Assembly: GCA_016192545.1 (NCBI GenBank) | Contig: JACPTX010000051.1 | Coordinates: forward strand, 1-11,366 | Source of the DNA: Candidatus Omnitrophota bacterium | Lineage (GTDB): Bacteria; Omnitrophota; Gorgyraeia; Aquiviventales; Aquiviventaceae | DNA length: 11,366 bases | Direction of reading: 5' to 3' | In this document: in pieces, positions 1 to 11,366 of the stretch | Layout: the number at the start of each line of letters is the position of its first letter | How positions within the stretch are numbered: the first letter of the stretch is position 1 | Notes under the pieces: model-generated | Databases searched by the model: none | Told to the model about the DNA's origin: nothing | What the model saw: the letters and a program-made list of their open reading frames with translations, nothing else | Program-made: the position numbers and the translations under genes

Positions 1-151
1 CGCACGACAACCCCCGCTGGGCGTGGATGTCGTTGGCGAACAGGGCGGCCGGGCCGCGCGCCTCGCCCTCCATCTGGCGGTGGCACTCGACGCAGCTGTT
101 CGATGGCGGCTCAGCCCTCGCCAGGCCGGGCGCCAGCGCCAGGCTGGCCAT
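1..151 (-). CDS. c-type cytochrome, 5' part only. Starts at ATG 151 and runs off the left window edge. Begins with a signal-peptide-like N-terminus, then CVECH, then a ...[12 protein letters not shown] segment (paired-CXXCH style). Likely the cytochrome c partner of the Rieske/cytochrome b complex.
   Basis: Minus-strand translation from ATG(151) reads [50 protein letters not shown] with no stop before position 1. It lies 14 nt downstream of the cytochrome b stop. The ORF track does not list it because its stop lies outside the window. Confidence 0.55.
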
Positions 152-165
152 GAGACTGAGGCGTG

Positions 166-1186
166 TTAATGCGCGTGCGGTGTCACCCATGCGGCGTACC
201 CTGTCATCCCGAGGATATACGAGACTGCGGCGATCCCGGCCGCCCACACCACCCACGAGGCCCTGCCCTTCCGGGCGGGCCGGTCCAGCCACGGCACCAG
301 CACGAGCACGGCACCGGCCGCCCCTGTGAGCCCCACCGCGATCAACTCGCCCTCGATGCCGAACACATGACCCGGAAACAGCTTCAGCGTCTGGAACATC
401 CAGAGGAAGTACCACTCGGGCTGGATCCCGACCGGCGTCGGCGCGAAGGGATCCGCCTTCGTGCCACGCGACCACGTCGCGCAGCAGGAAGTTGGGGAAA
501 AAAGGCCTGGACCGGTCGTCCGTCACCGAGAGGGGCTTGCTCATCCCCTGGAGCTGAATCATCACGAGATGGACCGCCAGGAGGGCGAGGAGCCCGGCCG
601 GCAGCACCGCGATATGGAACCAGAAAAATCTCGTGAGCGTGACGTCCCCGACGTCGCTGCCGCCGCGAAGAATCATCTGCATGACCGGCCCCACGACGGG
701 CACGACCCCGGCGATCTCCGTGCCCACCTTCGTCGCAAAGAACGCCAGGGTGTTCCACGGCAGGAGATAGCCGGTGAAGCCGAATCCCAGCAAGAGGAAG
801 AAGAGGAGCACCCCGGTGACCCAGGTGAGCTCGCGCGGCGGGCGGTACGCCTTTAGGAAAAACGTGCTGGCCAGGTGCACCATGGCGCAGAGGATCACGA
901 GGTTCGCCGCCCACGCGTGGACGCTCCGGATGAGCCATCCGAACTCGACCTTCGTCATGATGAAGCGGATGGACTCGAACGCCTCCTGCGCGGAGGGACG
1001 GTAATACAACAGGAGCAGGAGACCGCTGGCGAGCTGAATGCCGATGAGCACGAGGGTCATCCCGCCCCAGTAGTACCAGACGCTGTGGCGGTGGAGGGGG
1101 ACGGTCTTGTGGGTGGCCAGCTCAGCCAACCCGCCGAACTGGTAGCGCTCGCGGAGGAAGGCGCGCAGCCGTTCGATGAGGGCCAT
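166..1186 (-). pseudogene. petB/qcrB-like: Cytochrome b of a bc/b6f-type complex, b6-like with a fused subunit-IV-like C-terminus. The reading frame is interrupted around 455-466 and a roughly 20-aa segment (helix E) appears to be missing. This is either a genuine pseudogene or an assembly/sequencing error.
   Basis: From ATG 1186 the frame reads MALIERL...[24 protein letters not shown] (two His 14 residues apart, helix B)...[15 protein letters not shown]...GYLLPWN...[47 protein letters not shown] (two His 15 residues apart, helix D)...[15 protein letters not shown]. This is a strong cytochrome b6 signature. The protein then continues only in the +1 frame (ORF 166..399 and its upstream extension): [30 protein letters not shown] plus two more hydrophobic helices, i.e. 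the subunit IV / cytochrome b C-terminus with a PEWY motif. Between DVVAW and ADPF there are only about 4 codons, where homologues have a roughly 25-30 aa transmembrane helix. Confidence 0.7.
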
Positions 1187-1191
1187 CGGCC

Positions 1192-1659
1192 TCAGGCGGG
1201 TTTGGAGACGATGATCTCCTCACCCCGCACGTTCACCTGGAAGGCCTCCAGGGGCCGCGGGGGCGGACCGGAGATGACCTGGCCGTTGAGGTCGAACTTG
1301 CCGTTGTGGCACGCGCACCAGATGACGCTGACCTGAGGGTCGTACTGGACGGTGCAGTTGAGGTGGGTGCACACGGCAGAAAACGCTTTGAGCTCGCCTT
1401 GGGGCGTATGGATGAGAATCCCGGGACGGTTGCCGAATCGAAAGACCTTTGCGCTGTTTGTCGCCACTTCCCCGATCTGAGCGGCCACGACGTTTGACAC
1501 TGACGATTCCGCGCCGCGAGGGGGGTAGAGATACCGCACGATGGGATAGAGCGCGGCGCCGAGGAACGCGAGGACGCCTCCCTTGAGCAGGAACCGCAAG
1601 AAGGCTCGCCGGCTAATCGGCTGCGCTGGACACATCAGACGCGTTGCGCCACGCTGCAT
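1192..1659 (-). CDS. petC/qcrA-like: Rieske [2Fe-2S] iron-sulfur subunit of the cytochrome bc complex, Tat-dependent. Alternative starts are GTG 1689 and ATG 1635.
   Basis: Rieske box I CTHLNC and box II CACHNG. There is a twin-arginine motif SRRAFLRF followed by a hydrophobic anchor. GAGGG lies 8 nt upstream of ATG 1659. The stop is 5 nt before the cytochrome b ATG. Confidence 0.9.
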
Positions 1660-1716
1660 CCGGCCTGCCCTCGAGCGCCCGGTGGACACTCATCGTCGAC
1701 CATCATACCATAATGA

Positions 1717-2244
1717 TTACCAGAGCTTGGCGGCTTCTTCCTCAAGACCGGCATAGAGCTCCTGGTAGCGGTCCGGGTATTGCTGTTGAAACTCTTCAAG
1801 CAGGCGCTCCCGGAACGCCTCGAACTCCTCCCGCCGGTCAAGCTTGCGCACCTGGGAGTCGTGGACGAGGAACTCCCAGAGCTGCCTGGCCTCCGAGCCG
1901 TTGATCTGGCTGCCGGGTTTGTGCCACATCACCCTGACGTAGTGCTCCCAGAACGCGGGACTGGCCCATTGGGAATTGACGGCTCGAGCCAGGGTATGGC
2001 ACCGGGAGCACCTCCGCGCGAACAGGGCATACGAGCGCTGCATCTGCGGCGGATAGCCGGACACGTCAATCTCATCCGGACCTAGGTCGTTGGCGTACGG
2101 CCGCTTCGCGGCTTCCTGGATCTGCTCCTGCGTCCGCTGTTCGTCCGGCGACGGCTCTTGGGCGCCGAGGGGCGGCACCCCCCACGCCGTCAGCGCGATC
2201 AGCAGGGGCGCCGCCAGCCACCGGCGCATGCCTCGCCGCGGCAT
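1717..2244 (-). CDS. Monohaem c-type cytochrome, secreted, with an acidic coiled C-terminus. It occupies the ActE-like position at the end of the ACIII/Qrc-like module.
   Basis: Single CSRCH motif. N-terminus MPRRGMRRWLAAPLLIALTAWG resembles a signal peptide. ATG 2244 overlaps the upstream stop (TAATG). The ORF track start at 2256 is a GTG. Confidence 0.75.
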   Translation of the reverse strand: MPRRGMRRWLAAPLLIALTAWGVPPLGAQEPSPDEQRTQEQIQEAAKRPYANDLGPDEIDVSGYPPQMQRSYALFARRCSRCHTLARAVNSQWASPAFWEHYVRVMWHKPGSQINGSEARQLWEFLVHDSQVRKLDRREEFEAFRERLLEEFQQQYPDRYQELYAGLEEEAAKLW

Positions 2245-3608
2245 TAGCGAGACCACTCCCAGGCCGTCTTCGTTGCAGGCGCCGGCGGCGCCTCGCCCTC
2301 AGGCAGATAGGTTGTGAGCCGCTCCACGGTGTCCTGGATTCCCCGCTGCCGGCCCTCCTCCACCTCCCAGACCGAAATGATCGGAAACACCTTGGCGAAG
2401 AGCGTGTACAGCAGGAGGAACGCCGCAAAGGCCCCCGCGGTGATCGCTCCCTCCACCCACGTCGGCGTATAGCCGCTGGTGGGAACGGGCAGCCGCGGGT
2501 TGATGAGCGAAGGCACGACGATGATGAACCGCTCCAGCCACATGCCGACGAGGATGGTGCTCGAGGCCACCACCATGCCCGGAATCGTGCGGGTGGCGGG
2601 CAGGCTCAGGATGACGAGGGGAATGGCGAAACAACAGGCCGCCATGGTCCAGAAGTAGGGCGCGTAGGGCCCGGAGAGCTTGGCCCAGAAAATCGTCATC
2701 TCATCCGGCTCATGTCCGTAGAATGTGGTGAGGTACTCCGCAAAGGTGAAGTAGGTCCACAGGCACGTCATCACCAGCAGGAGGAGGCCGAGGTTCTTGA
2801 AGTGGACCGGCTTGAGGTACGCCTCCAGCCGGTAGGTCTTGCGCAGCACCGCCATCGCGAGGATCAGGGCGGCGATCCCGGAGTAGATCGCGCCCACGAC
2901 AAAATACGGGCCGAAAATGGTGCTATGCCACATCGGCTGAACGGTCATGGCGAAGACCCAGGAGACGACCGTGTGGACCGAGACGGCGATGGGGATGACG
3001 ACGACCGCCAGCACGGCGATCGCCAGCTCCAGCCGGTGCCGCTCGTTCGGCGTGCCCCGCCAGCCCAGCGCCAGGGCACCGTAGAACCATCGCCGCCGCG
3101 GCAGCCGGTCTCTGAGGAGCGCGATGTCCGGAATGAGCGGCAGGTAGAGATAGCAGATGCTGGCTGTCACATAGGTGGTGATGCTCGTGACGTCCCACAG
3201 CAGGGGGGAGCGGAAATTGGGATGCAGGAAGACGTTGAGCGCCCGGTCCGGGCGCCCGAGATCCATGATGATGTTGCCCGCCCCGATAAACAGGACCAGG
3301 ACGGTGATCGTCTCCGCCATGCGCGTGATCGGCCTCCGCCATTCGGCCTGGCAGAGGCGCAGGATCGCCGAGATCAGCGTCCCGGCATGGCTGATGCCGA
3401 TGAAGAATACGAAGTTGGTGATGTAGATGCCCCAGAACACCGGGCGGTTCAGGCCGGTCACGACGAGGCCGTCGCGAAGCTGGTGCACCCAGGCATAGGC
3501 CGCGAAGCCGATGACGGCCAGCAGGAATCCGACGAGCAGGAAAAATGGCCTCGAAAACCGGGTCATCGAGGCGATCAGGTCGGCTTCGAGGTCCCGCGGC
3601 TGCGCCAT
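2244..3608 (-). CDS. NrfD/PsrC-family integral membrane quinone-interacting subunit. About 10 hydrophobic segments, ActC/QrcD/DsrP-like in size.
   Basis: 454 aa and highly hydrophobic, with a WGIYITNFVFFIGISHAG-type NrfD-family motif. It starts 2 nt after the FeS-subunit stop. Confidence 0.85.
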   Translation of the reverse strand: MAQPRDLEADLIASMTRFSRPFFLLVGFLLAVIGFAAYAWVHQLRDGLVVTGLNRPVFWGIYITNFVFFIGISHAGTLISAILRLCQAEWRRPITRMAETITVLVLFIGAGNIIMDLGRPDRALNVFLHPNFRSPLLWDVTSITTYVTASICYLYLPLIPDIALLRDRLPRRRWFYGALALGWRGTPNERHRLELAIAVLAVVVIPIAVSVHTVVSWVFAMTVQPMWHSTIFGPYFVVGAIYSGIAALILAMAVLRKTYRLEAYLKPVHFKNLGLLLLVMTCLWTYFTFAEYLTTFYGHEPDEMTIFWAKLSGPYAPYFWTMAACCFAIPLVILSLPATRTIPGMVVASSTILVGMWLERFIIVVPSLINPRLPVPTSGYTPTWVEGAITAGAFAAFLLLYTLFAKVFPIISVWEVEEGRQRGIQDTVERLTTYLPEGEAPPAPATKTAWEWSR

Positions 3609-3610
3609 CG

Positions 3611-4429
3611 TCAGGCCTCAGCGAGGTAGGTCACTTTGGGTCGCGTCCCCAACTCTTCCTGCAACAGCGAGCGGCGGGGGCTCCGCCCCAGCTGCGACGC
3701 CGCGCTGTTCGGCTCGTCGAGATCGCCGAAGGCAATGGCTCGGGCGGGGCAGACCTGCATGCACGCCGGCACATAGTCCCCCTCGCGCAGGGTCCGTCCG
3801 TCGCTGGCGGCCTGCTCCTTCGCCCGGATGAGCCGGTGGTGGCAAAAGGTGCATTTCTCGGTGACGCCCTTGGGGCGCACCGACACATCGGGGTTGTGCA
3901 TGGCCTCCATCGGCGCGGGCCAGGTGGGCGTCGACCAGTTGAAGAACTTGCAGGTGTAGGGACAGGCGTTGACGCAGTAGCGGCAGCCGATGCACCGGGG
4001 ATAGATTTGGGCGACCAACCCTTCCGGATTTTTGTACGTGGCAAAGACCGGGCAGACCGGGGTGCAGGGCGGCCGATCGCAGTGCTGGCACGGGACGGGC
4101 ATGAGGCGCTGGCGCACCGCCGGGTATTCCCCCTCTGTTGAGGGGAGCAGCGTCATCCACTCGATGATGCGCCCGGCCCGATGCGCCTCGGGACTCGGCA
4201 GCGGCTGGTTGTTCTCCGCCCAGCAGGCGACCACGCAGGCCTGGCAGCCCGTGCACCGATCCAGGTCGATCACCATCCCCCACCGGTGCGGGCGAGCCGC
4301 GACGGCTTGCCCAGGCGCCTGACGGACCGACGCCTCGGCCTTCGACAGACGTCGAAAGAGCGCGAGCGACGCCGCGGCCGCCAGGGCCCGGGCGAGGAAC
4401 GAGCGTCGAGAATAGGCTAGGCCTTCCAT
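3611..4429 (-). CDS. Four-cluster [4Fe-4S] ferredoxin-type electron-transfer subunit (PsrB/NrfC/ActB2/QrcC-like) with its own Tat signal.
   Basis: RRSFLARALAAAASLALF Tat motif. Four Cys clusters: CTGCQACVVAC; CQHCDRPPCTPVCP; CIGCRYCVNACP; CTFCHH...CMQVCP. Its ATG overlaps the upstream gene by 13 nt (ATGGAAGGCCTAG). Confidence 0.9.
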   Translation of the reverse strand: MEGLAYSRRSFLARALAAAASLALFRRLSKAEASVRQAPGQAVAARPHRWGMVIDLDRCTGCQACVVACWAENNQPLPSPEAHRAGRIIEWMTLLPSTEGEYPAVRQRLMPVPCQHCDRPPCTPVCPVFATYKNPEGLVAQIYPRCIGCRYCVNACPYTCKFFNWSTPTWPAPMEAMHNPDVSVRPKGVTEKCTFCHHRLIRAKEQAASDGRTLREGDYVPACMQVCPARAIAFGDLDEPNSAASQLGRSPRRSLLQEELGTRPKVTYLAEA

Positions 4430-6687
4430 ACCTTCACCAGCGTCCCTTGCCAGAACGGCTGCCCGGTTTGCTCATCCAGCCGGCGGCCAACCAGATGAGC
4501 CGGATTGGCGCCGATGTCCTTGGCCCAGCGGCCGCACGCCAGATGGCCAAGCCCAAGGGGCATGGCGACCACGCCTGGCACCACGCCTTCACACCAGCGG
4601 GCCGTGGCCTCCACCTTCCCATGAAGCGATGCGATCCAGATCCGCTCGCCATCGCGGATGCCGAACTGCCGGGCCGTGCTCGGGTGGAGTTCCGCCCACG
4701 TCTCCCACGCCTCGGAGAGGTGGCGGCCGGCGATCTGCTGCAGGAACGGCAGATGCGCGCCGGTCCCCGCAAGGAAGGCCAGGGGCGAGTAGAGATAGAG
4801 CTGTAGGGGAGCGTGCTGCGCCTCGCCACCACCGGCCTCCGCCGAAGCCGTTTCGAGGAGGGTCGTCATGGCGTCCGGGAACAACTCCAGCCGTCCGGAC
4901 GGCGTGCGAAACTCAGCCCACGGGGCGTCTTCCGCGGGCCAGACCGCTCCCCCGCCCAACCGTAGACGCTCCAGCAGCCCCTCGCCGCTCGTTGGAGGCT
5001 TGTCCGCCTCTCGCATCGTCTCGCTCGACCACCTGATCGGCGGAAGCGGCGTCCCGGACTTCGTCTCGTAGAGCGCCTGCGCCCGCTCCTTGACGAGCGG
5101 CTCCACCGAATCCCAGGGGAACGCGCCCGCCACGGGCGGGCCGAGCGCGCGGGCCAGCTGGAGGATCACCTCCTCCAACGCCCGGGCTGCTCCGCGCGGC
5201 GGCACCACCGGAGGGGTGATGTTCACCGCCGCGCGGCCGTCGCTGGTGCAGACGGACGCGAACTGCCACTGCTCCAGCGCGGTCGCCAGCGGCAGCACGA
5301 GGTCCGCGTGGAGCGCCGTCTCATCAAGCATCGACGCGAAGCTCACGATGAACGGCATCCGGCCCAAGGCCTCGACCCACCGCGAGGGCGATGGGCTGAT
5401 GAAGCAGGGGTTGGCCTGGTGGACGCAGAGGATCTCGATGGGCGCCTCGGTCCCATCGAGAAGGTGTTCGGGCAGCCGTTCGGCGTGCGCCAGCCGCTGG
5501 GCCTGCAGGCCCCGCTCGGCGACGTCATCGCGCGCCGGCTCGGGAGGCAGCGAGAGCCCCGGCGGCTCCCAGCGCCGCAGGACGCCGCCGCGCGCATCGA
5601 GGTTCCCCACCAATCCGTTCAGGCTCATGACGGCCCATTGGGTCATCAGATCCGCCCGCGCTCCCACGGCGAGGCCCCGTCTCAGGCCGAACTCCTTCGC
5701 CAGGCGCTGGATGGTTTCCGGAGGAACGCCCGTCCGCTCCGCCACCGCCTCCGGATCGGCGCGGGAGGCGACGAAGCGCGCGAAGGGCTCCAATCCGACG
5801 CTGTTCTGCGCCAGCTGATCATGGATGAGCCGCTCGCGGATCAGCACGTGCGCGATCCCCAGGGCGAGCCACCCGTCCTGCCCAGGCCGAATGGGGATCC
5901 ACTCGTCACTCTTCGCCGCCGTCATGGAGAGCCGCGGTTCCACCTGGACGATGCGCGCCCGCCGATCGCTGCGGCCCTGGCGAAGCCACCCGTATGCGCG
6001 CGAGGCTTCCACCGGCGAGGGATAGGCCTGAAGCCAGTCAAGGCCGAAGGAGAGGAGCAGGTTGGCCTGCGCGAGATCGTAGAGCGGCTCGCCCTCCCGA
6101 TCCACCATCAGTCGAAATGCCTCGGCTGGCAGCTCTCCGGCCGGCGGGCTCAAGACAAGATCGTGCGGGGATCCCCACGCGCGCAGGAAACGCTGGATGA
6201 GCTGCCGGCCGAGACTCCGGGAGGGACCGCTCAGCCAAGCCAAGCGCTGCGGCTCGCCGCGCTGGCGAAGCCCGCGAAGGCGGTCCACGAGCAACGGCAT
6301 CGCCTCCTCCCACGCCACCGGCTCGAAGCGGCCCTCACCCCGCTCGCCCACCCGCCGCAGCGGCTGGAGGAGGCGATCCGGATGGTAGAGCTCGGTGAGG
6401 CCTGCGGCACCTCGCGGACAGAGGGCGCCCTGATTGACCGGATGGGCGGGAAGCCCCTCCAGCTTCACGACTCGGCCTTGCACCACGCGCGCCGCGACGC
6501 CGCAGCCGGCCGGACACAGTTGACAGACGGAAGGCGCCCACTGCTCCGGCGCCCTCGGCAACAGCTCTTCGTCCGCGGCGGGAGGCGGCAAGCCCAGCAG
6601 CCGATACTTGATGAGATCCTCCACGGCCCCTGCGGTGGTCGCGATGAGGCCGGTCAGTCCAAGAAAGGCGCGCCGGGTCAGTTCCAT
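4417..6687 (-). CDS. Molybdopterin-oxidoreductase-family large subunit (PsrA/PhsA-size, ActB1/QrcB-like). Tat-exported, with an N-terminal FS0 [4Fe-4S] motif.
   Basis: MELTRRAFLGL Tat signal. C-x2-C-x3-C-x27-C-PRG (CQLCPAGC...CPRG). VAWEEAM and C-terminal GIRDGERIWIAS...GVVAMPLG motifs are typical of the family. GGAG lies 10 nt upstream of the ATG. There is no Cys between residue 91 and about 420, so the usual Cys Mo ligand is absent. Confidence 0.85.
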   Translation of the reverse strand: MELTRRAFLGLTGLIATTAGAVEDLIKYRLLGLPPPAADEELLPRAPEQWAPSVCQLCPAGCGVAARVVQGRVVKLEGLPAHPVNQGALCPRGAAGLTELYHPDRLLQPLRRVGERGEGRFEPVAWEEAMPLLVDRLRGLRQRGEPQRLAWLSGPSRSLGRQLIQRFLRAWGSPHDLVLSPPAGELPAEAFRLMVDREGEPLYDLAQANLLLSFGLDWLQAYPSPVEASRAYGWLRQGRSDRRARIVQVEPRLSMTAAKSDEWIPIRPGQDGWLALGIAHVLIRERLIHDQLAQNSVGLEPFARFVASRADPEAVAERTGVPPETIQRLAKEFGLRRGLAVGARADLMTQWAVMSLNGLVGNLDARGGVLRRWEPPGLSLPPEPARDDVAERGLQAQRLAHAERLPEHLLDGTEAPIEILCVHQANPCFISPSPSRWVEALGRMPFIVSFASMLDETALHADLVLPLATALEQWQFASVCTSDGRAAVNITPPVVPPRGAARALEEVILQLARALGPPVAGAFPWDSVEPLVKERAQALYETKSGTPLPPIRWSSETMREADKPPTSGEGLLERLRLGGGAVWPAEDAPWAEFRTPSGRLELFPDAMTTLLETASAEAGGGEAQHAPLQLYLYSPLAFLAGTGAHLPFLQQIAGRHLSEAWETWAELHPSTARQFGIRDGERIWIASLHGKVEATARWCEGVVPGVVAMPLGLGHLACGRWAKDIGANPAHLVGRRLDEQTGQPFWQGTLVKVWKA

Positions 6688-6920
6688 CGACGTGGTGGCT
6701 CCGGGGCGCCGCCGGCCTGCTGGGCCAGGAAGCGGTCAATGGCCTGGATGACCAGCCGGCTCTTTGGCAGCGATTCACCCCGCTCCCACCGGTTCAGGCT
6801 GGAGTACGCGACCCCCAATTGATGGGCGCAATACTCCTGCGACCACCCCCTGGCTCGACGGAGGGCCGTCACCTGTTTAATGGCGCGTTTCAGCCGCGTC
6901 GTCTGCGTATCCATCTGCAT
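6678..6920 (-). CDS. XRE-family helix-turn-helix transcriptional regulator (80 aa).
   Basis: GWSQEYCAHQLGVAYSSLNRWERGESLPKSRLVIQAIDRFL is a classic HTH_3 pattern. Its stop overlaps the ATG of the downstream Mo-family subunit (ATGGAACTGA). Confidence 0.7.
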   Translation of the reverse strand: MQMDTQTTRLKRAIKQVTALRRARGWSQEYCAHQLGVAYSSLNRWERGESLPKSRLVIQAIDRFLAQQAGGAPEPPRRWN

Positions 6921-6997
6921 AGCATAAGATACAACACATGGGCATCAGAAAAACATGACATACGTCATACAGGATGGCGGCGCGCCCGCGCACGCGG
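6921..6997 (-). promoter_or_regulatory. AT-rich intergenic region carrying the inverted repeat ATGAC-N4-GTCAT. Candidate promoter/operator for the XRE-led operon.
   Basis: This is the only AT-rich stretch in the window. It sits between the pentahaem cytochrome stop and the XRE start. 6955..6968 reads atgacatacgtcat, and ACATG occurs twice as a direct repeat. Confidence 0.3.
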
Positions 6998-7522
6998 CTA
7001 CCGATGGCAGGCGAGGCAGTCGGTGGTGACCTGCCGCTGCCGATGGCACTCCAGGCAGCGGTCCATCGTGAGGGGAGCGGCCTGGCGGACGACGGGGGCC
7101 GTCACTTGGCTCAGGTCCCCGTGGCAGAGGGCGCAGTCAAGTTGCGCGAGCGTCACGTGGCGCCGGTGCGAGAAATACGCGTGCCCGGGCACCCGGTAGA
7201 CCTGCTTCCAGGGGATCTCCTCGCCGCGCGCGGCCACCTGCTCCAGCTGCGGCCCGACTCGGTCCAGCACCGGCGTCTGGACGCCGACCGCCGCGTGGCA
7301 GTCCACGCAGTCCGTGACCGCCGGGACGCCGGCGAAGGTCTCCGTTTCGGCCTGCGCATGGCAGGTCACGCAGGTGAGCCCCGCCGCGAGATGCTTCTGG
7401 TGGTTGAACGGGATGAGCGGCTGGACCGCCTGAGGGCGCTGGCTGGCGCGCTCGCGCATCGCGTAGAACGTCGTGCCCGCGAGGACCGCCAGGGCGACCA
7501 GCAGCAGGAGGCGCTCCCTCAT
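6998..7522 (-). CDS. Membrane-anchored pentahaem c-type cytochrome built from two c3/c7-like units. Candidates are ActA/QrcA-like or a CymA-like quinol-side partner.
   Basis: N-terminal hydrophobic helix MRERLLLLVALAVLAGTTFYA. Five CXXCH motifs (CVTCH, CVDCH, CALCH, CLECH, CLACH). Two F-x-H-x2-H motifs (FNHQKH, FSHRRH) precede haem sites. Confidence 0.85.
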   Translation of the reverse strand: MRERLLLLVALAVLAGTTFYAMRERASQRPQAVQPLIPFNHQKHLAAGLTCVTCHAQAETETFAGVPAVTDCVDCHAAVGVQTPVLDRVGPQLEQVAARGEEIPWKQVYRVPGHAYFSHRRHVTLAQLDCALCHGDLSQVTAPVVRQAAPLTMDRCLECHRQRQVTTDCLACHR

Positions 7523-7543
7523 GTCGTCGGCCGAGAGGAGGCG

Positions 7544-8428
7544 CTAGGACGTGGTGGCGTGAGGTGGAGGGGGGCTCTTCGGAACACCTTGCGCAAGCGC
7601 CGTGAGGCCGGTCATCGCTCCCAGGTTCATGGTCTCCACGGCACTGGAAGGCACGATGATGATGGTGGAGCTCTGACGCATGCCCTCCAGCAGGATGTTC
7701 ATGGCGCGCAGGTGCAGGGCCGTCGGGTTCTCCGCGTACGCGCGGGAGGCTTCTTCGAAGCTGCGGGCCACCTGGCGCTCCGAGTCTCCCAGGATGATCC
7801 GCGCCTGCCGTTCGCGCTCGGCCTGGGCCTGCATCGACATCGCGTTCTGGAGCGCCTCGGGGATCTTCACGTCCCGGATCTCGACGGACAGGGCCTTGAT
7901 GCCCCACGGCTCGGTGCGGTGGTCGATCGTCTCGCACAGCAGCACGTCAATCTTGTCCCTTCCGATGAGCATCTCCGCCAGGTCCGTCTTGCCGATCACG
8001 TCCCGCAGGGCGGTTTGCGAGGCCCAGGCGATCGCCTCGCGGTAATTCTCGACTTCCAGCGCCGCTTTGATCGAGTCCACCACCCGCCAGAACAGCACGG
8101 CGTCCACGTCAACCGGCACGCTGTCCTTCGTCAAGGTCTGCTCGGCGGCGAATGGTGTGGTGATGGTCCGCAGGTCGATCCAGTGGGAGATGGCGTCGAG
8201 GATCGGCACGATCAGGAAGAACCCGGGCCCCTTGAGCCGGTGGAACCTTCCCAACCGCAAGACCACCGCCTTCTGCCACTGCTGGGCCACGCGGATCGCC
8301 GGGCTCAGCAGCAGCCCGACGGCGACCATGCCCACCGTCACCCACGGATTCCCGGTCGCCGCCCCTCCGACGAAGCCTACGGCGACGAGTGCGAGAAAGA
8401 GCAGGATCGCCAATGGGTGCGTCCCCAT
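7544..8428 (-). CDS. SPFH/band-7 (stomatin-prohibitin-flotillin-HflK/C) family membrane protein.
   Basis: N-terminal transmembrane segment followed by QQWQKAVVLRLGRFHRLKGPGFFLIVPILD...IDLRT and a long Ala/Glu/Arg-rich coiled region. AAGGAGG lies 9 nt upstream of the ATG. Confidence 0.85.
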   Translation of the reverse strand: MGTHPLAILLFLALVAVGFVGGAATGNPWVTVGMVAVGLLLSPAIRVAQQWQKAVVLRLGRFHRLKGPGFFLIVPILDAISHWIDLRTITTPFAAEQTLTKDSVPVDVDAVLFWRVVDSIKAALEVENYREAIAWASQTALRDVIGKTDLAEMLIGRDKIDVLLCETIDHRTEPWGIKALSVEIRDVKIPEALQNAMSMQAQAERERQARIILGDSERQVARSFEEASRAYAENPTALHLRAMNILLEGMRQSSTIIIVPSSAVETMNLGAMTGLTALAQGVPKSPPPPHATTS

Positions 8429-8446
8429 GATCGCTTGCCTCCTTCG

Positions 8447-10522
8447 TCAGAATTGCTGAGTCACCTCAAGCCAGATCACGTGGGCGGTATAGTCGCCGGA
8501 CTCGACGTTCTCGTTGGGGTTGTAGGTGTAGAGCGCGTAGTCAAGCCCGAGCGACGTCTGGTCACTCGGCGACCATGCGATTCCTGTCGTGAGGTCAAGC
8601 CGGTGGAAATCCGCCCCGAACGGCATCCCGGTGTCGGCGAAGTCATTGAAGTTCTGCGCCCGGGAATAGAGGAGCGAGCTGGTCCACGTCAGGTTCGGCT
8701 TGGGCGCGTAGTCCGCGCTGAAGAGCCAGCTCGAAACGTCGGCGTTGAACGTCGGGATGTTGGAGGGCGTCGAGGCATACCGGGCCGGCGTCGTGGTCGC
8801 GGCGTTCTGCCGGGAAAACGACGCCGTCGTCACCAGTTCTTTCAGCGGCTGCAGCGTCACGTCGTAGGTGTAGATGTGGGAGCGCGTGCCCGTCTTCACG
8901 GTGTCCTGCGATTCCGCCCGCGTGCTGTAATCGTCGTCGCGGTACTGGTAGCGGACGGAGGACCGGAACCACCGGCACGGCCGGAGGGTAAAGCGCGTGA
9001 CGAACTCGTTGGTGTGGATGTTCTGCTCGTCAATGAACGCCGACCGGGCCCCGCTCGCCACGGTCTCCCGCTGGTCGTCGTAGTCGTTGTTGTTGACCCG
9101 CCGGCGCACGTGCGCCGTGAGATCCAGGAACGGCCAGGGGCTGCTGCGCCCGCCGAGCGTCCAGACGCCCCGGCGCACGTCCGTGACCGTCTCGCGCATG
9201 AAGACCTCGGTGGCCACCGCGTCATTCCCCGTGTCCGGGCCGTCGAGGCTCTGGCGGTCCTCCCGCATGAGCACCCGGGACTGCTCGAATTCCAGCTCCG
9301 TATAGAGCGCCGTCCGGGGAAGGCCGGTGAAGCGCAACGAGAACCCCTCCCCCCACCGCGCCGCCTTCGTGTCCGTCAGGTTCGCCTCCGTGTGATCCAC
9401 CACCAGGTCGAAGGCCTCCGGGGACGTGACGTATTCCGAGTAGGCGGGATAGGTGGAGTTGCTTTGCCGTTTGATGACCTCGGACTTCAGCTTGGTGCCG
9501 AAGGACAGCGATTCCCCCAGCTGCGTCGTCAGGTTCCCCACCCAGGTGTGCGAGTCATAGTCGTTGTCTGCCCGCGAGTCGAACTTGTTCTCGGCGCGCG
9601 AAAAGTTCGTGACGACGCCGGCGGCGTTCATCTCGATCAGGGTTTCATACTCGCGGCTGTCCAGGTGCGCGAAGTGGTAGCCCGTCGACAGGAACACCTT
9701 CTCGTTCAGGAAATGGCGCTCGGCCCCCAGGGTCGTGGTCATGAGGGTTGACTCCGGCGCCTGGTCCTGGGTGCGCATCAGCGACTCCGAGGCGGTGGCG
9801 TTCGTCGAGCGGTACACTTCATGCCGGACGGTCTCCGAGCGCGCGAACTCCCACCGCTGCTCCCCGCGCAAGGCGAATCCCGCGAGCTCGTGGTTGGCCG
9901 TGAGCGCGAAGGCATCCACAATCTCGTCAATGTCCTGCCACGAGGGGCCGATCTTCCTGGCTTCCCCGGCCTCGGTCACGGACGTCCACGTCAGGCGGGA
10001 TTTGGCCCCGTCCTTGAATTCCCGCTCATAGGCGAACGACAATTCCGGCCACCCTTCCAGCGTCAGGCCGGTTTCCACACCCAACTTCCCGATGTCCAGC
10101 GCCAGGTCTTCATCGGCATCAATAGTCTGGAAGGTCGAAAAACGCCGATGGGTCCCGCCATTGCCGTCGAAGTATTTGCGGAACTCGGAATACTCCAGAT
10201 TGAAGAAGCCGAGCGTATCCTTCTTGAGTTCCACATCCGTTCCGAAGTCATTCTGGCTTGGGAACGCATGCCCTTCAGCGGAGAGGAACGTGCCATCAGG
10301 CAGGGTGTGCCGGAACAGGAACTCCTTCACCCCGCCTGCGTAGCCCTCTTTCATCCAGTGGTGGGCGCGGAATTTTTCGACGTCGCCGTCCACGAAGGCA
10401 TAGCGCATCGGCACCAGCGCCACGGCGACTTCCGGGTCCGCGGCCTCCACCCCACCAGGCCAGCACCAAAACCCGCCGGCCGCCACCATGGCCAGGACCG
10501 TCACGCGTCGCATGGCTCGCAT
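8447..10522 (-). CDS. Outer-membrane beta-barrel protein of 691 aa. Its context suggests an MtrB/PioB/MtoB-like porin of a porin-cytochrome conduit.
   Basis: Signal peptide MRAMRRVTVLAMVAAGGFWCWPGGVEA|AD. Polar/aromatic alternating beta-strand patterns throughout. Terminal ...YTAHVIWLEVTQQF ends in Phe. GGGAGG lies 7 nt upstream of the ATG. The gene sits immediately (15 nt) downstream of a multihaem cytochrome c gene. Confidence 0.6.
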   Translation of the reverse strand: MRAMRRVTVLAMVAAGGFWCWPGGVEAADPEVAVALVPMRYAFVDGDVEKFRAHHWMKEGYAGGVKEFLFRHTLPDGTFLSAEGHAFPSQNDFGTDVELKKDTLGFFNLEYSEFRKYFDGNGGTHRRFSTFQTIDADEDLALDIGKLGVETGLTLEGWPELSFAYEREFKDGAKSRLTWTSVTEAGEARKIGPSWQDIDEIVDAFALTANHELAGFALRGEQRWEFARSETVRHEVYRSTNATASESLMRTQDQAPESTLMTTTLGAERHFLNEKVFLSTGYHFAHLDSREYETLIEMNAAGVVTNFSRAENKFDSRADNDYDSHTWVGNLTTQLGESLSFGTKLKSEVIKRQSNSTYPAYSEYVTSPEAFDLVVDHTEANLTDTKAARWGEGFSLRFTGLPRTALYTELEFEQSRVLMREDRQSLDGPDTGNDAVATEVFMRETVTDVRRGVWTLGGRSSPWPFLDLTAHVRRRVNNNDYDDQRETVASGARSAFIDEQNIHTNEFVTRFTLRPCRWFRSSVRYQYRDDDYSTRAESQDTVKTGTRSHIYTYDVTLQPLKELVTTASFSRQNAATTTPARYASTPSNIPTFNADVSSWLFSADYAPKPNLTWTSSLLYSRAQNFNDFADTGMPFGADFHRLDLTTGIAWSPSDQTSLGLDYALYTYNPNENVESGDYTAHVIWLEVTQQF

Positions 10523-10537
10523 TGTCCGCCTCCCGGG

Positions 10538-11366
10538 TTAATAGCGCAGGTGCTCGTCAAAGTTCGACCCGTGCGGGGCCGTATGACAGCCCGCGCTGAA
10601 ACACGTCCCCTGATTCAGCCGGCCCGAATGGCTCGACCCCCCGATCGTCGGGAAGTTGGTCTGGGTATGGCAGCGCAGGCAGAGGTTGACATCCCGCACC
10701 AGCAGCATCTTTTCGTGAATCGAGCCGTGGACCTTATGGCAGGTCGTGCAACCCTCCCGCAGCGCCTCGTGTTCCCACACGAACGGCCCGCGCTGCTCCT
10801 TGTGGCATCGGAAGCACGCCTCATTGATGTCTTTCAGCGACGTGGCGGACCACGGCCGGACGTCCGGGGCGTGGGCGTTGTGGCAATCCGCGCAACTCAT
10901 CTTGCCCTCAAGCAGCGGGTGGTGGTAGGGCAATCGAAACTCCGCTTTCTTATCTAAATGGCAAGCGAAGCAGGTGCTGGGGTCTTTGCGCGGATTAATG
11001 ATGCCGCCCACCCCGCGGCCTCCCCCGGCCTCGACGTGCAGGCTGCCGGGCCCGTGGCACATCTCACAGCCCTGCCCTTTGACGTTCTCGTCGGTAATCC
11101 TGATCCTGGCGTGGGTCGACTGCTGGAACTCTTGGTACTTCTTTTCGTGGCATGCCCGGCAGGTTTCCGTGCCGACGTATTCGGCTTCCGGTGGCTCGAC
11201 CGGCTTGGCGGACTCCTCGGCGGACTCGGCCCATGCCTCAGGCGCGACTAACCGACTGAGATACGCTTGCAACTGGCCTGCGGCATCGGGTGACTGCCGC
11301 GAAGAGTGCGGAGGGCTTTCTTCGACGTCGTTCTTCTTGATCGGCGCGACACCCGCCGGCACAGAC
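10538..11366 (-). CDS. Multihaem c-type cytochrome with at least 8 haems in the window. The N-terminus lies beyond the right window edge. MtrA/PioA/OmaB-like periplasmic partner of the downstream beta-barrel.
   Basis: CRACH, CEMCH, CFACH, CADCH, CFRCH, CTTCH, CLRCH plus CFSAGCH (CX4CH), spaced about 25-30 aa apart with interleaved His. The ORF is open to the window edge; the listed 'M' at 11362 is a GTG. Confidence 0.9.
   Translation of the reverse strand, partial: SVPAGVAPIKKNDVEESPPHSSRQSPDAAGQLQAYLSRLVAPEAWAESAEESAKPVEPPEAEYVGTETCRACHEKKYQEFQQSTHARIRITDENVKGQGCEMCHGPGSLHVEAGGGRGVGGIINPRKDPSTCFACHLDKKAEFRLPYHHPLLEGKMSCADCHNAHAPDVRPWSATSLKDINEACFRCHKEQRGPFVWEHEALREGCTTCHKVHGSIHEKMLLVRDVNLCLRCHTQTNFPTIGGSSHSGRLNQGTCFSAGCHTAPHGSNFDEHLRY

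Follow-up and report, generated by a model that had tools for sequence, protein, structure and literature searches.

The closest described counterparts of the gene treated here are the fused cytochromes b of groundwater Omnitrophota MAGs. They are single polypeptides of 355–358 aa, deposited as 'cytochrome bc complex cytochrome b subunit', and they are 74–81% identical to P0001, the intact form of the protein discussed below. As in the fused type, the intact allele has PF00033, PF13631 and PF00032, the four haem-ligand histidines and the PEWY motif, and it has a Rieske gene directly upstream and a c-type cytochrome gene downstream. The copy in the window, i.e., the whole stretch of 11,366 nt that was analyzed, departs from this type: it is short by 56 nt, its halves are out of frame, and residues 242–260 are absent.

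The b6f complex is a second point of comparison. Split genes for cytochrome b6 and subunit IV are known in cyanobacteria, chloroplasts and Firmicutes. Residues 10–219 of the protein align to cytochrome b6, or PetB (PDB 6RQF, 1VF5, 1Q90 and 7R0W; E = 1e-53), and residues 227–324 align to residues 29–125 of subunit IV, or PetD, a region that takes in helix E, the PEWY loop and helix F. Whereas b6f has PetB and PetD encoded by two genes, a single polypeptide is the rule here, and the window lacks the stretch that corresponds to the core of helix E in subunit IV. The cysteine of the b6 motif FYCLGG is the haem ci ligand. The corresponding position is W in this protein (VWYYWGG, residues 35–41, window 1063–1083, minus strand), and in the alignment the relatives also have mostly W, with some F, L, M, C and I. 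The replacement suggests that this cytochrome b clade, though b6-like overall, probably lacks haem ci.

The cytochrome b gene is on the minus strand, and translation of the reverse complement places its ATG at window position 1186. Two frames are needed to follow it. The first, at 464–1186, encodes residues 1–241, i.e., helices A to D and the first 13 residues of helix E. Its last W codon, that of W241, is at 466–464, and from there on the frame is stop-free to the window edge. The second, at 166–462, runs from codon ACG (462–460) to the stop (168–166) and encodes residues 261–358 of the intact protein, with the ADPF...PEWY ef loop, helices F and G, and the final AWVTPHAH. PF00033 (Cytochrome_B, E = 1.5e-49) and PF13631 (Cytochrom_B_N_2) are found by Pfam in the first frame, the latter matching profile positions 2–146 of 169 and then breaking off; PF00032 (Cytochrom_B_C, E = 6.8e-11) is found in the second. 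The first-pass annotation had placed two cytochrome b halves in different frames at these coordinates, and translation and Pfam bear this out. The frame changes at 464–466, a TGG that is the sole sequence common to both breakpoints. Across the junction the window reads GACGTGGTCGCGTGGCACGAAGGCGGATCC, the deleted form being a join of GTCGCGTGG to CACGAAGGCGG. Neither a continuous helix E in one frame nor a separate petD gene is present in the window copy.

The intact allele is seen directly in two other read sets. A homologue search with both window halves joined had P0001 as its top match, a 358-aa protein encoded by an uninterrupted gene on Logan contig L001 (run SRR12113424, 12,176 nt). Thousands of single-polypeptide cytochromes b were returned by the same search; the full-length ones are nearly all 353–362 aa, and those with names are from groundwater Omnitrophota. 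P0001 and the window halves are identical, with the N-terminal part matching P0001 residues 1–241 at 100%, save for 19 extra residues in P0001, VLVLGLVLCLSVYWPATLG, located between ...VVAW and TKADPF.... At the DNA level, BLASTN aligns 10,723 nt of the window to L001 at 99.92% identity; the 9 mismatches all lie outside cytochrome b. Over the adjoining 466 nt the identity is 100%, and the DNA of the C-terminal part is likewise 100% identical to L001. When the BLASTN blocks are extended base by base, the window is found to be without exactly 56 nt, that is, 3 × 18 + 2. The absent segment, GTCTTGGTGCTGGGATTGGTGTTGTGCCTGAGCGTCTACTGGCCCGCCACCCTTGG, directly follows TGG in the intact allele. A deletion of the 3n + 2 class had been predicted at the first pass, with a size of about 59–62 nt, which is slightly high.

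The second intact assembly is Logan contig L004 (SRR4343428_71714; 1,907 nt), equivalent to window 326–2176, which is 99.9% identical to the window with 2 SNPs and has the 56 nt. Its run belongs to a different and much earlier SRA accession series than SRR121134xx. The occurrence of the same organism in SRR4343428 and in SRR121134xx indicates that two separate sequencing submissions drew on almost the same strain. Thus, the intact allele is found in both of the independent assemblies that span the site. In effect, they supply what the first-pass annotation had expected of resequencing, the return of about 60 nt together with the frame: 56 nt come back, and the frame with them.

The remaining records fit around these two. 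Look-ups of the Rieske and NrfD proteins gave six further Logan contigs (SRR12113384, -420, -421, -426 and SRR4343428), one of which, from SRR4343428, reaches the junction; the four from SRR12113384, -420, -421 and -426 are from the same organism and end short of it. In a collection of 5.8 billion proteins, the deleted form is confined to the window's own record, where P0061, the deposited window product, stands as one member from one contig. Exact look-ups of window-haplotype proteins (P0061, the 756-aa molybdopterin subunit with V341, and a 691-aa protein) returned no record. An exact-match scan of genome contigs and metagenome contigs with the 28-nt left flank gave no match; it follows that no JGI contig carries either allele and that the MAG is not a GTDB species representative. 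The SRR accessions had no match in papers or in the supplements of He et al. 2021.

The missing residues fall in a conserved part of the protein. Among 26 aligned homologues, whose identity ranges from 81% down to 55%, the 19 columns are ungapped in every one, and within them P256 and G260 are invariant or nearly so. Elsewhere in the alignment, all 27 sequences have H90, H104, H191 and H206, the two pairs of haem-ligand histidines on helices B and D of the N-terminal four-helix bundle, and in the PEWY motif P, E and W are invariant and Y nearly so. Since all 26 homologues have the 19 columns, the alternative that the first-pass annotation had allowed for, an E region that is naturally short in this lineage, is ruled out.

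HMMER comparisons with solved structures place the segment in helix E of b6f subunit IV, and also in helix E of chicken mitochondrial cytochrome b, directly before the ...PEWY loop. AlphaFold modelling of the intact protein (mean pLDDT 78.6, pTM 0.80) has helix E extending from residue 229 to 254. Judged by this model, residues 242–260 are predicted to comprise the C-terminal 13 of the 26 residues of helix E and the next 6, the start of the ef loop. The earlier claim that helix E is missing was therefore right about where the loss lies and too sweeping about its extent, as the model has half of the helix remaining and the loss reaching into the loop. The 13 helix E residues that are left are too few for a membrane crossing. 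By Kyte–Doolittle analysis, the intact protein has seven hydrophobic segments, the halves joined in frame would have six, and the product as read has four. With half of helix E lost and four segments in place of seven, the window gene as written cannot yield a functional cytochrome b, as had been concluded at the first pass.

One relative in the alignment, P0045 (406 aa), is extended at the N terminus, and its D–E loop contains an insertion of 27 low-complexity residues, TPPPAASAGGGSAHSAGPFGPAAGGGA, with a high content of Pro, Ala and Gly (alignment A1, columns ~257–283). The insertion may be a real loop expansion, or it may be another assembly or annotation oddity.

The deposited gene call across the break is MBI3088268.1 (P0061), a 395-aa product of the 11,366-nt contig described as 'cytochrome b N-terminal domain-containing protein, partial' from Candidatus Omnitrophica bacterium. 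The corresponding read-through ORF, an artefact, occupies window 1–1186 on the minus strand. It consists of cytochrome b residues 1–241 followed by 154 further residues, of which about 90 are out-of-frame and the rest belong, in frame, to the beginning of the multihaem cytochrome c that lies downstream. That is, the loss of 56 nt brings the downstream cytochrome c into the frame of the N-terminal half of cytochrome b, and a gene caller does fuse the two, as had been anticipated. At a G+C content of 66.6%, the coding regions of the window have 19 off-frame stop-free runs of at least 104 codons, holding 43% of the off-frame residues; a long open off-frame is unremarkable in such GC-rich DNA.

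The broken gene is part of a single co-directional gene string, window 1–7522 on the minus strand, in which a multihaem cytochrome c and a Rieske/cytochrome b pair of the b6f type are joined to a quinone module resembling Qrc and alternative complex III. All NCBIfam matches in the string are below the curated cut-offs. The quinone module, all on the minus strand, has a QrcA-like multihaem c (6998–7522), a small HTH regulator (6678–6920), a QrcB/PhsA-like molybdopterin subunit (4417–6687), a QrcC/DsrO-like FeS subunit (3611–4429), an NrfD/DsrP-like membrane subunit (2244–3608) and a 175-aa protein of no family (1717–2244). Immediately upstream of cytochrome b is the Rieske iron-sulfur subunit (1192–1659, minus strand; 155 aa), with Pfam matches to Rieske (1.7e-13) and TM_PetC and a b6f-type NCBIfam match below the curated cut-off. 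This exact Rieske protein is present in four Logan runs. On the other side, the window edge cuts the multihaem cytochrome c, the start of which lies at 1–151 (minus strand) and has a signal-like N-terminus and a CVECH haem motif; the gene was mapped from the L001 gene call at 11092–11769.

Two features of the remaining DNA were also seen. Plus-strand ORFs without a Pfam match, at 6974–9751 (925 aa) and 9821–10957 (378 aa), lie opposite real genes that were called on the minus strand of the Logan contig; these ORFs are shadows of the sort typical of 67% G+C DNA, not genes. In addition, of the nine SNPs that separate the window from L001, six fall within 59 nt, at window 8677–8735, in a 691-aa protein without a family match (8447–10522, minus strand), where they change four positions: F601L, A606T, S615G and S616A. 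This cluster could reflect local variability among strains, a short tract of recombination or a mixed-strain consensus.

The first-pass annotation had offered either a pseudogene or a mis-assembly, and the pair of alternatives stands. We lean towards mis-assembly, as two other read sets show the allele intact. The break occurs in the window contig alone and is most likely not biological; we put the probability that the 56-nt loss is a local assembly or scaffolding artefact, arisen in silico rather than in a cell, at about 70%. As the likeliest course of events, 56 nt would have been lost from the deposited contig while the draft MAG was being built, probably at the step in which two contigs are scaffolded and joined, with a short real gap treated as absent. 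The IDBA scaffolder may join contigs in this way where the estimated gap is non-positive. Such a join would take away residues 242–260, which comprise half of helix E and the first part of the ef loop, and would shift the frame. Because the shifted frame happens to be stop-free in GC-rich DNA, the pipeline would then produce a chimeric 'partial' protein running into the next gene.

The gene itself and its junction agree with such an event. The retained 1,021 nt of cytochrome b have zero substitutions relative to the intact allele, and the haem ligands and PEWY are all intact; outside the 56-nt gap, comparison with that allele reveals no extra decay in the form of substitutions, stops or additional frameshifts. 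Against a deletion driven by the local sequence, the 56-nt segment has no flanking direct repeat beyond the 3-nt TGG, the inverted repeats nearby are weak only, and no significant hairpin is apparent at the junction, where the DNA folds no better than shuffles (z = −0.69). The lack of a k-mer-sized repeat at the junction excludes a de Bruijn, or k-mer, repeat collapse. What the junction is compatible with is a scaffold join over a misjudged short gap or a microhomology-mediated deletion.

The origin of the contig points to a suitable pipeline. MBI3088268.1 is numbered between the cytochromes b of the NC_groundwater MAGs JACPRA (MBI2885151) and JACQHR (MBI3997007), and this accession order, together with the relatives found, makes it very probable that the contig belongs to the NC_groundwater MAG set of He et al. 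According to passages of He et al. 2021 (PMC7906910), each filter was assembled with MEGAHIT, followed by the scaffolding function of IDBA-UD; those passages make no mention of error curation (ra2, 'assembly errors'). Chen et al. 2020, Genome Res. (PMC7111523), report 13 local assembly errors in one 1.13-Mb genome, the defining property of such an error being a consensus without even one perfectly supporting read. Like those errors, the break described here is a short consensus stretch that contradicts independent assemblies, interrupts a conserved gene and comes from a pipeline with the IDBA-UD scaffolder. Unlike them, it is seen by assembly comparison and not at the read level.

The main rival has the deletion occur in a cell: a strain or subpopulation of the Omnitrophota would recently have lost 56 bp by slippage at TGG, inactivating its Rieske/cytochrome b complex, and this allele would have entered the MAG consensus. 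We regard this as clearly less likely than an artefact. The break is physically there in the deposited contig, and MEGAHIT contigs require read support at every k-mer; against this, the scaffolding step used for the data set could produce the same break without any biological event. A slipped-strand deletion would also leave a 3-nt microhomology such as the TGG common to the breakpoints, but the signal is weak, as roughly 6% of random junctions are estimated to show at least as much. A consideration against an artefact is that the window represents a haplotype distinct from the Logan contigs: it has 9 SNPs relative to L001, 6 of them clustered in 59 nt, which distinguish it from the contigs with the intact allele, and the G at window 5667 is absent from both Logan contigs that cover that site. 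The window may therefore stem from a strain or sample other than those of the Logan contigs, and there the deletion could be genuine. On the other hand, every other assembly that spans the site has the intact allele only, and so the lesion, which a pseudogene should show again in independent assemblies, is reproduced in neither of them. A real deletion would, moreover, strike a core respiratory subunit inside an otherwise intact gene string, and, with no other lesion in cytochrome b, it would have to be extremely recent. A more specific version, in which a natural groundwater subpopulation of Omnitrophota has very recently lost the Rieske/cytochrome b complex but retained the Qrc-like module next to it, is doubtful to a slightly greater degree.

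All other explanations together account for a few per cent. The two halves might be natural, either as a petB/petD-like split or as a lineage-specific cytochrome b with a very short or absent helix E, and it is true that in the PDB matches b6 and subunit IV are separate chains. The relatives, however, are single polypeptides in 26 of 26 cases (~355–406 aa) with the 19 columns ungapped, and contigs 99.9% identical to the window encode the fused, complete protein. A petB/petD-type split was also rejected on the reading frames: the N-terminal frame has no stop after helix D and is open to the window edge, and the C-terminal frame has no ATG from the junction to PEWY, its first ATG (MFQTLK) being at 399, past PEWY. 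This reading has next to no probability. The same very low standing goes to a rescue of the product from the window sequence by programmed ribosomal frameshifting or translational bypass. Two clearly coding frames do abut within a few nucleotides, as such a rescue would have it, but even a perfect change of frame leaves the protein 19 residues and one membrane crossing short (six segments instead of seven), and the relatives and near-identical contigs have the gene in one uninterrupted frame. A programmed frameshift was rejected in that the frame change is not conserved in homologues and, by the folding result given above, no stable local structure is present.

The main value of the finding is as a data-quality flag. 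MBI3088268.1 is a chimera and is unfit for alignments, phylogenies and metabolic reconstructions. Were a subpopulation loss real, it would be a snapshot of respiratory-chain gene loss under way; the deletion as such, if real, would be an unremarkable recent loss-of-function allele. Most likely, the 56-nt gap is not new biology. The correct 358-aa cytochrome b sequence of the organism is recoverable as P0001, and, going by that sequence, its real gene would be an ordinary intact one, encoding a 358-residue, seven-helix cytochrome b of a Rieske/cytochrome b complex in which b6 and subunit IV are fused.

Follow-up and report, generated by a model that had tools for sequence, protein, structure and literature searches.

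A respiratory gene module related to ACIII and Qrc, placed between a porin-cytochrome pair and Rieske/cytochrome b genes in an Omnitrophota bacterium

Six tightly packed genes on the reverse strand of a Candidatus Omnitrophota contig (positions 1717-7522 of the 11,366 nucleotides analysed, here called the window) encode a respiratory membrane complex that is related to ACIII and to Qrc, yet is neither of them proper. Taking into account gene content, motifs, homologies, synteny, distribution and the folds of two of the proteins (the neighbouring barrel and the monohaem cytochrome), we consider it fairly probable that this is a periplasm-facing, quinone-interacting module of the ACIII/Qrc lineage which ties the quinone pool into extracellular electron transfer. 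The gene set read at this location by the first-pass annotation, made from the sequence without searches (pentahaem cytochrome, Mo-family protein, FeS protein, NrfD-like protein and monohaem cytochrome), was borne out by motifs, Pfam domains and coordinates (Table 1).

Table 1. Features of the module and of the genes that flank it in the window.
Feature	Position	Strand	Length	Basis
Cytochrome b, fused b6/subunit-IV type, frameshifted in the window	166..1186	-		Three-frame translation; BLAST against L002
Rieske [2Fe-2S] subunit	1192..1689	-		Pfam Rieske, E = 1.7e-13; PetC-type TM anchor
Periplasmic monohaem class-I cytochrome c	1717..2256	-	179 aa	CSRCH; profile, AF2/Foldseek
NrfD-family quinone-interacting membrane subunit, 10-helix, ActC-like	2244..3608	-	454 aa	Pfam NrfD; ActC matches
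Four-cluster FeS subunit, Tat-exported, ActB2/QrcC-like architecture	3611..4429	-	272 aa	PDB ActB match; Cys groups
Mo-bisPGD-family large subunit, Tat-exported	4417..6687	-	756 aa	Pfam domains; alignment
XRE-family helix-turn-helix protein	6678..6920	-	80 aa	Pfam HTH_3, E = 2.3e-8
Pentahaem cytochrome c, membrane-anchored, ActA/QrcA-like	6998..7522	-	174 aa	CxxCH motifs; PDB ActA matches
SPFH/Band-7 membrane protein, member of the inserted cassette	7544..8428	-	294 aa	Pfam Band_7, E = 1e-33
MtrB-like outer-membrane beta-barrel	8447..10522	-	691 aa	AF2 model; Foldseek
MtrA/DmsE-family multihaem cytochrome, truncated at the window end	10538..11366	-		NCBIfam TIGR03508; haem motifs

The intergenic distances among the six genes range from -13 to +77 nt and no terminator-like excess was found between them, which fits a single operon. 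The same order is repeated in independent assemblies (loci L001-L004 and L088, with the exception of the XRE gene in L001 and L088) and is thus not a chance pattern of open reading frames. The XRE gene has its stop inside the large-subunit gene, with a 10-nt overlap, and is preceded by an AT-rich spacer of 77 nt. Its insertion, proposed as one of four departures from the textbook ACIII operon, is real but specific to the species-level lineage of the window: the gene is present in L002-L004 and absent from the same position in L001 and L088. Genes for ActD and ActF, whose absence was another of these departures, were found neither in the window, where there is no room for them, nor among the gene calls of the 10 kb that lie downstream in the syntenic relative L001. 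This absence is nevertheless not unusual: a single NrfD-like gene without ActD or ActF is the rule across this widespread family, whose Mo-FeS-NrfD core was confirmed in at least 597 stretches of many phyla.

The ACIII/Qrc-like reading is best sustained by the FeS and membrane subunits. The FeS subunit matched the C-terminal half of ActB with 146-209 bits (best 6f0k_B, 209.5 bits), while ArrB (137 bits) and PsrB (107 bits) scored lower; it also has the ActB-type insertion NPDVxVR...EKCTFC. Sixteen of its 17 Cys are arranged in four ferredoxin-type groups, and it reads CIGCRYC where ActB reads CIGTRYC. Considering that all 16 cluster Cys are present, four [4Fe-4S] clusters are predicted and not the [3Fe-4S] of ActB, a content like that of PsrB, ArrB and DsrO and unlike that of ActB and QrcC. 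Near its N-terminus there is a Tat motif (SRRSFL), and such a signal of its own is rare in the family. The membrane subunit, with about 10 hydrophobic TM helices, gave 229-246 bits with ActC chains and 23-53 with ActF, and the same search gave no match at all with PsrC. In a neighbour-joining tree, built without support values, it was located in a clade sister to canonical ActC and apart from the NrfD subunits of Cys-bearing, apparently catalytic enzymes. Robust clustering with PsrABC, PhsABC or TtrABC had been named as what would refute the reading; of the three CISM-type subunits, these two leave it standing.

The pentahaem protein has a single TM helix at its N-terminus and five CxxCH motifs, and was matched to PDB ActA chains with 73-89.5 bits (best 8k9e_A, 89.5). 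The monohaem cytochrome has a single CSRCH motif, an invariant Met110 and a C-terminal helical extension. A profile of its homologues (649 cluster representatives) matched cytochrome cz (3a9f, 7uea_C) and SorB and gave no match with ActE; its AF2 model (pLDDT 86.8) had SorB and cytochrome cz as the best Foldseek hits, with a probability of 0.99. The expected monohaem class-I cytochrome is therefore present, but it is SorB/cytochrome-cz-like and not detectably ActE.

The large subunit contains the Pfam domains Molybdop_Fe4S4, Molybdopterin and Molydop_binding and starts with MELTRRAFLGL, a Tat signal. By score alone its affiliation to Act or to Arr/Psr is ambiguous, ArrA (196 bits) and PsrA (138) being aligned across all domains and ActB (40-76) at the N-terminus only. 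At the position of the Mo-ligand Cys of ArrA and PsrA there is Ala183, aligned with high posterior probability (SPPAGELP in the window, HSSVCAEA in ArrA, SVSLCTAP in PsrA). The ligand column lacks Cys in all 33 ActA-associated relatives, where it is variable (W, T, L, S, A, M and others), and the column and its neighbours vary even in close relatives of the window protein (A, S, T, M). Cys is kept in five of 87 relatives, none of them with an ActA neighbour; for three (L013, L022, L042), the accompanying NrfD subunits form a basal clade of their own in the neighbour-joining tree without support values. These Cys-bearing enzymes are close relatives of the large subunit (about 37-39 % identity), but a Cys-type relative scores 467 with the ArrA model and 390 with the PhsA model and the window protein 200 and 227, and over its C-terminal two thirds the window protein is much more distant from ArrA than they are. 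It is most likely that the large subunit is a non-catalytic scaffold that lost the Mo ligand and kept the FS0 cluster, and the Mo cofactor would be absent from it. QrcB and ActB have been described as Mo-like proteins without cofactor (PMC6303296; PMC13059093).

Some features of this subunit are unexpected for a pure scaffold. In 30 homologues the FS0 cysteines C55, C58, C62 and C90 do not vary, and the CP(K/R)G motif that follows them is likewise invariant; KADEWIPIxPG and ADxxLPxxxxxE, common to PsrA and ArrA, are conserved and domain IV is retained. Together with the Tat signal, the all-domain alignment, the Cys-bearing relatives and a total of five [4Fe-4S] clusters that would complete a Psr-type wire, they favour a catalytic Mo/W-bisPGD enzyme derived from Psr/Arr, acting on a periplasmic substrate, with FS0 feeding or draining the active site and the cytochromes as an additional way in or out for electrons. 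No residue of the protein would then coordinate the metal; arsenite oxidase is an example of Mo-bisPGD bound in this way. We regard such an enzyme as unlikely, because the ligand column and its surroundings are not conserved, the loss of Cys coincides with an ActA-like cytochrome neighbour, the C-terminal two thirds have diverged, no cofactor chaperone gene was annotated by Pfam in the operon, and FS0-bearing ActB1-like proteins occur in ACIII-like clusters (PMC4643136). With PsrABC, PhsABC and ArrAB(C) (PDB 2VPZ, 6CZ7) the module has in common, besides that alignment, FS0, the Tat signal and four complete Cys groups in the FeS subunit; it differs in Ala183, in the added cytochromes, in an anchor that is 10-helix and ActC-like instead of the 8-helix PsrC, and in its NCBIfam scores (PhsA 227, cut-off 694; ArrA 200, cut-off 1600).

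Among known systems, the module is close to the ACIII (ActABCDEF) of Rhodothermus marinus, Flavobacterium johnsoniae and Roseiflexus/Chloroflexus (PDB 6F0K, 6BTM, 6LOD, 8K9E). Both have a pentahaem ActA-like subunit anchored in the membrane, a large protein of the Mo family that lacks the ligand Cys, an FeS module with the ActB-type insertion, an ActC-like quinone subunit of 10 helices and a monohaem cytochrome closing the gene set. A canonical ACIII, that is, a menaquinol:cytochrome c oxidoreductase feeding a terminal oxidase, with ActD and ActF encoded elsewhere in the genome, would agree with these subunits and their Act-like order, and split actB genes are known (PMC4643136). It is quite improbable, however, given that ActD and ActF are missing here and within 10 kb in L001, that relatives across phyla also have one NrfD-like gene, that the FeS subunit has Cys in place of the [3Fe-4S]-giving Thr and the large subunit has FS0, that the monohaem cytochrome is of another type, that, in the tree without support values, the membrane subunit is not placed among canonical ActC, and that no oxidase genes were found in the window or around L001. 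The large and FeS parts are moreover encoded separately and have one Tat signal each, as the first-pass annotation had observed; the split with FS0 is, however, already published for neutrophilic iron oxidisers. Their actAB1B2CDEF clusters (Ferriphaselus, Gallionella, Sideroxydans, Mariprofundus), with the FS0 motif CX2CX3CX27C in actB1 and a proposed role in iron-linked electron transport, keep actD, actE and actF and, by their published description, are not reported beside a porin-cytochrome pair or a Rieske/cytochrome b operon (PMC4643136).

Orthology to QrcABCD of Desulfovibrio vulgaris, a cytochrome c3:menaquinone oxidoreductase for periplasmic hydrogen or formate oxidation, is hardly credible and largely refuted by sequence: the ABCD logic is common (multihaem cytochrome, Mo-like large protein, FeS protein, one 10-helix NrfD-like subunit, all redox subunits periplasmic) and QrcA, QrcB and QrcC are the best NCBIfam models, but every equivalog cut-off is missed (QrcA 79.9, cut-off 180; QrcB 302, 440; QrcC 271, 400; QrcD 48 bits, 570), the QrcB match is not specific as that model gives about 290-340 with all members of the family, Cys-type enzymes included, QrcD is matched poorly and ActC strongly, there are five haems and not six, FS0 is present where QrcB is reported without redox cofactors (PMC13059093), QrcC has one [3Fe-4S] and three [4Fe-4S], and no hydrogenase or formate dehydrogenase gene lies close to the module.

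The genes directly upstream, an MtrAB-like pair and the SPFH gene, provide the functional context of the module. The barrel has no Pfam match; its AF2 model (pLDDT 89.7) had MtrB as best Foldseek hit (6r2q_B, E = 1.4e-11, TM 0.61/0.65), and all the named ones among its more than 120 homologues belong to Omnitrophota. The partial MtrA/DmsE-family cytochrome (274 aa inside the window) carries seven CxxCH and one CxxxxCH motifs and scored 160.9 bits with TIGR03508, whose cut-off is 192. In about 10 Chloroflexota loci, as well as in L001, L072 and L088, the SPFH gene is a direct neighbour of the module; in L085 both are absent and the porin-cytochrome pair is joined directly to the Rieske/cytochrome b genes. 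These upstream genes, as well as the FS0 cysteines, the predicted all-[4Fe-4S] FeS subunit and the non-ActE monohaem cytochrome, had not been pointed out by the first-pass annotation. On the other side, the Rieske and then the cytochrome b gene follow the module; they had been counted among the four departures, but they are also found within 10 kb of it in Armatimonadota, Thermodesulfobacteriota and others, and the association is a conserved one. Compared with a contig 99.9 % identical, the cytochrome b of the window has a 56-bp deletion that causes a frameshift and removes helix E, which we counted against the proposed role; the gene is intact in L002 (358 aa).

[quoted passage not shown] Module and SPFH scaffold gene may be seen as a cassette inserted between the MtrA/MtrB-like conduit and the Rieske/cytochrome b operon. 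The conduit does not require the cassette, which is missing from most of the Omnitrophota that have the porin-cytochrome pair. A part for ACIII-like complexes in iron reduction and in iron oxidation has been proposed (PMC9386147; PMC4643136), and where the cassette is present it may connect the quinone pool with extracellular electron transfer in metal or mineral reduction or oxidation.

Every real gene of the window lies on the minus strand, closely spaced with its neighbours. The first-pass annotation had described the genes from the pentahaem to the monohaem cytochrome as a module akin to alternative complex III (ACIII, ActA-F) or to the menaquinone reductase Qrc (QrcA-D); the feature is real and the interpretation was sound in general. 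Every domain that it named was recovered by Pfam and NCBIfam, the CxxCH counts and helices agreed with its pentahaem, roughly 10-helix NrfD-like and monohaem genes, and the Tat motifs of the large and FeS subunits were both present. As read from the cysteines and alignments, the module appears distinctive in retaining FS0, the [4Fe-4S] cluster of the Mo-family large subunit, with neither a Mo ligand nor a predicted [3Fe-4S] cluster. It is also distinguished by its double Tat signal, a monohaem cytochrome that gave no match to ActE and the XRE insertion, and by the position of the cassette (the SPFH gene plus the five structural genes of the module) within an Mtr-like/bc operon.

Genes of the window in order of transcription, with their coordinates
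Gene product	Position	Strand	Remarks
MtrA/DmsE-family multihaem cytochrome	10538-11366	-	cut by window end; first in transcription order
691-aa barrel protein	8447-10522	-	
SPFH/Band-7 protein	7544-8428	-	
Pentahaem cytochrome	6998-7522	-	five CxxCH, N-terminal TM helix
XRE protein	6678-6920	-	
Mo-family large subunit	4417-6687	-	Tat motif TRRAFLGL
FeS subunit	3611-4429	-	Tat motif SRRSFLARAL
NrfD-like subunit	2244-3608	-	about 10 hydrophobic helices
Monohaem cytochrome, 179 aa	1717-2256	-	single CSRCH motif
Rieske protein	1192-1689	-	
Cytochrome b	166-1186	-	frameshifted in window
Further multihaem cytochrome	from 151 to window end	-	start only; last in transcription order

By comparison with the PDB sequences, the large subunit matched ArrA with 196 bits and PsrA with 138 bits, and ActB with just 40-76 bits, confined to the N-terminus. 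In the metal-ligand region the alignments to ArrA and PsrA were ungapped and of high confidence, SPPAGELP of the window lying over HSSVCAEA of ArrA and SVSLCTAP of PsrA, so that Ala183 sits at the Mo-ligand position, where the catalytic CISM enzymes have Cys (or Sec, Ser or Asp) as Mo/W ligand. We surveyed this column in 87 large subunits from 84 homologous loci. Cys was found in 5 of the 87 (loci L013, L022, L026, L042 and L079; typical motif HSSICADG), none of them with an ActA-like neighbour, and all 33 large subunits beside an ActA-like gene were without the ligand Cys, the column holding W, T, L, S, A, M and others. The four FS0 cysteines of the window protein (C55, C58, C62 and C90) were invariant across a 30-sequence homologue alignment and complete in all but two of the 87, the exceptions being an ORF cut at its N-terminus and a protein with Gly at the fourth position. 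KADEWIPIxPG and ADxxLPxxxxxE, common to PsrA and ArrA, were also conserved. It was also possible to see a large Chloroflexota branch (L032, L033, L037, L041, L043, L045 and about 30 other Chloroflexota loci) with Asn at the ligand position, in the motif SLN(I/V)EAAKL, which retains FS0, has no ActA-like gene and carries a longer ActC-like subunit of about 525 aa. At the Anaerolineae locus L026 (4265-8686) a Cys-intact large subunit (HNSICAAA) stands beside an ActC-like, not PsrC-like, membrane subunit, and this locus may be an intermediate between catalytic and non-catalytic forms.

The FeS subunit matched the C-terminal half of ActB with 146-209 bits, against 137 for ArrB and 107 for PsrB, and has in common with ActB the insertion NPDV(T/S)VRxxGVxEKCTFC. 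Its sixteen cluster cysteines are all conserved. Considering that the window and nearly all relatives have CIGCRYC where canonical ActB has CIGTRYC, with Thr in tenth position, four [4Fe-4S] clusters are predicted in this subunit; for ActB and QrcC, one [3Fe-4S] and three [4Fe-4S] clusters each are described (PMC8076601). The cysteines for FS0 and for a transfer subunit with four [4Fe-4S] clusters, as in catalytic CISM enzymes, are thus present, and taken together they would give the module five [4Fe-4S] clusters, to which five haems and one further haem are added in the predicted cofactor set. This predicted set would be intermediate between that of a Psr/Arr enzyme and that of ACIII or Qrc. 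FeS subunits with a Tat signal of their own were seen just in the Omnitrophota pair, in two Armatimonadota-like loci and in one Acidobacteria locus, and more than 85 % of the family members have an FeS protein that begins right at the first cluster motif.

The pentahaem protein gave 73-89.5 bits against the ActA chains of the PDB and, as a membrane-anchored protein with five haems, has the character of ActA (membrane-anchored, penta- or hexahaem). In a search of all PDB sequences the membrane subunit matched the four solved ActC chains with 229-246 bits and ActF with just 23-53, and gave no match to PsrC. It has about 10 helices, against the ten of ActC, and in the sole tree, a neighbour-joining tree of the membrane subunit without bootstrap, it fell outside the clade of the four solved ActC chains; its own clade was the sister of one that holds canonical ActC and a few copies from true ACIII. 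In this same tree without support values, the NrfD partners of Cys-type large subunits (those with the Mo-ligand Cys intact) formed a separate basal clade. On score, the proposed kinship with the Act proteins stood for the membrane and FeS subunits, nearest to ActC and ActB; the large subunit is ambiguous, scoring higher with ArrA and PsrA and lacking the Mo-ligand Cys. ActB of ACIII is a fusion of a cofactor-less Mo-like part and an FeS part, whereas the window has two genes, the one for the Mo-like part with FS0 cysteines. The first-pass annotation had counted these separate genes as an oddity; separate they are, but split actB1/actB2 genes, with CX2CX3CX27C in actB1, were already published for the ACIII-like clusters of iron oxidisers (PMC4643136). 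Those clusters retain actDEF (PMC4643136), whereas no ActD or ActF ORF was found in the window or within 10 kb downstream in the homologous locus L001, in agreement with the absence that had been claimed.

A catalytic Psr/Phs/Arr/Ttr system has an anchor of the PsrC/NrfD type with 8-9 helices, unlike the ActC-like subunit of the window. As for Qrc, NCBIfam ranked QrcA, QrcB and QrcC first for the module, yet each was under its cut-off (scores and cut-offs: QrcA 79.9/180, QrcB 302.2/440, QrcC 271.4/400 and, for QrcD, 48.4/570). The QrcB model scored about 290-340 on every member of the large-subunit family, Mo-ligand-intact relatives included, so the match of the window protein has no specific meaning and "QrcB-like" was rejected as a specific label. 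No redox cofactor at all is reported for QrcB (PMC13059093); against a cofactor-free QrcB and a QrcC with a [3Fe-4S] cluster, the window has the invariant FS0 cysteines and sixteen FeS cysteines. A catalogue of NrfD complexes holds none of exactly this composition (PMC8076601), and an iron-reduction role has been proposed for ACIII-like complexes in MBNT15 (PMC9386147). In the literature searched we found this cluster nowhere described for Omnitrophota; the DsrOhPh-tetrahaem locus of cable bacteria and a peat EET preprint were set aside as prior descriptions, each being a different system.

The monohaem cytochrome had been likened to ActE, and this label was dropped, since ActE gave no match by phmmer (PDB), profile search or Foldseek. 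The profile of its homologues matched cytochrome cz (PscC) and SorB, and the AF2 model (pLDDT 86.8) had SorB and cytochrome cz as top Foldseek matches. No Pfam or NCBIfam model covers the protein, whose family has 649 cluster representatives at E <= 1e-3 in 1.84 billion proteins. The invariant residues Cys83, Cys86, His87 and Met110 would fit a His/Met class-I cytochrome, a class whose redox potential is, we infer, usually high. In the Armatimonadota relatives the homologue lies 5' of the ActA-like gene, so that only the closest clades have this cytochrome as part of the module. We suggest that it is a functional analogue of ActE.

The barrel protein upstream of the cassette found no Pfam family even at E = 10. 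Its predicted structure (pLDDT 89.7) is a large barrel whose best Foldseek match was MtrB of the Shewanella Mtr complex (6r2q_B, E = 1.4e-11, TM 0.61/0.65), followed by TonB-dependent receptors with TM of about 0.4; it has more than 120 homologues, and all those with a source name are from Omnitrophota. The adjacent cytochrome, whose gene is truncated by the window end, scored 160.9 bits with TIGR03508 against a cut-off of 192. An MtrB-fold barrel beside an MtrA/DmsE-family decahaem cytochrome is the arrangement of an MtrAB-type conduit, and a multihaem cytochrome gene precedes the barrel gene in all four homologous loci compared (L001, L085, L086 and L087). For this pair, too, no description was found in the literature searched.

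In L085 the genes for Rieske, cytochrome b and two multihaem cytochromes come immediately after the conduit pair, with neither an SPFH gene nor an ACIII-like gene. L001 has exactly the gene order of the window and, beyond it, four more cytochromes, one of them with the membrane domain Ni_hydr_CYTB, a domain type reported for CbcL (PMC6295460). The short contig L088 shows the same SPFH-pentahaem-Mo-FeS order, the XRE gene missing. From the comparison of these three loci, the SPFH gene and the five structural genes act as a cassette of about 7 kb, which behaves as an insertion between the porin-cytochrome conduit and the bc-type operon. The Rieske/cytochrome b neighbour, also listed before as an oddity, is present but normal for the lineage, and in distant phyla, too, such genes are no more than 10 kb away from the module. 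In L005 (12671-17948, Armatimonadota) and L017 (17637-22211, Thermodesulfobacteriota) the module is followed by a 590-650-aa protein, a split cytochrome b6/subunit-IV-like pair, Rieske and multihaem cytochromes. From its N-terminal sequence the 590-650-aa protein reads as a putative GltD-like FeS flavoprotein, and the block is similar to the unusual Rieske/cytochrome b complexes that anammox bacteria possess. The Mo-FeS-NrfD module has an SPFH/Band-7 gene beside it in loci of Omnitrophota and Acidobacteriota and in many of Chloroflexota (L001, L088, L072, L034, L044, L046, L050, L056, L058, L062, L067 and L070). Assuming that the SPFH family has few copies per genome, this adjacency is, by a rough estimate, far above chance, and a scaffold role is suggested for the protein.

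The XRE insertion, noted earlier, is real and lineage-specific. The 77-nt spacer 5' of this gene (6921-6997) was strikingly AT-rich against about 67 % GC in the genome, and a short inverted repeat, ATGAC-GTAT-GTCAT, was read in it by eye; this spacer may be an internal promoter/operator that arrived with the insertion. A promoter/terminator scan of the window gave counts at or below the shuffle expectation and was uninformative. The Logan contigs L002-L004 are 99.9 % identical to the window, and by comparison with L002, where cytochrome b is intact (358 aa), the window gene lacks 56 bp with the junction near 464-466. The deletion is bordered by CCA microhomology, shifts the frame and takes out helix E (VLVLGLVLCLSVYWPATL). 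Either the strain truly carries it, as a variant or a pseudogene, or it arose as an error in the assembly of the MAG.

When one genome of each GTDB species was scanned for the pattern, at least 597 confirmed stretches were obtained, in Armatimonadota, Thermodesulfobacteriota, Chloroflexota, Planctomycetota, Acidobacteriota, Ignavibacteria, Nitrospirota, Binatia, Methylomirabilota and others. The Mo-FeS-NrfD triplet is the constant core among these relatives, an ActA-like gene was found in the Cys-less, non-Chloroflexota branches, and a second NrfD-like gene of the ActF type was seldom seen. In seven Thermodesulfobacteriota loci (L008, L010, L011, L017, L019, L020 and L023) a second FeS and NrfD pair, at only about 70 bits against the window NrfD, lies directly 5' of the module, before the ActA-like gene; in L017, the sole one inspected closely, it is preceded by a gene for a tetrahaem cytochrome. 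This pair may be the counterpart of the DsrOhPh-tetrahaem locus that has been considered in cable bacteria (PMC13047784).

Taking into account the gene context of cassette, conduit and bc operon, we infer an exchange of electrons, by way of the module, between the quinone pool and cytochromes of the periplasm or the outer membrane. It is a less probable reading, and one that we hold unlikely, that the large subunit is not inert and carries a ligand-free Mo/W-bisPGD or has another redox role, as part of a new catalytic or bifurcating node. The invariant FS0, the PsrA/ArrA motifs and the full five-cluster wire argue for it, and arsenite oxidase has a Mo-bisPGD without a protein ligand. If this were true, an SPFH-scaffolded node would couple the Mtr-like conduit, the quinone pool and the Rieske/cytochrome b complex, and could serve, for example, mineral-dependent reverse electron flow in Omnitrophota.

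The Omnitrophota are an abundant group with almost no cultured members, and little is known about their energy metabolism; for them the operon offers a concrete and testable wiring diagram, in which a conduit of the outer membrane, an ACIII/Qrc-like quinone module and a complex of the bc type would be joined. The clade has FS0, lacks a Mo ligand and unites four [4Fe-4S] clusters with an anchor like ActC. It stands between the catalytic enzymes of the Psr/Arr kind and ACIII and Qrc, which are cofactor-less, and from this position it could reveal how molybdoenzymes were converted to pure electron-transfer and energy-coupling modules. To our knowledge, none of the proteins in these at least 597 stretches has been characterised, so that a single biochemical study would annotate many genomes.

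Follow-up and report, generated by a model that had tools for sequence, protein, structure and literature searches.

A Qrc/alternative-complex-III-type locus of a Candidatus Omnitrophota bacterium encodes a molybdoenzyme-like subunit with an FS0 site and no molybdenum-ligating cysteine

Described complexes and the architecture of the locus

In many uncultured bacteria, as in sulfate reducers and iron oxidisers, complexes of the Qrc and alternative complex III (ACIII) type connect periplasmic cytochromes with the quinone pool. What the subunit derived from a molybdoenzyme does in them, and what the [4Fe-4S] wire leading into it does, is still described as 'elusive' (PMC5928083). According to PMC13059093 and PMC10772276, QrcB of D. 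vulgaris, the sole characterised QrcB, is devoid of redox cofactors; it is described as containing no Mo/W-pterin cofactor (PMC6303296) and neither bis-MGD nor an Fe-S cluster (PMC10772276). QrcA carries six haems and QrcC one [3Fe-4S] cluster (PMC8076601), and ActB1 of R. marinus has no prosthetic group (PMC5928083). In iron oxidisers, retention of the [4Fe-4S] site FS0 by a subunit without the ligand Cys was already stated by Kato et al. 2015 (PMC4643136). The literature already covers the concept of CISM subunits that lack a cofactor, whether or not they keep FS0.

The window (the whole stretch of 11,366 nucleotides that was analysed) carries the following genes, listed in the direction of transcription.

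10538..11366, minus strand: DmsE/MtrA-family multihaem cytochrome, cut by the window end (NCBIfam decahem_SO E = 4e-47, under cut-off)
8447..10522, minus strand: 691-aa secreted protein with no family match (signal peptide, C-terminal ...VTQQF)
7544..8428, minus strand: SPFH/Band-7 membrane protein (Pfam Band_7 E = 1e-33)
6998..7522, minus strand: pentahaem cytochrome c, QrcA/ActA-like, 174 aa, with an N-terminal membrane helix (five CxxCH, transmembrane residues 4-23)
6678..6920, minus strand: HTH_3 (Xre-type) ORF, 80 aa, between the cytochrome and large-subunit genes (Pfam HTH_3 E = 2.3e-8)
4417..6687, minus strand: QrcB/ActB1-like large subunit of the Mo/W-bisPGD fold, 756 aa (Pfam, NCBIfam, AlphaFold2)
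3611..4429, minus strand: four-cluster FeS subunit, QrcC/ActB2/PsrB-like, with a Tat motif and 16 cluster Cys (NCBIfam QrcC E = 7e-81, under cut-off)
2244..3608, minus strand: NrfD-family integral membrane subunit, 454 aa, about 10 hydrophobic segments (Pfam NrfD E = 3e-38, hydropathy)
1717..2256, minus strand: secreted monohaem cytochrome c, 179 aa (one CxxCH, signal-like N-terminus)
1192..1689, minus strand: Rieske [2Fe-2S] subunit, PetC-like (Pfam, NCBIfam)
166..1186, minus strand: fused cytochrome b gene, 358 aa in contig L001 (comparison with L001)

Four of these genes form an operon in the order pentahaem cytochrome, large subunit, four-cluster FeS protein and NrfD-type membrane subunit, and its architecture is that of Qrc/ACIII; the same gene cluster occurs in MAG GCA_016198905.1. 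The locus resembles QrcABCD, the menaquinone reductase of Desulfobacterota, in gene order (multihaem cytochrome, ligand-less subunit, four-cluster FeS protein, NrfD-type subunit) and in having a Tat-exported subunit of the Mo-bisPGD fold without a Mo ligand, and the best NCBIfam matches of the first three operon subunits are QrcA, QrcB and QrcC. However, no Qrc cut-off was reached (score/cut-off 80/180 for QrcA, E = 1.6e-22; 302/440 for QrcB; 271/400 for QrcC; 48/570 for QrcD), and DsrP outscored QrcD on the NrfD-family subunit. The window cytochrome has five CxxCH motifs as against the six haems of QrcA. In the FeS subunit all four Cys groups are complete (16/16 Cys), so four [4Fe-4S] clusters are predicted, in contrast to the [3Fe-4S] cluster of QrcC. 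The gene surroundings also differ: they suggest extracellular electron transfer and include a Rieske/cytochrome b complex, and the window holds no sulfate-respiration genes.

A pentahaem cytochrome with an N-terminal transmembrane helix matches the description of ActA (PMC5928083), and a monohaem cytochrome gene lies downstream, as in ACIII of the iron-oxidiser type. The 179-aa product of this gene, which shows weak Cytochrome_CBB3 and SorB matches and no lipobox, is conserved in the related loci L004, L017 and L060 and possibly fills the role of ActE. An ActF-type second NrfD was not found: blastp with the window NrfD found one such gene in the window and in L004, although some relatives, such as L017, have two. 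General Pfam and NCBIfam scans of the window ORFs gave no ActD match. In canonical ACIII, B1 is fused to B2 and lacks prosthetic groups, whereas the window has split genes and an FS0 site, and its large subunit is only distantly related to canonical ActB1. The closer likeness is to the split ActB1 of Sideroxydans and Gallionella and to the 'ActB1' of Geobacter uraniireducens, in which the large and FeS subunits are likewise separate, CX2CX3CX27C is retained, and the ligand Cys is absent with Ala or Gly in its column (Kato 2015, PMC4643136).

Farther upstream, the DmsE/MtrA-family gene encodes seven CxxCH motifs within the window and eight in 351 residues on L001, where it is also cut by the contig end. 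The gene directly after it, for the 691-aa protein, is conserved in L004. This protein matched nothing in Pfam at E = 10, nor did blastp align it with the MtrB_PioB protein of locus L008; given its signal peptide, C-terminus and position, it probably forms the beta-barrel that partners the decahaem cytochrome in the outer membrane.

FS0 and the former ligand loop of the large subunit

The four-domain fold of the Mo/W-bisPGD (DMSO reductase/CISM large subunit) superfamily is present in the 756-aa protein, with an Fe4S4 domain (PF04879, Molybdop_Fe4S4, residues 48-102, E = 7e-16), Molybdopterin domains (PF00384, 5e-22) and an MGD-binding C-terminal barrel (PF01568, 2e-14) recognised by Pfam and in the AlphaFold2 model (pLDDT 88.7). 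The best sequence and fold matches are the catalytic subunits of the PsrA/PhsA and ArrA/ArxA groups: among solved structures, ArrA aligned with E = 1e-56 and PsrA with E = 4e-39, and the same two gave the best PDB folds (TM 0.77 and 0.75, respectively). No ActB chain was among the 50 fold matches listed, and in sequence the ActB chains 8k9e, 6lod and 6f0k aligned within residues 3-279 only. The fold search supports an Arr/Psr-like fold and is silent on the pocket. Like these enzymes, the window protein has FS0, a Tat signal and B and C partner subunits; it differs from them by its upstream pentahaem cytochrome, by the lack of the chaperone found with its nearest Cys-bearing relatives, and by the replacement of the ligand Cys by Ala. 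NCBIfam models scored 302 bits for QrcB, 227 for PhsA (cut-off 694) and 201 for ArrA (cut-off 1600), all below cut-off, so that the protein falls outside both catalytic families as these models define them. We had considered the best NCBIfam match as a discriminator and rejected it: the QrcB model gives about 280-331 bits on every clade tested, including 325-329 on Cys-bearing relatives, and therefore does not discriminate.

Four sites within the large subunit bear on its function.

6622..6687, minus strand: twin-arginine (Tat) signal peptide MELTRRAFLGL..., RR at 6670-6675 (sequence, codons)
6418..6525, minus strand: FS0 [4Fe-4S] motif C55-x2-C58-x3-C62-x27-C90, then P91-R92-G93 (codons, homologue alignment)
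6118..6162, minus strand: former Mo-ligand loop D176-A190 (DLVLSPPAGELPAEA), with Ala183 (6139-6141) in the ligand-Cys column and then Gly184 (6136-6138) (alignments)
5875..5877, minus strand: Asp271 of the P-G-[TQ]-D motif, kept as D in the window protein (homologue alignment)

The [4Fe-4S] site FS0 has remained intact under purifying selection. Its four Cys codons lie at 6523-6525 (C55), 6514-6516 (C58), 6502-6504 (C62) and 6418-6420 (C90), and the completeness of the CX2CX3CX27C motif and of the Molybdop_Fe4S4 domain bears out what a preliminary description of this DNA, centred on positions 6133-6530 (residues 53-185 of the ORF), had reported. All four Cys are invariant in 118/118 homologues, and the RR-x-F-L of the Tat signal is conserved family-wide. 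In catalytic enzymes, the Lys or Arg that follows the last Cys of FS0 links this cluster to the pterin; K/R at the corresponding position 92 is retained in 100/105 Cys-less homologues.

The ligand itself has gone. The Cys residues of the protein are 55, 58, 62, 90, 421, 428, 480, 699 and 718; the long Cys-free stretch noticed earlier thus runs from residue 90 to 421, and the ORF ends in TAG with no in-frame TGA. Pairwise HMMER alignment placed the Cys of HSSVC in ArrA (6cz7), which we take to be the Mo ligand, opposite Ala183, and the corresponding Cys of PsrA (2vpw) opposite Gly184; in a multiple alignment, the ligand Cys of PsrA (three sequences), PhsA, ArrA and ArxA shared one column with Ala183. 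The shared column also backs the ligand identities that we had assumed, namely Cys193 in ArrA and Cys173 in PsrA, with Ala in AioA. Alignment to CISM catalytic subunits and ActB/QrcB, the check proposed in the preliminary description, accordingly identified Ala183 as the ligand-position residue and upheld the claim that no Cys or Sec ligates Mo. At this conserved loop position the window protein has none of the residues that serve as a protein ligand to Mo or W (Cys, Sec, Ser, Asp), and the ArrA residues that presumably bind arsenate are not conserved either.

Distribution of the ligand-less, FS0-keeping state

Species-representative genomes yielded more than 570 related loci, and the window locus belongs to this large, phylum-spanning set of modules. 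Among about 90 loci examined closely, most lack a Mo ligand and nearly all have FS0 (85/90). Residues in the ligand column differ widely across the family: W, G, D, S, N, A, T, L and P all occur, as do gaps, and one large clade has a bulky Trp. Two features of gene neighbourhood go with the state of the ligand in these loci, which are not phylogenetically independent: an upstream multihaem cytochrome accompanies 61/71 Cys-less and 1/9 Cys-bearing proteins, and a NarJ/TorD-type chaperone gene lies downstream of 6/55 Cys-less and 8/11 Cys-bearing ones. The window follows the Cys-less pattern, with the cytochrome present and no NarJ/TorD/DmsD-type chaperone gene; its nearest Cys-bearing relatives carry one. 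Many genuine psr/phs operons have no dedicated chaperone.

Neighbour-joining placed the window clade (100% support) inside a group of Cys-less proteins only (94% support), all of whose members with a visible upstream region have a QrcA-like cytochrome there. Backbone bootstrap values of 0-16% mean that sisterhood to QrcB or ActB1 cannot be claimed. In a genome scan for a cultured carrier of the window clade, all 80 loci listed are from MAGs, with best identities of 38-42%.

The FS0-keeping, ligand-less state is widespread in uncultured bacteria and is seen in published sequences of QrcB from Syntrophobacter and Desulfatibacillum and of ActB1 from Geobacter, Sideroxydans and Gallionella. QrcB of Desulfovibrio and Desulfomicrobium, by contrast, has lost FS0, so the site varies within the family. 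The earlier idea of an intermediate state between catalytic CISM enzymes and ACIII is therefore not peculiar to this locus, and the window protein is a rather typical representative of a little-studied group. Pipeline labels such as 'molybdopterin-dependent oxidoreductase' and 'anaerobic selenocysteine-containing dehydrogenase' probably mis-state the function of its members.

Position 271 is Glu in 98/105 Cys-less homologues and Asp in 12/13 Cys-bearing ones; Glu also occurs in D. vulgaris QrcB and in the three nearest relatives of the window protein, which with its Asp is the exception. The Arg of a D/E-P-R motif, lost in D. vulgaris QrcB and ActB1, is kept in the window protein, as is R252. 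Columns invariant in catalytic relatives are retained at 64-88%, varying by domain and clade, and at 64-85% in the window clade. For N-terminal columns conserved in catalytic relatives the figure is 76% in the window protein versus 47% in proven cofactor-less proteins; the QrcB/ActB1 references came from the CISM set of Leu et al. 2020, which comprises the first 399 residues of each protein and thus offers no full-length negative controls. Since the clade with Trp at the ligand position keeps 83-96% of the catalytic-invariant columns, like Cys-bearing clades, these columns appear to be largely structural. Conversely, a segment with an invariant R-x-D motif is deleted in the window clade, the PhsA and ArrA model scores (227 and 201 bits) compare with 334-448 for Cys-bearing relatives, and the best-scoring stretches on these models are N-terminal only (residues 1-370 for PhsA, 48-291 for ArrA). 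A further motif, P187-x-[D/E]189, occurs in 70-78/105 Cys-less and 0/13 Cys-bearing homologues. It adjoins the residue aligned with ArrA Lys198, which we take to line the ArrA active site; its acidic residue, Glu189 in the window protein, is conserved in the clade, with Asp in most relatives.

Interpretation of the pocket and possible electron routes

Together, these results lead us to judge that the window protein is probably the large subunit of a Qrc/ACIII-type cytochrome-quinone module, derived from a molybdoenzyme, that has lost the Mo-ligating Cys and is most likely non-catalytic. This reading is best supported because it draws on the operon architecture, the family-wide links of Cys loss with cytochrome and chaperone genes, and the Glu signature of Cys-less proteins shared with Mo-free D. 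vulgaris QrcB. It corresponds to the second option of the preliminary description, an FS0-keeping scaffold like QrcB/ActB1. That option holds up as to the kind of subunit; that the subunit would also be free of pterin is suggested by the same comparisons.

The preliminary either/or, Ser/Asp ligation or a cofactor-less scaffold, left out a third possibility. In arsenite oxidase AioA the ligand position is Ala and the protein supplies no ligand to the Mo-bisPGD, which shows that a ligand-free centre can work. Like AioA, the window protein has Ala at this position, and it might still bind Mo/W-bisPGD or a metal-free pterin, either ligand-free or through a non-canonical ligand such as Glu189, giving a redox or catalytic centre fed through FS0. 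We regard this as unlikely but deserving of weight. The Mo-bisPGD architecture is mostly recognisable (PF00384, PF01568) and the fold nearest ArrA and PsrA, which together with FS0, K/R92, R252, the D/E-P-R Arg, Asp271 and the retained catalytic and N-terminal columns counts for a pterin and against an empty scaffold, as does the confinement of P187-x-[D/E]189 to Cys-less proteins beside the Lys198-aligned residue. Against a pterin stand the hypervariability of the ligand column, with its bulky Trp, the absent chaperone gene and the sharing of the D271E signature with Mo-free QrcB. In the AlphaFold2 model, moreover, residue 189 lies six positions beyond the ligand column, in the first turn of a helix. 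AioA also has a [3Fe-4S] cluster and a dedicated Rieske protein, AioB, whereas the window Rieske gene adjoins and pairs with a cytochrome b gene, and no Aio chains were among the 57 PDB sequence matches of the large subunit.

A conventional Ser- or Asp-ligated enzyme of the DmsA or NarG type, the other option first offered, is very improbable. Ser180 and Glu185 lie near the ligand column, and position 183 is Ser in one close relative, P0002. However, the window protein has A at this position and its three nearest relatives have S, T and T, and a conserved Gly comes next; with Ser or Thr in the relatives, there is no conserved Ser/Asp ligand, nor is any Ser or Asp conserved elsewhere in loop residues 176-186. 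Ser180 is replaced by Gly in P0003 and Glu185 by Gln in P0002, the DmsA and NarG models score far under QrcB, PhsA and ArrA, and the operon combines a pentahaem cytochrome with the lack of a TorD/DmsD/NarJ-type chaperone.

A sequencing or assembly error hiding a Cys or Sec codon, which the preliminary description had allowed for, or a decaying pseudogene can be dismissed: codon 184 (GGA) is one substitution from TGA and a 53-bp deletion occurs elsewhere in the window, but three independent Logan assemblies (SRR12113424, SRR12113426, SRR12113429) encode the identical 756-aa protein, Gly184 is conserved in 63-70% identical relatives and most sister clades, the ORF is intact with a confidently predicted fold, and the FS0 Cys are invariant family-wide.

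In the favoured module of a membrane-anchored pentahaem cytochrome c, a Mo-enzyme-like subunit, a four-cluster FeS subunit and an NrfD-type quinone-interacting subunit, the large subunit would be a periplasmic descendant of Psr/Arr-type molybdoenzymes whose ligand Cys was lost (Ala183/Gly184). Electrons would be exchanged among the quinone pool at the NrfD-like subunit, the QrcC-like FeS wire and the QrcA/ActA-like haems, and may pass onward from these haems to periplasmic cytochromes and then to the DmsE/MtrA-family cytochrome and barrel pair in the outer membrane. The Rieske/cytochrome b complex next door could form a second quinone-linked route.

For FS0, two roles may be envisaged: a one-cluster extension of the FeS wire into the former catalytic subunit, possibly as a second electron port, or a structural role like that of cluster N7. 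The C-terminal domain of NuoG/Nqo3 has the Mo-bisPGD fold and keeps N7, the FS0 equivalent, despite loss of the pterin; N7 sits off the main electron path of complex I. The NuoG/Nqo3 chain 2fug_3 aligns with residues 50-149 of the large subunit. NuoG/Nqo3 differs in being cytoplasmic, fused to FeS domains and part of complex I, whereas the window FS0 would end a QrcC-like wire. More speculatively, and in our view rather doubtfully, FS0, perhaps with an occupied ligand-free pterin pocket, might turn the dead-end [4Fe-4S] wire of Qrc/ACIII into a second electron port between the periplasmic cytochromes of the DmsE/MtrA conduit and the quinone pool. If so, the FS0-keeping, Cys-less family would be a distinct class of cytochrome:quinone oxidoreductases and not decaying molybdoenzymes. 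A purified FS0-keeping member would be a good test system for whether the FeS wire is a real electron route.

Some smaller features of the locus accompany this module. The 53-bp deletion lies near 464-466 and, relative to sister contig L001, shifts the frame of the cytochrome b gene in the window. The HTH_3 ORF overlaps the large-subunit start by 10 nt; gene calls include it on L001-L003, and it is missing from L004. A Band-7 gene also accompanies related modules elsewhere, among them those of L004, L017 and L060.

Gene array and ligand position of the large subunit

The genes of the window form one long minus-strand array.

Gene array of the window, in minus-strand order
Minus, truncated at the window end: DmsE/MtrA-family multihaem cytochrome
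8447-10522, minus: secreted protein of 691 aa, unmatched to any family
7544-8428, minus: SPFH/Band-7 protein
Minus: pentahaem cytochrome, 174 aa, N-terminal membrane helix
6678-6920, minus: 80-aa HTH_3 (Xre-type) ORF
4417-6687, minus: large subunit, 756 aa
3611-4429, minus: FeS protein with four predicted clusters, Tat-signalled
Minus: NrfD-type membrane protein, 454 aa
Minus: secreted monohaem cytochrome
Minus: Rieske protein
166-1186, minus: fused cytochrome b
Minus, start only: another multihaem cytochrome

The core of this array (pentahaem cytochrome, large subunit, FeS subunit and NrfD) has the architecture of the menaquinone reductase QrcABCD and of alternative complex III (ACIII), and the top NCBIfam matches of its first three proteins were QrcA, QrcB and QrcC, all under the cut-off. 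The same array, minus the HTH gene, is carried on a 145-kb contig of GCA_016198905.1 (labelled Candidatus Omnitrophica at NCBI), where the large subunit is 63% identical to the window protein.

The large subunit begins with a twin-arginine signal (MELTRRAFLGL) and has the full Mo-bisPGD architecture by Pfam (PF04879, PF00384 and PF01568). The preliminary description, centred on positions 6133-6530 (residues 53-185), had reported that the Cys cluster of the N-terminal [4Fe-4S] site, FS0, was intact, and that the protein lacked both Cys between residue 91 and about 420 and any in-frame TGA. Both observations were borne out: the FS0 motif is canonical (C55-x2-C58-x3-C62-x27-C90), the Cys residues lie at 55, 58, 62, 90, 421, 428, 480, 699 and 718, and no in-frame TGA occurs across the 756-aa ORF. 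Alignment to catalytic CISM subunits and to QrcB/ActB1, as that description had proposed, identified Ala183 as the ligand-position residue. In pairwise alignments, the Mo-ligand Cys of ArrA (6cz7, HSSVC) aligned with Ala183 and the Mo-ligand Cys of PsrA (2vpw) with Gly184; in a multiple alignment with published references, the Ala183 column is Cys in PsrA (n=3), PhsA, ArrA and ArxA. The canonical Cys ligand is thus missing, as had been claimed.

Distribution of ligand residues, cytochromes and chaperones

A protein search returned 1259 relatives, the best 120 of which share 34-70% identity with the window protein, and a scan of species-representative genomes yielded more than 570 loci in Thermodesulfobacteriota, Chloroflexota, Acidobacteriota, Bacteroidota, Methylomirabilota, Nitrospirota and other phyla, those listed all being from MAGs. 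The four FS0 Cys were all present in 118/118 full-length homologues and at 85/90 loci, while the column of the Mo ligand was hypervariable (W, C, S, A, G, D, N, T, L, P or a gap).

In a neighbour-joining tree, proteins whose loop reads HSS-I-C-[AES]-D-G clustered with ArrA and ArxA; their loci had no upstream cytochrome gene, and most carried a NarJ/TorD-family chaperone gene 3' of the NrfD gene. Homologues without Cys in the ligand column (Cys-less) almost always had a five-haem cytochrome (~165-210 aa) upstream and almost always lacked the chaperone. An upstream multihaem cytochrome accompanied 61/71 Cys-less versus 1/9 Cys-bearing proteins, and a chaperone gene 6/55 versus 8/11 (Fisher p ~1e-5 to 1e-4, indicative only, as the loci are related by descent). 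The window protein falls with the Cys-less, cytochrome-linked, chaperone-free group. In the neighbour-joining tree it forms a clade with its three closest relatives (ligand column S, T and T; 100% support), and this clade nests, at 94% support, among other Cys-less proteins; the backbone of the tree has bootstrap support of 0-16%.

Two clades have other combinations of these features. A Chloroflexota clade with the loop HDS-[LM]-N-[IV]-[EA] (L039, L042, L045, L049, L054 and L056, about 8001-10400 in each) or HDS-L-S-V-D (L037, 7890-10274) has Asn or Ser and no Cys in the ligand column; its upstream cytochrome is usually absent and a NarJ/TorD-type chaperone gene is present at most loci, and the clade may represent molybdoenzymes whose ligand is unusual. 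A clade with the loop G-C-[ED] (L008, 6791-14695; L013, 3305-5821) has Cys at or adjoining the ligand column, yet a five-haem cytochrome gene lies upstream; it breaks the rule that Cys and cytochrome are mutually exclusive. At L008, mtrA- and mtrB-like genes follow immediately downstream. In several genomes, CISM-like large subunits of two or three kinds lie side by side (L005, 3148-6375; L007, 1-1334; L037, 16218-18271), among them a 1075-aa form and an ActB-like protein of 981 aa that is fused to FeS domains and has its own small multihaem cytochrome 5' of it, which suggests repeated duplication and divergence of modules.

Fate of the pterin cofactor

We lean towards reading the large subunit as a non-catalytic scaffold that keeps FS0. 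Loss of the cofactor is suggested by the variability of the ligand column and by the family-wide exchange of chaperone for cytochrome. It is further suggested by the Asp of the P-G-T-D motif, which is Glu in 98/105 Cys-less versus 1/13 Cys-bearing homologues (Asp in 12/13) and likewise Glu in Desulfovibrio vulgaris QrcB. PhsA and ArrA models scored low for the window clade, their best aligned stretches being confined to the N-terminal part, and the clade has its own deletions, one of them removing a stretch that bears an otherwise invariant R-x-D motif, and substitutions (positions 98, 196, 260, 498 and 581); these too argue for loss.

A ligand-free Mo centre is a live rival to such a scaffold, and we judge it less likely that the large subunit retains a pterin centre. 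Columns of the N-terminal part that are conserved in catalytic relatives are kept at 76% in the window clade versus 47% in proven cofactor-less proteins, and 64-85% of strict full-length invariants are kept. The fourth FS0 Cys is still followed by K/R, the residue that bridges FS0 to the pterin in catalytic enzymes, and the Arg of the E-P-R motif is present too; the window protein itself, unlike most Cys-less homologues, has Asp271 (codon 5875-5877, minus). Also on this side are a predicted fold (pLDDT 88.7) nearest ArrA and PsrA, a P187-x-[D/E]189 motif (codons 6121-6129, minus) found in 70-78/105 Cys-less versus 0/13 Cys-bearing proteins, and the precedent of arsenite oxidase, whose Mo-bisPGD is functional with Ala at the ligand position. 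The preliminary description had weighed a Ser- or Asp-ligated molybdoenzyme against a cofactor-less scaffold with FS0; the former is not supported, the ligand column reading A, S, T and T in the window protein and its three closest relatives, and the latter, in which the pterin would have been lost, is the better supported of the two. A sequencing error hiding a Cys or Sec codon is excluded, because three independent assemblies carry an identical protein and Gly184, whose codon GGA is one base off TGA, is kept in relatives.

An FS0 motif in the absence of the ligand Cys has known counterparts. The window protein was aligned with N-terminal QrcB and ActB1 sequences published as a supplement to Leu et al. 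2020. The FS0 Cys are lost in QrcB of D. vulgaris, D. magneticus and Desulfomicrobium and in ActB1 of Rhodothermus, Chloroflexus and Solibacter, whereas an FS0 motif without the ligand Cys, as in the window protein, is present in QrcB of Syntrophobacter and Desulfatibacillum, in 'ActB1' of Geobacter uraniireducens, Sideroxydans and Gallionella, and in ActB of Gemmatimonas. The same combination has been recorded for iron oxidisers (Kato et al. 2015, PMC4643136). The intermediate state proposed in the preliminary description therefore does exist, but it is widespread and had been recorded before. The FS0-keeping scaffold is not novel in kind; the window protein adds a new member to the Qrc/ACIII-like family, and its clade comes from uncultured bacteria.

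Putative electron path and neighbouring genes

The QrcC-like FeS subunit (3611-4429, minus) has all 16 cluster Cys, and four [4Fe-4S] clusters are therefore predicted. The second Cys of group III is Thr or Val in about 14 of 66 FeS partners of Cys-less subunits and in no FeS partner of Cys-bearing subunits; this loss would be a [3Fe-4S]-type change. From the invariance of FS0 in over 100 diverse Cys-less sequences we infer that it is functional, either as an electron port or as a structural element, the role of cluster N7 in NuoG. Electrons would pass between the NrfD-like quinone site, the closest FeS-subunit cluster and the pentahaem cytochrome's haem wire, and from there on to soluble or outer-membrane cytochromes, a path modelled on Qrc (PMC6303296) and ACIII (PMC5928083). 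The three distal [4Fe-4S] clusters of ACIII make up a wire; its role is described as 'still elusive', and it might connect to an external carrier (PMC5928083). If FS0 is assembled, it would extend such a wire into the former catalytic subunit.

The 691-aa protein has a signal peptide and the C-terminus ...IWLEVTQQF; it had no match in Pfam or NCBIfam and, by blastp, no similarity to an MtrB_PioB protein. Since its gene directly follows the DmsE/MtrA-family gene and is conserved in L004, the GCA_016198905.1 locus, it is probably an unclassified outer-membrane porin or barrel partner of that cytochrome. The SPFH/Band-7 gene recurs beside CISM-like modules in several unrelated lineages (L004, L017, L060, L035, L042, L045, L056 and L061), which hints at a functional association, perhaps in membrane organisation of the complex. 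The HTH_3 ORF (6678-6920, minus) lies between the pentahaem cytochrome and large-subunit genes, with a 10-nt overlap into the large-subunit start; it occurs on L001-L003, Logan contigs encoding the identical large subunit, and missing from the otherwise syntenic L004. A plus-strand ORF at 6974-9751 (925 aa), antisense to four real genes, is Arg/Gly/Pro-rich, a composition typical of spurious ORFs in DNA of 66-70% G+C. In the cytochrome b gene, 53 bp (L001 positions 11131-11183) are missing from the window, with the break near 464-466, which shifts the frame of the 358-aa fused protein; the window and L001 differ by 9 further mismatches across 10.9 kb, and the 53-bp difference could reflect strain variation or faulty assembly.

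Follow-up and report, generated by a model that had tools for sequence, protein, structure and literature searches.

A slipin clade encoded with an ACIII/Qrc-like respiratory module in Candidatus Omnitrophota and other uncultured bacteria

In an 11,366-nucleotide contig of a Candidatus Omnitrophota bacterium (the window, meaning the whole stretch of DNA analysed here), the gene of a stomatin-family SPFH protein, or slipin, lies between a porin-like gene and the gene of a membrane-anchored multihaem cytochrome, which raises the question of which of these neighbours, if any, such a protein would serve. Outside HflK/C-FtsH, the clients of SPFH/stomatin cages and the effects of these cages are still largely open, and for most prokaryotic stomatins we know of no client. 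The features of the window, from the upstream side of the slipin gene to the end of the gene cluster, are the following:

10538..11362, minus strand: DmsE/MtrA-family multihaem cytochrome (TIGR03508), gene cut by the contig end
8447..10522, minus strand: predicted MtrB-like outer-membrane beta-barrel, 691 aa (all-beta AF2 model, pLDDT 88.8; MtrB by Foldseek)
8438..8444, minus strand: Shine-Dalgarno sequence AAGGAGG, read from the sequence, 9 nt before the slipin ATG and among the 18 nt that follow the porin stop codon
7544..8428, minus strand: SPFH/stomatin (slipin) gene, 294 aa (Band_7 match, stomatin PDB matches, AF2 and Foldseek)
6998..7522, minus strand: ActA-like pentahaem cytochrome c, 174 aa (five CxxCH, N-terminal hydrophobic anchor; matches to ACIII ActA chains)
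6678..6920, minus strand: XRE-type HTH gene, 80 aa, between the cytochrome and B genes (HTH_3, E=2.3e-8)
4417..6687, minus strand: molybdopterin-oxidoreductase-like B subunit, 756 aa, with twin-arginine signal (Pfam Molybdopterin, Molybdop_Fe4S4, Molydop_binding)
3611..4429, minus strand: 4Fe-4S subunit C, 272 aa, QrcC/DsrO/ActB2-like (Fer4_11; QrcC profile 271 bits, under its cutoff of 400)
2244..3608, minus strand: NrfD-family integral membrane quinone-interacting subunit of ActC type, 454 aa (NrfD, E=3.2e-38)
1717..2256, minus strand: monohaem (CSRCH) protein, 179 aa (motif; weak SorB match only)
1192..1689, minus strand: Rieske iron-sulfur protein (Rieske, E=1.7e-13), opening a Rieske/cytochrome b complex downstream of the module
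about 110-1186: partial, frameshifted cytochrome b gene, recognised through the gene calls of a related locus (L001)

The assignment of the slipin, already proposed by the sequence-only reading, is well founded, with a Band_7/SPFH match (PF01145) of 117.4 bits against a cutoff of 23.6 (E=9.8e-34, Pfam) and, among PDB sequences, matches to the stomatin PH1511 (4e-44) and to human stomatin (4e-43). In the PDB, sequence and fold comparison (Foldseek) alike rank stomatin, PH1511, and QmcA highest, and an identical database protein from Candidatus Omnitrophica is annotated as "slipin family protein". The AF2 model comprises, from the N-terminal side, a two-helix hydrophobic hairpin, the SPFH domain, and a long helix toward the C-terminus. 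The hydropathy profile places hydrophobic helices at residues ~5-25 and 28-45 with G-N-P between them, and AF2 predicts helices at 5-25 and 28-58; thus, the single N-terminal transmembrane segment described earlier has to be replaced by two hydrophobic helices. As in stomatin, this membrane anchor immediately precedes the SPFH domain, and a long helix, the coiled-coil region that serves ring formation in stomatins, is predicted on the C-terminal side (AF2 helices 191-233 and 235-252), the alignment with human stomatin extending to residue 260. A classification as a member of the HflK/C families was discarded, being the NCBIfam scores 64.1 bits for HflK (cutoff 159.4) and 32.3 bits for HflC (cutoff 134.4), and the gene being single and unpaired.

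The slipin gene is separated by 18 nt from the upstream open reading frame (8429-8446) and by 21 nt from the downstream cytochrome gene (7523-7543), and both these spacings and the strong ribosome-binding site agree with the original description of the locus. No promoter-like or terminator-like site was found across 6600-11366, which is compatible with co-transcription of the slipin although it is no proof of it. Apparently, the stomatin-family gene is co-operonic with electron-transfer genes, as had been claimed.

A comparison of related loci shows which of these genes are its constant companions. In all 18 distinct related loci, distributed over about six phyla (Omnitrophota, Elusimicrobiota, Acidobacteriota, Planctomycetota, "Deltaproteobacteria", and Nitrospirota) and all from uncultured metagenome-assembled genomes, a slipin of the same clade shares an operon with the NrfD/FeS/multihaem module, usually directly upstream of the cytochrome; in every member examined, it has the same orientation as the module and lies inside or directly beside it. 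The window, L009-L014, and L016-L019 share the order slipin, cytochrome, B, C, NrfD, and so do L176/L177, where an IS element interrupts the B gene. The cytochrome is the most consistent follower of the slipin, coming after it in 11 loci, and slipin-to-cytochrome gaps measure ~11-80 nt. Different arrangements are also found: the B gene is absent from L178 (slipin, cytochrome, FeS, NrfD), the module precedes the slipin and a c554-like cytochrome in L180, and in L182-L185 the order is FeS, NrfD, cytochrome, small open reading frame, slipin, cytochrome c. The short contigs L015 and L092 end just after a multihaem cytochrome that follows the slipin, and all 15 of the 18 loci that extend far enough to show the module have the NrfD-type subunit. 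Upstream of the slipin, the other loci carry class-I cytochrome c genes, a Rieske/cytochrome b/cytochrome c fusion, two-component regulators, or unrelated genes. The conserved partner of the slipin is therefore the downstream quinol-oxidising cytochrome complex rather than the porin, and conservation of the neighbourhood in relatives, strongly positive for slipin plus NrfD module, gives the association a different center from the one first proposed.

As a control set, a scan of metagenome contigs provided a sister group of slipins of ~60% identity, together with one short contig of the clade itself (L092) and no new full locus of the clade. Of the sister loci, 87 are flanked on each side by 3 kb or more; among these, only two have any match to a module gene and only one, L079 from Nitrospinota, has the full module, so that the linkage differs sharply between clade and sister group (18/18 versus these 87 loci, Fisher p=2e-18). 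Moreover, the 148 flanking open reading frames of 80 sister-group loci (at least ~1.5 kb on each side) reveal no conserved neighbour family, no family being matched by more than 6 of them. On the other hand, both informative loci of a small sample of related modules (L173 and L174/L175) have no slipin, which indicates that the slipin is accessory and not essential to this enzyme type.

The 18 linked slipins form an exact clade, recovered in 198 of 200 bootstraps of a tree built by neighbour-joining with bootstrap only. This tree is required because percent identity alone, which was tried and rejected, fails to separate the clade, some unlinked fragments reaching 66-71% over partial alignments. 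The clade is marked by the signature residues M1, G2, H4, P5, P92, E127, D161, R185, K188, I245, L247, and M250, two of which, M1 and H4, do not vary among 31 sequences. An ATCUN (NH2-X-X-His) metal-binding site in the mature G-x-H N-terminus was also considered and not adopted, since it does not accommodate the MKIHP and MRxHP variants. Of the genes in the unit, the slipin has diverged least, its mean p-distance being 0.29 compared with 0.37-0.62, and slipin distances correlate with subunit distances (r=0.72-0.92, Mantel p=2e-4), a relation that may only reflect shared inheritance of a transferred cluster.

What the conserved unit encodes appears, judging from profile and structure-chain matches, to be a quinol:cytochrome c oxidoreductase similar to ACIII and Qrc. 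The cytochrome downstream of the slipin has the five CxxCH motifs and the N-terminal hydrophobic anchor that were first noted for it, and it matches ACIII ActA chains with E values from 2e-24 to 2e-19 (8k9e_A, 1.9e-24; 6f0k_A, 4.8e-21), whereas its QrcA match (1.6e-22, 79.9 bits) is below the cutoff of 180. It is the ActA-like first subunit of the module and not a free-standing cytochrome. Also, the NrfD subunit matches ActC chains between 7e-72 and 1e-66 (6f0k_C, 7.4e-72; also 6lod_C and 6btm_C), its QrcD score being 48 bits against a cutoff of 570. These two subunits, the pentahaem ActA-like and the NrfD-type ActC-like, make the module similar to ACIII, and the separate genes for the B and FeS subunits make it similar to Qrc. 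However, it departs from both systems. Unlike ACIII, it has no fused ActB (B1+B2), and its B subunit, with ArrA as best PDB match (ActB, 2e-20), is closer to ArrA/PsrA than to ActB; no match to ActD and no second NrfD-type gene (ActF) was found in the window by the Pfam/NCBIfam scan. Unlike Qrc, its scores against the QrcA-D profiles are all below the equivalog cutoffs (for example, 302 bits for QrcB, cutoff 440). The monohaem protein is possibly an ActE analogue, and its homologues accompany the unit. In the window, L009, L010, L013, and L014, tblastn positions place them 3' of the NrfD gene, and in L011, L012, L016, L017, and L019 upstream of the slipin. A cytochrome b gene follows the Rieske gene in L001 and L009. 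The XRE-type HTH gene, missing from L009 and L010, is a species-specific insertion outside the conserved unit.

Based on these comparisons, we consider with moderate confidence that the slipin would form an oligomeric stomatin cage dedicated to organising or stabilising the ACIII/Qrc-like complex. The slipin gene would be the first of a unit continuing with the ActA-like cytochrome, B, FeS C, and the ActC-type NrfD, plus the monohaem cytochrome. By analogy with the assemblies of stomatin, QmcA, and HflK/C, for which the cryo-EM entries in the PDB contain 16 to 26 chains, its product would form a homo-oligomeric ring or cage, held in the membrane by the two-helix hairpin, with the SPFH domain predicted on the cytoplasmic face by the positive-inside rule. 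Such a cage would fence a membrane patch containing the NrfD subunit and the cytochrome anchors, promoting assembly, stability, or the local organisation of lipid and quinone around the complex. Against this reading, the catalytic B and C subunits and the cytochromes are periplasmic and the SPFH domain is predicted to be cytoplasmic, so that direct contacts would be limited to membrane helices and cytoplasmic loops. A scaffolding role has been proposed for band-7 proteins in the respiratory chain (PMC3986555). The scaffold or quality-control role for multihaem respiratory complexes suggested by the sequence-only reading is in this sense still the best functional reading, although the partner is the NrfD module and not the porin conduit. 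A stronger version, in which a minimal ACIII-like complex has this clade as its dedicated and stoichiometric partner, the slipin cage enclosing the enzyme and possibly compensating the missing ActD and ActF, is conceivable but doubtful.

Among the other explanations, the one that survives best is coupling to proteolysis, where the slipin ring would recruit or gate a membrane protease such as FtsH and control the turnover of the haem- and FeS-loaded complex instead of scaffolding it. HflK/C-FtsH cages are among the structural matches of the slipin, the HflK and HflC profiles match it weakly, and QmcA is genetically linked to FtsH. NfeD- or FtsH-linked roles are, moreover, the classical functions of the SPFH1, 3, and 4 groups (PMC2636767). 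Nonetheless, those profile scores are far under the family cutoffs (64 versus 159 bits for HflK), and no protease, FtsH, or NfeD gene occurs among the genes listed or scanned at the clade loci; the only conserved neighbour is a substrate-like complex, which fits the scaffold reading equally well. We regard this explanation as unlikely. For NfeD, none is found among the ten window genes scanned (Pfam, NCBIfam) either, as had been stated, and it is outside the 25 most frequent families flanking the sister-group slipins. Of 353 SPFH1 proteins, 229 are in an operon with NfeD and 124 have no adjacent NfeD (Hinderhofer et al. 2009, PMC2636767). Given these 124 proteins and the sister-group flanks without recurrent NfeD, its absence is not special to this slipin.

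Less probable still are two further explanations. In the first, the slipin would be a neutral hitch-hiker, a chance ancestral juxtaposition spread with the cluster by horizontal transfer and without functional coupling. The patchy occurrence in unrelated phyla, the congruence of slipin and subunit trees expected for block transfer, and the modules of other lineages that work without slipin would agree with this. However, the link outlasts several independent rearrangements, in which the slipin precedes or follows the module, B is present or absent, and the flanks differ; constraint on the slipin exceeds that on every subunit, clade-specific invariant residues mark it, and a more distant slipin is again found beside such a module in Nitrospinota (L079). 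In the second, drawn by analogy, the slipin would regulate activity, tuning proton or quinone access of the NrfD subunit and not assembly. Eukaryotic stomatins are reported to modulate ion channels, stomatin is bound to aquaporin 1 in PDB entry 9zd2, and the ion-translocating NrfD-type protein is the one subunit common to all 15 loci of sufficient length to show the module; sequence analysis, though, does not distinguish this explanation from the scaffold model. Both seem to us improbable.

Finally, the upstream genes do form a pair of the Mtr/Pio/Mto type, with an MtrB-type barrel gene beside an MtrA/DmsE-type decahaem gene. The 691-aa barrel has no Pfam match even at E<=1, no PDB sequence match, and no sequence-level match to MtrB, but the large beta-barrel predicted by AF2 and MtrB (6r2q_B, TM 0.61/0.65) as top Foldseek match support the "porin" label it had been given. 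For the cytochrome, the TIGR03508 score is 160.9 bits against 192.2 for a gene cut by the contig end, with 7 CxxCH and 1 CxxxxCH in the window and one further CxxCH in the longer copy of L001. That the slipin is part or organiser of this extracellular electron-transfer conduit, with cyt-porin-SPFH-cyt as the unit, is very improbable and largely refuted by the neighbourhoods, because the 18-nt distance in the window and the same decahaem-porin-slipin order in L009 are all that favours it, the pair being found at only 2 of 18 clade loci (these two), the porin-slipin gap in L009 being ~250 nt where the slipin-cytochrome gap is short, and an inner-membrane SPFH protein being unable to touch an outer-membrane barrel directly. 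The arrangement first described is thus not a conserved one, the SPFH protein is not a conserved component of Mtr/Pio/Mto systems, and the porin-cytochrome pair is an occasional neighbour of the slipin outside the conserved unit. With the downstream NrfD module as the invariant partner, the comparison with Mtr/Pio/Mto loci is beside the point for the slipin.

To our knowledge, neither ACIII (ActABCDEF) nor Qrc (QrcABCD) includes an SPFH protein. Among the closest known counterparts of the slipin are the prokaryotic stomatins of the SPFH1 group, such as P. horikoshii PH1511, whose core is ~50% identical, and E. coli QmcA, with the same family assignment and the same anchor, SPFH domain, and long helix; QmcA is predicted to face the cytoplasm (PMC10434171), and the slipin probably does too. 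Unlike these, the slipin has no NfeD partner of the PH1510 or YbbJ type, has a two-helix hairpin instead of one helix and the clade-specific MGxHP N-terminus, and its conserved operon partner is a respiratory complex. HflK/C-FtsH offers a comparable predicted fold and an SPFH ring around a defined inner-membrane client, although HflK/C is a two-gene hetero-oligomer facing the periplasm with a protease as client, whereas the slipin is a single gene. The bacterial flotillins FloA/FloT, associated with functional membrane microdomains, are likewise SPFH scaffolds, and they organise complexes of membrane proteins (PMC11222466). These belong to SPFH2, have an NfeD-like partner and many cargo proteins, and are not encoded within the operon of one specific cargo. 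The function proposed for the slipin is that of SLP-2 and the prohibitins, band-7 proteins which, according to published proposals (PMC3986555, PMC8630662), form lipid microdomains where respiratory complexes and supercomplexes are assembled or stabilised. For them, the links are biochemical and cell-biological and the clientele is broad, and they also act with the m-AAA, PARL, or YME1L proteases; for the slipin, the link is genomic, bacterial, and one-to-one with a single enzyme type. By this analogy, the slipin would be a bacterial operon-encoded counterpart of their role in mitochondria.

Literature searches that combined SPFH, stomatin, band 7, or HflC with NrfD, alternative complex III, or multihaem yielded no paper on such a link. 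NrfD and HflC are mentioned together in connection with a YcdY-hflC-mdaB operon, and a Pelobacter paper contains both terms in unrelated places.

The conserved linkage suggests that a scaffold is paired specifically with one respiratory enzyme, a combination which was not found described. Having stayed with one defined membrane enzyme across several phyla and operon rearrangements, this slipin lineage offers a specific, testable scaffold-client pair and a bacterial parallel to the scaffold role proposed for SLP-2/prohibitins. It also provides a candidate accessory factor for NrfD complexes of the ACIII/Qrc type in little-known lineages from groundwater and sediment (Omnitrophota, Elusimicrobiota, and others), and the MGxHP N-terminus and signature residues could separate the clade from generic "slipin family protein" annotations. 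If the stoichiometric partnership were true, this would be the first operon-encoded, client-specific pair of an SPFH protein and a respiratory enzyme in bacteria, and it would open a direct way to learn how stomatin cages act on the clients they enclose.

The window spans an entire NCBI contig of 11,366 nt. Every gene in it is encoded on the minus strand, in the following order of transcription:

11362..10538, minus: DmsE/MtrA-family multihaem cytochrome, the gene ending at the contig edge
10522..8447, minus: 691-aa protein, no Pfam match
8428..7544, minus: SPFH gene (slipin)
7522..6998, minus: pentahaem cytochrome, 174 aa
6920..6678, minus: XRE-type HTH protein, 80 aa
6687..4417, minus: molybdopterin-oxidoreductase-like protein (B), 756 aa, twin-arginine signal
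4429..3611, minus: 4Fe-4S protein (C), 272 aa
3608..2244, minus: NrfD-family membrane protein, 454 aa
2256..1717, minus: monohaem protein, 179 aa
1689..1192, minus: Rieske protein, with cytochrome b next

The 294-aa slipin reading frame, the gaps of 18 nt to the porin gene and 21 nt to the cytochrome gene, and the AAGGAGG site (8444..8438, with the ATG 9 nt further on) are as the sequence-only reading described them, and the cytochrome has five CxxCH motifs. Against solved structures of alternative complex III (ACIII), this cytochrome aligns with ActA (8k9e_A, 1.9e-24; 6f0k_A, 4.8e-21) and the NrfD protein with ActC (6f0k_C, 7.4e-72). B and the FeS protein have a gene each, as in menaquinone reductase (Qrc), and their top NCBIfam matches are QrcB and QrcC, with every Qrc score below cutoff; B is nearer to ArrA/PsrA than to ActB. 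These ActA, ActC and Qrc-type matches place the slipin at the head of an ACIII/Qrc-like unit, a quinol:cytochrome c oxidoreductase, which in the window has an MtrAB-like porin-cytochrome pair upstream and a Rieske/cytochrome b complex downstream. No promoter-like or terminator-like sites were found in 6600-11366.

Three further genes deserve mention. The HTH gene (XRE/HTH_3; 6678-6920, minus) lies between the ActA-like cytochrome and B, whose start it overlaps by 10 nt; it is found in every sufficiently long assembly of the same species (L001-L005) and is missing from the closest relatives (L009, L010), whose cytochrome and B genes are 4-8 nt apart; it appears to be a recently inserted small regulator or antitoxin-like gene. 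Also, the monohaem protein (1717-2256, minus; CSRCH, no Pfam match) travels with the unit in the window and L009-L019, either 3' of NrfD or 0.6-0.9 kb upstream of the slipin depending on the locus, and is possibly an ActE analogue. Finally, the cytochrome b gene (~110-1186, minus) is frameshifted, with a break near 464; an independent Logan assembly of the same sequence has an intact 358-aa ORF including ~53-56 nt absent from the window (L001 11131-11183), so that the window carries either a misassembly or a genuine deletion.

The assignment of the 691-aa protein (8447-10522, minus) as a porin is borne out by its AF2 model (pLDDT 88.8), a large, confident beta-barrel of roughly 30 strands with MtrB as its top structural match, although by sequence it has no match to MtrB. 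Its family has no Pfam model; of the members that carry a name, almost all are 'hypothetical proteins' from Omnitrophica, and most matches are unnamed. It represents an unannotated MtrB-like porin family adjoining a DmsE/MtrA-type cytochrome, a pairing that suggests these Omnitrophota may transfer electrons extracellularly or oxidize Fe(II).

The slipin itself is a genuine SPFH protein (Band_7, 117 bits), identical to a 'slipin family protein' of a Candidatus Omnitrophica MAG. By sequence, its closest solved structures are P. horikoshii stomatin PH1511 (4e-44), human stomatin and E. coli QmcA, and the best fold matches of its AF2 model (mean pLDDT 72.8) are human stomatin and PH1511. In this model, two N-terminal helices (5-25 and 28-58) precede the SPFH domain, and a long helix spans 191-252. 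The single N-terminal transmembrane segment proposed earlier proved wrong: hydropathy, peaking near residues 13 and 38 with a dip at a G-N-P turn, indicates a two-helix hairpin. An Arg/Lys-rich stretch (RVAQQWQKAVVLRLGRFHRLK) follows helix 2, and slipins of the sister group likewise have a basic N-terminus; the positive-inside rule thus predicts a cytoplasmic location for the N-terminus as well as for the SPFH domain, as has been predicted for QmcA (PMC10434171).

A survey of contigs of progressively more distant homologues, plus 160 loci from genome and metagenome collections, all compared loci being from uncultured organisms, recovered a slipin followed by the ActA-like cytochrome, B, C and NrfD in other Omnitrophica (L009, L010) and an unassigned contig (L011). 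The same order recurs in Elusimicrobia (L012-L014, L016), Acidobacteriota (L017, L019), Planctomycetota (L018) and L176/L177, the last two with B interrupted by an IS element; the short contigs L015 and L092 stop right after the multihaem cytochrome gene 3' of the slipin. The link persists in rearranged loci: the order is slipin, cytochrome, FeS and NrfD, with B missing, in a 'Deltaproteobacteria' MAG; in a Nitrospirae MAG, the slipin and then a c554-like cytochrome follow the four-gene module; and a large branch in JGI metagenome contigs has FeS, NrfD, multihaem cytochrome, small ORF, slipin and cytochrome c. Moreover, five slipin/B-subunit match pairs sit on contigs of equal size, which suggests co-location on further contigs.

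Individual loci show further features. In L176 (9509-16915) and L177 (4253-11659), from Omnitrophica RIFCSPLOWO2_12_FULL_50_11, a DDE transposase truncates B, a giant ORF follows (3687 to 4997 aa as called), and no FeS or NrfD genes were seen 3' of it. In L010, whose slipin homologue shows 76% identity, another Band_7 gene lies ~6 kb upstream (1-742), and an outer-membrane efflux protein and a multicopper oxidase are encoded beyond the module on its downstream side (14690-17550). Upstream of the unit in L011 (678-4640) are a NarJ-type chaperone, a class-I cytochrome c and an EB_dh/cytochrome c protein, a type that serves Nxr/Nar-like enzymes as gamma subunit; this hints that the module is wired to nitrite/nitrate oxidoreductase in some organisms.

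In a neighbour-joining tree, the sole tree method, of 162 distinct slipin sequences, the 18 module-linked slipins form one exact split (198 of 200 bootstrap replicates). Their N-terminus reads M-G-x-H-P, with M1 and H4 invariant among 31 sequences, and P92, E127, D161, R185, K188, I245, L247 and M250 are further signature residues; the sister group has different residues at these positions. The clade is not small, since 110 of the 120 best database matches carry the N-terminal motif or a C-terminal LAKE motif. The invariant His4 (SPFH residues 1-5, window 8417-8428, minus) stands where sister slipins begin with basic residues; Met removal would leave NH2-G-x-H, formally an ATCUN-type Cu/Ni-binding motif, with which the MKIHP and MRxHP variants are at odds.

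Among 87 sister loci (~58-64% identity, at least 3 kb on either side), the module occurs near the slipin only in L079, with an isolated molybdopterin match in one more (Fisher p=2e-18); the respiratory-module link is a derived, clade-defining trait. In L079 (3286-10876, a Nitrospinae MAG), a divergent non-clade slipin lies 3' of cytochrome-B-C-NrfD, separated by one ORF with a NarJ-like chaperone domain fused to a 4Fe-4S domain, the pairing being either a second link that arose independently or a relic of an earlier one. In L082 (9373-9897, Acidobacteriaceae), the ORF directly upstream of an unlinked sister slipin has weak YflT and ActD Pfam matches (E=1e-8 and 7e-6), ActD being subunit D of ACIII.

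As noted from the sequence, no NfeD is found among the scanned window genes. When 148 ORFs on either side of 80 slipins of the sister group were classified by Pfam, the commonest family occurred in at most six, and NfeD, cytochrome and NrfD were not among the 25 commonest; thus, the absence of NfeD is inherited from a broader NfeD-less slipin lineage. Adjacent NfeD is likewise missing for 124 of 353 SPFH1 proteins (Hinderhofer et al. 2009, PMC2636767).

Slipin-to-cytochrome gaps are ~11-80 nt, and the slipin is the best-conserved gene of the unit (mean pairwise p-distance 0.29, against 0.37 for C, 0.42 for NrfD, 0.56 for the cytochrome and 0.62 for B). Between the slipin and each subunit, pairwise distances are correlated at r=0.92, 0.90, 0.83 and 0.72 (Mantel p=2e-4), as highly as between bona fide subunits (0.69-0.73), a pattern that, although distance correlation alone is no proof of interaction, shows slipin and module to be co-inherited under strong constraint. 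The slipin is an accessory of a subset of modules, because related modules that lack it occur in the sampled set (L173, adjoining haem-copper oxidase genes, and L174/L175).

Solved structures of stomatin (including one bound to aquaporin 1), QmcA, HflK/C, prohibitin and flotillin are rings or cages bounding a membrane patch around clients. By analogy, the slipin would form a homo-oligomeric cage on the cytoplasmic face, which may enclose the NrfD subunit and the cytochrome anchors and help the assembly, stability or lipid/quinone organization of the complex, much as SLP-2 and prohibitins are proposed to act as scaffolds in mitochondria (PMC3986555). The weightiest of four alternatives is protease-coupled quality control, followed by regulation of NrfD activity by the slipin and then by neutral hitch-hiking with the module. 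The last, the porin-centred unit of the sequence-only reading, is largely excluded by the data: the slipin-cytochrome part of the cytochrome-porin-SPFH-cytochrome order is conserved, but the porin/decahaem part lies upstream only in the window and L009, other loci having class-I cytochromes c, a cytochrome b/c fusion, regulators or unrelated genes there.

A full-text literature search for SPFH, stomatin, band 7 or HflC together with NrfD, ACIII or multihaem returned nothing relevant, and the main survey of prokaryotic SPFH operons (PMC2636767) makes no mention of cytochromes; within the literature covered, the slipin-module association appears undescribed. SPFH scaffolds are already known, with a mitochondrial precedent for respiratory clients; the novelty lies in a dedicated slipin clade, encoded in the operon of a single type of bacterial respiratory enzyme and paired with it.

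Follow-up and report, generated by a model that had tools for sequence, protein, structure and literature searches.

The window analysed here, a stretch of 11,366 bp from the metagenome-assembled genome of an uncultured Candidatus Omnitrophota bacterium, carries all of its genes on the minus strand (Table 1). At its high-coordinate end, the 3′ part of a multi-haem cytochrome c gene is followed by a gene for a large, predicted outer-membrane β-barrel. The cytochrome ORF is open at the window edge and closes with a TAA stop at 10540-10538, and the spacing of 15 nt that the initial annotation gave for the two genes is borne out. The GGAGG motif (10533-10529) lies 6 nt, rather than the 7 nt first given, ahead of the barrel's ATG at 10522. 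Past the barrel gene, an SPFH/Band 7 gene starts after 18 nt and is kept, among relatives, in locus L001 only. No terminator-like or promoter-like sites were found within 6500-11366.

Table 1. Features of the window, listed in the direction of transcription
Feature	Position	Strand	Basis
MtrA-like multi-haem cytochrome c gene, 3′ part, 274 codons	10538..>11366	-	ORF and motifs
Intergenic spacer, 15 nt, with GGAGG ribosome-binding site	10523..10537	-	Sequence reading
691-aa outer-membrane β-barrel, predicted remote MtrB homologue, unplugged	8447..10522	-	ORF, AlphaFold, Foldseek, profiles
SPFH/Band 7 (stomatin/HflK-like) membrane protein	7544..8428	-	PF01145, E 1e-33
Qrc/alternative-complex-III (ACIII)-like module, putative inner-membrane partner	1717..7522	-	Pfam/NCBIfam matches
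Pentahaem cytochrome (Qrc/ACIII-like module)	6998..7522	-	
Molybdopterin-like subunit, TAT signal	4417..6687	-	
FeS subunit (Qrc/ACIII-like module)	3611..4429	-	
NrfD-type membrane subunit	2244..3608	-	
Monohaem cytochrome c (Qrc/ACIII-like module)	1717..2256	-	
Rieske protein, putative inner-membrane partner	1192..1689	-	Pfam/NCBIfam
b6-type cytochrome b, split over two reading frames	~1195..184	-	tblastn with L001 gene

The cytochrome lacks its signal peptide and a probable N-terminal domain with a ninth haem because the contig ends within the gene and, since the window is the entire contig, this N-terminus is beyond reach in the present assembly; the ORF is indeed open at the window edge, as had been recognised from the start. 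The remaining fragment possesses seven CxxCH motifs and one Cx4CH motif (CFSAGCH), and the earlier count of at least eight haems thus holds if the latter site binds haem. CFSAGCH pairs with MtrA's tenth haem motif in alignment and, together with eight further histidines outside the motifs, is at least 90% conserved among 46 cytochrome relatives; all eight haem attachment motifs likewise reach at least 90%. The fragment's best NCBIfam matches were the DmsE/MtrA decahaem family (TIGR03508; E 3.7e-47, 160.9 bits, despite the 5′ truncation) and the GSU2203 decahaem family, with a score of 160 bits for NF041028. The curated TIGR03508 cut-off of 192.2 bits was reached neither by the fragment nor by the full-length relatives from L002 (170.4 bits) and L001 (153.6 bits). 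Using phmmer, the full-length L002 cytochrome matched MtrA of PDB 6R2Q (6r2q_A) at E 4.8e-34, in an alignment that covers all eight haem motifs and pairs them one-for-one. Ten CxxCH motifs are not present, the conserved core being seven CxxCH and one Cx4CH, and no OmaB-named family appeared among the Pfam/NCBIfam matches. Judged by these profile matches and alignments, the window cytochrome is a clear MtrA homologue. Its closest relatives (L001, L004, L005, L007 and L042) have a long, nonahaem form with eight CxxCH and one Cx4CH, in which the ninth haem sits in an N-terminal extension, the region that is cut off in the window. By eye, most N-termini among the cytochrome relatives are signal-peptide-like or lipobox-like (lipoprotein-type).

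The barrel gene agrees with its first description as encoding a signal-peptide-bearing protein of 691 aa that ends in Phe: the N-terminus, MRAMRRVTVLAMVAAGGFWCWPGGVEA/AD, resembles a signal peptide of ~27 aa, and the C-terminus reads ...VTQQF. NCBI annotates a 688-aa version that starts at the second Met, and the 691-aa protein therefore has no exact database record. More than 130 homologues were found at 39-65% identity; the family comprises 894 clusters at 50% identity in a larger library, and one Verrucomicrobia fusion member, used as query, drew matches to over 1,500 proteins (E<=1e-10). Because of these many homologues and a confident AlphaFold model (pLDDT 89.8), the ORF is taken to be a real gene and not an artefact of high GC content. 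An overlapping plus-strand ORF (6974..9751, 925 aa), rich in Arg, Gly and Pro, was rejected as antisense noise. The window's barrel protein itself carries no haem motif. In public records, members of the family are labelled “hypothetical” or “cytochrome c family protein”.

Direct searches place the barrel in no known family. A Pfam scan of the window protein returned nothing at E<=0.1, nor at E<=10, and an NCBIfam scan returned nothing at E<=1; the search against PF11854 and TIGR03509 that the initial annotation had proposed was consequently negative for this protein, and no match to an unrelated outer-membrane protein family emerged either. Against PDB sequences, phmmer with the window barrel gave noise only, and profiles built from 53 and 146 family members, run with default HMMER filters, retrieved no barrel, MtrB included. 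In the opposite direction, a Shewanella MtrB HMM run on the barrel family produced weak matches, the best at 17 bits. Just one of 53 barrel relatives, P0077, passed PF11854 (29.6 bits vs a threshold of 23), with its residues 37-202 aligned to profile positions 2-172.

A relation to MtrB emerges from structure and from profile-profile comparison. In the AlphaFold model, β-strand extends over residues 31-690 with alternating long and short loops and no plug domain, and the strand count is ~26-28, possibly 28; the plugged barrel of under about 16 strands that would have spoken against a conduit is thus not what the model depicts. Foldseek returned MtrB as the best PDB match (E 1.9e-10, TM 0.61/0.65), at 7-12% identity in the structural alignments. 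By hhalign, a 223-sequence alignment of the barrel family matched 116 Shewanella MtrB sequences with a probability of 97.5% (E 7.9e-12), colinearly across 507-604 columns, and reversed or permuted control alignments gave <=1.2%. The broader alignment was needed for this signal, a 53-sequence alignment against one MtrB sequence being insufficient (1.2%, not significant). When single sequences were compared with the family profile, those of MtrB scored 89-95.5% (17-36 bits), vs 0.3-2.9% (-2 to 2 bits) for FhuA, FepA, LptD and BamA. A TonB-dependent receptor was also considered and rejected, given no Plug/TonB_dep_Rec match in Pfam, strand from residue 31 onwards, TM scores of 0.28-0.46 against 22-strand receptors, and 0.3% for FhuA and FepA. 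Taken together, profiles and model indicate that barrel and MtrB are remote homologues of similar size, the barrel being unplugged and its profile homology specific to MtrB. The MtrAB-type reading of the initial annotation is therefore supported in both halves, the cytochrome by its match to MtrA and the barrel by Foldseek and profile-profile matches to MtrB.

The two genes travel together. In every related locus with upstream DNA (~42 Omnitrophota-type loci and 2 Verrucomicrobia loci), the cytochrome lies directly upstream of the barrel on the same strand, and the pair stays constant while the flanking genes vary. Across these loci the paired cytochromes are 47-81% identical, and for the barrels identity drops to 27% at the lowest. 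The Verrucomicrobia cytochromes, at 261-275 aa, are octahaem (seven CxxCH and one Cx4CH) and 47% identical to that of the window. Their barrels carry a fused N-terminal monohaem PSCyt1 domain, which provides independent evidence of an electron-transfer role for the barrel family; the extra monohaem domain is thus found on the barrel in Verrucomicrobia and on the cytochrome in the window's lineage. Over both phyla, the pairing of cytochrome and barrel is obligate.

Downstream of the SPFH/Band 7 gene, the window encodes a module resembling Qrc, a quinone reductase supplied by periplasmic cytochromes, and ACIII. Its matches (QrcA 80, QrcB 302, QrcC 271 and DsrP 136 bits) all lie under the curated cut-offs. 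It is by adjacency alone that the module can be tied, presumptively, to the conduit, and the arrangement was seen only in the window and L001. Rieske and cytochrome b genes are more recurrent companions: in L047 and L048 both immediately follow the barrel, in L050 they come one gene later, and in L004, L005 and L007 a Rieske homologue is the next gene past the barrel. Further upstream, candidate Cyc2-type fused cytochrome-porins are encoded two to three genes away in L001 and L048, and NirK and NnrS upstream of the pair in L002 and L049. In addition, L047 encodes a fusion of multi-haem and cytochrome b561 parts that resembles CbcL/MtoC and, straight after its barrel, L050 encodes a 400-aa cytochrome with a match to MtrC/MtrF domain II/IV (39 bits, threshold 30). 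In the window and its closest relatives, no gene next to the pair encodes a surface cytochrome of the MtrC/OmcA type. Nor is an OmcB-type third component adjacent in the window, where the SPFH/Band 7 gene follows the barrel and the upstream side of the cytochrome is off the contig.

From homology, modelling and the conserved pairing, the two proteins probably form a porin-cytochrome conduit across the outer membrane, of the kind known from MtrAB, MtoAB and PioAB. The cytochrome would be exported to the periplasm and its core loaded with eight haems, with a ninth presumably carried on a flexible N-terminal arm in the window's lineage. It would then be housed in the barrel's lumen (26-28 strands), where its bis-His haems, set close to one another, would form a chain through the outer membrane; with eight core haems instead of ten, this chain would be shorter than in MtrA. 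At its inner end, the conduit may exchange electrons with multi-haem proteins of the periplasm or inner membrane encoded next to it, and through these with the quinone pool, the putative partners being the Qrc/ACIII-like and Rieske/cytochrome b complexes. At the outer end, the last haem would meet a redox partner outside the cell, for example Fe(II)/Fe(III), Mn, humic quinones or a neighbouring cell.

As to direction, we tentatively favour uptake, with electrons drawn from Fe(II) or a comparable donor outside the cell in the manner of MtoAB and PioAB, while holding that preference at somewhat less than even confidence. We lean this way because no surface cytochrome is adjacent, again as in MtoAB and PioAB, because Rieske/cytochrome b genes recur beside the pair, because a Qrc-like module adjoins it, and because candidate Cyc2-type and NirK/NnrS genes lie near it in the loci named above. 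The cues come from gene context and are mixed, however, and the CbcL-like quinol oxidase of L047 and the MtrC-domain cytochrome directly 3′ of the barrel in L050 point outward in some lineages. The same hardware could then discharge electrons, with quinol oxidised by the Rieske/cytochrome b, Qrc/ACIII-like or CbcL-like complexes and Fe(III), Mn(IV), humics or a partner cell as acceptor, which is a possibility to be taken seriously without being probable. Anaerobic respiration through MtrCAB, the best-known use of MtrAB, runs this way. Likewise, transfer to humics was proposed for the octahaem/porin clusters of Verrucomicrobia (He et al. 2017, PMC5615132), and three CbcL-type and three ImcH homologues have been counted in Omnitrophica genomes (PMC6295460). 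Against outward transfer, the potentials of Rieske proteins are, from general bioenergetics, usually too high for feeding the reduction of Fe(III) oxides; the lack of an adjacent surface cytochrome in the window and its closest relatives also speaks against it, and the Qrc-type module, NirK/NnrS and Cyc2-like neighbours suit uptake better.

Two further explanations dispense with the conduit or assign it another task. The barrel might be an ordinary porin for diffusion, or a transporter of some substrate, that happens to neighbour a soluble periplasmic cytochrome, with no haem chain through the membrane. This is very unlikely, given a pairing that is obligate over two phyla and many genomic contexts, a profile homology to MtrB not shared with other large barrels, and the fusion of the Verrucomicrobia barrel to a cytochrome domain; moreover, an unplugged barrel of 26-28 strands would presumably be very leaky unless occupied. 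Most improbable is a DmsEFAB-like system, in which the conduit would serve the molybdopterin enzyme encoded three genes downstream, placed at or beyond the outer membrane and acting on a specific soluble substrate: the cytochrome's top NCBIfam family is named for DmsE, and the TAT-signal molybdopterin and FeS subunits follow in the same apparent operon with no terminator-like site between, but these subunits score far higher as QrcB and QrcC than against the DmsA family (130 bits), the accompanying pentahaem and NrfD-type integral membrane subunits are those of an inner-membrane Qrc/ACIII architecture, and the linkage is confined to the window and L001, the pair occurring elsewhere without any molybdoenzyme.

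If the MtrAB-type conduit is accepted, it is tempting to read the whole window jointly. A single transcription unit would hard-wire the conduit to a Qrc/ACIII-like quinone reductase and to a Rieske/cytochrome b complex with multi-haem subunits, and the tethered N-terminal haem domain of the cytochrome would act as a periplasmic shuttle, completing a full chain from the outside to the quinone pool. We offer this as a speculative and, on balance, rather doubtful proposal. Were it true, Omnitrophota could oxidise Fe(II), Mn(II) or minerals, perhaps with nitrite reduction, or alternatively draw electrons directly from partner cells. The phylum is best known for tiny, host-dependent cells, and we know of no demonstration in it of either metabolism, external-donor oxidation or electron uptake from partner cells.

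Porin-cytochrome conduits enable bacteria to respire or feed on solids and drive the turnover of iron, manganese and humics in aquifers and sediments. Because the MtrB/PioB models of Pfam and NCBIfam miss the window barrel, tools relying on them, such as METABOLIC and FeGenie, may under-count conduits, and groundwater and bog metagenomes may be affected. In our literature searches, no paper connected Omnitrophota with MtrAB/MtoAB or porin-cytochromes. The initial annotation's view that no conduit has been characterised in this lineage stands in the experimental sense; as a prediction, the octahaem/porin design was already known, having been put forward for the sister phylum Verrucomicrobia in 2017 (PMC5615132). 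What the profile comparisons indicate is that the family present across Omnitrophota and Verrucomicrobia represents a divergent MtrAB branch with eight haems, rather than a system of separate origin, which would tie the “novel” cluster of Verrucomicrobia to one whose structure has been solved.

One of the closest known systems is MtrA-MtrB of Shewanella (MtrCAB, PDB 6R2Q), with the same order of cytochrome and barrel, homology in both halves, and an unplugged barrel of 695 aa vs 691 aa in the window. The window cytochrome differs from MtrA in having a core of eight haems, not ten, with the equivalents of one internal MtrA haem pair missing, and in ending on a Cx4CH motif. Its barrel falls under every curated MtrB/PioB threshold and has perhaps 28 strands, vs 26 in MtrB; unlike in MtrCAB, no MtrC/OmcA partner gene is adjacent, and the host belongs to Omnitrophota, not to Proteobacteria. 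MtoAB of Sideroxydans and Gallionella and PioAB of Rhodopseudomonas palustris are similar in having two components and no surface cytochrome, with a cytochrome bc-type complex and Cyc2-like genes nearby. MtoA and PioA are decahaem, unlike the window cytochrome, and MtoB and PioB belong to PF11854/TIGR03509, of whose thresholds the window barrel falls short, a comparison made via these family models. PioA likewise bears an N-terminal extension (PMC6831781).

In Verrucomicrobia from freshwater and soil, a “novel porin-multihaem cytochrome c complex” was described in which a porin of at least 20 strands lies beside a periplasmic cytochrome whose eight haem sites are conserved (He et al. 2017, mSphere, PMC5615132). 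Likened by description, it fits the window family and its Verrucomicrobia relatives. Its authors held the system to be non-homologous to Mtr, whereas the present tests show the window family to be Mtr-homologous. In Geobacter, the Pcc system (OmbB-OmaB-OmcB) similarly pairs an octahaem periplasmic cytochrome with a porin-like protein (PMC4245776). Pcc has an adjacent dodecahaem outer-membrane cytochrome, whereas the window pair is without an adjacent third cytochrome. The Pcc porin is also far smaller, at ~20 strands. Pcc has been described as not homologous to Mtr (PMC6344600), whereas the window pair is Mtr-related. Finally, Cyc2, a fused monohaem cytochrome-porin, also transfers electrons at the outer membrane by combining a barrel with haem, and the Verrucomicrobia members of the window family are cytochrome-barrel fusions as well. 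Cyc2 packs a small barrel and one haem into a single protein of ~400-450 aa.

All real genes of the 11,366-bp contig, which belongs to a 'Candidatus Omnitrophica' MAG from groundwater and is covered in full by the window, are carried on the minus strand. The initial annotation's order of a multi-haem cytochrome gene followed by a barrel gene is borne out, with a 15-nt spacer separating the cytochrome stop from a 691-aa ORF that has a signal-peptide-like N-terminus and a terminal Phe. The strong GGAGG SD sequence reported ahead of the barrel ATG is indeed present in this spacer, although it lies 6 nt from the start codon rather than 7. Four successive genes, for the cytochrome, the barrel, the SPFH protein and the pentahaem cytochrome, are 15-21 nt apart, and the intervals between them hold nothing resembling a terminator, which would fit their transcription as a single unit. 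A 925-aa plus-strand ORF (6974..9751) that overlaps the pentahaem, SPFH and barrel genes in antisense is rich in Arg, Gly, Pro and Val; it was rejected as spurious, long ORFs of this kind being typical of a genome with 65% GC.

The proposal of at least eight haems holds in number if all eight attachment sites of the cytochrome fragment bind haem; seven are CxxCH motifs, but the eighth is Cx4CH (CFSAGCH). In NCBIfam the fragment scores highest with two decahaem families, DmsE/MtrA (TIGR03508; 161 bits, E 4e-47) and GSU2203 (160 bits), in each case under cut-off, and a full-length relative likewise falls short of the TIGR03508 cut-off (170 versus 192 bits). The full-length, 264-aa cytochrome of the related locus L002, 76% identical to that of the window, matches Shewanella MtrA (PDB 6R2Q, chain A) with an E-value of 4.8e-34, and the haem motifs of the two align one to one: haems 1-2 and 5-10 (or 1-4 and 7-10) of MtrA are present, and one internal pair is absent from the window-family cytochrome. 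When 46 relatives are compared, conservation of at least 90% is seen for the eight attachment motifs and for eight further His residues, as would be expected if eight haems were bis-His ligated. Most relatives are 250-310 aa in length and, by visual inspection, start with what resembles a signal peptide or lipoprotein-type signal. The five closest (from L001, L004, L005, L007 and L042) are 380-424 aa, and their N-terminal part consists of a signal peptide, an additional monohaem domain, and a linker that is acidic and rich in Pro. The window fragment starts within this linker, so that some 120 residues, and with them a ninth haem, have probably been lost beyond the contig end.

The barrel itself has no match in Pfam, NCBIfam, or PDB sequences, and barrel-family profiles run against PDB sequences with default filters were also without a match. 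Only one of 53 barrel relatives (P0077) passes the Pfam MtrB_PioB model, at 29.6 bits against a threshold of 23 and colinear at the N-terminus. A 223-member profile of the window family was compared with the true 6R2Q chain B sequence and 120 Shewanella MtrB proteins. With HMMER, the median score of real MtrB was 21.7 bits and the highest 36.1; reversed sequences stood at -1.4 (maximum 9.2), and shuffled ones reached at most 2.6 bits. With hhalign, the family matched MtrB at 97.5% probability (E 7.9e-12), colinear across 507-604 columns, and reversed or permuted alignments reached at most 1.2%. Against single sequences, the family profile gave 89-95.5% for MtrB and 0.3-2.9% for E. coli FhuA, FepA, LptD (26 strands, with about 26 in MtrB), and BamA. 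These scores, set against their controls, identify the barrel as a remote homologue of MtrB in particular, beyond the reach of the curated family models. Its earlier placement in the MtrB/PioB family is thereby upheld at the level of profile homology but not by the Pfam and NCBIfam models, and membership of an unrelated outer membrane protein family, such as that of LptD or BamA, is not favored.

The barrel family comprises 894 clusters at 50% identity (E<=1e-3). In species-representative genomes, scanning turned up 43 loci with the family, nearly all from Omnitrophota MAGs, some labelled Planctomycetales, with one labelled Syntrophales and one Actinomycetota. In every one of this set having upstream sequence, the gene immediately before the barrel, in the same orientation, encodes a cytochrome 48-81% identical to the window's, and barrel identity falls to 27% across loci that keep this cytochrome. 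Farther out in the family are proteins of about 800 aa, chiefly from Verrucomicrobia, in which a monohaem PSCyt1 ('Planctomycete cytochrome C') domain is fused N-terminally to an MtrB-like barrel; in public records they appear as 'mono/diheme cytochrome c family protein' or 'hypothetical'. Both of the Verrucomicrobia-type loci that were checked (L051 and L052) possess an octahaem lipoprotein cytochrome directly upstream, 47% identical to that of the window. The obligate two-gene module and the fusion of a cytochrome to the barrel together provide strong comparative evidence that the barrel partners the cytochrome in electron transfer.

The genes around the pair vary from locus to locus. In L047 and L048, the order is cytochrome, barrel, Rieske, and cytochrome b, with two multi-haem cytochromes next in line; L050 shares this set but has an additional cytochrome behind the barrel, which may serve its lineage as a surface partner. 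In the window, an SPFH protein and a Qrc/alternative-complex-III-like complex are inserted ahead of Rieske/cytochrome b, an arrangement otherwise seen only in L001, which is also the only locus to conserve the SPFH gene next to the barrel. The complex comprises a pentahaem cytochrome, TAT-signal molybdopterin-like and FeS subunits, an NrfD-type membrane subunit (DsrP scoring above QrcD), and a monohaem cytochrome; all subunits are below NCBIfam cut-offs, so the module matches no named complex exactly. The gap between its pentahaem and molybdopterin-like genes is just 4 nt in L001; in the window, it holds a putative 80-aa ORF (...WSQEYCAHQLGVAYSSLNRWERGE...) that resembles an Xre-type helix-turn-helix by eye. 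The L001 counterpart of the split cytochrome b is one 357-aa gene, and the split reflects either a frameshift or an error of assembly, or else a true division into b6 and subunit-IV-like parts. In L001, a 428-aa cytochrome comes after cytochrome b.

Upstream of the pair, L001 and L048 encode proteins of 408 and 409 aa that are 82% identical, with a signal peptide, the N-terminal motif IPAFARKYGVSCNVCH, and a C-terminal Phe. Neither has a significant Pfam match (DUF3649 is sub-threshold in L001, E 0.006), and they look like candidate Cyc2-type fused monohaem cytochrome-porins. In L002 and L049, both groundwater contigs, the pair may be connected with nitrite or NO metabolism, judging by the genes upstream of it (a copper nitrite reductase in L002, a Cu-oxidase-domain homologue and NnrS in L049); CarboxypepD_reg and Aq_1264_TM proteins are common to the two. 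Finally, Crp/FNR-type regulator genes lie a few kb or less upstream of the pair in L002, L047, and L048 (three of three), beside a hemerythrin gene in the first two, which hints at oxygen- or NO-responsive control.

Features of the window and of related loci (L numbers) and barrel-family proteins (P numbers)
Feature	Sequence	Coordinates	Strand	Remarks
Multi-haem cytochrome ORF	window	stop at 10540-10538	-	runs off contig end; read from sequence
Barrel ORF, 691 aa	window	10522..8447	-	15-nt spacer after cytochrome stop
SPFH/Band 7 (stomatin/HflK-like) gene	window	7544..8428	-	between barrel and pentahaem genes; spacers 18 and 21 nt
Qrc/alternative-complex-III-like hybrid module	window	1717..7522	-	sub-cut-off NCBIfam matches
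80-aa ORF (putative)	window	6678..6920	-	in 310-nt gap between pentahaem and molybdopterin-like genes
b6-type cytochrome b	window	184..1195	-	two frames: L001 homologue residues 1-241 in frame -2 (1195..464), 260-353 in frame -3 (465..184)
Start of further multi-haem cytochrome (...CVECH)	window	2..103	-	cut by contig end; homologous to 428-aa L001 cytochrome
Cyc2-like candidate	L001	6793..8019		2-3 genes upstream of pair
Cyc2-like candidate	L048	4809..6038		2-3 genes upstream of pair
Copper nitrite reductase	L002	6945..7961		upstream of pair; TIGR02376, 325 bits, above cut-off
Cu-oxidase-domain homologue and NnrS	L049	2369..6669		upstream of pair
Multi-haem and cytochrome b561 fusion	L047	14517..16454		cluster of pair; CbcL/MtoC-like inner-membrane quinol oxidase or quinone reductase
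400-aa multi-haem cytochrome	L050	10048..11250		directly after barrel; MtrC/MtrF domain II/IV match, 39 bits, threshold 30
PSCyt1-barrel fusions	P0202-P0261, P0382-P0496; L051; L052	L051 6001..8409; L052 6001..8457		large, mostly Verrucomicrobia branch

Both parts of the pair are homologous to MtrA and MtrB, the barrel is large and unplugged, and the pairing is obligate, which lends computational support to the conduit interpretation first offered; the pair very probably constitutes a porin-cytochrome conduit. By analogy with the MtrCAB structure, and with what is published on MtoAB/PioAB, the barrel lumen would house the eight-haem core, whose haems would form an insulated chain across the outer membrane. 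The neighboring multi-haem and quinone-linked complexes would serve the periplasmic end, and the outer end would face redox partners outside the cell. The additional monohaem domain, found on the cytochrome in the window's lineage and on the barrel in Verrucomicrobia, may, speculatively, be a periplasmic relay.

Within the conduit reading, we tentatively favor electron uptake of the MtoAB/PioAB type, given the lack of an adjacent MtrC-type cytochrome, the recurrence of Rieske/cytochrome b genes, the adjoining Qrc-like module, the Cyc2-like candidates, and the NirK and NnrS neighbors. Outward flow is somewhat less likely and would be in keeping with the CbcL-like gene of L047, the MtrC-type domain of the L050 cytochrome, and the humic-reduction hypothesis published for Verrucomicrobia (PMC5615132). 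A DmsEFAB-like arrangement, to which the molybdopterin-like and FeS subunits might point, is unlikely, since these are Qrc-type, are accompanied by NrfD and pentahaem subunits, and are absent from most loci. Finally, the chance proximity of an unrelated porin and a soluble cytochrome would sit poorly with the obligate pairing, the homology to MtrB specifically, and the cytochrome-barrel fusions.

Within the library searched, no paper ties Omnitrophota to MtrAB/MtoAB or porin-cytochromes; in one paper, Omnitrophica MAGs were flagged by FeGenie for iron cycling, and CbcL and ImcH homologues have been counted in Omnitrophica (PMC6295460). While a porin-cytochrome in an uncultured groundwater phylum would not surprise a specialist, the analysis contributes the finding that a PVC-wide barrel family is related to MtrAB and escapes the curated MtrB/PioB models. 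The size of this unannotated family, its strict architecture, and its Rieske/cytochrome b and Qrc-like wiring make it a worthwhile experimental target.

Taken together, we read the pair as an Omnitrophota conduit of the MtrAB type that has diverged and carries eight or nine haems. He et al. 2017 (PMC5615132) describe, in Verrucomicrobia MAGs and Opitutus terrae, a porin with 20 or more strands, termed 'novel', beside a periplasmic cytochrome with eight haem sites, judged non-homologous to Mtr or Omb and proposed to transfer electrons to humics; the description is repeated in He et al. 2019 (PMC6344600). The Verrucomicrobia branch of the barrel family agrees with that system by description only. 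Among solved systems the MtrAB of 6R2Q comes nearest, whereas in function the nearest analogues are MtoAB and PioAB.
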